Source: Candidatus Moraniibacteriota bacterium
GTDB lineage: Bacteria > Patescibacteriota > Minisyncoccia > Moranbacterales > UBA1568
Direction of reading: 5' to 3'
Length of the DNA: 51,638 nucleotides
Assembly (NCBI GenBank): GCA_037441965.1
Contig: JBBIRD010000006.1
Coordinates: forward strand, 1 to 51,638
The notes beneath the pieces were generated by a model, which saw only the letters and a list, made by a program, of their open reading frames with translations, ran no database searches and had not been told where the DNA came from. The position numbers were made by a program, and so were the translations under genes. This document shows, piece after piece, positions 1 to 51,638 of this stretch; position 1 is the stretch's first letter; each line of letters starts with the position of its first letter.

Positions 1-1392
1 CTCAAGTCTGGAACAACAACGGCTGGCACCAAAGCGTCGAGTTCGCATACTGGTGCACTTGCAGGAAGTGATGACGCATATACAGCACTTTTCAAACAAG
101 CGCGTATCATACGAGCAGAAAGTTTTGAGAATCTTATCGATCTTCTCAATGTTTTTTCTCACAATACTCTTCCAGAAAACAATCGTATTGCTATCGTCAC
201 GAATGCTGGAGGGTTAGGTGTTCTTGCGACCGATTCGGCAATCGAAAGTGGCCTACGCATTGCAACATTAAACGAAGAAACAAAAACAAAACTCCGCGAT
301 ACTCTCCCTCCTTCTGCAAGTGTCAATAATCCTGTTGATGTTTTAGGTGATGCTCTTGCTGATCGTTATCAATATACGCTAGAAAAAGTAGTGCAAGATG
401 AAGGTGTTGATATGATACTTGTTATTGTAACACCGCAAACAATGACAGAAGATGTGAAAACTGCGGAAGCCATCATAGCTATCAAAAAACATTACCACAA
501 ACCTATTGTTGCCGTCTTTGCTGGCAAAGCGTCTTTCTCTGCTGGTATCGAACTTCTGAAACAGAATGATGTTTCGGTATTTTCTTATCCAGAATCTAGT
601 ATGAAAGCTCTCGGAGCGCTGGCGAAAGTAACCCAGTGGCGAACAACACTCAATGTGCCAAATATCATTTTAGATAATATCAATAAAGAAAAAGCATCTG
701 CGATACTTACAAAAGTACACAATGACGGACGAATCTCTCCAACAGAGAAAGAAACCAGTGAAATCCTTCGAAGTTATGGTTTTCCGTTTTTCGCAACATA
801 CGAAGTAACAACAAAAGAAGAAGCGATCAATGCAGGACGAATTATCGGAAAAAAAATAGCTCTCAAAATTGTATCTCCAGACATCATTCATAAATCTGAT
901 GCGGGTGGTGTTATTCTTGGTGTCGATCCAACACATATTGGAGAAGCATACGATACACTGATGGCAACCGTGAAAAAAAATGTTCCTGATGCAAGGATAG
1001 ACGGTGCACTCGTTGTCGAAATGGCAGAAAAAGGAGGGAAAGAACTTCTACTCGGACTCAAGAAAGAACCAGGACTCGGCACACTTCTCGTCTTCGGTCT
1101 TGGTGGTATCTATGTTGAAACATTGAAAGATGTCACAATGCGTTTTATTCCACTTGTAGAATCTGACATCGAAGAAATGTTGTACGAACTCAAGACCTCT
1201 GCCCTGCTCACAGGAGTACGCGGTGAGGCAAGTATGGATATAAAATATCTCAAAGAGATGCTAATGCGTCTTGCAAAATTTGCTATCGATTTTCCTGAAG
1301 TCGAAGAGCTCGATATCAATCCTCTCCTCGTTTTCTCCAAGAAAGAGAACTTCCGTGTTCTCGATGCTCGTATCCGTCTGAGTAAAAAATAA
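1..1392 (+). CDS. ADP-forming acetate-CoA ligase (fused alpha/beta, ATP-grasp), 5'-truncated by window edge
   Basis: Frame is open from base 1 (LKSGTT..ASSSHTGALAGSD, IVTNAGGLGVLATD, NPVDVLGDA) and continues into the 391..1392 ORF with HKSDAGGV, FGLGGIYVE and ELDINPL motifs. Confidence 0.9.
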   Translation, partial: LKSGTTTAGTKASSSHTGALAGSDDAYTALFKQARIIRAESFENLIDLLNVFSHNTLPENNRIAIVTNAGGLGVLATDSAIESGLRIATLNEETKTKLRDTLPPSASVNNPVDVLGDALADRYQYTLEKVVQDEGVDMILVIVTPQTMTEDVKTAEAIIAIKKHYHKPIVAVFAGKASFSAGIELLKQNDVSVFSYPESSMKALGALAKVTQWRTTLNVPNIILDNINKEKASAILTKVHNDGRISPTEKETSEILRSYGFPFFATYEVTTKEEAINAGRIIGKKIALKIVSPDIIHKSDAGGVILGVDPTHIGEAYDTLMATVKKNVPDARIDGALVVEMAEKGGKELLLGLKKEPGLGTLLVFGLGGIYVETLKDVTMRFIPLVESDIEEMLYELKTSALLTGVRGEASMDIKYLKEMLMRLAKFAIDFPEVEELDINPLLVFSKKENFRVLDARIRLSKK

Positions 1393-1400
1393 TACAAAGA

Positions 1401-1438
1401 AAAAAGGTATACCAGAAGATTCTCTGGTATACCTTTTT
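1401..1438. terminator. Bidirectional intrinsic terminator
   Basis: 16-bp inverted repeat aaaaaggtataccaga/tctggtataccttttt between convergent genes. Confidence 0.85.
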
Positions 1439-1545
1439 GTAATTGTGCCTTTATTCTAACGATAAAGGCTTTTTAGCAATAGGAGTAAAACCAATCCTAT
1501 TGCCAGCAACATTCCGGTTTCGAATTTGATTTTCATCATATTCTC

Positions 1546-1938
1546 CTACCGGTTTTTTGAGAAGTTTACCACCGTAGTGATAACCTCCTCAATCGACTGA
1601 ACGAGTGCCTTACTCGCGTACATTCTCTCTTTATGAGAACTCGAAAGCCAGCACTCTATAAGGAACCCTCGCTCCACGGTATACACCGTACATTTCCCCG
1701 GGTTCACACCATCACTTCCTGGAAGAAGCGGACGCCAGTCATTTTGCATCACACTTCGCTCGAGCGCCAGATAGCGCTTCTGGTATGGAACTGATGTGAC
1801 CAGTTCCACTGCCACCAATTTTTCTGCCTTTTCAAAGACAGGAAAGAAAGTGATAGCCACATTGTTTCCTTTCTCCTGTGCCCACACAGAGCTCAGAAAA
1901 ACAAAATACATAAAACAAAAAATATATCGAGTAATCAT
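1546..1938 (-). CDS. Hypothetical exported protein
   Basis: ATG at 1938 follows AAGGAG. N-terminus MITRYIFCFMYFVFLSSVWA-QE looks like a Sec signal peptide. No recognised family. Confidence 0.65.
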   Translation of the reverse strand: MITRYIFCFMYFVFLSSVWAQEKGNNVAITFFPVFEKAEKLVAVELVTSVPYQKRYLALERSVMQNDWRPLLPGSDGVNPGKCTVYTVERGFLIECWLSSSHKERMYASKALVQSIEEVITTVVNFSKNR

Positions 1939-2003
1939 TTCTGATCTCCTTTTGATTGTGTTGACGAACGAAGAAAAAGAAAAAACGCCCATGCTCGACC
2001 CAT
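1935..2003 (-). CDS. Putative 22-aa leader ORF (MGRAWAFFLFLRSSTQSKGDQK)
   Basis: AAGGAG lies 7 nt before the ATG, and the TGA stop overlaps the downstream ATG (ATGA). Confidence 0.35.
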   Translation of the reverse strand: MGRAWAFFLFLRSSTQSKGDQK

Positions 2004-2046
2004 AGAATACTCCTTTTTTTAAAAAACTTCAAAAATACAGATTTCT

Positions 2047-2075
2047 ATTATACCATCTTTTTTCTTTTTTGTAAA
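2047..2075 (-). promoter_or_regulatory. Sigma70-type promoter
   Basis: TTTACA-17 nt-TATAAT with TG extension. Confidence 0.65.
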
Positions 2076-2092
2076 GAGTATAAAATAAACAG

Positions 2093-2131
2093 AAAAAAAC
2101 GCTGTCAACTTTGTTAAAGTGAACAGCGTTT
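2093..2131 (-). terminator. Intrinsic terminator
   Basis: Imperfect hairpin aaacgctgtcaacttt/aaagtgaacagcgttt with a T-run on the minus strand, just after the TAA at 2137. Confidence 0.7.
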
Positions 2132-2136
2132 CTAAC

Positions 2137-2583
2137 TTAATACCGAAGACATCCCTGTTTGTCATCAGGCACTGCAGTCCGTCCTGTCATCGCCAGACTC
2201 GTGATGTCAGACCACATCAGTGTTCCGTCTTTCAGTTTCAGATGAAACTGAACACAATCATTGGTAACCGTGTTTGAAACGGATACAATGCCTGTGGCAT
2301 AGTTTGGGACTATGCACCGTGTTGATGAATCCCCCTAACCGAGATTATCCGAATCAACGCAGACAGATGCGATATCCAAAAGGCGAACTGCTTTATTTGC
2401 AGGAAGGAATCCTATCACATTCTGTTCTCCTGCGGGCCAAAGTGTAACAATCATTGTATCTTGTCCGATACTCACTTGCGTACTATGAAATGATCCTGAT
2501 GGATCAGACCCTCCCCCTCCACCACAAGCAGTAATCATTGTGATGACTATCATCATCAAAAACGAAGAAAAACGATTAACCAT
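2137..2583 (-). pseudogene. Lipoprotein gene interrupted by one in-frame TAG (2335-2337); nonsense allele, read-through or base error
   Basis: SD AAGGAG plus ATG at 2583; lipobox-like ITAC-GGGGGS. The frame continues 65 codons past the TAG (GDSSTRCIVPNYATG...GCLRY) to a TAA at 2137, followed by a terminator. Confidence 0.7.
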
Positions 2584-2655
2584 TTTACACTCCTTAAAAT
2601 TGTGAAAGATCTTTGTTATCTTTTTGAGAACACTCCGTTCAAAAAATAACTCATA

Positions 2656-2684
2656 TTTATACAACAGAAGTAAATTTTTGTAAA
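2656..2684 (-). promoter_or_regulatory. Sigma70-type promoter
   Basis: TTTACA-17 nt-TATAAA. Confidence 0.5.
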
Positions 2685-2696
2685 GCCAATAGTTCG

Positions 2697-3878
2697 TTAT
2701 GTATGGGAGATTAGAGATCGAGCAACTTCTTCAAATCGTTTCAAATACACCATCTCACCAAATCTTTCATTGGTCTTTTCTTGTATCAATGAGGCTAAGA
2801 AAGTATCTTTTCCTGAGAAAAAATCTTGTATATGTTGTTCAAGTATTGTTTCATCGGAGGCAAGATATCCATTTTCTCCGTCTATTACAATCTCCTGAAA
2901 AGCTCCTGTTTTCATTCCAAAAAATGGTTTTCCAAAACTCCCCGCTTCCAGCGCTAGAAGCCCAAAAGTTTCCGGAAGCGTTGAACCACTTACAACACAT
3001 AATGCCCCCTGTATCAGTTTCTCCATCTGATCCTTCGTCTGCTTGCCTACAAAGGTAACATACTTACTTTTTGGCACAACAAAATGATCCTCATATGATC
3101 CAGCCAATATAAGTGGGATACGAAGTTTTTCAAAAGTGCGTATCAACACATCGACACCCTTCTCTGTGGTGATGCTACCACCATAGAGAGCATATTGGTT
3201 CGCTTCATTTGTCACTTGAGAAAAATTTTTCATTGGTTCTGATACGAAGTGTGGGATAACAACTATTTTTGCTTCTTTCATTCCCGCCTCCATCAGAACA
3301 CCTTTTACATACAAACTCGGCACGATATATATATCAATATTTTTTTCATAAAACCCCATCCAATGCTCCCAGTATTTTTTCAACACAAGAAGCACTCGTT
3401 TTACAAAATGATGTTTTTTCACAAAAAGAAACTTCCAATATCGTTTTCCGATTTCTGAATAATACCTATCTTTATCCGGAGAAATAAGATGGTAGTCGTG
3501 TACAGTCATAACAATCGGAATACCTGCGGATTTGATCGGACCTAGAATCGAAGGTGAGAGTTGATGATAGATATTGTGTATATGGACGATATCTGGTCGA
3601 CGATCGTGTATCAGATGTTTCATTTTTCTTCGTGCCTCGAAAGACCAAAAGAGTCTTCCTATGCCTATAATCTTTTGAAGAAATGTCGAATCATCTTTGT
3701 TGTAACCAACATAACTCACTTGATATTTTGCATCATTTTCAAAACCATTTCTCTTATAATCCATTGCAAACAAAGAAACTGTATGACCATTTTTTTTAAG
3801 TAAATCAATTACATCCAAAAAATGTCGTTCTGCGCCACGACGCAAATAAGCATATTTATTGACTTCTATAATCTTCAT
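2697..3878 (-). CDS. Glycosyltransferase family 4 (GT-B)
   Basis: RGAER N-terminus, PDIVHIHN, TVHDY, EKG and ETFGLLALEA motifs. Confidence 0.9.
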   Translation of the reverse strand: MKIIEVNKYAYLRRGAERHFLDVIDLLKKNGHTVSLFAMDYKRNGFENDAKYQVSYVGYNKDDSTFLQKIIGIGRLFWSFEARRKMKHLIHDRRPDIVHIHNIYHQLSPSILGPIKSAGIPIVMTVHDYHLISPDKDRYYSEIGKRYWKFLFVKKHHFVKRVLLVLKKYWEHWMGFYEKNIDIYIVPSLYVKGVLMEAGMKEAKIVVIPHFVSEPMKNFSQVTNEANQYALYGGSITTEKGVDVLIRTFEKLRIPLILAGSYEDHFVVPKSKYVTFVGKQTKDQMEKLIQGALCVVSGSTLPETFGLLALEAGSFGKPFFGMKTGAFQEIVIDGENGYLASDETILEQHIQDFFSGKDTFLASLIQEKTNERFGEMVYLKRFEEVARSLISHT

Positions 3879-3882
3879 ACGA

Positions 3883-5358
3883 TTATACTGTTTTAAGGGT
3901 GTATTTTTTTGAGAGAAATAAGAGAGTATTTATCATTCCTAATGTTATCCAGAAAAAAATACCCATCAAATTGGTTTCCAAATATGGTTGTGCTAGAAAA
4001 ACAATCACTTGATACACTACAATAGTAAGCAGAGCGATTCGAAGACCAACAAGAAATGGTAACGAAAGAGAGGCTCGAAATGTTTTGAAACTAAGTGAAA
4101 AAAGAAACAGAAAGAAAAGAAGGAAATTCACTATCCCCATTTGTACAAGAAGAGCAAGCCACGAATTATGGATATTGCGTATCTCAATAAAATCACGATA
4201 ATCCCCTGATTCAACCGGTATACGCACTCCAAATCCAAGTCCTAAAAAGGGACTCTCTGATAGTGCGATAAAAGCACTCCCCCATGTCGATCCACGCCAA
4301 GAAATGCTCGTATCAGTATTGCTCCCAATAGACGAGAAACGAGTTGATACCGCCTCTACAATCGACTGAGTGAAATGACCGAGAGTACTCTGAGGAACTG
4401 CCAGCGTTAAAAAAAGCGAAGTAAAAAAAAGAATACTACTAAAGAGGAAAGTAATAAGAAACATACTCCTCACTCTTGAACGAAGTACTCGGTCAAAAAG
4501 CACTAGATACGAAAAACAAAGCGCAAAAAACATCCCAATCCACATATGGCGCATCAGAGAACCAATGATACCAAAAAGAAATAAAAGAAGTATAAGATAG
4601 AGTAATGATCGATATTTTGCTGTTGCCCAAAAAGTCTCTGTAACCAGCAAACCAAGTAATGCGAGAGAAAAATAAAATGCGTGCGGAAAAGCCAGAATAC
4701 GCACCCCGGAAGTAGAAAGCGGAGTAAATTCAGTCCACAATCCTTCACCACGCACAACACCTATTCCTAAGAAAATAAGCGCGCAGAGAACCGAGAGAAT
4801 AAAATAACGCACAAGACGCTTCACGGAAGCAACATCATCAAATATCTGCGGAAGAAAGAAAAAAATCATTCCATAAAAAACATAATTCTTCCATGTACTG
4901 AAAGCTGTCGTAACACTCTGACTCCCAAATCCAATCATACTTGAAAGAAAATAAACTGTTGTTATAAAAAAGAAAAATAACAGAAGAATATTTGTTGTAT
5001 TGATAATAAACATTCTCTTCTGATGAATCATCTGTATGAAAGTTCCTAAATACACACCGAGAAGTACAATATCAAGAGAATAAAGTTTCACAACATAAGT
5101 ACCAAACTGAATACCTTCAAGAGTAAAAAATCTTTCAAAGAGAATAGTCAGAAAAAGAATACTCCATACTCCTCCTCGTGGACTGATGAGTGCAACAAAA
5201 AACATCGGGATCATCAATAAAGCAATATACCCTGGAAGAAAGCCAAATATCATCCTAAAAACAAAAAGAAAGAGAAAGCACAAACTAATCAAAAGAAAGG
5301 CAGTGTCATCTCTTGTCATTCTCGAATTTATTTTTTGAAATATATTTTCTTCTCGCAT
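3883..5358 (-). CDS. O-antigen ligase/Wzy_C family polytopic membrane protein
   Basis: More than 10 hydrophobic segments with SISWR...W, PFLGLGFG and NIHNSWLALLVQMGI motifs. Start moved to the ATG at 5358 because the longer ORF begins inside the tandem repeat. Confidence 0.8.
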   Translation of the reverse strand: MREENIFQKINSRMTRDDTAFLLISLCFLFLFVFRMIFGFLPGYIALLMIPMFFVALISPRGGVWSILFLTILFERFFTLEGIQFGTYVVKLYSLDIVLLGVYLGTFIQMIHQKRMFIINTTNILLLFFFFITTVYFLSSMIGFGSQSVTTAFSTWKNYVFYGMIFFFLPQIFDDVASVKRLVRYFILSVLCALIFLGIGVVRGEGLWTEFTPLSTSGVRILAFPHAFYFSLALLGLLVTETFWATAKYRSLLYLILLLFLFGIIGSLMRHMWIGMFFALCFSYLVLFDRVLRSRVRSMFLITFLFSSILFFTSLFLTLAVPQSTLGHFTQSIVEAVSTRFSSIGSNTDTSISWRGSTWGSAFIALSESPFLGLGFGVRIPVESGDYRDFIEIRNIHNSWLALLVQMGIVNFLLFFLFLFSLSFKTFRASLSLPFLVGLRIALLTIVVYQVIVFLAQPYLETNLMGIFFWITLGMINTLLFLSKKYTLKTV

Positions 5359-5401
5359 ATATGAGAAATATTCCTTAAGCAATAAACAATTGCAAAAATT
5401 T

Positions 5402-5670
5402 TTTGGAATTTTTATGAAGTCTGACGAAAAATGTGTTTCAGAAAAATTACAAAAGTTTTTTAGGGAGCCATTCAGCAAAATTGCTTTGATGTGGATCGTC
5501 TAAAAACTCTTTGGAATTTTTATGAAGTCTGATAAGAAATGCGTTTCAGAAAAATTACAAAAGTTTTTTAGGGAGCCATTCAGCAAAATTGCTTTGATGT
5601 GGATCGTCTAAAAACTCTTTGGAATTTTTATGAAGTCTGACGAAAAATGTGTTTCAGAAAAATTGCAAAA
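5402..5670. repeat. Intergenic tandem repeat, 108-bp unit, about 2.5 copies
   Basis: ggaatttttatgaagtctga starts at 5405, 5513 and 5621; units are nearly identical. Confidence 0.95.
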
Positions 5671-5676
5671 AAGTAT

Positions 5677-5710
5677 GGTGGATTCCTCTGTTATTTCAGA
5701 AGAACCCACC
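5677..5710 (-). terminator. Probable terminator hairpin
   Basis: ggtggattcctctg/cagaagaacccacc just downstream of the stop at 5719, with a T-run nearby on the minus strand. Confidence 0.55.
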
Positions 5711-5718
5711 AACTTCAT

Positions 5719-6612
5719 TTAGTACGGAATGTTCTGTTTTTTCCCACAAAACATCCCATTTTTGATCGCCCCTTCGTATTGTGCTTTCACGATACGAGCG
5801 ATCATTCCTTGATAGCCCCGCTTCAGCTCGGACTGTTCATCCCAGCCTTTATTAGAGGCTTGAACTGAAATCAGGACATCAGAGGTGGCGCTCATTGCCG
5901 TCGAGAACCAGTCAAGTGTCACTCCAAACCGACCATTACTGATCAATTTTTCAGAGAACGACAACTCTGGGTTCTCACGAGCCACACTCCTTACGAATTG
6001 CTCCGCAATCGGTGTCCTGATGTCATACGGAAGCGCTTTCACACGCACCGTATTCCAATTCGCAAACACCGAAGCGAGTCCTTCCTTGCCACCCGTCGCA
6101 ACCTTCTTCAGTCGCGACAACTCTGTACCGGCAGAGAGTACGACTGATTTCCGATATACACTATCGGAAACGAGTTTCTCTGGTGTCTCAAGAGCGATCT
6201 CTTTTCCATAGAGATCAAAAAGTCTTGAAAAACGAGTACTCGCAAAAGCGCCCACAATCGTCTCATCAGGATTTCCCTCAACGATGAGTACAAGCCTCAG
6301 AGCACACTCGGCGTACCCGGTGTACAACGCTTGAGCCGGATATTCTTTTCCGGTTATTTTCCCAAACGCCATTGCATTGTAACGCATCCGCAGTGGATGC
6401 ATTTCCGCAAACAATCCGTCAGGAAAAGTCCCAAGCACAGCCGTGAAGTCTCCTTCACGAATCGCCAAAGTTTCCTTGATCCCGATAAAACTAATCGGAT
6501 CAAGTGATACTTCAGTTTTGGTACCGTCCTCAACCGCGACCGACATAGTGTTACCACCAAGCGTCGCACACCCTGAAAGCAAAAGTGCTAACAGAAAAAA
6601 TATGATTCGCAT
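5719..6612 (-). CDS. Hypothetical lipoprotein
   Basis: MRIIFFLLALLLSGC lipobox; GGAGGTG SD; 297 aa; higher GC than flanks. Confidence 0.8.
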   Translation of the reverse strand: MRIIFFLLALLLSGCATLGGNTMSVAVEDGTKTEVSLDPISFIGIKETLAIREGDFTAVLGTFPDGLFAEMHPLRMRYNAMAFGKITGKEYPAQALYTGYAECALRLVLIVEGNPDETIVGAFASTRFSRLFDLYGKEIALETPEKLVSDSVYRKSVVLSAGTELSRLKKVATGGKEGLASVFANWNTVRVKALPYDIRTPIAEQFVRSVARENPELSFSEKLISNGRFGVTLDWFSTAMSATSDVLISVQASNKGWDEQSELKRGYQGMIARIVKAQYEGAIKNGMFCGKKQNIPY

Positions 6613-6650
6613 GATGACACCTCCAAAAAAATGAAAAGAACCAGCTCTTT

Positions 6651-6720
6651 GGCATCATTTCTGATACCGCGGGCAGAAGAATAAATCATCACTCTTCCGC
6701 CCGCCATATCACAAAATACC
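6651..6720 (-). promoter_or_regulatory. Long 5'-leader RNA hairpin
   Basis: GCGGGCGGAAGAGUGA/UUAUUCUUCUGCCCGC forms a 16-bp stem whose G-U pairs only work on the minus strand; flanks extend the pairing. Confidence 0.55.
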
Positions 6721-6749
6721 TGCTATTTTATTTTCATATTTGACCACAT

Positions 6750-6778
6750 ATTATACTCTATTTTCGCATAAAAGTCAA
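6750..6778 (-). promoter_or_regulatory. Sigma70-type promoter
   Basis: TTGACT-17 nt-TATAAT. Confidence 0.8.
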
Positions 6779-6779
6779 G

Positions 6780-6810
6780 AGCCCACAGATTCCATTTGGA
6801 ATTGTGGGCT
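6780..6810 (-). terminator. Terminator-like hairpin
   Basis: agcccacagattcca/tggaattgtgggct just after the stop at 6825. Confidence 0.6.
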
Positions 6811-6824
6811 ATTATTGTGGTCAG

Positions 6825-7205
6825 CTATTTCAAGCTAACTTCGAGGGCGCAGCCCTCTTTCGATTTCCGGCATTCTTGCCGGACGCCCTTCATCCCGAAG
6901 CCGTTGCCGGCTGGGGTGATGAGGAGCCACTTCCCAGACCCATCACGGATCTGGAAACGGCCGCCGTTTTCCGACACCTTGGTCAAGATGCCAGAACCGT
7001 TCTTCAACTCCAAGGAACGAATTCCTTGGTGTTGAAAATGCACCAAAGTGGTCGCGGCCGGGATGCCTGTGACCGTGATGGTCACGTCATCACCAGCGCG
7101 CGTGGCGGTGATGTTTCCGCCCGAGACCGCGAAGGTCTCGGCAGAAGCGTTTACTGCAACCAGGGCGGCTGCAGCGAAAAGGAAAGAAAGAACTTTGTGC
7201 ATCAT
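6825..7205 (-). CDS. Hypothetical small secreted protein
   Basis: AAGGAGGTG SD before ATG 7205; signal peptide MMHKVLSFLFAAAALVAVNASA-E; beta-rich mature part; markedly GC-rich codons. Confidence 0.8.
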   Translation of the reverse strand: MMHKVLSFLFAAAALVAVNASAETFAVSGGNITATRAGDDVTITVTGIPAATTLVHFQHQGIRSLELKNGSGILTKVSENGGRFQIRDGSGKWLLITPAGNGFGMKGVRQECRKSKEGCALEVSLK

Positions 7206-7284
7206 ACACCTCCTTAGTGTCGCACGGGTTTTATCGAACAGAGATATTCGTTCGACAGTCCACAAGGAATTTTGTAGACTCCAT

Positions 7285-7313
7285 ATCATACATCCAAAGA
7301 CGAATTTTGTCAA
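7285..7313 (-). promoter_or_regulatory. Sigma70-type promoter
   Basis: TTGACA-17 nt-TATGAT. Confidence 0.75.
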
Positions 7314-7491
7314 TAGGCAAAAATATCTCAAAAAGAAAAAGGGACGATCGCATTGTTATGCAATCATCCCTTCTATTCGATGACGAAAAAACTTTTTCTC
7401 TGTACCAGGCCTGATATCTCGTATGCTTTCACATTGACGGATACACTTTTTATACACCTTAGATAGAGATGAAGTCTTTGACGAACCACTG

Positions 7492-9006
7492 CTATCGCAA
7501 TGGTTGCGATCCTGTCGCCTTAAGAAACTCAACCTGAGCTTCCCTACGATCAGCGTCTGCCTCACGAATCTTCCCACCAAGCTCGACACGAACGAACGCG
7601 CCAATACTCGTGAGATCCGAAGAAGTGAGTGGTTGGTTCAGATGACTCACGCCAAGTGGTACGCTCAGTTGCGGACCAAACATCAGCCACTTGTCGTAGC
7701 GCACCTCATAGGTCGCTTTTAGCCAATTCTGTTCATCCCAGTTGGTAAATACCCAACCACCGATGAACCGCTGACGCCACTTGTTATCATCAGAAAGCTT
7801 CGTTTCATAGAGGCCAGAGATACCAATGGAACCGCGATCCTGAACAGGCTGACCTGCCCACGAAGAGTTGACTGTTTGTCCAAATGACTTCCAGTACTCA
7901 CCGACAACACCAGCGAGGTCACCCTCTTTGTTCAGTCGCTCGGTATAACCAATGTAGGCACCGAGCTTCTTGCCAGTTTGAGTGAAGTGGTACCCAGATT
8001 CAGGGTTTTCTCCCCAAGATTTATCCCAGAGAAAACGCGCTTTCAGATCAAGTGTCGAAAGATGATTCCGATCATTAACCCAATTACGCTGTACCCCAAA
8101 CTGAGGACCAATGCCGAATTCCTGACCTCTATACGCCGATGTCAGTGAATGTCCTCCACCATACATCGCGTACAGGCCTGGTCCCGCTTGCCATTCGCCA
8201 TTCTGCCAGACATAGCAGATGGTTTCACCGTAGAGCCAACGCCCACGATAAACCTGGTTCGTATAGACACCGGCACCGGCTTGCGCCTCACAGCGAGGTT
8301 TGCTCGCTGTTTCCTCCGTTATATGAAACGGGGAAATGGCTTCTGGCTCTGGTTGTGGTTCTGGTACTGGCTCTGGTTGTGGTTCTTGTTGTATTTTCTC
8401 TGTAACGATTTCAGGCACATCAAGTACCCAATTATTACAATTCCTCACCCAGTGGAGTTTCCTCCCTGTAGAGAGAATGTATGTCCGAGCCAAAACCACG
8501 ACCGAACCCGCTTTCCAAGCAGTGATAACATTTCGCTTAAATGATACTTGACCATTCTTGCAAAATGCCACCGCCTCATAGCGTTCACCAGTCTGCATCA
8601 AAGTGTTCTGATGACTGTTTAGCATCATCATTGCGCGCAGATCCTTCTTCTCACTCTCCGTCAGGCCAAGTTTTACGAAGGCCTCTTCATTGAGCGAGCT
8701 CTCAGACCTCCCACCACAATTGGTAAGAGGTGCACCGCCGACGCGGACCCAGCGGAACACATCAGAAACTGATGTTTTGTTATGAACTTTGACATTCATA
8801 ACAGCAGTCGTCCTGATGAGCTCAAGCCGTTGTCCGACAAAAATTTTCGAGCAGTCTTTCAGGTTATTCACTTGACACACCGCTTTCCAATTCTTGCCGG
8901 CAACCTTGCTCAGTGTATCACCAGCTTTCACCGTGTACACCTCCGCGTTTGCCGTTCCGAAGAAGGCAAACAGCATCGCCAGAAAGGCGATTACTATCTT
9001 TTTCAT
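7492..9006 (-). CDS. Secreted LysM-domain protein with Pro/Glu linker and C-terminal beta-strand-rich (barrel-like) domain
   Basis: Signal peptide ending ANA-E; LysM YTVKAGDTLSKVA...NNL...IFVGQRL; linker QEPQPEPVPEPQPEPE; Gly/aromatic-rich amphipathic strands; AAGGAG SD. Confidence 0.8.
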   Translation of the reverse strand: MKKIVIAFLAMLFAFFGTANAEVYTVKAGDTLSKVAGKNWKAVCQVNNLKDCSKIFVGQRLELIRTTAVMNVKVHNKTSVSDVFRWVRVGGAPLTNCGGRSESSLNEEAFVKLGLTESEKKDLRAMMMLNSHQNTLMQTGERYEAVAFCKNGQVSFKRNVITAWKAGSVVVLARTYILSTGRKLHWVRNCNNWVLDVPEIVTEKIQQEPQPEPVPEPQPEPEAISPFHITEETASKPRCEAQAGAGVYTNQVYRGRWLYGETICYVWQNGEWQAGPGLYAMYGGGHSLTSAYRGQEFGIGPQFGVQRNWVNDRNHLSTLDLKARFLWDKSWGENPESGYHFTQTGKKLGAYIGYTERLNKEGDLAGVVGEYWKSFGQTVNSSWAGQPVQDRGSIGISGLYETKLSDDNKWRQRFIGGWVFTNWDEQNWLKATYEVRYDKWLMFGPQLSVPLGVSHLNQPLTSSDLTSIGAFVRVELGGKIREADADRREAQVEFLKATGSQPLR

Positions 9007-9030
9007 GATATACTCCTTCTTCGGTTGACG

Positions 9031-9058
9031 AAAAAATAGATCACCATACAGTGATCTA
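9031..9058 (-). terminator. Terminator-like hairpin in the leader of the LysM gene
   Basis: TAGATCAC-6 nt-GTGATCTA followed by T6, ending about 25 nt before the ATG. Confidence 0.55.
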
Positions 9059-9180
9059 ACCTACTATCACGCACGGCATCCCCCTTTCTTCTTTGTTAAA
9101 GAAAACGATGATCTGATATAGGTCATCTTGACTATTTTCGATCACTCCACTATCGAAAACAGCTCAAGAAAATCTGTATA

Positions 9181-9807
9181 CTATACTATGTAAAATTCTT
9201 CCTTGATAAGACGCATTACAAAACTCAGAAAGATTCCTATAATCAATCCAACAAGAGTAATAAGCGAAAGGAGTGACGATGAAGGATTTCCTTCCACAAT
9301 CGGACCCGAGAGTAATTGCACTCTTATTTTTTCACTTTCAGTACCAAGAAGCGCATTTCCTTTTTCACTCAGCACAACAATAACCGCTTGAGCAATCTTC
9401 GATACTTCGCGTTCATTGGAACCGGTAAAAGAGATGTTCACGAGACCAAGTTCTGGATTCTTTTTCACAGAGAGCATCTTTGACCATTCCTTCAAACGCA
9501 TTTTTTTATCACGCGGAAGAAAATTCTCATCGACAATACCAGTATCAGTGAGAGCCTTAATAAAACTTTCACTATAAATTACTTCACTCAACACACGACT
9601 CATATATTCTGCAGAGCGTGTTGCGGTATAATAGTCTTGTCCTTCTTGGGAAGAGGAAAGCATAAAATCTACACTTGCCTTATATGGTTCTTGTAGGATA
9701 AAAACTGAAACAATACCAATAACAACGAAAAAAATACCCAGAGAAAATCCTCTCAAGATACTTTCTTTCACAAGAGTCAATAATCCTTTTTTTTGTGTAA
9801 AATCCAT
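9181..9807 (-). CDS. Wzz/CpsC-like polysaccharide chain-length determinant
   Basis: N- and C-terminal TM helices flanking a soluble domain; PYKAS after TM1; Gly-rich TM2; near glycan genes. Confidence 0.65.
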   Translation of the reverse strand: MDFTQKKGLLTLVKESILRGFSLGIFFVVIGIVSVFILQEPYKASVDFMLSSSQEGQDYYTATRSAEYMSRVLSEVIYSESFIKALTDTGIVDENFLPRDKKMRLKEWSKMLSVKKNPELGLVNISFTGSNEREVSKIAQAVIVVLSEKGNALLGTESEKIRVQLLSGPIVEGNPSSSLLSLITLVGLIIGIFLSFVMRLIKEEFYIV

Positions 9808-9858
9808 ATATAAACAACATTAAAAGATAGATTGTTTCCTACAAAGTTGTAACGTACT

Positions 9859-9887
9859 ATTTTACCAAAAAAAGAGAGATATGTCAA
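9859..9887 (-). promoter_or_regulatory. Sigma70-type promoter
   Basis: TTGACA-17 nt-TAAAAT. Confidence 0.7.
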
Positions 9888-9954
9888 GAGGAAAAAACAA
9901 ATAAACCCTTAAATAAAGGGTTTATGAGTAATACAGACGACCAATGTTTATTCT

Positions 9955-11109
9955 CTACAAGAAAAAACGACCGATTTTCTCAAAAATATGGAAATGAGAG
10001 AAATCACGCAGTGTGATAAAGAGCATCAGAAGAAGTAAAAGAATAAATCCGATCTGATGAATCATACCTTCGGTTCTATGACTCACTTTAGAACCTTTGA
10101 TTTTCTCAATCAATACAAATAAAATGCGTCCCCCATCAAGTGCTGGTATTGGAAGAATATTAATAATACCGAGATTGATAGACAGGATAGCTGCAAATTG
10201 AAGAAGATATGAAATCCCAAGATCACTCATTTGTTTTGTCATATACACAATACCAATAGGTCCGGTCACATCAACAGGAGTATTTGTCTGTCCATTACCA
10301 AAGAGCCCTAGAATCATTGTTCCAAAAGCACGAAGAATAGTCGTTGTGATACCATACGTGGTAAGCGCCCCTTGATATATCGCTTCATACCACGGATACG
10401 ATACCAGAGCAGTTTCTGAAAAAGAAATACCGAGACTGCCTTCGTTTTCAGGATATTCGGTACGAGGTGTTCCAGAAAGTACCATTTCCTTGCCAAGACG
10501 ATTGATGGTAATATCTATATTCTTCCCTTTATTATTCAATATCGTTTCTTTGATAGCATCGAGTGTCTTCATTTTCTCCCCAGCAATCATTAAGACCTCA
10601 TCTCCTAACTGCAGTCCCATCGTTTCTGCAGGCGATCCTTTCTTCACTTCCAAAATCTGAATCTTCACATCAGAATATCGCGTAGCTTCTGTCGAATCAA
10701 TAGGTTGCGGAAGTCCAATAGTAAAAACAACCGAGATAAGTATCCATGCTAAAACAAAATTCATAAACACTCCTGCTCCAAGCACTTTCACACGAACCCA
10801 AGCAGATTTATTCCCAAAACTATCCGGGTCTTGATTCTGACCATCCTCACCCTTTATTCTGACGAAACCACCAAGAGGAAGCCAATTGAAAGAATAAATA
10901 GTGTGTGAACTTTCTATATTTTTATCACCCCATACTATTTTATATCGTCCTGTCGTATCATCTTTGTATATACCGCAGATCCGTGGAGGAAAACCAAAAC
11001 CAAATTCATCAGCTTTAATACCGTTTCTCCTCGCAATGATAAAATGTCCAAGTTCGTGAAATAACACGAGTGATGCCAGTACTACCAAAAAAATGAAAAA
11101 TGAAACCAT
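9955..11109 (-). CDS. rseP: RIP metalloprotease RseP (M50, PDZ)
   Basis: HELGH, LPLGGFV, PDZ segment SPA..GLQLGD, NILPIPALDGG. Confidence 0.95.
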   Translation of the reverse strand: MVSFFIFLVVLASLVLFHELGHFIIARRNGIKADEFGFGFPPRICGIYKDDTTGRYKIVWGDKNIESSHTIYSFNWLPLGGFVRIKGEDGQNQDPDSFGNKSAWVRVKVLGAGVFMNFVLAWILISVVFTIGLPQPIDSTEATRYSDVKIQILEVKKGSPAETMGLQLGDEVLMIAGEKMKTLDAIKETILNNKGKNIDITINRLGKEMVLSGTPRTEYPENEGSLGISFSETALVSYPWYEAIYQGALTTYGITTTILRAFGTMILGLFGNGQTNTPVDVTGPIGIVYMTKQMSDLGISYLLQFAAILSINLGIINILPIPALDGGRILFVLIEKIKGSKVSHRTEGMIHQIGFILLLLLMLFITLRDFSHFHIFEKIGRFFL

Positions 11110-11139
11110 AGTGTTAAAAAATAAATGCTAATAACCAAT

Positions 11140-11694
11140 CTAAACCGTCAGAATATCTTTTTCTTTCTTTTCACGAATATCTTCAAGTTTCTTATTATAT
11201 GTATCAACTACTTTTTGCAGTTCATCTTTCCCCTGAAACTTATCATCCTCGCTAATCTCTCCTGATCGTTCCTTGTCCTGAATATCTTTCCAAATACTTT
11301 CGCGTATCGTTCGAATGGTAATACGACTCTCCTCTGCTTTACTATTCAATGTTTTCACAAGATCACGACGACGCTCTTCTGTTAACGCTGGAAGCGTCAA
11401 ACGAAGAGCAATTCCATCATTATTGGGATTCAAACCTAAATCAGATTCACGGATAGCGGTTTCAATAAGAGAAAGACCTCCTTTGTCCCACGGCTGAATA
11501 AGAATCTGACGAGCCTCTGGTATCATAATGTTTGCTATTTGTCGAAGAGGAGTTTTGGTGCCATAATAATCCACCATTAGATTCTCTACTAATCCTGGTT
11601 GTGCTCTCCCTGTACGAATCTTTGATGATTCATTCAAAAAATGTTCAACAGCGTTTTCAAATTCTTTCTGCTTCTCTGCTAGCAATGTTTTCAT
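11140..11694 (-). CDS. frr: Ribosome recycling factor
   Basis: IRTGRA, DYYG, IQPWD, LGLNP, LTEERR motifs. Confidence 0.97.
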   Translation of the reverse strand: MKTLLAEKQKEFENAVEHFLNESSKIRTGRAQPGLVENLMVDYYGTKTPLRQIANIMIPEARQILIQPWDKGGLSLIETAIRESDLGLNPNNDGIALRLTLPALTEERRRDLVKTLNSKAEESRITIRTIRESIWKDIQDKERSGEISEDDKFQGKDELQKVVDTYNKKLEDIREKKEKDILTV

Positions 11695-11713
11695 AAAATC
11701 ATCACATTATATA

Positions 11714-12865
11714 TTATTTAAAATTACGCAATCCCATAAAAAGATATTTTGCATCGAAAGGGTCATAAGTTATAAAAGAAACACCTCGATCCACATTCAA
11801 ACTTGTCGTCATCCAGGTTGCCCCTTCATTTGTTGATTTATAAAATGTTTTCCCTGCTACAAACACAATCTCTTTCGAATTTTGTGGATTCACAGCAATG
11901 GAACGAATAGAAAATTTCTTTGCACTTTCAATAATATTGAGTTCAGTCCAATATTTCCCAAAATCGGCACTTCGATAGAGTCCGTGATTTGTACCTGCAT
12001 ACAACACACCTGAAAGATGCGGATCACTGAGAATCGAAACGATACCGCTCGGCATTGAAGTATTAGCGTTCATTGTAGTTACCTTTTTTTTGATTGTTGA
12101 CGCTTCCTTATTTTTTCTATCTTCCCAATCAATCCACTTCATACCACCATTTTCAGAATAATAAATCTTATCATTGAAAGTCAGAAGATACACAACATCT
12201 TTTTTCGCAACATCAAAAATAATCTCTGCTACTAAACCATTGATAGGAGTTCCAATGTTTTTCCAGGTTTCTCCTCCGTCTGCGCTCTTTAAGACTGTTC
12301 CTGATGCTGTACCAGCAAAGATCACATTGTGATTAAAAGGATATTGAGAAAGAGCAGTAATAGGAATGTTTTGTCCTGGTTCAGTATAGACATCTTTCCA
12401 TGTTACTCCGCCATCGTCAGTCCGAAATATTTTCCCCCAATTATCAACCATACCAGAAGCAAACATACGGTTATCGGGATTATTTTTATCGAGAATAAAA
12501 CTATAAATCTTCTTTGGAGGGAAAGAGATAGGCGTCCATATATCACCACCATCTTCTGTTTTGAAAATACCGCTTTCTACAGAACTCACATACAGAGTCT
12601 TCGGTTGCTTTGGATGATACGCAATAGAGAGAATATCTGCTTTAGTGATATTTGATTTCTCATCAACCTTGGACTTGACAATAAATGTATTACCACCATC
12701 TTCTGTTTTCCATAAACTTCCTGGTAATGTTTTCGTCGAAAATGCACTCGAATCAGGAGAAGCAATTGGTGTACTTGTTTGAGAAGTATTATCATTGCGA
12801 CTATTCAAAGAACATCCGGAAAGAAAAAATACAACTACGAGCAAACCGATAATTTTTTTCTTCAT
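11714..12865 (-). CDS. Lipoprotein with BNR/Asp-box repeats (VPS10/YCF48-like beta-propeller)
   Basis: FLSGC lipobox; repeated (S/T)xDGGxxW motifs. Confidence 0.85.
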   Translation of the reverse strand: MKKKIIGLLVVVFFLSGCSLNSRNDNTSQTSTPIASPDSSAFSTKTLPGSLWKTEDGGNTFIVKSKVDEKSNITKADILSIAYHPKQPKTLYVSSVESGIFKTEDGGDIWTPISFPPKKIYSFILDKNNPDNRMFASGMVDNWGKIFRTDDGGVTWKDVYTEPGQNIPITALSQYPFNHNVIFAGTASGTVLKSADGGETWKNIGTPINGLVAEIIFDVAKKDVVYLLTFNDKIYYSENGGMKWIDWEDRKNKEASTIKKKVTTMNANTSMPSGIVSILSDPHLSGVLYAGTNHGLYRSADFGKYWTELNIIESAKKFSIRSIAVNPQNSKEIVFVAGKTFYKSTNEGATWMTTSLNVDRGVSFITYDPFDAKYLFMGLRNFK

Positions 12866-12969
12866 ACAAAATACATAAAAAATATTTCTTTTATTATAAC
12901 ATATTTCTTATAAAAATGACCAATAAAAAAAGAAGACGAACAAGGAGATTGTTTGTCTTCATTATGAGG

Positions 12970-13042
12970 TGGGTGCGGGGGGAATCGAACCCTCGACCGT
13001 TGGCTTAAAAGGCCACTGCTCTACCGACTGAGCTACGCACCC
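12970..13042 (-). tRNA. tRNA-Lys(TTT)
   Basis: GGGTGCG acceptor stem, AGCTCAGTCGGTAGAGC D-arm, anticodon loop CT-TTT-AA, GGTTCGATTCC T-arm; CCA not encoded. Confidence 0.95.
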
Positions 13043-13072
13043 ATTGAAAATACATTCTTAAAACGTATTTTC

Positions 13073-13101
13073 ATAGTAACAAGAAATACATTCATCGTCA
13101 A
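13073..13101 (-). promoter_or_regulatory. Promoter for tRNA-Lys
   Basis: TTGACG-17 nt-TACTAT. Confidence 0.6.
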
Positions 13102-13118
13102 TACAGAACAAAAGATAA

Positions 13119-14444
13119 TTACTGTCTCACTACTATCTTTTCTTTTCCTACGAAGGATCGCAGTACTTCTGGTATCACTACACTTCCATCAGCTTGTTGA
13201 TAATTCTCAAGAAGAGCAATAAAAATACGAGGGCTCGGCAGAGCAGTATTATTGAGCATATACACATATTTTCTCTCTCCTGTACGCATATCTTTATATT
13301 TCACATTGAGGCGTCTTGATTGCCAATCAAGAAAACTCGATGCAGATCCCGTTTCACCATAACGATTCATTCCTGGCATCCACGCTTCCAAATCAAAAGC
13401 TCGATATTTTCCAGCACTCATATCACCACTACAAATCTGTAATCTTCGATAAGGAAGTCCTAACTCACGATGCATTTCTTCGGAGATCGCAAGCATCTCA
13501 TCTTGCAATGCATCTACTGATGCTCTATCCGCTGTCGCGAGTACGACCTGCTCTACTTTCATAAACTCATGAACACGATACATTCCTTTTGTATCTTTGC
13601 CATAACTTCCAATCTCACTCCGATAACACTGACTATACCCAGCAAGCTTTAATGGTAAATCTTTTTCGTCCAAAACTTCACCTGCGTAATAAGCAAGGAG
13701 TGATGGTTCAGCAGTTCCAACTAAAAATTTCTCCTCCTTATTGAGAGTACCATCAGCGTCTTTGTCAGAAGTTGCAACTTGATACACTTCATCAATACTG
13801 CCATCATACTCCATACCCTTAAAATATCCGCTCCCAAAAAGTGGAAAGTTTTTTACAAGAGTTGGCGGGATCATAGGAGTGTATCCTTTGGACAGAAGTT
13901 TTTGCATCGCATACATCATAAGTCCCATTACCAGTGACACACCTTCATTTTTCAAATAATACCCACGATATCCAGAAACTTTTGCTCCTCGTTCGAGATC
14001 AAGAATATCAAGCATTTTTCCGAGTTCAATATGTGTTCGCGGAGTGAAAGAAAACTCAGGCAAAACACCAAAACGAGCCACTTCAATATTGTCTTCATCA
14101 CTCGAACCGATAGGGGTATCAGGAGAAGTGATGTTTGGTACCTGTGCCATCATCGCAAGATATTCATATTCAATGTTTTCATAAAAAGGTTCTTTCTCAT
14201 CAAGTTTCAGTTTGATCTCTTTCCCTTTTGCGATAATTTCTGCACGCTCTTCTTCTGTTTTTGCTTGATGAATAAGGTCATTGATATCATTCTTCAAAGA
14301 CTTTAATTCCTCTATTTCTGAAAGAAGAGCTCTTCTTTCCACGTCTTTTCCAAGTAAGAGTTCAAGATCAAGAGTGCTTTGTTTATTCTGAATAGCTTCA
14401 ACTATTTTTTCTTTGTTCTCACGAATAAATTGAATATCTAACAT
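13119..14444 (-). CDS. serS: Serine--tRNA ligase
   Basis: MLDIQFIR start, GTAEP, YRSEIGSYGKDTKGMYRVHEF, LNNTA, LLENYQ. Confidence 0.97.
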   Translation of the reverse strand: MLDIQFIRENKEKIVEAIQNKQSTLDLELLLGKDVERRALLSEIEELKSLKNDINDLIHQAKTEEERAEIIAKGKEIKLKLDEKEPFYENIEYEYLAMMAQVPNITSPDTPIGSSDEDNIEVARFGVLPEFSFTPRTHIELGKMLDILDLERGAKVSGYRGYYLKNEGVSLVMGLMMYAMQKLLSKGYTPMIPPTLVKNFPLFGSGYFKGMEYDGSIDEVYQVATSDKDADGTLNKEEKFLVGTAEPSLLAYYAGEVLDEKDLPLKLAGYSQCYRSEIGSYGKDTKGMYRVHEFMKVEQVVLATADRASVDALQDEMLAISEEMHRELGLPYRRLQICSGDMSAGKYRAFDLEAWMPGMNRYGETGSASSFLDWQSRRLNVKYKDMRTGERKYVYMLNNTALPSPRIFIALLENYQQADGSVVIPEVLRSFVGKEKIVVRQ

Positions 14445-14466
14445 ATCATAAATTAAAAAAATAATG

Positions 14467-14539
14467 TGGTCGCTAGTGGATTCGAACCACTGACCCCTGC
14501 AATGTGAATGCAATGCTCTAACCAACTGAGCTAAGCGAC
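14467..14539 (-). tRNA. tRNA-Val(CAC)
   Basis: GGTCGCT acceptor stem, D-arm AGCTCAGTTGGTAGAGC, anticodon loop TT-CAC-AT, GGTTCGAATCC T-arm. Confidence 0.93.
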
Positions 14540-14558
14540 CGATAAAATAACAAAAAAC

Positions 14559-16022
14559 TTATTTTTCTTTCATTTTGAGTGGTGGAAAAATGACTGTCTC
14601 TCGCACAGAACGATTCATCAAAATAGCAAAGAGGCGTTCGCTTAATCCAAACCCACACGCTGGTGGCATACCATATTCAAGTGCCTGGAGAAAATCTTCA
14701 TCAAGCATCATTCCTTCATCATCCCCTGCATCACGAAGTCGCATCTGTTCTTCGAAACGATTTCTCTGATCAATCGGATCATTCAATTCTGCAAAACCAT
14801 TGCCTACCTCACTCGTAGCAACAACAGGTTGAAAACGAAGTGTCCGACGAGGATTTTTTGGATCGATCTTAGCAAGAGGAGAAACTTCTATTGGTTGTCC
14901 GATAAGAAAACAAGGTTGTATCAATTTTTGACGCACAGTCTTTTTGTACAGAGTGTCGATCATTCTTCCTTTACCAGCAGAAGCTTCATATTTGATATGA
15001 AGTTCATCAGCCTTCGCTCTCAATGTTTCAAGAGGAATATCTTTTGATAAATCAAGTCCTGTTTCTTTTGCAAATTCGGTAAAATAGTCTACTCGAGGAA
15101 ATGACTTATTCCAATCGATTGTCTGTCCATCATACTGCGACTGCATAGTATCACCAAGTACTGCACGCGCAACATTTTTATAGAGTTTTTCTGTTAATTC
15201 CATACCTTGTTCCATATTCATATAAGCAGCATAAAACTCCATATGATCAAATTCTTGCAAATGTTCACGATCAACACCTTCATTACGAAAGACACGACCA
15301 ATCTCAAAGACACGCTCGTACCCTCCAACTAAAAGTCGTTTCAGTGGAAGTTCAAGAGAAATACGCAAATAGAAATCCTGATTCAATGCATTGTGATGTG
15401 TAATAAAAGGTCTTGCTTCCGCTCCGCCAGGAATATGTTCAAGTACGGGAGTTTGCACTTCAAGAAAATGTTCATCTACCAATGTTGTACGAATCGTTTG
15501 CCAAAAAATATTTTTCTTCACAAATAATTCACGCGTTTCTTTATGAGAAAGAAGATCAAGATATCGACGACGAAGAAGTTCTTCTTCATCTTTCAATCCA
15601 TAAAACTCTGTCGGAATAGGACGAAGAGATTTTGACAACATCTGCCACAAAGTTACATGGATACTTTTTTCATTTTGTTTTGTAAGGAAAAGTGTCCCAG
15701 TAAGAGAAATAAAATCGCCTGTTTCAACAGTATTTTTGAATAATTGAAATGACTCTTCATCAAGCGTTTCAAGAGAAAAGAATCCCTGTATTTGTTCCGA
15801 ACCATCTTCAATATGACAGAAAGCAATTTTTCCCATTACACGCAATGATCGAATGCGTCCTACCAAAGAAACTCTTTCCTTGGATGCACTCAAAATATCA
15901 AAGGCTTCTATTGCCTCATTGTTCGTATGTGTACGAGTTGCCGTTTCCGGATACGCTAATCCTCTCTTTTCAAGAAGCAGAGCAAGTTTCTCTTTCTTTG
16001 TTGTTAGAATATCTTCGCGCAT
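14559..16022 (-). CDS. lysS: Lysine--tRNA ligase (class II)
   Basis: RRRYLDL, GGAEARPFITHHN, FRNEG, ELNDPIDQ, YGMPP. Confidence 0.97.
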   Translation of the reverse strand: MREDILTTKKEKLALLLEKRGLAYPETATRTHTNNEAIEAFDILSASKERVSLVGRIRSLRVMGKIAFCHIEDGSEQIQGFFSLETLDEESFQLFKNTVETGDFISLTGTLFLTKQNEKSIHVTLWQMLSKSLRPIPTEFYGLKDEEELLRRRYLDLLSHKETRELFVKKNIFWQTIRTTLVDEHFLEVQTPVLEHIPGGAEARPFITHHNALNQDFYLRISLELPLKRLLVGGYERVFEIGRVFRNEGVDREHLQEFDHMEFYAAYMNMEQGMELTEKLYKNVARAVLGDTMQSQYDGQTIDWNKSFPRVDYFTEFAKETGLDLSKDIPLETLRAKADELHIKYEASAGKGRMIDTLYKKTVRQKLIQPCFLIGQPIEVSPLAKIDPKNPRRTLRFQPVVATSEVGNGFAELNDPIDQRNRFEEQMRLRDAGDDEGMMLDEDFLQALEYGMPPACGFGLSERLFAILMNRSVRETVIFPPLKMKEK

Positions 16023-16140
16023 AAAAATCTCCCACTTAAAGAGTTATTTCTCTCCATAAACCTATTGTAACCTATTTGAGGGAAAAGACAAGAAAAAATC
16101 CCGAGTGATCACCCGGGATAGATTTCATTGACATATGAAT

Positions 16141-16596
16141 CTAATGAATAGCAATAATTTCATACAAAAGCTCCCCTGATGGCACCATAACCTTTACTTT
16201 ATCACCCTTCTTTTTACCGATAAACTCTTTTCCTAAAGGTGATTCATTAGATATCTTCCCAGAGGCAGGATCAACCTCATTAGAACCAACAATTTCAAAA
16301 TGAAGTTCTCTTTCTTTGACCTTCACGGTCAATTTTGATCCCATAGCAATCGATGAAACATTTTTTTGTTTCGTGGCTACAACAGAATCTTTCAGCATTG
16401 CTTCAAGTTCTGCAATACGAGATTCATTTTCATTTTGATGGTTTTTCGCTTCGCTATATTCTGCATTCTCAGAAAGATCACCCTGTTCTTTTGCATCTTT
16501 AATAGCAGCAGCAATTTCATGACGCATTTTCGATTTGCGTTCATTCAATTCATCTTGCAATTTTTTCAATCCTTCTTCAGTAAAAATCTTTGCCAT
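16141..16596 (-). CDS. greA: Transcription elongation factor GreA
   Basis: GDLSENAEY and ISNESPLG motifs. Confidence 0.97.
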   Translation of the reverse strand: MAKIFTEEGLKKLQDELNERKSKMRHEIAAAIKDAKEQGDLSENAEYSEAKNHQNENESRIAELEAMLKDSVVATKQKNVSSIAMGSKLTVKVKERELHFEIVGSNEVDPASGKISNESPLGKEFIGKKKGDKVKVMVPSGELLYEIIAIH

Positions 16597-16790
16597 AATT
16601 TTTATATATTGATAAATCAAATTCTATATCTTTTTCAAAAGAAAATCTCCTTTCCGAAAGGAGAAAATTATACCCTAAAGTTTCTACATACTATCAAAAA
16701 TGAGAAAATTGTCAAATATCGTATTTTTTTCTCTCTTTTTTTATTATTTTTTCCCTCTATAAAGGTATTTTTTATAAAATACCTCTTTCT

Positions 16791-18689
16791 TTATTCAGAT
16801 GCATCCGTACGGGAAAAATACCAATCGTATACACTCTGTGTTACAGGAACAGCGTTATATCCTTCTGTTCCTTGTCCTTCTACGAGAACAATCATTGATA
16901 ATGTAGGATTTTCATACGGTGCAAATGAAACAAACCAACCGTGTGTTTTATTCTCACTTCCAAATTGAGCCGTACCAGTCTTGCCGGCTACCTCTACCGA
17001 AAGTGTTTTTAATGGTTGTGCTGTTCCATGAGTTATAGTTTCTCTCATGCCTTCACGAACAACGCGCAAAATATCTGGTTGTATAAAATTGCTTCGCACA
17101 ATTTCAGGACTACGCTTTTCGATAGATCCTTCAGCAGAACGCACCTGAGAGACTATTTGTGGTTTATAAAGCGTTCCTCCATTCGCAATAGTATTGATGG
17201 AATTCAAAATCTGAAGCGGTGTTGCTGTCACAAACCCCTGCCCGATTGACGCATGATAATCATCTCCGATATACCATCGTTCTCCAATTTTTTCCTTTTT
17301 CCAATCTGGACTCGGAAGAAAACCATTTGCTTCACCCCCGATATCAATCCCTGTGCTTTGACCATATCCGAAAAGATTTTCATATTCTTTCATACGATCC
17401 ATACCGAGTCCAATGATATTCCCATATCCGCCACCAATCGAATAAAAGAAAATGTCATTGCTTTCTGCAATAGCCTGACGAACAGCACTCACACTATGCA
17501 CTGTCCAGTCACGAAAACCAAAACGACCAATCTGTAATATGCCTCCCAATCCATTCACAACCGTTGTTGGAGTAATAATTTTTTCCGCTAACGCAGCAAC
17601 AGCAATGACTGGTTTTATCGTTGATCCTGGAGGATATTCACCTGAAATCGTTCTATTAAAAAGAGGAAGTGAAGTATCATCTATTAATTGTTTATAATTC
17701 TCACGAGAGATGCCTCCGGCAAACAAATTATTATCATAACTTGGAAGACTAACCATAGCACGAACAGCGCCATTTCTTGGATCCATTACTATCGCTGATG
17801 CTTGTTTGAGATTTTTTTTCTCAAGCAACGACTGGAGCTCATCAAAAACTTTTTTCTGCAATCCAGAATCTATATTTAATATAAGATCATTCCCAGGTAC
17901 AGGTGCTACCATACCAAGTTCCTTTTTAACACGACCGAGAGCATCTACTTCAGCTCGTGTAAATCCGTTTTTCCCTCTGAGTGATTGATCATAACTCTTT
18001 TCTATGCCCTGCTTTCCAATAGAATCTGTGAGAAGATAATCCGGATGCATCAGTAATTCTTCTTTACGAATTTTTCCTTCGTAACCAAGAATATGCGAAA
18101 AAATGACGCTATCGATATAACGACGCTTCGTTGTTTTATACAAACTCACTCCTTGCAAATCTTTGCTGTGACTCAAAAAAATAATTATTTCTTCTTGACT
18201 AACCTTTTCTTTCACAATGATTGGCTCAATCGAACGAGGAGCAAGTGAATCAAAAATATTTTGCACTTCTTTCTCATCTAAAGAGAATAGAGAAATAAGC
18301 ATCAATTGTAAGGCATTCCGCTTTTCCTTCTCTTTAGGAATATCAATAGGCACTACAACGATATCGACGCTTGGTTCATTGACAACCAACGGTTCTCCAA
18401 AACGATCATAAAAAATGCCTCTCGGAGCAGGAATAGTGATTTCACGCAGACTATTTTGTTCTGCCCTCAATTGATATTCCCCTCCTTTTATAATATTCAA
18501 ATAGCCAATTCGTACTAATATACTCAACAGGAAAAACAACGCAAAAAAGAACAGCAATGGAAGAAAAAAACGGTTCAATGGCCACTCCATCTTCATAGCA
18601 TCTGCTTCGGTAATAGTGAGTACAGCATCATCGATTTCTATACCGCGTTTTTTCGCTACCGTATTTAATTTTCTTTGAGAGAAAAACAT
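16791..18689 (-). CDS. mrdA: Penicillin-binding protein 2 (class B)
   Basis: RGIFYDR, PGSTIKP (SxxK), IGQG, KTGTAQ; follows mreBCD. Confidence 0.95.
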   Translation of the reverse strand: MFFSQRKLNTVAKKRGIEIDDAVLTITEADAMKMEWPLNRFFLPLLFFFALFFLLSILVRIGYLNIIKGGEYQLRAEQNSLREITIPAPRGIFYDRFGEPLVVNEPSVDIVVVPIDIPKEKEKRNALQLMLISLFSLDEKEVQNIFDSLAPRSIEPIIVKEKVSQEEIIIFLSHSKDLQGVSLYKTTKRRYIDSVIFSHILGYEGKIRKEELLMHPDYLLTDSIGKQGIEKSYDQSLRGKNGFTRAEVDALGRVKKELGMVAPVPGNDLILNIDSGLQKKVFDELQSLLEKKNLKQASAIVMDPRNGAVRAMVSLPSYDNNLFAGGISRENYKQLIDDTSLPLFNRTISGEYPPGSTIKPVIAVAALAEKIITPTTVVNGLGGILQIGRFGFRDWTVHSVSAVRQAIAESNDIFFYSIGGGYGNIIGLGMDRMKEYENLFGYGQSTGIDIGGEANGFLPSPDWKKEKIGERWYIGDDYHASIGQGFVTATPLQILNSINTIANGGTLYKPQIVSQVRSAEGSIEKRSPEIVRSNFIQPDILRVVREGMRETITHGTAQPLKTLSVEVAGKTGTAQFGSENKTHGWFVSFAPYENPTLSMIVLVEGQGTEGYNAVPVTQSVYDWYFSRTDASE

Positions 18690-18698
18690 ACAAAACTT

Positions 18699-19241
18699 TT
18701 AACGAATATTTTTTGAAACAGTATCTTCGATCAATTGAATATATCGAGTAAACGAACGCACGACATAGAGAAGTAAAATAAAAAGAGGGATACAAAGAAG
18801 AAAAGTCAACAAGAAATGTTGTGATGAGAGAAAAAGAGAAAAGGCGAGATTTTTATCTTCTCGTGCAAAAAATTCTGCAAAGAAAAAAAATGAAAACAAT
18901 GAAAAACCAATCGATCCTATAAAAGCAATTACAATGTAGAAAAGAGAAAAACTTATATGATTATCAACGAAGAAACGTTTTGTAAAAGATCCTACAATAT
19001 ATACCAAAAGAATAGAATATAGTGTCATAATTCCCGGAGAAGCAGTAATAATGTCAAACAATAGCGACAAAGGAATCGTACGATAAAAAACTTGCGGAAA
19101 AGGTACTAGTAAAGAAAAATGTATAAGGGAAATAAGAATGATAAGTGGAAGAGTAGGAGATGGTGTAAGAATATCCAAAAAAGAAATTTGGAAAATGATT
19201 AATCCGAGGAAAAAAAGAAGATAAAAAATCAGGATTTTCAT
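18699..19241 (-). CDS. mreD: Rod shape-determining protein MreD (divergent)
   Basis: 180-aa polytopic membrane protein between mreC and mrdA. Confidence 0.65.
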   Translation of the reverse strand: MKILIFYLLFFLGLIIFQISFLDILTPSPTLPLIILISLIHFSLLVPFPQVFYRTIPLSLLFDIITASPGIMTLYSILLVYIVGSFTKRFFVDNHISFSLFYIVIAFIGSIGFSLFSFFFFAEFFAREDKNLAFSLFLSSQHFLLTFLLCIPLFILLLYVVRSFTRYIQLIEDTVSKNIR

Positions 19242-19243
19242 AA

Positions 19244-20062
19244 TTATAAAACATCTTGAATCACGAAAATATAATGAATATCATCAAAGCGTATAGGAGA
19301 AAGAATGGAAGCTTGTTGAAAAAGTTTATCTGAAGAAAGATGGGGTGATTGAAGTGTTCCAACTAACAATCCTGATGGTACATCACCACCCAAACCAGAC
19401 GTTACAACAGTACTTCCTGCTTTCAGCACATCTGTCTGAGGCACCATATCAAACAAAAGACCTAATCCATATTCTCCTTTAATAATCCCTTTTGCATCAG
19501 TATCAAGAGTGATACCACTCATCAAACTTTCTCTATTTGAAAGAAGCATAATACGCGAACTCTGTGGAAATACTTCGACAATTTTCCCAACAAAAATACC
19601 TGATCCAACAATAGCAGGCATACCGTTTCTTATACCATCAGTTGATCCTTTATCAATAAGAAGGAACCCTCCTGAACCAGAAGCATCATATCCAATAATC
19701 ATCGACGCCTTCAGAGAGAAGCGACTACGAGGAAGAAGTCCAATTTCTTTCCTGAGATCATCATTATCTTTCATTACAGACAAATATCTTGCGTTTTCTG
19801 CCAGAAGATCTAATCGCTCTTTTTGAAGACGCTCATTCTCAGATTTCAACTCACTGATAGAAGAAAAAAATTGATAAACATTTTGTATCTCAAAAGTAAA
19901 AGAAGCAACAACTCTCTGAACTGGAGTGATAATGGTAACAAACATTATACGAATCGGTCTGACAACTGATGACGGAACAAAAAAAATAATTCCAAACATC
20001 ACACAAAAAAGGATGATGATGAAAAAAAATCTTGTTTTAAGAAATCCTTTATGTGCTGACAT
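19244..20062 (-). CDS. mreC: Rod shape-determining protein MreC
   Basis: TM helix plus coiled coil, IDKGSTDGI, VVTSGLGG. Confidence 0.93.
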   Translation of the reverse strand: MSAHKGFLKTRFFFIIILFCVMFGIIFFVPSSVVRPIRIMFVTIITPVQRVVASFTFEIQNVYQFFSSISELKSENERLQKERLDLLAENARYLSVMKDNDDLRKEIGLLPRSRFSLKASMIIGYDASGSGGFLLIDKGSTDGIRNGMPAIVGSGIFVGKIVEVFPQSSRIMLLSNRESLMSGITLDTDAKGIIKGEYGLGLLFDMVPQTDVLKAGSTVVTSGLGGDVPSGLLVGTLQSPHLSSDKLFQQASILSPIRFDDIHYIFVIQDVL

Positions 20063-20083
20063 AACAAAAAAATATCATCTTTA

Positions 20084-21178
20084 TTATCCAAGTGGCCGAT
20101 ATTCATTCTCTTCGATAAGAACATCCTTCAAATGATCCATATCATCAAGTACAATACCCGTTCCTCTCACGACCGCTGTCAGAGGGTCTTCCATAAGACA
20201 GACTGGGATACCTGTCTGATTGGCAATAAGTTTATCAAATCCTCGAATAAGACTCCCTCCACCAGCAAGAATGATTCCACGGTGCATAATATCAGAAAGT
20301 AATTCTGGTGGTGTTTCTTCAACGATAGTTTTGATATTATTTACAATAACACGAGTCGATCGTGAAAGCGCTTCGCGGATATGTTCATCAGTCGCTATTA
20401 TTTCTTTTGGTAATCCAGAAACAAGATCTCGACCACGCAAAGGAAAAGTAAGGCGCTCTCTTTGAGGATAGGCACTTCCGATAGCAATTTTTACTTCTTC
20501 AGCTGTTTTCTCACCAACAAGAATATTAAATTCGTCACGTGCATATCGGACGATATCTTCGTTCATCTCATCACCAGCAATGCGAAGACTTCGTGAAAGA
20601 ACTACTCCACCAAGAGAAATAACAGCGATCTCAGTTGTCCCGCCACCGATATCAACAACCATATTTCCCGTCGCATCAATAACCGGAAGACGCGCTCCTA
20701 TTGCAGCGGCCATAGGTTCATCAATAAGAAACACCTGGCGTGCACCAGCATTTAATGCTGCTTCAGTCACAGCACGTTTCTCCACTTCTGTTACACCAGA
20801 AGGAATACCAATAAGCACTCTTGGTCTTCGTAAAAAAGTAAAACTATCTTTCGTTACTTTATTAATAAAATATCGAAGCATTTGCTCTGTTACCTCAAAA
20901 TCACTCACTACTCCATCAACAAGTGGGCGAGTAGCTACAATATGTCCAGGGGTTTTCCCTACCATTTTTTTCGCTTCTTTTCCAATTGCCAATATCTGAC
21001 CGGTACGCTGATTTACTGCTACTACCGAGGGTTCATTGATCACGATACCTTTTCCTTTGACATACACAAGAACATTTGCTGTCCCTAGATCGATACCGAT
21101 ATCTTGTGTTAAATGGTCAAAAAATCGATCAATAATGGTTTTCTGGAATCTCTGAAAAATATGATCAAAAAAAGGCAT
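20084..21178 (-). CDS. mreB: Actin-like MreB
   Basis: IGIDLGTAN, EPMAAAIGA, VDIGGGTTE, LAGGG. Confidence 0.97.
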   Translation of the reverse strand: MPFFDHIFQRFQKTIIDRFFDHLTQDIGIDLGTANVLVYVKGKGIVINEPSVVAVNQRTGQILAIGKEAKKMVGKTPGHIVATRPLVDGVVSDFEVTEQMLRYFINKVTKDSFTFLRRPRVLIGIPSGVTEVEKRAVTEAALNAGARQVFLIDEPMAAAIGARLPVIDATGNMVVDIGGGTTEIAVISLGGVVLSRSLRIAGDEMNEDIVRYARDEFNILVGEKTAEEVKIAIGSAYPQRERLTFPLRGRDLVSGLPKEIIATDEHIREALSRSTRVIVNNIKTIVEETPPELLSDIMHRGIILAGGGSLIRGFDKLIANQTGIPVCLMEDPLTAVVRGTGIVLDDMDHLKDVLIEENEYRPLG

Positions 21179-21268
21179 ATAGAAGGATAAAAAATAAGAT
21201 ATCTTCTATTCTAACCCATTTCTTCAAAATACTCCAGAGAGGTTTTTTCTACAATAAAAAAGATGCTT

Positions 21269-22540
21269 CTATAAAGATTGGCGCACTTTTGCAACTGCGG
21301 ATCCTGCCACAAAACCAGTCGTCCAACATAACTGAAGACTATATCCCCCTGATGGACGATCAATATTCAAAGTATCGCCAATAAGATACAGATTCGGATA
21401 CAAGCGAGAACACATTGTCTTAAAGTCTACTTCTCTCAAATCAACACCTCCGCTTGTTACAATAGCTTTATCTGAACCTAAGAGTTCTGTTACGGTCATC
21501 TGCATATCTTTTACCACACGACCGATCTTTATTCTTTCTTCACGACTTATATTATGCACTTCTTTTTCTTTATCGATATGAGCATTTTCTAAAAGTGCAG
21601 ATACGAAAACTGAAGGAATGAATTCAGATAAGACATTTTTTATTTTTTTATTTTTATTATTTTCAAAAATAGATTGTAATAATTCATCAATATTTTTATA
21701 ATCCATATCTGACAAAAGGTCCAAAGAAAGAATTACCTGACCATACGAAAGAAACTCGCCAAGTAATTTACTCATATTCAAAATAAGTGGACCGCTCAAT
21801 CCAAAATGAGTAAAGAGTATTTTTCCAGTTTTTGAAGGTGATATCTTTCGTCTTCTTCCCATTTCATCAATGTGAAAAAAAGAAAGTTTTGCATCAGATA
21901 CACTCACGCCTGAAAGTTTATGCGTCCATTCCTCACGCGTTACGATAGGCACAAGTACCGCCTGTGGATTGATAATTGTATGACCAAGATCTTTCAACCA
22001 CAGAAATCCATCCCCTGTTGAACCTGTTTCTGGATGAGATTTTCCACCAGTAGCAATGATATATGAATGAGCTCTTATTTTTTCATTATTCTCAAGGATT
22101 ATGCCTTCTATATGATGAGATGAAGCAATGATATTTTTCACACTACTTTGAGTACGAATCATTACTTTCTCCTTCATCATATATTGTTTTAACACCGTGA
22201 AAACAGATTCTGCATTATCTGTACAAGGAAAGACTCTTTTTTCCGCTTCAACTTTTGTCGGCATATTATGTCGATGAAAGAAGTCAAGTGTATCTTGAAC
22301 CCCAAATTGTGCAAAAGAAGAATAAAGAAACTTCGCGTCCGTCTTAAAGTGAGACAAAAAAAGATGTACATCAAACTCAGCATTGGTTACATTACATCGT
22401 CCACCTCCTGTGATACGAAGCTTTTCACCCAACGATTTATTCTTTTCCAAAAGTAAAACGCGTGCACCACATTCAGCAGCTCTTCCTGCTGCCATCATAC
22501 CGGCCGGTCCACCACCAATGACAATCACATCGTATTCCAT
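21269..22540 (-). CDS. HI0933/BaiN (YhiN-like) family flavoprotein
   Basis: GGGPAG, KLRITGGGRCNVTN, ATGGKSHP.TGSTGDG, LFTHFGLSGP, GGYSLQ. Confidence 0.92.
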   Translation of the reverse strand: MEYDVIVIGGGPAGMMAAGRAAECGARVLLLEKNKSLGEKLRITGGGRCNVTNAEFDVHLFLSHFKTDAKFLYSSFAQFGVQDTLDFFHRHNMPTKVEAEKRVFPCTDNAESVFTVLKQYMMKEKVMIRTQSSVKNIIASSHHIEGIILENNEKIRAHSYIIATGGKSHPETGSTGDGFLWLKDLGHTIINPQAVLVPIVTREEWTHKLSGVSVSDAKLSFFHIDEMGRRRKISPSKTGKILFTHFGLSGPLILNMSKLLGEFLSYGQVILSLDLLSDMDYKNIDELLQSIFENNKNKKIKNVLSEFIPSVFVSALLENAHIDKEKEVHNISREERIKIGRVVKDMQMTVTELLGSDKAIVTSGGVDLREVDFKTMCSRLYPNLYLIGDTLNIDRPSGGYSLQLCWTTGFVAGSAVAKVRQSL

Positions 22541-22640
22541 ATATCAATATTGTTCACTTTTTAGTTTTTCATATTCTCACACGCATACTAGCAAGTCAAG
22601 AAAGAAAAGTGTATACTAAACTCATAAGTAAAAATTTTCT

Positions 22641-23447
22641 ATGCACAAACCATCTCATATTAATGATTATATTGTTGCGTTGTTTGTATCCACTTTGCTT
22701 ACATTGTTTCTTGGATCATATCTCTATATTCGTCGAGGATTGATGTTTGATGTATCACCTGGTGCTGATGTGATGTATATTCCGAATAAAGTCATTGCTA
22801 ATGTTGGTATGATGATCATTGCTCTTTCCTTTCTTTTTGGTCCTATTGTTCGTTACTTCAATCGCTTTGATACTTGGCTTGGCTATCGGAAAGAAATAGG
22901 TATTGTCGGAGCATTTCTTATTCTGTTTCATGGCATCGTTTCCTACTTTTTTCTTCCAAAACAATATCCTCAAGAATACATTGATTTTCTATCCATCGAA
23001 TTCTTTGCAGGCCTCCTCGGAGCATTCATCCTCTTCTTTCTTTTCATAATCTCTTTCAAAAAAGCTATTACTCTGCTTGGTGCAAGTCGTTGGTGGTTCC
23101 TGCAACGCTTCGGTCTTCGTATAGTCGTAATACTCACCCTCCTACACGTCATCTTTATCAAATGGAGTAGTTGGGTCAAATGGTTTTTTCAAGATATTCC
23201 AATAATTGCTGAGACAACTGCACGAAACTGGTTGCCAGGATTAAACCTCCTCACAACCTTATTTATCGTCTGGGTTGTTCTGATACGAATCTACGAATCA
23301 GTATTCCTTTTTCGAGATTTTGGCTGGAAAACCAAAGAGATTACTCCTGACCCTCTGTTATGTGCTCGTGGTCGTCGTTTCTTTCTTCGAAGTCTATGGG
23401 TACTCCTTTTCTTCTATGCATTTATCTTCACACGATTCACTTTTTGA
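22641..23447 (+). CDS. Ferric reductase-like transmembrane protein (MsrQ/YedZ-like)
   Basis: About 6-7 TM helices; RKEIGI..LFH, LG..RWWFLQR, LLH motifs. Confidence 0.65.
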   Translation: MHKPSHINDYIVALFVSTLLTLFLGSYLYIRRGLMFDVSPGADVMYIPNKVIANVGMMIIALSFLFGPIVRYFNRFDTWLGYRKEIGIVGAFLILFHGIVSYFFLPKQYPQEYIDFLSIEFFAGLLGAFILFFLFIISFKKAITLLGASRWWFLQRFGLRIVVILTLLHVIFIKWSSWVKWFFQDIPIIAETTARNWLPGLNLLTTLFIVWVVLIRIYESVFLFRDFGWKTKEITPDPLLCARGRRFFLRSLWVLLFFYAFIFTRFTF

Positions 23448-23502
23448 AAGATACAACAAAAATCTCCTCACGATGTGATAGGAATTTTTAGAAGATTCTC
23501 TT

Positions 23503-24126
23503 TTATGCTTTGCGCTTTTCTTTGATATACGCGGTAATAGCCGGAAGAAAAGAAAGGATAATAATAATGAAAATGATAGGCAAAAGATATTTGTCTACAT
23601 CAATCACATTACCAAGAAAATAACCAAGGAGTGTAAGAAGTACCGTCCAGACAAATGCACCAATCACATTATAGAAAAAGAAAGTCGTATATTTCATATT
23701 GGCAATACCAGCGACAATAGGAGCAAAAGTCCTTACAATCGGCATAAAACGAGCAAGAAAAATCGTCTTCGATCCATATTTTTCATAAAAATGTTGTGCT
23801 TTGAGTATATGTGCTTTCTTAAAAATAAAAGAATCCTCTCTATGAAATAATTTTGGTCCAATGCGTCGACCAAATTCATATCCAAGCATATTGCCGAGTA
23901 CTGCAAAAATGAAAAGACCAGAAATAAGTAATGGCAATGAGAAAAATCCTCCAGATGAAAGAAATCCAGCAACAAATAATAAACTATCTCCAGGAAGAAA
24001 AAATCCTAAAAATAATCCTGTTTCTGCGAACACGATACCAAAAAGACCAACATATCCAATAGCTTTGATCATACCAATCAAATCACCTCTAAAAATACCA
24101 TCAATAAGAGTCTGTAAAAAATCCAT
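23503..24126 (-). CDS. dedA: DedA family membrane protein
   Basis: FAETG..FLPGDSLLF, ARFMPIVRTFAP.AG. Confidence 0.93.
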   Translation of the reverse strand: MDFLQTLIDGIFRGDLIGMIKAIGYVGLFGIVFAETGLFLGFFLPGDSLLFVAGFLSSGGFFSLPLLISGLFIFAVLGNMLGYEFGRRIGPKLFHREDSFIFKKAHILKAQHFYEKYGSKTIFLARFMPIVRTFAPIVAGIANMKYTTFFFYNVIGAFVWTVLLTLLGYFLGNVIDVDKYLLPIIFIIIILSFLPAITAYIKEKRKA

Positions 24127-24179
24127 AAGATATTCTTTATCATTTATATTCTTTATTGTACCTGAAAAAAGGAAAAGAA

Positions 24180-24208
24180 AAAACCCCGAACAAGTGCCCG
24201 GGGTTTTT
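24180..24208 (-). terminator. Terminator after rplL
   Basis: aaaaccccg...cggggtttt hairpin. Confidence 0.75.
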
Positions 24209-24227
24209 ATTGAGAACAAATCGTTCC

Positions 24228-24632
24228 TTATTTCAATACAACAGTTGCACCAGCTTCTTCAAGTTTCTTCTTCATTGTTTCAGCATCAGCTTTCGCAACT
24301 TTTTCCTTGATAACTTTTGGAGCAGCATCTACTAAGTCTTTTGCTTCTTTCAGTCCAAGACCAGTGATTTCACGAACAGCCTTAATAACATTAATTTTCT
24401 GAGCACCAGCAGCAGTAAGCTCAACATCAAAATCACTCTTCTCTTCTACAGCAGCAGCTTCAGCTACTGGAGCAGATCCCATCATTACAGGAGCAGCAGC
24501 AGATACACCAAATTTATCCTCGAGCACTTTCACAAGTTCGGAAAGATCGAGAACGCTCATCTTTTCAATTTCTGCAACGAGTTTTTCAAACTTCGCTGGA
24601 ATAACTACGGCTTCTTTCTTTTCTTCTGTCAT
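24228..24632 (-). CDS. rplL: 50S ribosomal protein L7/L12
   Basis: [28 protein letters not shown]. Confidence 0.98.
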
Positions 24633-24682
24633 ATAATTATAATTATGTGTTACTTATTTTAATAAATATATAAATAAACTGT

Positions 24683-25204
24683 TTATGCTTTTTTCTCTTC
24701 AATGGCTTTCAATACTCTTACAAATCCACTTATATTTCCAGACAACACTCGAACAAAACTGGTAATAGGAGCTTGCAATGTTCCAACGAGTTGTGCGCGA
24801 AGCTCATCTTGACTCGGCAATTTTGCAAGAGCTTTCACTTCTTCGATAGATAATTCCTTTACTCCAAGAGAACCACCTTCAATCATAAAAGGAATTTCTT
24901 TATTCTTCTGAGCAAAATTCGCAAGGACTTTAGCAGCAGTCACTTCATCTTGAGAAAATGCCACGCCGATTTGTCCATCAAGTTTTCGAACATCTACGGC
25001 AATACCTGCATCTTTAAGAGCGATATTTAATAATGTTTTCTTCAACACTTGCCAACCAGAACCATTTTTCATCAAATCTTTTCGAACCTGTGAGATACTT
25101 TTCACTGATACTCCTTTAAAATTCGCAAAGACCAATGCTTTTGAAGCTTTGATTTTTTGAGTCACTGCATCTACTAATTGTTCTTTTTGTGCTTTCGTTT
25201 GCAT
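24683..25204 (-). CDS. rplJ: 50S ribosomal protein L10
   Basis: KKTLL, LAKLPS.DEL; upstream of rplL. Confidence 0.95.
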   Translation of the reverse strand: MQTKAQKEQLVDAVTQKIKASKALVFANFKGVSVKSISQVRKDLMKNGSGWQVLKKTLLNIALKDAGIAVDVRKLDGQIGVAFSQDEVTAAKVLANFAQKNKEIPFMIEGGSLGVKELSIEEVKALAKLPSQDELRAQLVGTLQAPITSFVRVLSGNISGFVRVLKAIEEKKA

Positions 25205-25220
25205 ACAATTTTTATAATAA

Positions 25221-25332
25221 AAATCTACGGCTTATAACCGTAGAGTGAAAAATATCTTTTCTTCATTGGTATATCGTACAAAAATACCAACAATATTCCT
25301 CGTGAGGACTTACTATGCCTCATATCTACGGA
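25221..25332 (-). promoter_or_regulatory. L10 leader (autoregulatory RNA with terminator)
   Basis: CCGUAGA-UAUGAGG...UAA..CCUCACGAGG resembles the L10-leader consensus. The downstream hairpin CUACGG-uuauaag-CCGUAG plus U-run can alternatively pair with the 5' CCGUAGA. Promoter TTGACA-17-TATCAT at 25350-25378. Confidence 0.75.
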
Positions 25333-25385
25333 TATGAAATTGTACTCCTATGATACAGAAAAAAAATATTTCTGTCAATACTACA

Positions 25386-25751
25386 CTATGCTTTTTTTGC
25401 TTCCGTTGCTTCAGTGTGATTTTCTTCATTAGTCACAGGAGTTTCCACAACTGGTGTTTCTTCTACGGGAGTTTCCTTCGCTACTGGACGAGGCATTTTT
25501 TTCACAATCTTTTTTCCTTCGATAACACCTTCACGAACAAGTGTATTGTGTACTGCAGGAGAAACTTGTGCTCCTTGTCCTATCCAATATAAAATCCTCT
25601 CTTTTTTCAAAATAGTTGTTTTTTTATGTGGATCATAACTTCCAAGAAGCTCAATATGACGCTTTCCTGGAGCCACTGTATGTTCCTGAAGAACAACACG
25701 AAAATGAGCCTGATTTCTTTTTCCTGTGCGATTGAAACGTATTGCTAACAT
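25386..25751 (-). CDS. rpsP: 30S ribosomal protein S16
   Basis: MLAIRFNRTGK, ELLGSYDP, W..QGAQ.S. Confidence 0.96.
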   Translation of the reverse strand: MLAIRFNRTGKRNQAHFRVVLQEHTVAPGKRHIELLGSYDPHKKTTILKKERILYWIGQGAQVSPAVHNTLVREGVIEGKKIVKKMPRPVAKETPVEETPVVETPVTNEENHTEATEAKKA

Positions 25752-25872
25752 AACAGATATACAAAATTAAAATAAAATACTTATTATTCGAGGTAAGAAA
25801 AAATATCTCACACGAAAGAGTACAAGCTCTACTGTACCGTATCTTTCAAACCTTGTCAATAAAGAGGAAAAG

Positions 25873-28173
25873 TTATGTTTTTAGTTTTCCTCCATCACTG
25901 ACTTGATCAAGACGAATAGAGAGCAATTGAGATACTCCATCTTCACCCATCGTGACACCGTAAAGAAGATTTGCTTGTGCCATCGTTTGACGATTATGCG
26001 TAATAGCAACGAACTGAGTATGGTTAGAAAGTTCACGAAGCATCAAACTAAAGCGTCGAGAATTTGCTTCATCAAGAGCTGCTTCCACTTCATCAAGTAC
26101 CGCAAATGGTGGTGGATTATGCGAAATAATAGCAAAAAGAAGAGCGAGTGATGTCAGGGATCTTTCGCCTCCGGAAAGCATTGAGAGGTTCGTTATTTTT
26201 TTTCCAGGAGGACAAGCAAAAATTTCTATACCTAATTCACTATTCTCTTCCGATGAGTGAGTAGGTGTTTCATCTGTATCTATATCTCCTTCATCTTCCA
26301 TCTGACGATTGCGTTTTTTTAATGCGACAATTTCAATCTCGGCCTTTCCTCCACCAAAAATAATCTTAAAATATTCTTCAAATTTTTTCTTAATTTCTGT
26401 AAAAGCGTTCTGAAACTCCTTATCAATTTTAATATCCATTTCTTGAGTTACAGTACGCAAAGATTCTATAGCTTGTTTCGAATCGGTTGATTCACGAGTC
26501 AGGAAAGCAAAGCGCTCTTCTGTTTCTTTATACTCTTCTACAACAAGTGGATCGATAGTGCCGATGTGTTCCACTTCCATTTTGAGACGATAAATCTCAC
26601 GCTCAAGTTTTTCCTTTTCAACGGGCGTGTTGTCATAATGTAAATCATTTACATTCATCGCAAGTTCAGTCTTTACAAGATGAATCAGATCTTCTTCTCG
26701 TACTTCAATACGCGCCAAACGCACTTTTACTTCATTAGAAACATCCTTCAAGCGCGTCAACTGATATTCTTTTTCACGCCACTCTTTTTCTTTAGAAAAA
26801 AACATTTCTCTGCTAACACGACTCTCTTCACGCAGTGCTTCCGCTATCTTTTCTTGTTCATTCAAAGAAGATTGAATCTCAGTAAGCTTTCGATTGATCT
26901 CTTCTTTTTCTTTGATCAATGATTGTATTTTTTCATCACTCGCTTTCTTCTCATTATCAGGCAATGAAAGAGTTTTCTTTTCTTTGACACTTCCTTCCCC
27001 TGCTTTCCTATATAAATCAGCGAGTTTTTGATGAATCAATTGTGCAAATTCTTTAATATCTTGAATATCTTCAATCTTTGTAGCATTCTGAATGCGTTGA
27101 ATAATTTCATTTTGCTGTTCTTGTATTTCTTCAAGAGCTTTTTGCACATAACGAAGATCAACAGGAATAACTCGAATAATTTCTTCACTTTTTTGTCTCT
27201 CTTTTTCAATTTCAATTTTCCCATCGATGATGCTTCTATCACGAAGAAAGGTATTACTCGCATCACGAAGCGTACGAATGGACTGTGTTATTGTTTCTTC
27301 TTTACTTTGATCCCCCATCATTTCTGAGGCTTTCGCTACTTCACTAGCCAGCGTGTTCACTGCTATTTCCAAATCAAAGATTTGTTTCTCAGCATTATCA
27401 CGCTCCGAAAAAATAATCGAGCGTTCATATTGAAAATTATGCCAAAGAAAACCGTATAAAAGAAGTTGCTTCGATCGCAAACGCTCTGTGATTTCTTTCT
27501 CTTGTGATGCCTTCTCAGCTTGGCGTCTCAGATTTTTTAGATGAGGTTCTATTTCAACTAAAAGACTATCAACGCGTACCAAATTTTCTTTCGTACTTTC
27601 CAGTTTTCGCTGTGCGCGTTCTTTTTCAATTTGATATTGTTTCACGCCGGCAGCATCTTCAAAAATAGATCGCCGTTCTCCTACGGTCGCATTGAGTACC
27701 GCATCAGACATACCCTGAGTAATGACACAATAACTATCTTTCCCAATTCCAGCTTTAGCAAGTAAATCAACAATATCTAATAAACGAACTTTTGCACCAT
27801 TAATCAAATATTCACTCTCTCCGCTTCGATATATTTTTCGAGTAATAGATACTTCAGCAAATTCAATCGGGATCTTCTTATCAGAATTATCAAAATACAA
27901 AGTGACTGAAGCAGTACCAAGTCGTGTTTTTTTATCTGTACCAGAAAAAATGACATCTTCTGATTTTTTTCCACGAAGATTCTTCAGAGATTGTTCTCCG
28001 ATAGCCCATCGTATAGCATCTGCCACATTCGATTTACCAGATCCATTTGGACCGACAATTGCTGTAATGCCACATTTTCCTTGATGAGAAACTTCACAAT
28101 CAGGTAAAAAATCCAACGCTGTTTTATGAGCAAAGGACTTAAATCCACTCATTTCAAGTTTCTTTAAATACAT
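25873..28173 (-). CDS. smc: SMC-family ATPase, short form (about 766 aa)
   Basis: GFKSF, GPNGSGKSN, LRG..EDVIF, LSGGE, LDEVEAALD, ITHN; heads joined by coiled coil; upstream of rpsP and downstream of rnc. Confidence 0.9.
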   Translation of the reverse strand: MYLKKLEMSGFKSFAHKTALDFLPDCEVSHQGKCGITAIVGPNGSGKSNVADAIRWAIGEQSLKNLRGKKSEDVIFSGTDKKTRLGTASVTLYFDNSDKKIPIEFAEVSITRKIYRSGESEYLINGAKVRLLDIVDLLAKAGIGKDSYCVITQGMSDAVLNATVGERRSIFEDAAGVKQYQIEKERAQRKLESTKENLVRVDSLLVEIEPHLKNLRRQAEKASQEKEITERLRSKQLLLYGFLWHNFQYERSIIFSERDNAEKQIFDLEIAVNTLASEVAKASEMMGDQSKEETITQSIRTLRDASNTFLRDRSIIDGKIEIEKERQKSEEIIRVIPVDLRYVQKALEEIQEQQNEIIQRIQNATKIEDIQDIKEFAQLIHQKLADLYRKAGEGSVKEKKTLSLPDNEKKASDEKIQSLIKEKEEINRKLTEIQSSLNEQEKIAEALREESRVSREMFFSKEKEWREKEYQLTRLKDVSNEVKVRLARIEVREEDLIHLVKTELAMNVNDLHYDNTPVEKEKLEREIYRLKMEVEHIGTIDPLVVEEYKETEERFAFLTRESTDSKQAIESLRTVTQEMDIKIDKEFQNAFTEIKKKFEEYFKIIFGGGKAEIEIVALKKRNRQMEDEGDIDTDETPTHSSEENSELGIEIFACPPGKKITNLSMLSGGERSLTSLALLFAIISHNPPPFAVLDEVEAALDEANSRRFSLMLRELSNHTQFVAITHNRQTMAQANLLYGVTMGEDGVSQLLSIRLDQVSDGGKLKT

Positions 28174-28283
28174 ATCAGATGACAAATAAAAAACAAGGAG
28201 AATACTTACTCTTTCACAGTATACCCCATTTCGATAAAAAAAGAAAAACGCATAAATAAAAAGAGAGACTTCTCAGAAAGGAA

Positions 28284-28985
28284 TCATTCTTTCCAGCCTT
28301 TAACAATAACGCCTTTTCGAGCTGCTTCACGCTGAGCATCTTGTTTCGAAGATCCTTCACCTTCTGCTATCAAATCTTCACCTAGAAAAACTCCTGCAAT
28401 AAAATGTCTGTCATGATCTGGCCCCCATTCTTTGAGTACTCTGTAACTTGGCGTAATACCTGTTTTCTCCTGAGCTAATTCTTGAAAATGGCTTTTAGGA
28501 TCAGTATACAAACCTTCTGCCAATACTTCATCTAAATGCACAATGACATATTTTTCTATAAACTTCTTTGCCGAATCATATCCCTGATCCATATATAAAG
28601 CACCAATCACAGATTCCATTGCATTAGCAACAAGATAGGTACGAGCGCGTCCAGTATCCTTACTTTCACCACGACTCATCAAAAGAAAATCTTGTAATCC
28701 AAGCTCATGACCTATTTTTCCAAGCATATCTCCATTGACCAAAGAAGCACGAAAATTTGTCAAATCACCTTCTGGATTTTGAAAATGATCAAACAAATAT
28801 TTTGTTACCACAAGTTCAAGTACCGCATCACCTAAAAACTCTAATCGTTCATTGTGAGGATGTTTATATCCTTTATGTTCATTTAAATAGGATCTATGTG
28901 TCAGTGCTTCTTCGAAGAGATCTGTATCTACAATATCAATTCCAAGTTTCTTCTTCAAAAGTTCAATCTGCATTTTTTGTTCCAT
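28284..28985 (-). CDS. rnc: Ribonuclease III
   Basis: ALTHRS, NERLEFLGDAVL, dsRBD with GPDH. Confidence 0.97.
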   Translation of the reverse strand: MEQKMQIELLKKKLGIDIVDTDLFEEALTHRSYLNEHKGYKHPHNERLEFLGDAVLELVVTKYLFDHFQNPEGDLTNFRASLVNGDMLGKIGHELGLQDFLLMSRGESKDTGRARTYLVANAMESVIGALYMDQGYDSAKKFIEKYVIVHLDEVLAEGLYTDPKSHFQELAQEKTGITPSYRVLKEWGPDHDRHFIAGVFLGEDLIAEGEGSSKQDAQREAARKGVIVKGWKE

Positions 28986-29032
28986 AATGATGAAAAAATA
29001 GAGTATCTTCACAAAAAGCGTCCGAAGACGCT

Positions 29033-29560
29033 TTATTCAATTTCTTTTTTCTTTGATGCTCGTTGCGATTTTTTAACAACTTTTGTTTCTTCTTCTTCAA
29101 TCTTTTTTTTGTGATTTTCTGAAATATCATTTTTCATCGGTTCTCCCATCTCACGATAAATTGTACCAAGAACACCGTTGACAAAACGAGCACTCGCATC
29201 GCTACCAAACGTTTTTGCAAGTTCTATAGCTTCATTGATGGCAACTTTAGGAGGCACTTCATCATAATTACCAAACATCAGTTCGTAAATACCAAGACGA
29301 AGAATGGTACGATCCATCACAGTAATTTGTTCAATAGGCCACTCAGGAGCGCATTTCTCAATAAGCTTATCAATAGTGTCCTGTTCACGCAATGTTCCTT
29401 CGAGGAGATGCTCAGCAAAAATACTCTCATCAAGACCAGGAGCAAATTCAAGCATATTCCGCTTTAATATAACGCGAGACTGATCATTGTGCCTACCCTG
29501 AAAATCCCACTCAAAAAGTGATTGCATTGCGACTGATCTTTGAAGATGCCTATTTGCCAT
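29033..29560 (-). CDS. nusB: Transcription antitermination factor NusB
   Basis: [29 protein letters not shown]. Confidence 0.96.
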
Positions 29561-29603
29561 TTATATTGAATGGAATGCGAAAGGTACGTCAAAAAAGCGT
29601 TCC

Positions 29604-29816
29604 TTAAGCAGTCTTTTTTGTTTTTTCATTTTTGAGCTTTGGAGCAGTATTGATCATCTCTTTTCCTTTATAGGAACCACAAGTTGGACAAATCCGATGT
29701 GGGAGAATACGAGATTTGCATTTTGGACACTCTGTAGTATTGACTAATTCAACATCATATTGTTTGCGGGCACGATCACGACGATGATGGGTATGCCTCT
29801 GTTTTGGGTTTGCCAT
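29604..29816 (-). CDS. rpmF: 50S ribosomal protein L32
   Basis: MANPK, CxxC...HRICxxCGSYKG. Confidence 0.95.
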   Translation of the reverse strand: MANPKQRHTHHRRDRARKQYDVELVNTTECPKCKSRILPHRICPTCGSYKGKEMINTAPKLKNEKTKKTA

Positions 29817-29904
29817 AGCAGTAGAAAATTATTAACTTTTTTAGTATAACATCCATTCGAACTTTTGGCAAGATAGTCCACTCTCTATAAGAAATACACG
29901 CTCT

Positions 29905-30624
29905 TTATTTTCTTTTTTTTGATTTCAAAACATTTGCAAAACGCCTATTGACATTTTCTGGCAATGCAAGTAACACAGGTCGAAATGACATTCTATGAAT
30001 TGGACAAGGACCAAGACGACGAAGTGCATCAAAATGATCTTTTGTCCCATACCCCTTATGTTTGGCAAATCCATATCCGGGATATTCCTTATCATACGCT
30101 TCAATAATACGATCGCGTGTCACTTTGGCAATAATAGAAGATGCAGCAATAGATTTCACTATGCTATCCCCTCCTATAATTGCTTCCTGTGGAAAAGAAC
30201 AGTTGGGAATAATCTGATTTCCATCAACAAGGAGATGTATATGAGAAAAAGCTTCTTTAGAAAGTTTTCTCTCCACATCTGATATCGCACTTTTCATTGC
30301 AAGGAATGTCGCCTGAAGGATATTTACCCGATCGATCGTTTCAGCGTTCACAATGCCTACGCCAACATAAAAATATTCGTGAATAAGATCAAACATTTTC
30401 TCCCGTTTTTTTTCTGAAAGTTTTTTTGAGTCTTTGATATCAACAAAAAATTTCTCACACTCTCTCGGTATCGAGAAAGACATATCCTTATAACATACAG
30501 CGCTCGCAACGACAGGACCTGCTAGAGGACCTCTGCCTGCCTCATCAATACCGACAATATACAGAGGGTCTGATTTTCTCTCTGCAATAAGGCTCAATTC
30601 TTTTTCGAAAGTTGTTTCAAACAT
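29905..30624 (-). CDS. rnhB: Ribonuclease HII
   Basis: GIDEAGRGPLAGPV, DSKKL, DG, SIAASSIIAKVTRD, HKGYGT. Confidence 0.96.
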   Translation of the reverse strand: MFETTFEKELSLIAERKSDPLYIVGIDEAGRGPLAGPVVASAVCYKDMSFSIPRECEKFFVDIKDSKKLSEKKREKMFDLIHEYFYVGVGIVNAETIDRVNILQATFLAMKSAISDVERKLSKEAFSHIHLLVDGNQIIPNCSFPQEAIIGGDSIVKSIAASSIIAKVTRDRIIEAYDKEYPGYGFAKHKGYGTKDHFDALRRLGPCPIHRMSFRPVLLALPENVNRRFANVLKSKKRK

Positions 30625-30802
30625 ATACTCTAGTATATGTGATTCTATGAAAACTCTCAAATAAAAAGACCTATTTCACTTCTCTGCTGAAAAATGATAT
30701 ACTTTTCCTATCATAAACTTCTCTGCAAAACCCATGGAGTTTCTCCGGGCTATGAGAGACACACACTTATGTTCCGATATCCATTTCATATTCCATAATT
30801 CT

Positions 30803-30829
30803 GCTTCGTCATTTTTGGCGAGGCTTTTT
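30803..30829 (+). terminator. Terminator-like hairpin in the dnaE leader
   Basis: GCUUCGUCA-uuuu-UGGCGAGGC plus U5, ending 30 nt upstream of the dnaE ATG. Confidence 0.5.
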
Positions 30830-30858
30830 ATTATTTATTTTAAGACTCATACTCCCCT

Positions 30859-33800
30859 ATGTTCACCCATCTTCATGTTCATTCTCATTATAGTCTTCTT
30901 ACAGCACTTCCTAAACTTGAGGATCTCCTGGCTCAAGCAAAAGAATATAATATGACCGCACTCGCACTCACTGATACTTCCGCTCTCTATGGTGCTGTTG
31001 AATTTTATATAAAAGCGAAAGAATTTGGGATAAAACCAATTTTCGGAGCAGAAATATTCATTTGTGAAAACCTCGAAAGTAAAAACAATACCATGGAGGA
31101 CAAGAGGCGTCATCAAATTGTTCTTCTTGTAAAAAACGAGATCGGATATAAGAATCTTATGAAAATTATTTCCATTGCTCAACTCGATGGATTTTATTAT
31201 AAGGCTCGTGCTGATAAGAAACTCTTAAGAAAATATCATGAGGGACTCATCGCTCTTTCAGGATCACTTCAAGGTGAGATACCGTCAGAAATCATCTATG
31301 GAAATTATGATCGAGCAAAGATGATTGCTCTCGAATATGAAGAGATATTCGGAAAAAATAATTTTTATCTCGAGCTTGGACCAAACTTCGATTACGAAAA
31401 CCAAGTGATTGCCAATCAAGGCATTATTCAAATAAATCGTGAAACAAATATCCCTCTTGTAGCAACGAATGATGTGCACTATATAAAAAAAGAACACGCA
31501 GAAATACAAGATGTTCTTCTTTGTATAAGAGATAATAAAAAAGTTTCTGATAAGGAACGATTCAGTATGATGGCACTTGATCTTTCGATGCGTTCCGAAG
31601 AAGAAATGACGACTATCTTCAAAGATTTTCCTGAGGCTATAAGTAACACACAGGTCATCGTCGATTCTTGTAATTTTACCTTACACCTTGGAGAAAATCA
31701 TCTTCCTTCATTTCCTTTACCCGAAGGAAAGACAGCTGATGCATTTCTTCGTGAACTCTGTGAAAAAGGACTTTCAAAACGCTATCCTGAACAAACTATC
31801 ACTGAAGAACAATACACTCGTATGAACTATGAGCTTGGTGTCATCGAAAAAACAGGCTTCGCTTCATATTTTCTCATTGTGCAAGATTTCGTAAACTGGG
31901 CGAAAGAAAATAAAATTGTTGTCGGTCCGGGTCGCGGATCTGCAGCAGGAAGTTTTGTGGCTTATCTCACAGGTATTACTGATCTCGATCCTATAAAGTA
32001 TACACTTCTTTTTGAACGCTTTCTCAATCCAGAACGCATTTCAATGCCTGATATCGATATGGATTTTGCTGATAATCGTCGAGACGATGTCTTGAATTAT
32101 GTACGCGAAAAATACGGAAATGATCATGTTGCACAAATTATTACTTTTGGAACGATGGCTGCTCGTGCTGCTATACGCGATACCGGACGCGCTCTTGGAT
32201 TTCCGTATGAAATTTGTGATAAAACTTCAAAAATGATTCCGATGTTCACCTCTATCGCTACATCACTTGCAGAAGTACCCGAGATCAAGAAATGGTATGA
32301 AGATAATGCAGATATAAAAAAATTGATTGACACAGCTATGAAGGTTGAGGGATTGGCAAGACATGCATCAATGCACGCATGTGGTGTTGTCATTACGAAA
32401 GATCCTGTTACAGAATACACTCCCTTGCAACGTGTTTCTGGAACAAGAGTCGGTGTTGTGACACAATATGCAAATTCAACAAAATGCGCAGCCGTAGAAA
32501 AAATAGGACTTCTTAAAATGGATTTCCTCGGGCTTCGAAACCTCACTATTATCCAAAACACACTTCGTATTATCCGCAAAACAAGGAATGAAAGTATCAA
32601 TATCGAAAAAATTCCTATCGATGATACGCTTACATTCAAACTTTTACAAGATGCTCATACGACTGGTGTTTTTCAACTTGAAAGTTCAGGAATGAAACGC
32701 TATCTCAAACAATTGAAACCAACAATTTTTGAAGATATTATCGCTATGGTCGCCCTGTATCGTCCTGGTCCGATGGAATATATCCCTGACTTCATCGGAG
32801 GAAAACATGGTACAAAAAAAATCGAATACCTGCATCCATCACTCGAACCAATTCTACAAAATACCTACGGTGTTGCTGTGTATCAAGAACAGCTGATGCA
32901 GATTGCAAGAGAGCTTGCTGGTTTCAGTTATGGTGAAGCTGACGTACTTCGTAAAGCAGTGGGAAAGAAAATAAAAGAATTGGTTGTCGAGCAACGAGCA
33001 AAATTTATTGATGGATGTATCAAAAATGGCGTACAAAAAAAAGTTGCTGAAAAAGTATTCTCATTTATCGAACCATTTGCTGGTTATGGATTCAATCGTT
33101 CTCATGCAGCCTGTTATGCACTCATCGGATATGAAACAGCCTATCTCAAGGCGCATTATCCAGCAGAGTTTATGGCAGCGCTTCTCACCTCTGATCAAGA
33201 CAATATCGAACGCATTGCTATTGAAGTACGCGAAGCTAAAGAAATAGGTATCGAAGTTCTCCCTCCACACATCAATGAAAGTTTTGGAGAGTTTTCTGTT
33301 GTACATAACGAAGAAGACACTGATTCAAAACGCGTTCGTTTTGGACTCAACGCTATCAAGAATGTTGGAACGATTGTTGCAGAAGAAATTGTTCTCGAAC
33401 GAAAACGAGGAGGGAAATATACTTCTCTCGAAGATTTCGTAAAGCGTGTAAAAACAAAAGATCTCAATAAGAAATCTCTTGAAGCGCTGATTAAGGTTGG
33501 TGCTCTTGAAGGTTTTGGTGAGAAAAATCAACTTCTCGAAAGTATAGAAGCTATTTTACAATATGGGAGAAATCTCAAAACAATCGCAGAAACACACTCA
33601 AATAGTCTTTTTGGTGAAATGACTATGGAAACAAGTATGATAAAACTTTCACCTGCTCTTATAGCTACAAGAAAGATGACACAAAATTGGGAAAAGGAAT
33701 TGTTAGGTCTTTATGTAAGCGATCACCCTGTCAACGCCTTTGAAGCATATTTTAAAAAAACAACTACATCTCTCCACAATCTTGAAAAGAAAGAAGATGA

Positions 33801-34335
33801 CAGCAGGGTTCGTATTGGCGGAGTCATCACAGATGTAAGAAAAATCCTTACTAAAAGACAACAAACAATGTATTTTGTTGGTCTCGAAGATACAACAGGT
33901 CGTATAGAAGTTCTCGTCTTTGGAAAAACAGCTGAAAGAACAGGCGAGTTCTGGATTGTAGGAGAAGTGGTCATCGTAGACGCTCGTATTTCACAGAAAG
34001 ATGACACTCTAAAATGCATCGCGGAAGGTGTAGAAAAAGTTTCAGAAAACACTCTTCATCAATTTGCAAGAGCGGAAGCTACTCGTGTAAAAAATACAAA
34101 AGAACACATATCTACCAAAAATGAAATCCCGATTCTCCAAATCAATATTAAAAAAGATGCTCCAACAAAAATTATTGAACATCTTTCTCAATGTCTGAAA
34201 ACTATTCCCAATGGTCCACAAAAAGTATCTGTCAAAATTCAAAACTCTCTTATCGAAACAACATTCTCGATTGCTCCAACTGAAGATCATCTTACCCAAA
34301 TAAGAAATATTGAAGGCATAGAATCGGTACAATAA
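30859..34335 (+). CDS. dnaE: DNA polymerase III alpha subunit
   Basis: PHP HLHVHS, GPGRGSAAGS, PDIDMDF, KMDFLGL, YGFNRSH, C-terminal OB fold. Confidence 0.98.
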   Translation: MFTHLHVHSHYSLLTALPKLEDLLAQAKEYNMTALALTDTSALYGAVEFYIKAKEFGIKPIFGAEIFICENLESKNNTMEDKRRHQIVLLVKNEIGYKNLMKIISIAQLDGFYYKARADKKLLRKYHEGLIALSGSLQGEIPSEIIYGNYDRAKMIALEYEEIFGKNNFYLELGPNFDYENQVIANQGIIQINRETNIPLVATNDVHYIKKEHAEIQDVLLCIRDNKKVSDKERFSMMALDLSMRSEEEMTTIFKDFPEAISNTQVIVDSCNFTLHLGENHLPSFPLPEGKTADAFLRELCEKGLSKRYPEQTITEEQYTRMNYELGVIEKTGFASYFLIVQDFVNWAKENKIVVGPGRGSAAGSFVAYLTGITDLDPIKYTLLFERFLNPERISMPDIDMDFADNRRDDVLNYVREKYGNDHVAQIITFGTMAARAAIRDTGRALGFPYEICDKTSKMIPMFTSIATSLAEVPEIKKWYEDNADIKKLIDTAMKVEGLARHASMHACGVVITKDPVTEYTPLQRVSGTRVGVVTQYANSTKCAAVEKIGLLKMDFLGLRNLTIIQNTLRIIRKTRNESINIEKIPIDDTLTFKLLQDAHTTGVFQLESSGMKRYLKQLKPTIFEDIIAMVALYRPGPMEYIPDFIGGKHGTKKIEYLHPSLEPILQNTYGVAVYQEQLMQIARELAGFSYGEADVLRKAVGKKIKELVVEQRAKFIDGCIKNGVQKKVAEKVFSFIEPFAGYGFNRSHAACYALIGYETAYLKAHYPAEFMAALLTSDQDNIERIAIEVREAKEIGIEVLPPHINESFGEFSVVHNEEDTDSKRVRFGLNAIKNVGTIVAEEIVLERKRGGKYTSLEDFVKRVKTKDLNKKSLEALIKVGALEGFGEKNQLLESIEAILQYGRNLKTIAETHSNSLFGEMTMETSMIKLSPALIATRKMTQNWEKELLGLYVSDHPVNAFEAYFKKTTTSLHNLEKKEDDSRVRIGGVITDVRKILTKRQQTMYFVGLEDTTGRIEVLVFGKTAERTGEFWIVGEVVIVDARISQKDDTLKCIAEGVEKVSENTLHQFARAEATRVKNTKEHISTKNEIPILQINIKKDAPTKIIEHLSQCLKTIPNGPQKVSVKIQNSLIETTFSIAPTEDHLTQIRNIEGIESVQ

Positions 34336-34360
34336 AAAATGTCTCACTCAGAATAGATCA

Positions 34361-34828
34361 TCATTCAGAGAAGGTATGAAAGTTTTCTCTTCTCTGTCGT
34401 AAACGGCGTTCAAAAATAAAAGTTATCCAAAAAATCACAATACAAATAGCAATCATCAATGCTCCCAAAACTACTCCTCCTGCGATATCGTCTTCTCTGT
34501 TTTTTTGAACAATAAAAAAATAAGCTTCTGCACCGAAAAGAGAAAAGAGGAGAGATATCATACTGTATCGGATAATATGCAAAGCTCTAAAAGAAAATAA
34601 TAAAGATTGTTTCTGATAACCTGTAAGTACGAACATCTGATACAATGCTACAAAAAATGATATTGAAGAAAGATACACATACGCCAAAAAAGGATCTCCA
34701 AAATAAATCTGAACGAATGAAGAGTGTATATTTCTCCCCTCAAAACAAGGTTCCAAAAGCATAAAAACAAGAACACTTATACCAACCATTATAATTCCTG
34801 TGCGAAATAATGTTATCATACATCCCAT
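34361..34828 (-). CDS. DUF2975-like membrane protein
   Basis: Four TM helices; EP..EGRN...YF.DPFLAY pattern. Confidence 0.6.
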   Translation of the reverse strand: MGCMITLFRTGIIMVGISVLVFMLLEPCFEGRNIHSSFVQIYFGDPFLAYVYLSSISFFVALYQMFVLTGYQKQSLLFSFRALHIIRYSMISLLFSLFGAEAYFFIVQKNREDDIAGGVVLGALMIAICIVIFWITFIFERRLRQRRENFHTFSE

Positions 34829-35030
34829 AATTATTCTGTCCTATACAATATATTCTTATTAAGAATGTTATTGTTATCAGTCTACTTTCTGTACGAATAT
34901 ATACTCTAAGACTTGTTTATTCCTAGAATACATACTACAATTTTCATAACTCTTCATATCTTAACATAACAATCTTTTTATTATCAATTTTCTGATTTTT
35001 ATAAAGAATAAACCGATCCCTGTGACTATT

Positions 35031-35990
35031 ATGAAAACTATTGTTATTATCGGTCCAACGGCTTCTGGAAAGTCGGATTTAGCTATTGCACTGGCAAAAC
35101 AATACGATGGAGAAATCATCTCAGCTGATAGTCGTCAGGTCTATAAAGGAATGGATATTGGTACAGGAAAAGTACTACGCGATGCACTTCCTCATCAATC
35201 TAAAAATAGCAGAAAATACTTCTCTGAAGGTATCGTTCATTATTTGATCGATAGAGCAAGTCCAAAAAGAACATACAATGTTACTCAATTTATTCGAGAT
35301 GCGAGAAAGGCTCTTCTCAATATTCAAAAACGAAAAAAGCTTCCCATTATCTGTGGCGGAACAGGTTTTTTTATTCAATCTCTTATTGAAGAAAATACTT
35401 TTCCTTCAGTGAAACCTGATCTATCCTTGCGTAAAAAACTTGAAACATTCTCTACAGAAGAGCTTTTTTCCTTGCTCAAAGAGAAAGATGTGGATCGCGC
35501 AAAAACAATCGACAGACATAATAAGATTCGTCTTATTCGTGCTCTCGAAATCATTCAGTATCTTGGAAAAGTTCCCAAGAGAGAATCTTCTAACGCATCA
35601 CTCTATACAAAAAAATATCTCTCTCATTTTATTCTCATTGCTCTTTGTCCAAAGAAAGAACTCCTTTTTCAAAATATAGAAAAGCGTCTTGAAAAAAGAC
35701 TCAAGGAAGGAATGATTGCCGAAGTACAACAATTACACAAAGAAGGCGTCAGTTTCAAACGACTCGAAAGCTTCGGATTAGAGTACAGGTATATTGCTTT
35801 ATTCCTCCAAAAAAAGATTTCATTATCTGAGATGAAGGAACGTCTCAATATTGAAATAAAACATTATGCTAAACGCCAAATCACATGGATCAAGCGTTGG
35901 GAGAAAATGGGTGCCACCATTCATTATATTACTTCTGCAAAAGAAGTTACCAAAATCATCAACAAAGACATTCTCAATAAAACTTCTTAA
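35031..35990 (+). CDS. miaA: tRNA dimethylallyltransferase
   Basis: GPTASGKS, ISADSRQVYKGMDIGTGK, GGTG, YAKRQITW. Confidence 0.97.
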   Translation: MKTIVIIGPTASGKSDLAIALAKQYDGEIISADSRQVYKGMDIGTGKVLRDALPHQSKNSRKYFSEGIVHYLIDRASPKRTYNVTQFIRDARKALLNIQKRKKLPIICGGTGFFIQSLIEENTFPSVKPDLSLRKKLETFSTEELFSLLKEKDVDRAKTIDRHNKIRLIRALEIIQYLGKVPKRESSNASLYTKKYLSHFILIALCPKKELLFQNIEKRLEKRLKEGMIAEVQQLHKEGVSFKRLESFGLEYRYIALFLQKKISLSEMKERLNIEIKHYAKRQITWIKRWEKMGATIHYITSAKEVTKIINKDILNKTS

Positions 35991-36056
35991 AAAATACTCA
36001 GAAACTTATCCCAATTTTTTCTTCAAAACATCAGCAACTATTTTTGGATTTGCTTT

Positions 36057-37487
36057 TCATTTCGTTTCCTTCATCACTTGTCCAATAAGAAACTGGAAAG
36101 CGTTTTGTTTCCCTGCACGATAATCAGTTATAGATTTTTCATTTACAGAAAGAACAGTGTCAACAACTACTTCAAGTTCAGAAACATCACTCAATTGAGA
36201 CAAGTTCAGACGCTCAATAATGTGTGATGGATCATTATCTCCACCTTTATACATTTCAGCAAGTACAGTCTGTGCAGCACTAGAATTGATCTTTCCCATC
36301 GCAACAATACCAATAAACTCGGCATAATTCTCAGGAGTGATTTTTATCGTAGTGATATCTTCCCCGTTTTCCGAAAAATATTTTCGAATTTCGGTTAATA
36401 TATAATTTGAAGCAAGTTTAAGTAATCGTTCAAATGGCACTGTAATTTCTTTCGATTTTATTTTTTCCTCAAGTTCACTCGCTACAGATTCAAAGTAAGA
36501 GGCTAACAGTCGATCTTCCGTAAGAGTAACGACATCAGATGCAGGTAATCCATATTCGGATACAAAACGATGAAACTTAGCATCAGGCAATTCAGGAAGT
36601 GTCGCTCGTAATCTATCAACATATTCCTCAGTAAACAGGAACGGTGGAATATCTGGTTCAGGAAAATAACGATAATCATGAGCGGACTCTTTCTTGCGCT
36701 GAGAAACAGTTACTCCTTTTGCTTCATCCCAACCTCTTGTCTCTTGTATAAGGGTCCCTCCTGCTTCGAGAACACTTGTCTGTCTGGTGATCTCATATTC
36801 GATTGACCGTTCTACAGAACGAAAAGAATTGATATTTTTTATCTCTGCTTTTGTTCCTGAGAGCCTATCATCACCTTCTTTATATAATGAGATATTAACT
36901 TCGCAACGCATTTGACCTTTTTCCATATCGGCATCTGAAACATCAAGATAACGAAGTGTTTGACGGAGTTTTTGACAGAAAAGTCTTACATCTTTTCCGT
37001 TAGTAAAATCCGCTTCCGTAACGAGTTCCATAAGTGGCACTCCGGCACGATTAAAATCTACAAGCGTAAAATGTTCTCCTGTTGGATGCATTGATTTACC
37101 AGTGTCTTCTTCAAGATGAATACGAGTGATACGAAAAGATTTCTTCGTTCCATTATCCTCTATTTCCATTACGCCATGCTCACAAAACGGTTCATCATAC
37201 TGAGAAATCTGATAACCTTTCGGGATATCTGGATAAAAATAATTTTTACGATCAAACTTTGACTGAAGTCGTAATGTACAACCAAGCGCTAACCCTACTC
37301 TCTGTACTGCTTCTATAGCCTTACGATTTGGCACAGGCAATGTTCCTGGCTGAGCTGTACAAACAGGGCAAATATTGACATTTGGTGTTTTCTCAAGACC
37401 AAGTCCATTCTTACACGAGCAAAACATTTTTGATGCTGTTTTAAGCTCCGCGTGTATTTCCATTCCTATAGTAACATTGTATTTCAT
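36057..37487 (-). CDS. gatB: Asp/Glu-tRNA amidotransferase subunit B; homology continues past the TGA at 36057 to a TAA at 36006
   Basis: IGMEIHAEL, DRKNYFYPD.PKGYQISQ, HLEED, DFNRAGVPLMELVT, DYRYFPEPD. Confidence 0.97.
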   Translation of the reverse strand: MKYNVTIGMEIHAELKTASKMFCSCKNGLGLEKTPNVNICPVCTAQPGTLPVPNRKAIEAVQRVGLALGCTLRLQSKFDRKNYFYPDIPKGYQISQYDEPFCEHGVMEIEDNGTKKSFRITRIHLEEDTGKSMHPTGEHFTLVDFNRAGVPLMELVTEADFTNGKDVRLFCQKLRQTLRYLDVSDADMEKGQMRCEVNISLYKEGDDRLSGTKAEIKNINSFRSVERSIEYEITRQTSVLEAGGTLIQETRGWDEAKGVTVSQRKKESAHDYRYFPEPDIPPFLFTEEYVDRLRATLPELPDAKFHRFVSEYGLPASDVVTLTEDRLLASYFESVASELEEKIKSKEITVPFERLLKLASNYILTEIRKYFSENGEDITTIKITPENYAEFIGIVAMGKINSSAAQTVLAEMYKGGDNDPSHIIERLNLSQLSDVSELEVVVDTVLSVNEKSITDYRAGKQNAFQFLIGQVMKETK

Positions 37488-37549
37488 AAAATGCGTATTT
37501 CACTTTAAAGATTGACCTTTAGAAAATCGAGAGTATACCACTATTTCTC

Positions 37550-38113
37550 TCATTTCTCTCCATTTTGAATCTTTTTCACTATTTGATCAACTTGTGCATA
37601 CAACTCTTCAAGAGTTCCATCATTATTAATAACAAAATCCGCGCGTTCTTTCAAGTCACGAATCTGTTTTTCTGTCTCAAGTAACGCATCCTTCTCGAAT
37701 TGTACTTCCGTTTTCATCATATCATCAGTATTCTGGCGTCTTTGTATCAAACGTTTATATCTCGCTTCAGCTGAAGTTTCTACATATACAAGATAAAAAT
37801 GTGTTTCATTTTCCAAATGCACAATATCAGAATATCGACGAATACCATCAACAACCACAAGAGTACTCTCACTTTTCTTCGCCTCCGTCAAAATAACTCG
37901 CGAAAAAATATCTTCGCCAAACGCCTTCCTGACATACAGAGAAAGCTTCGCCATATTTTCTCTATTCTGATCAAAATACAATCGATCCAGTATATCTCGT
38001 AATGGTTGAGAAAAACGAATTGAAGAAGCGTTATATTGTTTGGCAATGTATTTTCCCACAGTATCCTTACCTGATGCTATTTCTCCTGAAATCCCTAAAA
38101 TTATTTTCTGCAT
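37550..38113 (-). CDS. P-loop nucleoside-monophosphate kinase-like protein (dNMP kinase/dephospho-CoA kinase fold)
   Basis: GEIASGKDT, FSQPLR, VVDGIR, ADFVINNDG. Confidence 0.75.
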   Translation of the reverse strand: MQKIILGISGEIASGKDTVGKYIAKQYNASSIRFSQPLRDILDRLYFDQNRENMAKLSLYVRKAFGEDIFSRVILTEAKKSESTLVVVDGIRRYSDIVHLENETHFYLVYVETSAEARYKRLIQRRQNTDDMMKTEVQFEKDALLETEKQIRDLKERADFVINNDGTLEELYAQVDQIVKKIQNGEK

Positions 38114-38135
38114 ATAAAATATTTTTTTAAAAAAA

Positions 38136-38624
38136 TTATCTCTCCATTACAACAAATGAAAATATATGTTCATCATTACTTATTTTTTCTTCACTTATTT
38201 TTTTTGTAAACTCATCATACGGAGGGAAAAAAGTATCAGCATCGTATACCCCTGATACAAGCGTCAAATATAAACGATCCACACGAGGAAGAAATTGTTT
38301 GTAAATACTGGCTCCTCCAATAATAAATATCTCTTCTTTCTCATATTTATTTGCTTCATTTATGGCTTCATCAAGGGATGAAACAACAATACAACCTTCA
38401 GGAGAAAAACCTTCTGTTAGAGATAAAATAATGTTTGTTCGATGAGGCAAAGGTCGTCCAATAGAGTGATATGTATTTTCACCCATCACCACTGTATGTC
38501 CTGCTGTTAATTCCTTAAAATGTTTCAGATCTTCAGAAATGTGCCATAAAAGATGATTATCTTTTCCGATACCTCTCTTCTCATCAATTGCCACAATAAT
38601 ACTCAAACGAGGTTTTTTCATCAT
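38136..38624 (-). CDS. folA: Dihydrofolate reductase
   Basis: IGKDNHLLWHISEDL..FK, SIGRPLP.R.N, IIGGASIY, DTFFP; ATGA overlap with thyA. Confidence 0.95.
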   Translation of the reverse strand: MMKKPRLSIIVAIDEKRGIGKDNHLLWHISEDLKHFKELTAGHTVVMGENTYHSIGRPLPHRTNIILSLTEGFSPEGCIVVSSLDEAINEANKYEKEEIFIIGGASIYKQFLPRVDRLYLTLVSGVYDADTFFPPYDEFTKKISEEKISNDEHIFSFVVMER

Positions 38625-39667
38625 AAACTATTTTTCTTGAGAGTAAATAATGTATTATCTTTCTTCTCAAAACCACCAATATTCGCAATCTCTGCACGAA
38701 TCGCCGGATGAGGATCATACCCTTCGATCATAATATCTTCAAAAACAAAATCATCAATACTCTTCCTTTCGGGATTGAGAACGAGCTTCGGAAATGGTTT
38801 TGGTTCACGAGTCAGTTGCTCTTTCGCTTGATCAAAATGATTGCTATAAATATGGGCATCGCCAAAAAAATGTACAAACTCTCCTGCTTTGAGTCCTGTT
38901 ACCTGTGCCACCATATGAAGAAGCAATGCGTAACTAGCGATGTTAAATGGCACACCAAGAAAAGTATCTGCGCTCCGTTGATATAGTCCCAAATTAAGAG
39001 TGTTGTTATCTGTTACTTGAAACTGAAATGTCGTATGACAAAATGGAGGTACTTCATTCGCATTACCACTTGATGCCATCGCATAAATAAAATCAGGATT
39101 CCATGCAGAAATAACATAAGACTTGCGAAATGGTTTATCTTTCAATCCATCGATCACCCAGGCCAATTGATCGATCTCTCTGCCATCGCTTGCAGGCCAG
39201 CGTCGCCACATCCGTCCGTAAATAGTAACGAGATCGCCCCATTTTTTTACAAATGCATCATTTGATGGAAGTGACTTCAATTTTGTAATAAAATCTTCTT
39301 GTGTCATTTCAGATAATCCTTCATCGGATGCTTGCTTGTTATATCGCTTCCACGCCCATTCGTCCCAAATGTGTACATCATTATCAACAAGATATTTGAT
39401 ATTAGAATCACCACGCAGAAACCAAAGAAGTTCATGAATAATACCTCGATGAAAAACTTTTTTTGTTGTCAAAAGAGGAAAGCCATCAGCCATATTATAT
39501 CGCATCGAATATCCAAAAATTGATCGAATAAATGGTGGTTTCTCGTTTTTCTCTTCATATTTCTTCAAAATCTCCGGGGTAAAGAACACTTCTTTATCTG
39601 ATCCTTTTTCAAGAATCGTTTTTACCATATCAAGATATTGATACTCTGGATGATGTTTCGTACTCAT
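38621..39667 (-). CDS. thyA: Thymidylate synthase family protein (atypical ThyA)
   Basis: FPLLTTKK, ELLWFL.G, IWDEWA, SAWN, CH..FQF, YQRSAD.FLGVPFNIASY, GDAHIYSNH. Confidence 0.92.
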   Translation of the reverse strand: MSTKHHPEYQYLDMVKTILEKGSDKEVFFTPEILKKYEEKNEKPPFIRSIFGYSMRYNMADGFPLLTTKKVFHRGIIHELLWFLRGDSNIKYLVDNDVHIWDEWAWKRYNKQASDEGLSEMTQEDFITKLKSLPSNDAFVKKWGDLVTIYGRMWRRWPASDGREIDQLAWVIDGLKDKPFRKSYVISAWNPDFIYAMASSGNANEVPPFCHTTFQFQVTDNNTLNLGLYQRSADTFLGVPFNIASYALLLHMVAQVTGLKAGEFVHFFGDAHIYSNHFDQAKEQLTREPKPFPKLVLNPERKSIDDFVFEDIMIEGYDPHPAIRAEIANIGGFEKKDNTLFTLKKNSL

Positions 39668-39686
39668 AATATTTTTCACACAAAAC

Positions 39687-40247
39687 TTATTTCTTTTTTA
39701 GAATACGCTTCTTCTCTGGTTCAAAATGAGACCAATTATTCTTACTAAAACGACCAAAATTTTTATAATTATTTTCTACCGGACTTGTTAGTGTTGAAAA
39801 AACAAACTGTGCTATCTGCATACCAGGACGGAGAACTAGTGGTACCCTGTTGATATTTGACAATTCAAGAGTAAGGTTGAGAAAATGTCCCGGATTAATC
39901 AACCCTGCAGTATTATGCACAACTAAACCAACACGCGCCAAACTACTTTTTCCGGAAATTTGAATAAGATAGGTATCGCTCCCTACAAAATCTCGCACCT
40001 TGCCGAGCACTGTTTCTCCTGGGAAGAGATAGAAAGCTTCACCTTCTTTCACATGATGTTCTTTGGTATGAGGAAATATTTTTTTTACTGGATCAATAAA
40101 AGGCGTATTATGAACATCAGTAACAATAAAATCATTATCTAATATCACATCATAACTTACTGAACCTAAACGCTTTGGATCAAAATTTTTAATTGTAATC
40201 GTCCCGTCTTTCACTGCCTGTTTGATGTCTTTATCAGAGAGATACAT
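39687..40247 (-). CDS. dcd: dCTP deaminase family protein (atypical)
   Basis: MYLSD.DI, GKSSLARVGL..H.TAG, LTLEL.N, PGMQIAQ..F. Confidence 0.88.
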   Translation of the reverse strand: MYLSDKDIKQAVKDGTITIKNFDPKRLGSVSYDVILDNDFIVTDVHNTPFIDPVKKIFPHTKEHHVKEGEAFYLFPGETVLGKVRDFVGSDTYLIQISGKSSLARVGLVVHNTAGLINPGHFLNLTLELSNINRVPLVLRPGMQIAQFVFSTLTSPVENNYKNFGRFSKNNWSHFEPEKKRILKKK

Positions 40248-40258
40248 AAAGAAATATA

Positions 40259-40942
40259 TTAAAGGATAGTAAATGTTTTTTCGGTACCATAATATTCTGA
40301 CCAATGCTCGTTGTAATGAGCGAACATACGAGCCAGTCTTTCTTGATCAAGTTCTTGCACTTGCAGTCGTTGCATTGTTTCACGAAGATTTTTCTTCACA
40401 ACTTCTGCTTCTGATCCGTCAGTAACGATTTTTTCAAACTCTGCTATATACCCATAGCCAGCATTTTTATCAATACAAACAGTCATATCTTGAAAGGCAT
40501 ATTCTTTACGATCACGCGACCATTTTGCTTGATAGACACAATCAGAATCAAGGAGCAAATGATCAAGCATATCCAAAGAAAGATCAGGCATTTCAGTTTC
40601 AAACTCGAGACGCGCTGTACCATTAGAACTCGTTGTATCATCAATGGAAGCCTTGATAACGAATAATACTCTGTCGTTTGCTTTTCGTGTACGAATAGAG
40701 ATATTTTTTCCTTCGTACAGAATCTTTTTTAAAGACATTTGTTTTTCTTCGCTCACATACGGTGCAATATGAGAAAAAATCTTCTCTGTGTCCCCTGTAA
40801 TGAAATAATGATTGAGCTGACTACTTTCACCGATACATTTTGTTTCTGCATCAAATGTGTGCATCTTTGTAAGCAAAGCGTCTGCACTCTCTCTACTTCC
40901 AAGTAAAGATTTTATTTCTATCTCGTATTGTTCTGTCATCAT
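40259..40942 (-). CDS. CYTH (triphosphate tunnel metalloenzyme) domain protein
   Basis: ExExK (EIEIK) N-terminal motif, IRTR, LEFE, R.R..Y, D...GYG..AEFE. Confidence 0.8.
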   Translation of the reverse strand: MMTEQYEIEIKSLLGSRESADALLTKMHTFDAETKCIGESSQLNHYFITGDTEKIFSHIAPYVSEEKQMSLKKILYEGKNISIRTRKANDRVLFVIKASIDDTTSSNGTARLEFETEMPDLSLDMLDHLLLDSDCVYQAKWSRDRKEYAFQDMTVCIDKNAGYGYIAEFEKIVTDGSEAEVVKKNLRETMQRLQVQELDQERLARMFAHYNEHWSEYYGTEKTFTIL

Positions 40943-41059
40943 AGAGTACTTGAAAAATGGATAATAAAAAAGCTATTTTACCAGTATATCACAACCTTTC
41001 TCTAAACAAAAGCACAAAAAAAACAGGCTATTTTACTAGCCCGTTTTAAAGAAATAATA

Positions 41060-41749
41060 TTAGAACTTGATCGGAAGACTCGGTCCCATTGTCGAACAAA
41101 TAGATATGGATTTGATCAGCTTTCCTTTCATATTTTCCGGTTTAGAACGATCCAATGTTTCTTTGAGAACAGTATAATTTGCCAAAAGTGCTTCTGAAGA
41201 AAAAGATGATTTACCAATAACTTGATGGATATTTCCAGTATCATCATTCTTAAAACTCACTTTCTTTCCCTTCTTTAACATTTCAACTGTTTCTTTAATT
41301 TTCACCGTTACTGTTTCAGTTTTTGGACTTGGCATCATACCTTTCTGCCCCAAAACTTTAGCAACAAGAGCAAGTTTCGGCATCATTTCTGGTGTTGCAA
41401 GAAGAACATCAAAAGCTTGTCCAGGAATTATCTTACCGTTTTTGATATCAGCAATGAGTTCTTCGCCACCAATAAGATCAGCTTTGGCTTCTTCTGCTTC
41501 TTTTTCTTTTGTACTCGTTACAACTGCTACACGTTTCGTACGACCAGTACCTTCTGGGAGGACAAGTGTCATACGAATCATCTCATCAGATTTTTTCGTA
41601 TTGATACCAAGTCGCATATGTACTTCTACTGCTTCGTCAAAGCGAGCCATTTTATTTTCTCTAATAAAAGCAAAGGCCTCTTCTGGCGTATACATTTTTC
41701 CTGCCTCCATCTTCTCCATTACTTTTTTATAATTTTTGCTTTGTGACAT
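41060..41749 (-). CDS. rplA: 50S ribosomal protein L1
   Basis: FDEAVEVH..LG, LP.GTG, LG.KGMMPSPK, STMGP. Confidence 0.97.
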   Translation of the reverse strand: MSQSKNYKKVMEKMEAGKMYTPEEAFAFIRENKMARFDEAVEVHMRLGINTKKSDEMIRMTLVLPEGTGRTKRVAVVTSTKEKEAEEAKADLIGGEELIADIKNGKIIPGQAFDVLLATPEMMPKLALVAKVLGQKGMMPSPKTETVTVKIKETVEMLKKGKKVSFKNDDTGNIHQVIGKSSFSSEALLANYTVLKETLDRSKPENMKGKLIKSISICSTMGPSLPIKF

Positions 41750-41760
41750 AATATTGTTAC

Positions 41761-41790
41761 GTGGTACAAACGCCTTATCTGGCTCCCACA
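41761..41790 (-). promoter_or_regulatory. L1-binding autoregulatory site
   Basis: GUGGGAG-CC...GG...ACCAC motif between rplK and rplA. Confidence 0.65.
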
Positions 41791-41801
41791 CATTAAAAAA
41801 A

Positions 41802-42227
41802 TTAATCAATTACTTTTATACCCATAGAACGAGCTGATCCTGCGATGATTTTTGTAGCTTGTTCTACAGTATGAGCATTCAAATCTTCCATTTTCTTCTC
41901 AGCAATTTCTTTCACTTGTGCCATCGTTACTGATCCTGCTTTATCTTTGAGAGGATTTGATGCTCCTTTAGCGATACCAGCAGCTTTCTTCAAAAGATCA
42001 GATGCTGGGGAAGTTTTCAGAACAAACGAAAAAGTACGATCTTCAAAAACAGTAATCTCAGCTGGAACAATATCACCCATACGATCCTGAGTTGCTGCGT
42101 TAAACTTCGAACAAAAGTCCTGAATATTCAGTCCGTGTTGTCCAAGAGCTGGTCCGACTGGAGGAGCTGGATTTGCTTTTCCTGCTGCAATCTGTAATTT
42201 TATAACTGCTTTTATTGCCTTTGCCAT
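41802..42227 (-). CDS. rplK: 50S ribosomal protein L11
   Basis: [22 protein letters not shown]. Confidence 0.98.
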
Positions 42228-42250
42228 AAGAGTAATACTATTTTGATAAA

Positions 42251-42796
42251 TTATGCTTTCTTAACCTGAAGAAAATCAAGTTCAACGGGTGTTTCACGAC
42301 CAAATATCGATACAAAAACTTTTACTTTTCCTTTTGCTTCATCGACTTCTTGAATCTTGCCTTCAAAATCTTTGAATGGACCATCAACGATACTGATAGA
42401 ATCACCAATATGAACATCAATCTTGTATTTCGGTTCAGCAACACCCATACGTTTTTTCAAAGCTTCAATTTCTTTCATATCTACAGGAGTAGGTGTAGTA
42501 CCAAGTCCGATAAAGCCTGTAACATTTGGGGTGTTACGCACAACATACCAAGAAGCATCCGTCACAATCATATCTACCAAAACATATCCTGGATAGATCC
42601 TTTCTTCAACGACAACACGCTTACCACCTTTGATCTTAATTTTCTTTTCTTTGGGAACAAGAACATCAAAAATGAGCTCTTGCATATCCATCGAATCGAT
42701 TCTTTGTTTCAAATTACGAGTTACATTGTCTTCATATCCTGAATAGGTGTGAAGTACATACCAAGCGCGTCCATGATGTTGTGTTTGCTTTGCCAT
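42251..42796 (-). CDS. nusG: Transcription termination/antitermination factor NusG
   Basis: [34 protein letters not shown]. Confidence 0.98.
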
Positions 42797-42806
42797 AACA
42801 AAGAAA

Positions 42807-42992
42807 TTATTTAATGAGAAACTTAGTAACAAGTGTACTGAAAAAATAGTCTAAACTTCCGAGAAAAAATGCAACGAATACACTAATCGAAATAACTAAA
42901 AGAGTATATAAAAAAATCTGCTTCCGAGTCGGCCAATTTACACGAGAAAGTTCAGCTTTGGCTTCAGAGAGAAATTGCAATATCGCATTCAT
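42807..42992 (-). CDS. secE: Preprotein translocase SecE
   Basis: ELSRVNWPTR plus one TM helix; upstream of nusG. An alternative TTG start lies at 43007. Confidence 0.93.
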   Translation of the reverse strand: MNAILQFLSEAKAELSRVNWPTRKQIFLYTLLVISISVFVAFFLGSLDYFFSTLVTKFLIK

Positions 42993-43103
42993 ATTTTTTA
43001 TGATCAAATTTCACCTCTTAAAAAAAGCCCCAAGGGCTTTGTATAAGAAAGATATCACGAATATCTCATATCGTCAAGAGAGAAAAAAGAACAGTTTTCT
43101 TCT

Positions 43104-43634
43104 CTAAAAAAGCTCCATTTCATCAAAAAAAGCTCGGTAGTTTCCTATCCAATGTTCTGCTTCTTCTTTTGTGAGCATAAAATCTGGTTCATGAATAATC
43201 CTATTTCTGATAGTATGTGCTTCAACCAATTTTTCTTTTGTTTCTATTTGACCATTCTGTATATTTTCAAGTTTTTCGCCCATCGTCTTTCCTTTGTAAT
43301 CCATACCAAGCAGGAGTTCTTCTGCAAACACATCGGCTTCCAGAATAGCTACTTTATACTGTGAAGGATTGGTGCCTTTCAAACGATCAAGAATTTTTTC
43401 AAAACGCACAATAGCTTGAGATTTGGAGATAATGGGACGAACTGTGCCATACAAAGCAGTCCTCACATTTCCTGATATTCCTCGCAAAATAAGCAACATC
43501 ACAATATCAGCGAAAAGAACAACAACGTACACAAAAAGGAATACTTTGACAACTTTGACAATAATCGAAGCAGAAAAAAATACAACAAGACCGTTCCATA
43601 TTTCAAGAGCAAGAGCAAGAAAATCAATATCCAT
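43104..43634 (-). CDS. Hypothetical membrane-anchored protein
   Basis: N-terminal TM region; helical domain with KVAILEAD, GKTMGEKL, AHTIRNRIIHE. Confidence 0.75.
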   Translation of the reverse strand: MDIDFLALALEIWNGLVVFFSASIIVKVVKVFLFVYVVVLFADIVMLLILRGISGNVRTALYGTVRPIISKSQAIVRFEKILDRLKGTNPSQYKVAILEADVFAEELLLGMDYKGKTMGEKLENIQNGQIETKEKLVEAHTIRNRIIHEPDFMLTKEEAEHWIGNYRAFFDEMELF

Positions 43635-43638
43635 ACAA

Positions 43639-45105
43639 TTATTTTTCTCTATTTTTTTGATGTATTTTTTCGAAAGCGTCAGCAACACACAATAGATTCT
43701 CCTCATCAAACCATTTGCCTTGCAGTTGCCCACCAATAGGCAAATGTTTTCCTTCTTCTTCTACGCTTCCAATAGGAAAAGAAATAGCAGGTACACCCGT
43801 GAGATTCGCTGTAATTGTATATACATCACCCAAATACATTTTGAGAGGATCAGTAGTTTTTGATCCTATTTTGAAAGCTGGTTCCGGAGTCGTTGGTGAA
43901 AAAATAAAATCAACTTGCTCAAAAGCTTTCTCAAAATCTTGTTTCAATAGTGCTCTCACTTTCTGTGCCTTGAGATAATATGCATCATAATATCCCGAAG
44001 AAAGACTGTATGTTCCAAGCATAATACGACGCTTTACTTCTGCTCCGAAACCATATCGACGCGTATCAAGATAGGTTTCAAGCAGAGTGCTTGTTTTCTC
44101 TCTTGAATCTTCTTTATCATCAATAGAAAGTCCAAAACGAATACCGTCATATCTTGCAAAATTAGAACTCACTTCACATGGCTGAATAATATAGTACGAA
44201 GGCAGAGCATACGAACTATGTGGCAGAGATATTTCTTTTACTTCTATACCGAGCGTTTTGAAATGTTCGATAGCTGTATCACACAAAGCTTTAATTCTTG
44301 GATCAAGATCAGCAGAAAAATATTCTTTAGGGATACCGATTTTCTTTCCACGAACATCATTACCTAAATAATCTTCGTATTTTTTTTCATACCCACCTTC
44401 AGCAGTCGTAGCATCACAAGGATCATGACCCGCGATACGAGAAAATACGATGGCAACATCTTCTACCGTTTGTGCAATCGGACCAATCTGATCCAAACTT
44501 GATGCGCCTGCCATAAGCCCATAGCGACTCACCCTGCCGTATGTTGGCTTCAATCCTACTACACCACAGAAAGAGGCTGGTTGACGAATGGAACCACCAG
44601 TATCTGATCCGAGTGCCCATACTGCTTCTCCTGAAGCAACACAAGCAGCAGATCCACCTGATGTCCCCCCAGGAACACGCGTTTGATCATAAGGATTCTT
44701 CGTTACTTGATAGGCGCTACTTTCTGTCGACGAACCAAACGCAAACTCATCCATATTCGTCTTACCAAGAAACAATGTATGTACAGATTTCAATCGAGCA
44801 ATAACCGTAGCATCATACGGAGCAATATAATTATCAAGAATTTTTGAAGCAGATGTCGCACGAACTCCTTCTATCAAGATATTATCTTTGATAGCTCCAG
44901 GAATACCCTCGAGAAGATCGATGGACTCGCCTCGTTTTAATTTCTCATCAACAAGCGTTGCTTCGTGCAATACCTGTTCTTCAAGCACTGTAAGATAAGC
45001 AAGTATTTCAGGGTCCTTTTCTTGAATCACTCGAAGATATTGTTGAGCGAGATCTACTGCGGTAATTTCTCCCGCTACTAACTTGTTATGTAATTGACGA
45101 ATCAT
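43639..45105 (-). CDS. gatA: Asp/Glu-tRNA amidotransferase subunit A
   Basis: KDN, GKTNMDEFA.GSS, GSDTGGSIRQPA, RYDGIRFG. Confidence 0.97.
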   Translation of the reverse strand: MIRQLHNKLVAGEITAVDLAQQYLRVIQEKDPEILAYLTVLEEQVLHEATLVDEKLKRGESIDLLEGIPGAIKDNILIEGVRATSASKILDNYIAPYDATVIARLKSVHTLFLGKTNMDEFAFGSSTESSAYQVTKNPYDQTRVPGGTSGGSAACVASGEAVWALGSDTGGSIRQPASFCGVVGLKPTYGRVSRYGLMAGASSLDQIGPIAQTVEDVAIVFSRIAGHDPCDATTAEGGYEKKYEDYLGNDVRGKKIGIPKEYFSADLDPRIKALCDTAIEHFKTLGIEVKEISLPHSSYALPSYYIIQPCEVSSNFARYDGIRFGLSIDDKEDSREKTSTLLETYLDTRRYGFGAEVKRRIMLGTYSLSSGYYDAYYLKAQKVRALLKQDFEKAFEQVDFIFSPTTPEPAFKIGSKTTDPLKMYLGDVYTITANLTGVPAISFPIGSVEEEGKHLPIGGQLQGKWFDEENLLCVADAFEKIHQKNREK

Positions 45106-45113
45106 ACTATCAT

Positions 45114-45401
45114 TTAGAATACAGATTTTACTTTTACGAAACCATCTTTTGTTTCTGGAACATTGTGCATTATGTGTTGCACTTCTAATTCACTACATAC
45201 CTCACTCTCATCGCTTCGCATCACATCCGTTCTACCAGTAATGTGCCCGATAGGCATCACATCATCTGTTGGCAATGTTTCCAATTCACGAAAAAAATCA
45301 AGAACTGCGGATAGATCTTTCTGGTATCGAGGAATATCTTCTTCTGTCAGTCCTATTCGACTGAGAAGTGCAACATTTTCTACTTCTTCTTTCGTGAGCA
45401 T
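45114..45401 (-). CDS. gatC: Asp/Glu-tRNA amidotransferase subunit C
   Basis: VA.LSRI N-terminus, R.D, GFVKV C-terminus; upstream of gatA. Confidence 0.92.
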   Translation of the reverse strand: MLTKEEVENVALLSRIGLTEEDIPRYQKDLSAVLDFFRELETLPTDDVMPIGHITGRTDVMRSDESEVCSELEVQHIMHNVPETKDGFVKVKSVF

Positions 45402-45413
45402 ATTTTTACTCTC

Positions 45414-47543
<2,130 letters not shown>

Positions 47544-47592
47544 CTACATCGTTTCAGCACAAAGGAGAAGGGTTATTAGGAGAACATTTGTT

Positions 47593-48141
47593 TTACAATC
47601 CTGACACTTCATAATCACGAAGTGATACCGTTGTCTGCACGAGAGCTGGATGAGAGCCACTGCTTCCTCCTATCTTAAGGAGAATAGTTACTTTTCCAAC
47701 AGTTTTCAACTGCGATGGAAAAGTAGAAAATGATGAACCACTAACACCTGTAAGAACTGGGGTACTTGGAAACACTCCTGCGCTATTACATGAAGAGGTA
47801 TCAGCTGTATTTTCTTGTGTACCCTTCATTAAGGAACCACTGGAGTTGATATTATATATAAAGCATGTTTTCAATCCATAATTATAAAATTTGATCACAT
47901 TTGTATCTGTACTAGGACTTACTATGGACGACCCACGAAGCTCCTTTGCCATAGTATTCATTATGAACTGAGCATTTTCAAGGTTATCTTCCACAATTTT
48001 TTCTTCCCGATAGGCAGAAAAAGCGGAGACAAATATATGCGATACAGCAGACATCGCAATCACAAACACAAAAGTCGCCACCAGCACTTCTACCAATGTA
48101 AACCCTCGATTTTTTTTCTGAAACACAACACTTTTTTTCAT
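47593..48141 (-). CDS. Type IV minor pilin (PilW-like)
   Basis: Prepilin motif RGFTLVEVLV; ATGA overlap with the upstream pilin gene. Confidence 0.85.
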   Translation of the reverse strand: MKKSVVFQKKNRGFTLVEVLVATFVFVIAMSAVSHIFVSAFSAYREEKIVEDNLENAQFIMNTMAKELRGSSIVSPSTDTNVIKFYNYGLKTCFIYNINSSGSLMKGTQENTADTSSCNSAGVFPSTPVLTGVSGSSFSTFPSQLKTVGKVTILLKIGGSSGSHPALVQTTVSLRDYEVSGL

Positions 48142-48740
48142 AAGACTTCTTTCCATTTGGTCAAAACGATATCTGTATATACGCATTTATTTTCTACTGA
48201 ACAATCCCCTTTCCCTCCTGTTGTCTTCACAGATATTGGAACATTTCCCCAATACACAAAACTGGTCACCTCTGCCTTGTCTACGTTGTTATAGTCTATA
48301 TATACAAGACGTTGAAATTTCGTCAAAGGATTACTTGCAGAAGTTGTATAAAAAGTACTTCCATTATTATGAAGTGCATAAGAAGACCCTATGAGTCGTG
48401 TACAAGTCAATGTTGAAGTCGTCTCATATGTTACCGAACAGAACTTGTTAATAGTTGAAAACTTTATAAATGGAGTACTAGGGGTAGCCACAAAAGAATT
48501 ATCGCGTATGTTACGCACAAGTTCAGCACCTTCTTGCGAAAGTCCGGTAGCTATGATGGTATCGCGATTCAAAAAAGAAGTCTGTATACTGCCGGTGATA
48601 AGTTGCATTACTGCAAGAAGCCCTATACTGATAACGAAAATAGCCAAAAGCACTTCGACAAGCAGAGCGCCTTTATAACTTGTAATCCATATTTTTTTTC
48701 TCACAATAAACATACAATGTATTGTTTTTACAAATATCAT
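48138..48740 (-). CDS. Type IV minor pilin (PilV-like)
   Basis: KG-ALLVEVLLAIFVISIGLL, A..L.QEG.E.VRNIRD. Start uncertain (48740 or 48713). Confidence 0.8.
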   Translation of the reverse strand: MIFVKTIHCMFIVRKKIWITSYKGALLVEVLLAIFVISIGLLAVMQLITGSIQTSFLNRDTIIATGLSQEGAELVRNIRDNSFVATPSTPFIKFSTINKFCSVTYETTSTLTCTRLIGSSYALHNNGSTFYTTSASNPLTKFQRLVYIDYNNVDKAEVTSFVYWGNVPISVKTTGGKGDCSVENKCVYTDIVLTKWKEVL

Positions 48741-48742
48741 TA

Positions 48743-49237
48743 TCAACAAGGGTTTGTTGAATACTTTATTTCTCCAGATGTAGCAACGCATACATATTGA
48801 GAAACACTTCCTTTCGAAAAGGTAATCTGATTATCAGAACCACTTCCAATAGTTCCATACGGCATCAGAAAGGTTACTTTTGCATTTGTTGTCGTAATAA
48901 TAACCCCATACTTCAGAGTATATGATTCTATGGCCGTACCGTCTGTTATGCAATTATTCGTATTGAAAGAAAGAGGGATAATGCTATAAGAAGACGGTGC
49001 AACACTCTCCACTCTATATCCACATGTTTGACTCCCGGACTGTTTCCCACTCAATGCATAATTCTGTGCCAAACGAAGAACTGCAGCAAATTCACGAGCA
49101 TTTGTTTCTACATCTCTTTTTATTTTTCCTGCATTGTAAGAAGTTGTGGTAATGGCCGCCATAATACCCAAAATGGCCATAACAACTACAAGCTCAATAA
49201 GCGTTACTCCTCTATTTTTCTGAAAAATTTTTATCAT
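48743..49237 (-). CDS. Type IV minor pilin (FimT/FimU-like)
   Basis: RGVTLIELVVVMAILGI, LRLAQNYA. Confidence 0.85.
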   Translation of the reverse strand: MIKIFQKNRGVTLIELVVVMAILGIMAAITTTSYNAGKIKRDVETNAREFAAVLRLAQNYALSGKQSGSQTCGYRVESVAPSSYSIIPLSFNTNNCITDGTAIESYTLKYGVIITTTNAKVTFLMPYGTIGSGSDNQITFSKGSVSQYVCVATSGEIKYSTNPC

Positions 49238-49311
49238 ACAAAGATCAGCGCTTCACACGAAGCAATTTTTATTTTTTATTTTATTCTCTCTCTTTTAAAT
49301 ATACCAAAAAA

Positions 49312-50103
49312 TTACAAAAAAAGAAAACGATTTAACATCGGAAAAATCTTTGGCAAAAAAAGTATGAGAAGTGTCCCAAGAACAAGAAAAGGAGCAAACG
49401 GTATCTGACTTTTCATTCCTTTCTTCTTGAACATAATAAGGATAATTCCGATCATCGCTCCGATACCAAAGGAAATTGTAAGCAGAGGAAGGGCTAATGA
49501 CAAACCAACAACAAGTCCTGATACCAAACCGAGCCATACGTCACCCCATCCCATCCAAGTTTCGTGAGACATCCAAACCAATAAGAAAAAGAAAAGAAAA
49601 ATAATCAAACCTCCCGAAAGACCAAAGAAGAGTCGCGAAGAAAAAAATGGCAATGAATCAATAAAGAATGTATAAAATAAGAAAAGAAGAGTAACAAAAG
49701 CACTCACGAAAATCATCACCATCGGTATCTCCATATAACGCATATCATACACCGCAATCACAAGGAAAGAACTCATAACAAAAAGTATCCATCCTGTTTC
49801 TATGAGAGAAACATTTGATAACGGATCAAAGAAGAACATACCTGTCAAGCCAAACAATACTCCCGTCACTCCCTCGAGTATCGGATATTGCCATGAGATT
49901 TTCTCCTTGCAATCACGACATTGTCCACGCAGGAGAAGAAAGCTAATCACAGGAACATTATCATACCACCGTATCTGATGTTTGCATTTTCGACAGAAAG
50001 ACCGGCCAAGAAGTGTCTCAGCGTCTTTCAAGCGATACACAAGCACATTGAGAAAACTTCCGATGATAAGTCCAAAGAAAAAAAATATCCAAAAAAAATA
50101 CAT
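49312..50103 (-). CDS. pilD: Prepilin peptidase
   Basis: GSFLNV..YRL, SFCRKC, GQCRDC, YD, MGWGD, PFAPFL. Confidence 0.95.
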   Translation of the reverse strand: MYFFWIFFFFGLIIGSFLNVLVYRLKDAETLLGRSFCRKCKHQIRWYDNVPVISFLLLRGQCRDCKEKISWQYPILEGVTGVLFGLTGMFFFDPLSNVSLIETGWILFVMSSFLVIAVYDMRYMEIPMVMIFVSAFVTLLFLFYTFFIDSLPFFSSRLFFGLSGGLIIFLFFFLLVWMSHETWMGWGDVWLGLVSGLVVGLSLALPLLTISFGIGAMIGIILIMFKKKGMKSQIPFAPFLVLGTLLILFLPKIFPMLNRFLFL

Positions 50104-50260
50104 AAGAATATCTATAATAAAATAAAAAAATATCTATTCTTTTCTTTTAGAATATCATACTTTTTTCTTTTTTACAAAGAAAAAACATTTTGATATTTCA
50201 TAATGTATTAACCAAGGATAATACCATAAAAAAATAATATGATAGAAAAAATGTTAGAAT

Positions 50261-50296
50261 AATAATAAAACAGCCCTGGAAGACTGTTTTATTACT
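50261..50296 (-). terminator. Terminator after the pilin genes
   Basis: taataaaacag.c/gactgttttatta inverted repeat. Confidence 0.65.
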
Positions 50297-50315
50297 CATC
50301 AAAAATTCTATAAAC

Positions 50316-50723
50316 CTAACACTTTCCAGTAGCAGTACTAGTAAATACACATCCAGTTTGAGTACAAGTAGCAGATGCACATTGACCAAGTACATCACCA
50401 GTAGGAGTGATAGTATATGAGAAATCATAAGAGGTAGCAGTACAATTAGTACCAACCGCTAGAGCACCAACCGCTGCAGCGGCTGGCCACGAAGCTCCTC
50501 CAGTACACATAGCTGCGCCAAGGCCGACTGATAATGGAGATCCATCAGAACAGCACATAACCGCACCAGGATTAGTACTGGTAACTGATGCCTTCCAAGA
50601 AGCAACCTTTGCTTTTGTACGAGCACTATTTAAACTCACCAAAACAATAGATGCGAGAATACCAATGATGGCAATAACGATAAGAAGTTCAATAAGAGTG
50701 AACCCTTTCAATACTCTTTTCAT
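50316..50723 (-). CDS. Type IV major pilin-like protein
   Basis: [30 protein letters not shown]; Cys-rich C-terminal domain. Confidence 0.92.
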
Positions 50724-50753
50724 AGTAATTTTTCTTAAAAAATAATAAAAAAA

Positions 50754-51176
50754 TTATGGACAATTTGTATAATCAGCACCAGTCGATGTCAGAGTAGCTG
50801 AAACACAAGTAGTAGGAAGTCCTCCAAAAACAGGAGTAGCAGTCACTTCAAAATCTCCATCTGTACAATTAGTGACAACAGTAGCAGAAACCGAAGGAGG
50901 CGGAGTCACATTAGCAACATCTCCACTCGCATTATCACATTCCGATACATATCCTGCTACAAGACTCGATGCTCCAGCCTTAAACTCTGCTTGCTTCGCT
51001 TTTTCACGAGCACCAGAAAGTGAAACAAGTACGATTGAAGCGAGAATACCAATGATAGCAATAACTATAAGGAGTTCGATAAGAGTAAAACCCTTAAATG
51101 TTTTTTCCATATATCTATTTTTTGTTTTATTACGTATTATCGTTTGTACTGTATTTTTTTCTTTTTTAATTTTCAT
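50754..51176 (-). CDS. Type IV major pilin-like protein
   Basis: [30 protein letters not shown]; AAGGAGGTGA before ATG 51176 (alternative start 51110). Confidence 0.92.
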
Positions 51177-51333
51177 ATTCTCACCTCCTTCTTTTTACTT
51201 TATATATTATATTTGGAAACTTCTCTATTGTTTCATCAAGTATATTTCTAGTATACTCTTTTTTTATTTTTTTGTATACACTTGTATCGATACTCAAACA
51301 AACAAAAAAGATCCAACATTTCCTGATATATTT

Positions 51334-51638
51334 CTACATCTGTCCTGCAATATTGTATATAGGAAGGAGTATTCCCATCACCATAATCGCGACCCCGATA
51401 CCAAGAAAAACGATAAGTACTGGTTCCATCAAAGCAGTAAGATTCTTCGTGGTTGTATCTACTTCTTGTTTATAAAACTTTCCTACGCTCTGAAGTACTA
51501 CTGGGAGTGTACCTGTCTCTTCACCGATATGGATCATCTGGGCGACAATAGGAGGGATTCTCTCTGATTTCATAAAGGATGCACTCATCACATCTCCTAT
51601 CTTCACGTTTTCACTAGCTTCGAGAATTATAGACTTAT
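51334..51638 (-). CDS. pilC: Type IV pilus platform protein PilC/GspF, 3' end only
   Basis: QMIHIGEETGTL, LMEPVLIV.LG, LLPIY. Confidence 0.92.
   Translation of the reverse strand, partial: KSIILEASENVKIGDVMSASFMKSERIPPIVAQMIHIGEETGTLPVVLQSVGKFYKQEVDTTTKNLTALMEPVLIVFLGIGVAIMVMGILLPIYNIAGQM

Follow-up and report, generated by a model that had tools for sequence, protein, structure and literature searches.

A two-gene module, comprising a CYTH protein and a variant dCTP deaminase (DcdB), probably replaced the usual dUTPase in a dCTP-to-dTMP operon from a member of the Moranbacteria (CPR/Patescibacteria). On balance, the sequence comparisons leaned towards a reading in which the CYTH protein takes phosphate off the dUTP made by Dcd. 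In this housekeeping unit, DcdB would convert dCTP to dUTP, and CYTH would dephosphorylate dUTP towards dUMP. The CYTH motifs predicted dUDP and Pi as the first products; CYTH might then also take the second phosphate off dUDP, or a reversible dNMP kinase might do so. Judging from their families, ThyA would then methylate dUMP and FolA would recycle dihydrofolate. The P-loop kinase of the operon is regularly found in CPR deoxypyrimidine gene clusters; it may phosphorylate dTMP and other dNMPs, but it is no one-for-one substitute for Tmk. If this reading is correct, a universal step of DNA-precursor synthesis would have a new enzyme type.

A bolder version was considered only tentatively. Namely, the CPR thymidylate pathway may work without a PPi-releasing dUTPase: CYTH, with the Asp-less DcdB as its partner, would strip the gamma-phosphate from dUTP, and a reversible dNMP kinase would convert dUDP to dUMP and dTMP to dTDP. 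Such a pathway would pass through a diphosphate intermediate, and the CYTH family would add another class of dUTP-removing enzyme, with no structural kinship to those known.

Organization of the operon

The analysed window was a stretch of 51,638 nucleotides, and the genome behind it comprised 828,571 bp (0.83 Mb) in 31 contigs and was 100% complete by markers. A preliminary description had listed five co-oriented genes with gaps of 11, 19, -4 and 22 nt behind an extended -10 element. We confirmed the five open reading frames, all on the minus strand, and obtained the same gaps (the 19 nt being counted from the thyA ATG at 39667); the -10 element was present as described, as a consensus match only. 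The features were as follows:

41060..41809, minus strand: rplA, conserved upstream neighbour (nusG-rplK-rplA)
41020..41047, minus strand: terminator-like hairpin and T-run (11 pairs, 4 GC; consensus match only)
40983..40991, minus strand: TGATATACT, extended -10-like element lying some 40 nt upstream from the start of CYTH (consensus match only)
40259..40942, minus strand: CYTH / triphosphate-tunnel metalloenzyme (TTM), candidate dUTP (or dCTP) phosphohydrolase (227 aa; PF01928)
39687..40247, minus strand: dcd, variant dCTP deaminase (DcdB) with the NPGH motif (186 aa; TIGR02274)
38621..39679, minus strand: thyA, thymidylate synthase (start GTG 39679 or ATG 39667; TIGR03284)
38136..38624, minus strand: folA, dihydrofolate reductase (PF00186, 174 bits; 4-nt overlap with thyA)
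37550..38113, minus strand: P-loop kinase with the NMP-kinase fold, of the phage dNMP-kinase-like / UPF0200-like group (motif GEIASGKDT)
36057..37487, minus strand: gatB, conserved downstream neighbour (62-nt gap to the kinase)

The dcd gene started with ATG; a longer alternative frame opened with TTG at 40304. The hairpin, terminator-like by consensus only, lay directly after rplA and set the ribosomal-protein genes apart from the operon. A promoter-like site (TAGAGA-18-TAAAAT with TG) overlapped TGATATACT in a consensus scan that returned 23 promoter-like sites against 15.3 expected. The scan found no terminator-like site in the kinase-gatB gap, and gatB was possibly co-transcribed with the operon. 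The rplA...gatB frame was also found in relatives.

Distribution of CYTH, Dut and MazG

The earlier claim that the genome lacked dut held. The PF00692 profile matched only dcd itself, and the PF03819, PF08761 and PF12643 profiles had no match in the genome. Additionally, tblastn searches of the whole 828,571-bp genome with the Dut, MazG, operon Tmk and dCMP deaminase of relatives returned nothing. Profile searches and tblastn thus revealed no dUTPase of the trimeric, dimeric or MazG type.

We compared the rplA…gatB slot in 36 relatives from the genus. The order dcd-thyA-folA-kinase-tmk-dut was present in 21 of them; wherever the contigs permitted a view, the canonical Dut followed kinase-tmk. 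Four relatives (G004, G021, G026 and G029) had no Dut and carried a MazG gene in the place of dut (PF03819, 49-52 bits). Eight had CYTH-DcdB at the front, followed by thyA-folA-kinase, and possessed neither Dut nor operon MazG. The operon was not found in three genomes, which were incomplete, and one of the 21 Dut genomes (G036) had both MazG and Dut. Within the genus, Dut, operon MazG and CYTH were almost mutually exclusive in one operon slot. A tree of 17 genomes built on gatB+rplA required six changes of the CYTH label, at least four of them forced by well-supported branches. The CYTH state reflected several switches, not one inherited event. Since CYTH and DcdB always occurred together within the genus, their effects were inseparable there.

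The linkage of CYTH with thyA and dcd was CPR-wide. Among the best-scoring 80 of 476 CYTH relatives in species-representative genomes (not a random sample), thyA was located within 4 kb of CYTH at 75 loci, folA at 70, and any dcd at 71 (DcdB at 51 and the other type, DcdA, at 20). A dut gene was this close at one locus and MazG at none, and gene order differed among these loci. A single DcdA-CYTH fusion protein of 414 aa was also on record.

An anti-correlation with dut, which the preliminary description proposed to test, was observed in a phylum sample of 301 genomes, each at least 90% complete. A canonical-like Dut was present in one of the 15 genomes with full-length CYTH and in about 143 of the 286 others, and the corresponding counts for MazG were one (a marginal match) and 127. 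Fisher tests gave p = 8.6e-4 for Dut and 2.9e-3 for MazG, values that exaggerate the strength of the association because relatives are not independent. Among CYTH-bearing genomes, the genome-wide status of Dut and MazG covered these 15 (including G000) and the nine in the relatives' sample. CYTH genomes belonged to six families in the phylum sample and to a seventh (G054) in the relatives' sample.

Exclusivity was not absolute. The genome G120 and the locus L103 each had CYTH, thyA and a Dut-like ORF, and in G046 a short CYTH-like gene adjoined dut. In G054, L046 and L048, CYTH was located beside a dCMP deaminase and there was no Dcd, so it was not needed for Dcd-made dUTP there. This arrangement fits a dCTP/dUTP-ase, and also an unrelated role. 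Iyer et al. 2021 (PMC7824862) offered a one-sentence suggestion that concerned jumbo phages. Our tblastn search of 50,697 phage records with CYTH gave no match.

The CYTH protein and the variant deaminase

The CYTH protein scored 27.2 bits against PF01928 over residues 82-201, above the gathering threshold of 23.2, and its relatives scored 40-50 bits. PF01928 was its only match in the Pfam scan, with none to PF00692, PF08761 or PF03819; it would work like a dUTPase by its proposed role, not as a family member. In 45 CYTH sequences, E7xE9xK11, R84, K97, R111, E113xE115, K140, R143, R145, D158 and E168xE170 were invariant, and R86 was kept in at least 90%. The AF2 model (pLDDT 92.6) had eight long strands in the fold of a beta-barrel tunnel with eight strands. 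Its top Foldseek matches were SaTTM, Pfu 1YEM and class IV adenylyl cyclase, and TTMs led the 72 PDB matches with E<=0.001. With the metal- and phosphate-binding signatures all present and a confident tunnel-fold model, the protein looks catalytically intact.

The protein shared ExExK, SxRxR, the Lys/Arg ladder and ExE with TTMs (SaTTM 7NS9/7NSD, P. furiosus 1YEM, NeuTTM/CthTTM type), and its eight-stranded tunnel matched theirs (Foldseek E 6e-12, target-normalised TM 0.69-0.80). However, it was only 13-18% identical to any solved TTM. Residues 52-77 formed two additional helices, and these, like a conserved KASIDDTTSSNG loop, were absent from short CYTH-like relatives. Unlike other TTMs, it was locked to thyA/dcd/folA in CPR genomes. 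No characterised TTM is known to serve thymidylate synthesis, nor did our searches find one.

Two other TTM-fold activities were rejected. Class IV adenylyl cyclases are marked by HFxxxxExExK, by a small residue that takes the place of the first Arg in xRxR, and by ExA rather than ExE (PMC8233210). The CYTH protein read MMTEQYEIEIK, S-I-R84-T-R86 and E168-F-E170 at these positions and scored 32.7 against TIGR00318 (cut-off 57.95), so it was not assigned to CyaB. A thiamine triphosphatase would have the aromatic residue of W/YxRxR, which was absent; an invariant Ser82 occupied that position. According to the same determinants (PMC8233210), the lack of the HF motif and the retention of SxRxR and ExE pointed to a classical terminal-phosphate hydrolase, for which splitting dUTP into dUMP and PPi in one step would not be the favoured chemistry. 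SaTTM, the nearest solved enzyme, has an about 19-fold preference for inorganic triphosphate over NTPs. Given these motifs and this preference, a dedicated activity releasing dUMP and PPi from dUTP would be new chemistry for the fold.

Operon position and exclusion in sister genomes suggested the same role for CYTH as for Dut (PF00692) and the MazG-type all-alpha NTP pyrophosphatases (PF03819), but CYTH was unrelated to them in sequence and in fold. The predicted chemistry also differed. CYTH would hydrolyse the terminal phosphate and release Pi, whereas Dut cleaves dUTP between the alpha- and beta-phosphates and releases PPi. The idea of a non-orthologous dUTP hydrolase was supported by comparative genomics (exclusion, switches, linkage and fusion) as to role, while the motifs disfavoured the one-step reaction to dUMP and PPi.

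The dcd product passed the equivalog cut-off of TIGR02274 (130 bits, cut-off 92.8) and scored 117 bits against PF22769. Its best solved relative was 2QXX (102 bits, 166 residues aligned). GKSSLAR...TLELSN aligned to this structure, including the Ser, Arg and Glu that we take to be the catalytic residues of Dcd, with Asn in place of Asp. DcdB thus kept GKSS, Arg and TLELSN of the dCTP deaminases (E. coli 1XS1; bifunctional M. jannaschii 1OGH and M. tuberculosis 2QXX), but an invariant NPGH(F/Y)L replaced their DPG(W/F)(S/T)G-type motif. The altered substrate-binding motif reported earlier was indeed present, with LINPGHFLN at FIDPGFSGH of the M. tuberculosis enzyme. N118 of DcdB was invariant in 50 of 50 sequences, and DcdA had Asp there in 18 of 21. 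Since the Asp at this position is presumably the general base in dUTPases, DcdB itself is unlikely to hydrolyse dUTP. The Dcd of dut- and MazG-type operons shared only 38-42% identity with DcdB, which in our sample was seen next to CYTH only.

This substitution bore on an alternative in which DcdB, like DcdA where CYTH is present, combines dCTP deaminase with dUTPase activity and yields dUMP directly, CYTH being an accessory PPPi/PPi-ase or house-cleaning phosphatase. The absence of Dut would then be explained without further assumption. Both Dcd types matched 2QXX/2QLP best (102 and 173 bits), an enzyme that we take to be bifunctional, and both also matched the M. jannaschii enzyme whose label reads 'dCTP deaminase, dUMP-forming'. 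Sequence does not by itself tell monofunctional from bifunctional deaminases. Terminal-phosphate hydrolase motifs in CYTH and the PPPi preference of SaTTM would suit an accessory role. We nevertheless held this alternative to be improbable, given the invariant Asn where the water-activating Asp was expected. DcdA, which is closer to 2QXX, co-occurred with Dut or MazG in 25 genomes of the genus; having DcdA evidently does not free a genome of the need for them. Nothing in a generic PPPi/PPi-ase would explain its exclusion by Dut, itself a PPi-releasing enzyme, or its staying by thyA at 75 of the 80 best loci, and CYTH persisted without any Dcd in G054.

The kinase, ThyA and the remaining alternatives

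The kinase matched phrog_139, 'deoxynucleoside monophosphate kinase', with 82 bits over residues 1-185. Other matches were to AAA_17 (38 bits), the N-terminal part of DNMK (PF21448, 37 bits, residues 6-69 only) and PRK08356 (93 bits, under the cut-off of 189). The archaeal structure 3LW7, crystallised with AMP, led the fold matches (45 bits; Foldseek TM 0.72/0.78). The match to 1DEK (E 5e-4) involved the two ends only, and 1DEK was outside the Foldseek top 50. An SGKDT-type P-loop was common to the kinase, phage dNMP kinases (phrog_139; T4 gp1, 1DEK) and UPF0200/SSO1041 (3LW7), and the kinase had the NMP-kinase fold. Unlike the phage enzymes, the kinase was chromosomal and widespread in CPR, being present in 56 of 61 relatives, including G039-G041 that had no thyA match, and in 76 of the 301 phylum-sample genomes (single query). 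Since its group is annotated as phage dNMP kinases, some of which accept dTMP, dTMP is possibly among its substrates. Dephospho-CoA kinase (CoaE) was rejected as its identity: PF01121 gave 23.2 (cut-off 27), TIGR00152 gave 33.3 (cut-off 65.55), and fold matches to CoaE structures were weaker than to 3LW7. A whole-genome search found no CoaE.

The kinase had no match to PF02223 or TIGR00041. In the genome, PF02223 matched only the adk gene and a divergent Tmk-family protein on another contig (C4; 36.8 bits, cut-off 27), which scored 37 against TIGR00041 (cut-off 83). The statement that tmk was lacking was thus correct for the operon and for the operon-type tmk of relatives, but a weak Tmk-family gene existed elsewhere. 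The operons of dut- and MazG-type relatives (e.g., G001, G004, G021, G026 and G029) had a Tmk-family gene adjoining the kinase, and the kinase therefore cannot just be called 'the Tmk'.

The full scheme originally proposed, in which CYTH turns dUTP into dUMP + PPi in one step and the kinase is the dTMP kinase of the genome, shared the CYTH evidence of our preferred reading. The absence of the relatives' operon-type tmk and the 82-bit match to phage dNMP kinases agreed with it. Moreover, G014 (100% complete) had no PF02223 match and G017 had one P-loop-only match (E 0.0026); neither matched the C4 protein, yet both kept a kinase at this position. The scheme seemed improbable to us, because tmk stood beside the kinase in relatives, the kinase extended to genomes without thyA, and the genome had a Tmk-family paralogue that exceeded the Pfam cut-off. 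These points weakened the case for the kinase as the missing Tmk. The CYTH motifs also disfavoured the inverted nucleotide orientation required for attack at the alpha-phosphate.

A quite unlikely alternative was that CYTH serves pool control on another triphosphate (dCTP to dCDP/dCMP feeding deaminases, or dTTP turnover), not dUTP removal. Its location beside dCMP deaminase in loci without Dcd, and the Dut-like ORF accompanying it in L103 and G120, would be in line with this. However, a dCTPase would compete with the adjacent dCTP-consuming Dcd, found at 71 of the 80 best loci, and the loss of both Dut and MazG from CYTH genomes would be left unexplained.

ThyA and FolA look ordinary. ThyA scored 365 bits with TIGR03284, the equivalog model for thymidylate synthase, 352 on NF002496 (cut-off 325) and 305 against E. 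faecalis TS (3UWL). In alignment to 3UWL and 6AUJ, it kept the Cys in FCHTTFQF, YQRSAD, PFNIASY and GDAHIY. The altered motifs noted in the preliminary description were real: eight residues were inserted before the catalytic Cys, another insert was N-terminal, and Lys replaced Arg of the aligned structures at two phosphate-binding positions. Together with the DcdB motif and the phage-like kinase, these changes might suggest an operon for a non-canonical nucleotide, with ThyA as a hydroxymethylase or unusual-substrate enzyme, but this was highly improbable given the equivalog scores and the retained Cys, RSxD motif and PFNIASY Asn (presumably the uracil-selecting residue). Only reductive methylation yields dihydrofolate that needs DHFR, and the 4-nt overlap of folA with thyA pointed to this reaction. 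The retained catalytic residues and this overlap likewise spoke against the unusual sugar or other intermediates suggested earlier. The same ThyA subtype also occurred without CYTH in G038, G049 and G056.

Operon organization and its versions within the genus

The five operon genes were co-oriented between rplA and gatB, and their gaps of 11, 19, -4 and 22 nt agreed with the preliminary description. Pfam and NCBIfam scans confirmed the family of each of the five products in the following list:

41047-41020, minus strand: terminator-like hairpin after rplA (consensus match only)
40991-40983, minus strand: TGATATACT (consensus match only)
40259-40942, minus strand: CYTH protein
39687-40247, minus strand: dCTP deaminase (dcd)
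38621-39679 (39667 if the start is ATG), minus strand: ThyA
38136-38624, minus strand: FolA
37550-38113, minus strand: P-loop kinase

The interval between the kinase gene and gatB was without a terminator-like site. The contig belonged to a genome (G000) of 828,571 bp in 31 contigs that was rated 100% complete and whose nearest named relatives were Candidatus Moranbacteria MAGs. Elsewhere in the window, positions 6001-8000 had a GC content of 0.48 vs ~0.36-0.39 in the rest, with no rRNA or other Rfam family found there, and two ordinary tRNA genes, tRNA-Lys(ttt) at 12968-13042 and tRNA-Val(cac) at 14466-14540, were located on the minus strand.

The absence of dut, noted earlier for the operon, held in the whole genome for trimeric, dimeric and MazG-type enzymes alike. 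Namely, the sole PF00692 match was dcd itself (18.7 bits), the MazG (PF03819), dimeric dUTPase (PF08761) and MazG-like (PF12643) profiles had no match, and tblastn of the relatives' Dut, operon MazG, operon Tmk and dCMP deaminase against the whole genome found none of them.

A per-gene search of 60 relatives (36 belonging to the same genus), together with 20 loci that were read, revealed three versions of the operon, all set in the nusG-rplK-rplA-[operon]-gatB frame conserved among the loci read. Canonical Dut was present in 21 of the 36 genus relatives (one of which, G036, carried MazG too), in the order dcd-thyA-folA-kinase-tmk-dut where contigs permitted. Eight others (G006, G014, G017, G019, G023, G028, G032 and G033) had CYTH-dcd-thyA-folA-kinase with neither Dut nor an operon MazG, as in G000; one of them, G023, retained tmk after the kinase gene and had weak non-operon MazG matches of a kind also found in Dut-bearing genomes. 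The third version, in 4 of 36 (G004, G021, G026 and G029), had no Dut and encoded, in its place, a MazG of 109-134 aa (PF03819, 49-52 bits). These mazG genes occupied the exact dut slot (...kinase-tmk-MazG-gatB; loci L030, L029, L027 and L028), as if, in this genus, a MazG-type enzyme had displaced Dut in an event of its own. The operon was not found in the remaining three relatives (G005, G020 and G027), all incomplete genomes. In a gatB + rplA tree, which took in just the 17 genomes with fetched loci, the three operon types were interleaved, and 6 changes were required for the CYTH label; well-supported branches forced no fewer than 4 of these. With its three interchangeable operon versions, this one genus offered a clean natural experiment on non-orthologous displacement.

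Linkage and distribution of CYTH in Patescibacteria

When each species was represented by a single genome, a scan yielded 476 CYTH relatives, of which the best 80 loci, not a random sample, were studied. They came from Moran-, Pacei-, Doudna-, Kaiser-, Taylor-, Colwell-, Peri- and Gracilibacteria and from a complete SR1 genome (CP006913), and their CYTH proteins were 48-81% identical to that of the window. As to the conservation of the neighbourhood across Patescibacteria, which had been proposed as a check, thyA lay within 4 kb of CYTH at nearly all of these loci; a contig edge cut off some of the five without it. The gene order itself varied, and the survival of the CYTH-thyA linkage through these changes argued for selection.

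Table. Genes and gene orders at the best 80 of 476 CYTH loci (counts within 4 kb, also for dut and MazG, refer to the neighbourhood and not to the genome)
thyA within 4 kb: 75
folA within 4 kb: 70
DcdB (variant dCTP deaminase of CYTH operons) within 4 kb: 51
DcdA (deaminase of dut/MazG operons) within 4 kb: 20
kinase within 4 kb: 22
tmk within 4 kb: 16
dut within 4 kb: 1
MazG within 4 kb: 0
Order folA, divergent from CYTH-DcdB-thyA: 25
Order rplA-CYTH-DcdB-thyA: 10
Order CYTH-DcdB-thyA, upstream gene unrecognised: 10
Order kinase, divergent from CYTH-thyA-folA: 6
Order DcdA-CYTH-thyA-folA: 5

A phylum sample comprised 300 genomes at least 90% complete plus G000. Full-length CYTH (at least 224 bits) was present in 15 of these 301 genomes, from 6 families. 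Canonical Dut, defined by a best match of E<1e-15 plus one full-length 54-bit match (an arbitrary E-value boundary), occurred in ~144 of 301 genomes, and within the 15 CYTH genomes in G120 alone. MazG matched in 128 of 301, and within the CYTH genomes only in G097, marginally (5.9e-4). Fisher p values were 8.6e-4 for Dut and 2.9e-3 for MazG, both of which make the exclusion look stronger than it is, since the relatives were not independent. A shorter CYTH-like group (~185 aa, 88-119 bits) lacked residues 50-78 and the DDTTSSNG loop and was treated as a different, putative subfamily; its members occurred together with Dut in G145, G239, G254, G343 and also G046. The G046 locus (L026 2008-3024, 6323-7045 and 7110-7667) had between rplA and gatB a 338-aa dUTPase + dCMP-deaminase fusion, the short CYTH-like gene, a normal dut and an additional ThyA-like gene (240 aa; PF00303, 31 bits).

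Several loci were counter-examples to a simple exchange of CYTH for Dut. At L103, and probably also in G120, kinase-tmk-folA was divergent from CYTH-thyA-Dut-like, with DcdA nearby. Trimeric dUTPases have a C-terminal glycine-rich motif, which, as judged by eye, appeared to be missing from the 144-aa Dut-like ORF that follows CYTH-thyA (L103 7779-8213). In G054 the order was rplA-kinase-dCMP deaminase-thyA-folA-(cytidylyltransferase-like + deaminase)-CYTH-gatB, and neither Dcd nor Dut was found in this genome. Its gene between folA and CYTH (L025 5093-5929, 278 aa) combined a cytidylyltransferase-like N-terminal with a cytidine/dCMP-deaminase C-terminal part. CYTH was likewise paired with dCMP deaminase at L046 and L048. 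These loci would fit an enzyme taking dCTP or dUTP to the monophosphate, as phage T4 gp56 does, and they left room for a CYTH role other than dUTP removal.

At E<=1e-10 the CYTH family numbered at least 3,341 clusters, among which the names listed were "CYTH domain-containing", "hypothetical" and "adenylyl cyclase". No match to CYTH was found by tblastn in 50,697 phage records, and PHROGs had no family for it. A 441-aa "long" CYTH record (P0122) was considered as a fusion and rejected: its N-terminal 220 residues had no family and a low-complexity look, and it was treated as an over-extended gene call.

Taken as comparative genomics only, the results strongly suggested that CYTH was a functional stand-in for dUTPase. 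In this respect the preliminary interpretation was supported; its assignment of the kinase as Tmk received weak support, and its unusual ThyA chemistry received none. In the literature library searched, no publication on the CYTH-thymidylate linkage was found; the nearest statement was a single sentence on jumbo phages in PMC7824862.

Predicted chemistry of CYTH, Dcd and ThyA

In an alignment of 45 CYTH sequences, ExExK, SxRxR, K97, R111, ExE, KxxRxR, D158 and the second ExE were invariant or nearly so. The AlphaFold model was confident (pLDDT 92.6), and its top PDB matches were SaTTM (E 6e-12), P. furiosus 1YEM, class IV adenylyl cyclases and thiamine triphosphatases. According to section 10 of PMC8233210, cyclases have HF before ExExK, have lost the first Arg of xRxR and have ExA, and thiamine triphosphatases have W/YxRxR. 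None of these cyclase and thiamine-triphosphatase features was present in this CYTH family, and for this reason the protein was, by the same criteria, predicted to be a classical terminal-phosphate hydrolase with the organic group oriented toward the C-terminal helix. Attack on the terminal phosphate would give dUDP + Pi rather than the dUMP + PPi of a dUTPase. Moreover, SaTTM, the nearest solved match, prefers PPPi ~19-fold over NTPs. Together, the motifs and the SaTTM preference were the main point against reading CYTH simply as a new dUTPase. The earlier proposal of a dUTP hydrolase was favoured by linkage and by the exclusion of Dut and MazG, but one-step release of dUMP was not the predicted chemistry. 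In a more novel reading, built on this prediction, the route from dUTP would pass via dUDP.

The two deaminase types differed in a way that bore on this step. In the genus operons that were read, DcdB proteins shared 65-93% identity with one another and 38-42% with DcdA, and the best solved match of both was M. tuberculosis 2QXX (173 bits for DcdA, 102 bits for DcdB). DcdB retained GKSS, Arg and TLELSN in the alignment, with the motif NPGH(F/Y)L vs DPG(F/W)SG in solved enzymes; the Asn was invariant in 50 of 50 DcdB, and 18 of 21 DcdA had Asp at that position. Since in dUTPases this Asp binds the 3'-OH and activates water for hydrolysis, we infer that DcdB deaminates without hydrolysing, which would make a separate dUTP-removing enzyme necessary. 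One Paceibacterota record of 414 aa (P0121) joined a DcdA-type deaminase (1-185) to CYTH (195-414), on a single contig where an assembly error was possible.

Altered motifs had previously been pointed out in both Dcd and ThyA. ThyA showed no sign of unusual chemistry or of an unusual product. It scored above two equivalog cut-offs and, aligned with E. faecalis and other thymidylate synthases, conserved the catalytic Cys, RSxD, PFNIASY and GDAHIY; despite inserts and two R-to-K changes its phosphate site stayed basic. A hydroxymethylase was rejected on these scores and motifs. The same subtype occurred without CYTH in G038, G049 and G056, and the 4-nt folA-thyA overlap would fit a dihydrofolate-producing synthase.

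dUTP removal is nearly universal, given the harm done by uracil in DNA and the need for dUMP as substrate of thymidylate synthesis. If CYTH removes dUTP, a structurally unrelated enzyme class would be added for that step, and the large orphan CYTH family would gain its first physiological role. It would also correct the routine mis-annotation of this family as class IV adenylate cyclase and close what looks like a gap in the reconstructed metabolism of Patescibacteria. The operon proteins are small and could be expressed, which makes the CYTH question directly testable.

The kinase and its possible role in dTMP phosphorylation

The reported lack of tmk was partly upheld: the operon-type Tmk of relatives was missing from G000, but contig C4 carried a weak Tmk-family gene (C4:38154-38594; L001 1483-2082). 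Its product matched PF02223 with 36.8 bits over the full model (cut-off 27) and TIGR00041 with 37 vs 83. Counterparts 54-70% identical were present in G033, G006 and G019, but the search of G014 and G017 found none. Most genus genomes kept such a second, weakly scoring Tmk-family paralogue besides the operon tmk. Searches of G000 did not find tdk, CoaE, Cmk (PF02224) or Ndk; RNR, Adk and Gmk were encoded.

The kinase was matched full length by phrog_139, "deoxynucleoside monophosphate kinase" (82 bits), fell under the cut-off of PRK08356 and matched the T4 DNMK model over its N-terminal 64 residues. SSO1041 (3LW7), crystallised with AMP, matched it at 45 bits and was also closest to its structural model (pLDDT 90.5), followed by CoaE, UMP/CMP and adenylate kinases. 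Of 61 relatives, 56 had the kinase, among them genomes with no match to thyA, and sometimes as tandem paralogues; in operons of the dut and MazG types, its gene directly preceded a Tmk-family gene. A single query found the family in 76 of 301 phylum genomes, and in at least 19 of these a listed Dut was no more than 1.5 kb away. On these grounds the protein was predicted to be a deoxypyrimidine-pathway kinase and not a plain Tmk replacement. In Tmk-poor genomes such as G014 and G017 it was, of the enzymes left, the best candidate to phosphorylate dTMP.

A role as the missing cytidylate kinase was not adopted, as there was no clear displacement signal: the kinase and Cmk co-occurred in G120, G129 and G232, and ~200 genomes had neither. 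A dephospho-CoA kinase was rejected on scores and conserved neighbours. No kinase fusion was found among longer proteins at E<=1e-10, which was weak evidence. Canonical Cmk was rare in the phylum, with strong matches in just ~22 of 301 genomes; another enzyme must therefore phosphorylate (d)CMP in most sampled Patescibacteria.

At least 19 genomes, spread over many CPR families (e.g., G276 C9:240031-241000 and G322 C1:689286-690249), had the kinase gene directly beside dut, also without a nearby thyA. Tandem paralogues, two head to tail with 27-48% identity to the query, occurred in G042 C153, G051 C79, G041 C1, G098 C8 and G274 C3, which hinted at subfunctionalisation by substrate.

Follow-up and report, generated by a model that had tools for sequence, protein, structure and literature searches.

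An apparent thymidylate synthase subfamily, centred on Patescibacteria, with a rebuilt lid and phosphate-binding site

Known departures from the canonical thymidylate synthase site

Few enzymes are as conserved as thymidylate synthase (TS), a long-standing drug target, and to our knowledge its four phosphate-binding arginines (R21, R126′, R127′ and R166 in E. coli numbering) and the carboxylate at its C-terminus are generally regarded as invariant. L. casei TS lacking its C-terminal residue is reportedly inactive, and the title of PDB entry 1tda attests a study of C-terminal deletion in that enzyme. The same fold is found in hydroxymethylases such as T4 dCMP hydroxymethylase and the CMP hydroxymethylase MilA, evidence that a change of substrate is possible within the family. 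In these two enzymes the base-specifying Asn177 and the ribose contacts are changed and coupling to folA is not known; dCMP hydroxymethylases carry Asp in place of Asn177, and TS-fold dCMP and dUMP hydroxymethylases work without dependence on dihydrofolate reductase (DHFR).

Changes to the phosphate-binding arginines are known from the laboratory and from nature. The titles of seven L. casei PDB entries (1bp0, 1bo8, 1tsv, 1tsx, 1tsy, 1bo7 and 1bp6) report arginine mutants, among them R23I, R178T, R179A/E/K/T and R23I/R179T, in which the positions considered here were altered by point changes with the fold retained and without compensating changes in loop or tail. The Discussion of PMC6005164, a paper of which passages were available, cites L. 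casei mutagenesis to the effect that the R179 position tolerates change while Km rises. According to the same passages, the VAAP clade of TS is a natural clade in which an ‘invariant’ phosphate arginine is replaced (by Gly, together with H147M and K48R) while R21 and the conversion of dUMP to dTMP are retained; its C-terminus is normal as far as these passages say, and the V. parahaemolyticus enzyme, with a natural Gly at R127′, still methylates dUMP with a Km of 27 µM. By analogy, the VAAP enzymes and the L. casei mutants would serve as a precedent for tolerated change of a phosphate arginine.

The window ThyA and its rebuilt segments

The 51,638-nucleotide stretch analysed here (the window) encodes the following genes around thyA, all on the minus strand:

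37550..38113, minus strand: P-loop nucleotide-kinase-like gene (187 aa), downstream of folA; PF21448 (DNMK), 37.1 bits
38136..38624, minus strand: folA (DHFR, 162 aa); PF00186, 174 bits; its start overlaps the thyA stop (ATGA)
38621..39667, minus strand: thyA (348 aa); ThyA by Pfam and TIGRFAM profiles and AF2 fold
39687..40247, minus strand: dcd (dCTP deaminase family, 186 aa), directly upstream of thyA; PF22769, 116.7 bits
40259..40942, minus strand: CYTH (triphosphate-tunnel) protein gene (227 aa), upstream of dcd; PF01928, 27.2 bits

The thyA frame starts at the ATG at 39667, and its TGA stop (38621-38623) shares bases with the ATG of folA. By profile score, fold and catalytic residues the product is a member of the folate-dependent thymidylate synthase family. 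It scored 326.7 bits against PF00303 (cut-off 24.3), 365 bits against TIGR03284 (cut-off 108.35) and 352.2 bits against NF002496 (cut-off 325), and the AF2 model of the 348-residue chain (pLDDT 93.2, pTM 0.93) had E. faecalis and L. casei TS as its top Foldseek matches (3uwl_A, E-value 4e-37, TM to target 0.93). Enzymes of this type (PDB 3uwl, 1lca, 4tms and others) are the best match both in sequence (E-value 5e-90) and in fold (47% identity), and share with the window ThyA every catalytic residue as well as the ‘small domain’ inserted after Trp83. The first-pass annotation had taken the catalytic Cys, the QRS.D motif, the Asn of PFNI and HIY to be intact, and each was located, as C210-H211, Q230-R-S-A-D234, P240-F-N-I and H272-I-Y. 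In the alignment C210, H211, E79, W101, W104, D234, N242, H272 and Y274 fall on the canonical catalytic residues, which in E. coli numbering are Cys146-His147, Glu58, Trp80/Trp83, Asp169, Asn177 and His207/Tyr209. The assignment of roles to these residues is in part textbook knowledge. A table of the roles is also among the passages of PMC6005164.

The surroundings of this core differ. The residue comparison was made by aligning the window ThyA to E. coli K-12 ThyA and was repeated, with the same features found each time. The segments concerned, and the retained phosphate ligands, lie as follows:

39530..39598, minus strand: R21-loop replacement, residues 24-46, DKEVFFTPEILKKYEEKNEKPPF (alignment, conservation)
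39119..39133, minus strand: PFRKS, residues 179-183 (alignment, conservation)
39035..39073, minus strand: loop ahead of the catalytic Cys, residues 199-211, SSGNANEVPPFCH (alignment)
38966..38980, minus strand: QRSAD, residues 230-234, corresponding to the E. coli phosphate ligands R166 and S167 (alignment)
38624..38680, minus strand: C-terminal extension, residues 330-348, IGGFEKKDNTLFTLKKNSL (alignment, conservation)

The departures that the first-pass annotation had described were all present when the protein was aligned to the E. coli enzyme. Its claim that a longer, Arg-free segment replaces the DRTGTGT loop is borne out: KEVFFTPEILKKYEEKNEKPPFIRS aligns with K18-S28 of the E. coli enzyme (KNDRTGTGTLS) and is 14 residues longer, Phe occupies the R21 column, and D24-F46 contains no Arg, with R48 coming directly after. 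A helix is predicted at residues 31-39 of the replaced loop (pLDDT ~89-92). PxSRR does read PFRKS, E. coli PDSRRI being PFRKSY here (S125R, R126K, R127S), such that the two basic residues come one position sooner than in the canonical S-R-R. The PPFCH motif was likewise seen, with Phe just before the catalytic Cys, but the full change, missed earlier, is larger: E. coli MALAPCH aligns with MASSGNANEVPPFCH, the loop ahead of Cys210-His211 being eight residues longer and ending in PPFCH. Residues 201-210 of this loop have the lowest confidence in the modelled core (pLDDT 67). The annotated overrun of about 19 residues past the usual end is exactly that: the last E. coli residue, I264, aligns with N329, and residues 330-348 follow, in place of a chain end at the A-(I/V) column. 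They comprise a family-wide GGF and then a tail of subclade type, with [ED]KKD..F.LKK as its motif; over the extension pLDDT drops from 78 to 69.

As a result of these substitutions, R166 (R231) is the only one of the four phosphate-binding arginines in place; R126 is Lys182, R127 is Ser183, and there is a new Arg181 at the S125 column. Compared with the L. casei type, which has DRT.TGT with R23, S-R178-R179, a short loop before the Cys and an end at ...A-V, the window ThyA has a loop longer by 14 residues and devoid of that Arg, R-K-S, a pre-Cys loop longer by eight and an end extended by 19. Compared with the VAAP enzymes, it retains H147 and K48 but has lost both R21 and R127, carries Lys for R126 and has a rebuilt lid. 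A sequencing artefact or frameshift as the source of loop and tail was ruled out, both being kept across independent assemblies; an alternative genetic code, raised by apparent in-frame stops, was also ruled out, as the frames, read with table 11, simply close with a stop after GGF.

Conservation, clade and distribution

We found 120 homologues of the window ThyA at 70-86% identity. Together with the query, F28, F29, E32, P45, R48, P207, P208, F209, N329, G331 and G332 are each present in 120-121 of the 121 sequences, R181, K182 and S183 in all 121, and position 333 is Phe in 112 and Tyr in nine; the new elements vary no more than the catalytic residues do. The chain stops at GGF in 75 of the 121 and goes on further in the other 46. 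Judging from this near-invariance at such identities, the rebuilt traits are not a product of chance. A check for four motif patterns in 78 ThyA ORFs, drawn from 80 loci of related genomes, gave a similar picture: 68 fit all four patterns, nine had one pattern off by a conservative change and one was a wrongly picked ORF, with DRTG absent from all 78. The signature of this GG[F/Y]-tail type comprises HPE ahead of YQYL, a non-Arg residue at R21, W at T114, R-K at 125-126, Y at D139, an insert of 7-8 residues ahead of the Cys and the C-terminal GG[F/Y], and the window ThyA carries every one of these columns. Conserved aromatic gains (W170, Y195, F292 and GGF) are family-wide and correlated.

On the question of whether RKS and the GGF tail define a clade, a tree placed 32 GG-tail rows and 56 canonical rows on opposite sides of one branch, with an SH-aLRT support of 99.3 when the tail and insert columns were left out and 97 with them. 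This tree is an unrooted quick search with SH-aLRT as its measure of support, and its canonical rows are best-scoring representatives, an unbalanced sample that excludes VAAP sequences. Among the 56 canonical rows, 46 end at the usual column and 10 have a short extension starting with Gly. The three family rows without R-K at 125-126 (L102-L104, ‘DA[HK]N’) are those with Lys or Arg at the R21 column, a possible compensation inside the family, though these form one lineage and count as a single event.

The GG[F/Y]-tail ThyA was found in ~31 of 301 sampled Patescibacteria genomes, with a ThyA match of any kind in 128 of the 301, and from these sequences it is a large subfamily centred on Patescibacteria. 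One cluster member has the source label ‘Candidatus Nanoarchaeia archaeon’, and a DPANN link rests on that single label; an ESM Atlas look-up of P0122 returned generic TS clusters, with no usable taxonomy. A tblastn search of the window ThyA against 50,697 phage records gave a match in 4,147, all below 60% identity, and none of the best 12 of these is of the GG[F/Y]-tail type, the match stopping at query residue 328. Literature searches found no description of the type.

Substrate, rival readings and proposed mechanism

In the 828-kb genome, scored 100% complete, the window thyA is the single ThyA match and profile search gave no match to ThyX, making it the only thymidylate synthase found there. 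Overlap of folA with thyA is part of a wider pattern: a FolA relative lies downstream of thyA within 4 kb in 74 of the 80 related loci, and of five relatives lacking ThyA none has a DHFR match. Three of those five have ThyX, including a genome of the same genus, in which neither ThyA nor DHFR was matched. Coupling to folA and exclusion of ThyX were found in the window genome and its relatives alike, and the GG-tail ThyA behaves genomically like an ordinary thyA.

In 12 of 78 loci the nearest ORF upstream of thyA encodes a dCMP deaminase; in another 35 it encodes a Dcd/dUTPase-fold protein (47 of 78 together). One of the 80 related loci, L060, encodes a single 538-aa protein in which a dCMP deaminase domain (dCMP_cyt_deam_1, 77.6 bits) is fused ahead of a GG-tail ThyA with FFTPE, PYRKS, PPFCH and NIGGF. 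The kinase-like gene is near thyA in 41 of 80 loci and the CYTH gene in 21 of 80; the former also matches AAA_17 (38.4 bits), has the AdkA-like 3lw7 and 3h0k as its best PDB matches and matches the T4 dNMP kinase 1dek weakly. A Tmk-like gene (30.5 bits) is found elsewhere in the genome. Two observations count against a simple dUMP-to-dTMP reading. In the window genome, where no Dut, all-alpha dUTPase (dUTPase_2), dCMP deaminase or thymidine kinase was found, Dcd alone can be seen to lead to a dU nucleotide. Moreover, the Dcd (129.5 bits against TIGR02274; best solved relatives 2qxx, 4a6a and 2qlp) aligns I-N-P-G with the I-D-P-G of the M. tuberculosis enzyme, whose Asp is the dUTPase catalytic residue, which leaves the origin of dUMP, as opposed to dUTP, less evident.

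We nevertheless consider it probable, from the comparisons of sequence and gene neighbourhood, that the window ThyA, for all the changes to its lid and phosphate site, makes dTMP from dUMP in the ordinary way. The first-pass annotation had proposed that chemistry on uracil is kept while the phosphate pocket is rebuilt, perhaps for another phosphorylation state. The former part holds, as the chemistry set is kept and the phosphate and lid residues are rebuilt in a conserved, clade-defining way; the latter is not supported. That Dcd-derived dUTP or dUDP is methylated directly, or that deoxyuridine is used, in Dcd-only lineages, with the new loop and basic tail accommodating it, is a distinctly unlikely reading. 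The missing dU-supplying genes, the Asn of Dcd, the loss of R21 and R127 with a rebuilt lid, and the Lys-rich tail would all suit such a substrate. However, the family has lost cationic residues near the site, with S125R as the sole gain, which argues against di- or triphosphates, and the R166/S167 equivalents, present in 32 of 32 family rows, are hard to square with a phosphate-free one. This ThyA type is itself fused to a dCMP deaminase and lies downstream of one in 12 of 78 loci; the product of dCMP deaminase is dUMP, as is the substrate of the ThyX used by the congener. The tail cannot carry the argument either, since the 75 members that end at GGF do without it and tails also occur beside dCMP deaminase partners (L035, L036, L054 and L060), and the genome has both a gene matching dNMP kinase and the Tmk-like gene. 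Taken together, these comparisons make an alternative substrate unlikely. A longer shot still is that the GG-tail ThyA closes its site unlike any studied TS, with a helical flap and a GGF plug in place of the carboxylate/Arg21 latch, and in Dcd-only lineages takes dUTP or dUDP directly; if true, the enlarged, tail-covered pocket and the use of these nucleotides would amount to a thymidylate route that bypasses dUMP.

Two further readings concern the enzyme’s chemistry and quality. The changes could be neutral or degenerative, accumulated by drift in genomes that are reduced, and would then leave a sluggish, low-affinity TS with no new mechanism, as has been proposed for the VAAP enzyme, in which the loss of one Arg goes with a raised Km and reduced efficiency (PMC6005164). 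Patescibacteria genomes are reduced and their ThyA is patchy, which would fit, but the new elements are invariant over the 121 sequences, suggesting purifying selection on the new state. The correlated aromatic gains and the confident AF2 model of the new helix also point away from drift, which we regard as unlikely. A non-reductive transferase, for example a dUMP hydroxymethylase of the SPO1 gp29/T4 gp42 type whose lid admits water with no hydride transfer, is highly improbable. Such enzymes exist on this fold and the lid that shields the canonical site is indeed rebuilt, but their hallmarks, Asp for Asn177 and independence of DHFR, were not found: Asn242 is kept with the His/Tyr pair and the other aligned residues canonical, folA is translationally coupled, and the presence of folA near thyA and its absence from ThyA-less relatives are expected only if dihydrofolate is produced. 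The protein is also the sole thymidylate synthase of a complete-scoring genome.

For the favoured dUMP-to-dTMP synthase, the proposed reaction would be dUMP + methylene-tetrahydrofolate to dTMP + dihydrofolate, with the co-translated FolA recycling the dihydrofolate. Dihydrofolate is proposed as the product because of the overlap or proximity of folA and its absence along with ThyA, and dUMP as the substrate because of the L060 fusion, the upstream dCMP deaminase and dUTPase-fold genes, the nearby kinase and the Tmk-like gene. In the GG-tail subfamily the catalytic core (Cys-His, Glu58, Trp80/83, Arg166-Ser167, Asp169, Asn177 and His207/Tyr209) is untouched, and both mobile elements that clamp the site, the R21 loop and the C-terminus, would have been re-engineered together. 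The loop would have turned into a longer excursion of helical form, GG[F/Y] and in some lineages a basic tail would have been added to the C-terminus, and the dibasic pair that the partner subunit contributes would have slid by one position (R181-K182 for R126-R127). The dUMP phosphate may then be held by R231, S232 and R181′/K182′, perhaps with help from R48, while aromatic packing (F28/F29, W170, Y195, F292 and F333) may replace the latch of terminal carboxylate and R21. The extended C-terminus is a real departure from canonical TS, because deletion at the C-terminus of the L. casei enzyme is said to inactivate it, and in this respect it counts against the reading.

The passages of PMC6005164 call a single natural Arg loss in TS a first. 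The GG-tail family departs further, with two arginines lost, a third weakened to Lys and an extended chain end. It is a natural experiment on rebuilding the lid and phosphate site of thymidylate synthase and a candidate for structural study, and it cautions against relying on motifs in annotation.

Remodelled elements of the window ThyA and its gene run

The window ThyA matches Pfam Thymidylat_synt at 326.7 bits and TIGR03284 at 365 bits in profile searches, and its gene sits in a co-directional run that codes for a CYTH-domain protein, a dCTP deaminase family protein, ThyA, FolA, a P-loop kinase-like protein and GatB.

Genes of the thyA run
40259-40942, minus strand: CYTH (triphosphate-tunnel) protein, upstream of dcd-thyA
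39687-40247, minus strand: dcd, dCTP deaminase family, adjoining thyA
38621-39667, minus strand: thyA, 348 aa with an ATG start; an upstream GTG gives 4 extra residues
38136-38624, minus strand: folA; its start codon (ATG) and the thyA stop (TGA) share bases in ATGA
37550-38113, minus strand: P-loop kinase-like gene, after folA

The window genome (828,571 bases, 31 contigs, completeness score 100%) has one ThyA match, and ThyX was not found in it. Names on homologues of the protein include Candidatus Moranbacteria, Uhrbacteria and Doudnabacteria, which places the source among the Patescibacteria (CPR).

Alignment to E. coli K-12 ThyA, whose numbering is used for R21, S125, R126, R127, R166 and S167, bears out the departures listed in the first-pass annotation. 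KNDRTGTGTLS of E. coli aligns with KEVFFTPEILKKYEEKNEKPPFIRS, so that the DRTGTGT loop has indeed given way to a segment that exceeds it by 14 residues and puts Phe in the R21 column; the stretch PDSRRI reads PFRKSY, as expected from the reported change of PxSRR to PFRKS; and 19 residues of chain lie beyond the point where E. coli ThyA ends in Ile, matching the overrun estimated earlier. MALAPCH aligns with MASSGNANEVPPFCH, a lengthening of 8 residues before the catalytic Cys of which only the final PPFCH had been recognized. The residues described as intact (catalytic Cys, QRS.D, the PFNI Asn and HIY) are so in this alignment, which shows Cys210-His211, QRSAD, PFNI, HIY, E79, W101 and W104 in place.

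Conservation and phylogeny of the GG[F/Y]-tail ThyA family

Among the window ThyA and its best 120 homologues (70-86% identity), the new positions are conserved to the same degree as the catalytic residues: F28, F29, E32, P45, R48, R181, K182, S183, P207, P208, F209, N329, G331 and G332 are each found in 120-121 of the 121 sequences, and F333 in 112. Eighty related loci yielded 78 ThyA ORFs: 68 fit all four motif patterns, 9 differ conservatively in one and 1 is a wrongly picked ORF; DRTG occurs in none of the 78. In a family search covering 1.84 billion cluster representatives, the 50%-identity clusters P0122, P0124, P0125, P0141, P0190 and P0245, together with fragments, were found to have no R21, R-K for S-R-R and an xGG[F/Y] end; 20 more family-type genes were taken as sequence from Patescibacteria genomes. 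The rebuilt elements are a family trait and not an accident. One further representative, P0183 (651 aa), is a ThyA whose catalytic Cys is the precise site of an intein-like insertion of ~340 residues (PPC ... HNCH).

The R21 loop forms a graded series among related loci and clusters, running through D[KR]GTG (L102-L104), DHNTG (e.g. L095-L101, P0124), VHNTP (e.g. L090, L093, L094) and VFG/VFN (L089, L091), and ending in the window ThyA's long FFTPE form. All members have a GG[F/Y/L/I] extension, and nearly all have a 7-8-residue insert before the Cys. The C-terminus lies exactly at GGF in 75/121 sequences, with a longer chain in 46/121; because those 75 end without the tail and the closest relative, L005, carries only EKKEKK, the family can do without the tail past GGF. 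It is conserved as [ED]KKD..F.LKK in a Moranbacteria subclade, and distant members have EKDR..F.KK-like tails.

Maximum-likelihood analysis of 88 rows gave a tree in which a single branch splits 32 family rows from 56 canonical rows. The SH-aLRT support of this branch is 97 with all columns and 99.3 once those occupied in <60% of rows, tail and insert among them, are removed; the tree is an unrooted quick search without bootstrap, its canonical rows are an unbalanced sample of best-scoring representatives, and family row L091 ends at a contig end before the tail. The family differs from canonical rows by HPE before YQYL, R21 to F/H/K, T26 to I/L, T114 to W, S125 to R, R126 to K, R127 to S/H/N, D139 to Y, L227 to F and the added GGF.

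In an even sample of 301 Patescibacteria genomes, 128 have some ThyA match and 31 a family-type match. The 31 count both the window's own genome and G154, which is unpublished and whose removal leaves 30; family-type denotes a match from query residue <=6 to >=328 at identity >=47%, and 20 of the 31 were read as sequence. One P0122 member labelled Candidatus Nanoarchaeia archaeon is the sole evidence here for presence in DPANN. Window-type ThyA also occurs in many records titled 'uncultured Gammaproteobacteria', 'Bdellovibrionales', 'Kiritimatiellae' and 'Lysobacteraceae' (L008, L009, L016, L025, L067 and others), at least some of which share the rplA ... thyA-folA-kinase-gatB neighbourhood; for these MAGs the titles look unreliable.

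Phosphate site and active-site lid

R166 and S167 are retained in 32/32 family rows, and the dibasic pair is shifted by one position, with R-K in 27-29/32; the three rows without the pair have K/R at the R21 column. Apart from S125R, no further conserved basic residue was found in the family-versus-canonical columns (32 vs 56 rows). On this alignment the phosphate site is thinned rather than enlarged. In the window ThyA's own clade R48 is invariant, and all 13 rows having Phe at position 21 carry K or R at position 27.

Canonical thymidylate synthase (TS) closes its active site by a joint movement of the C-terminal carboxylate and the R21 loop. Since both changed together in the family, which also gained conserved aromatics (F28/F29, W170, Y195, F292, F333), the changes probably represent a lid replaced as one co-evolved unit. 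The dUMP phosphate would then be held by R231/S232 plus R181'/K182', with R48 as a possible helper. A precedent for a changed phosphate site is the Vibrio parahaemolyticus-type VAAP-clade TS, which has a natural Gly at R127' yet is an active dUMP enzyme with a Km of 27 uM (PMC6005164). PDB titles attest engineered R23I, R178T, R179X and double-mutant structures of L. casei TS, as well as C-terminal deletion work (1tda).

A confident AF2 model (pLDDT 93.2), computed from an alignment of 111 sequences, predicts a helix at residues 31-39 in the replacement R21 segment (pLDDT ~90). Within the core, confidence is lowest in the lengthened loop before the Cys (pLDDT 67), and along the C-terminal tail it drops from 78 to 69. 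E. faecalis and L. casei TS are the top Foldseek matches. In a separate comparison with PDB chains, none of the 60 solved chains listed aligns beyond query residue 329.

Substrate and dUMP supply

By everything except the changed residues, the window ThyA is most likely an ordinary thymidylate synthase. Dihydrofolate is the probable product, because folA is translationally coupled to thyA, a FolA relative lies <=4 kb from thyA in 74/80 related loci, and a DHFR match was found in 0/5 ThyA-less relatives examined. ThyX is present in 3 of these 5, among them the same-genus genome G298, where a 499-aa ORF (G298:C4:22732-23901) has two Thy1 (ThyX) matches and neither ThyA nor DHFR was matched. ThyA plus FolA and ThyX therefore alternate inside one genus, and it follows from this classic alternation that window-type ThyA and an enzyme that uses dUMP can stand in for each other.

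The locus L060 (3407-5020, plus strand) encodes a 538-aa ORF in which dCMP_cyt_deam_1 (77.6 bits, residues 14-132) is fused to a GG-tail ThyA (312.6 bits, residues 203-522) carrying FFTPE, PYRKS, PPFCH and NIGGF. The nearest ORF upstream of thyA is a dCMP deaminase in 12/78 loci, a Dcd/dUTPase-fold protein in 35, NUDIX in 4, CYTH in 4 and another family in 14; 9 have no Pfam match at 1e-5. At L052 (3166-3981, plus strand), a cytidylyltransferase-like domain fused to a dCMP-deaminase-like domain lies directly upstream of thyA. In 22/78 loci (L016, L025, L029, L040, L083 and 17 more) a 180-aa protein before thyA scores above both DCD and dUTPase Pfam cut-offs; in all five of these sequences inspected the GKSS..R..E deaminase motifs are absent and the Asp motif reads QPGY or PPGY. 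The kinase after folA has a 37.1-bit T4-type dNMP-kinase Pfam match, and a comparable gene is near thyA in 41/80 loci; its best PDB matches are archaeal AdkA-like/UPF0200 proteins (3lw7, 3h0k, E 9e-11), with T4 dNMP kinase weak. A Tmk-like gene (30.5 bits) lies elsewhere in the genome.

RNR is present in the window genome, in which Dut, all-alpha dUTPase, dCMP deaminase and TK were not found, leaving Dcd as the only visible dU nucleotide source. The Dcd of M. tuberculosis is bifunctional and forms dUMP. The window Dcd keeps the deaminase motifs (GKSSLAR ... LTLE) and has I-N-P-G in place of M. tuberculosis I-D-P-G, whose Asp is the dUTPase catalytic residue; the same Asn is found in 9/9 pattern-matched window-type Dcd neighbours, of 10 Dcd-only neighbours examined. 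Among solved structures, the window Dcd is closest to M. tuberculosis Dcd (2qxx, 4a6a, 2qlp). The Asn and the missing Dut and dCMP deaminase would fit a ThyA that takes a higher phosphate than dUMP directly, as first proposed alongside deoxyuridine. Given the retained R166/S167, the dCMP deaminase fusion and neighbours, the folA coupling and the ThyX alternation, another phosphorylation state is unlikely, and direct use of a higher phosphate is very improbable. The earlier interpretation is thus supported in part: the rebuilt site stands, but use of another substrate is improbable.

With dUMP as the most likely substrate, it would be supplied either by Dcd itself or by a hydrolase, be it the neighbouring CYTH protein or some other. 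The CYTH protein, for which no solved relative was found, is a candidate for the dUTP-hydrolysing step; a CYTH relative lies <=4 kb from window-type ThyA in 21/80 loci.

No description of this ThyA type was found in full-text literature searches, and the available sections of CPR papers (PMC12455944, PMC11974145) name thyA merely as a gene. GG-tail ThyA is relevant to TS enzymology and to the annotation of CPR nucleotide metabolism.
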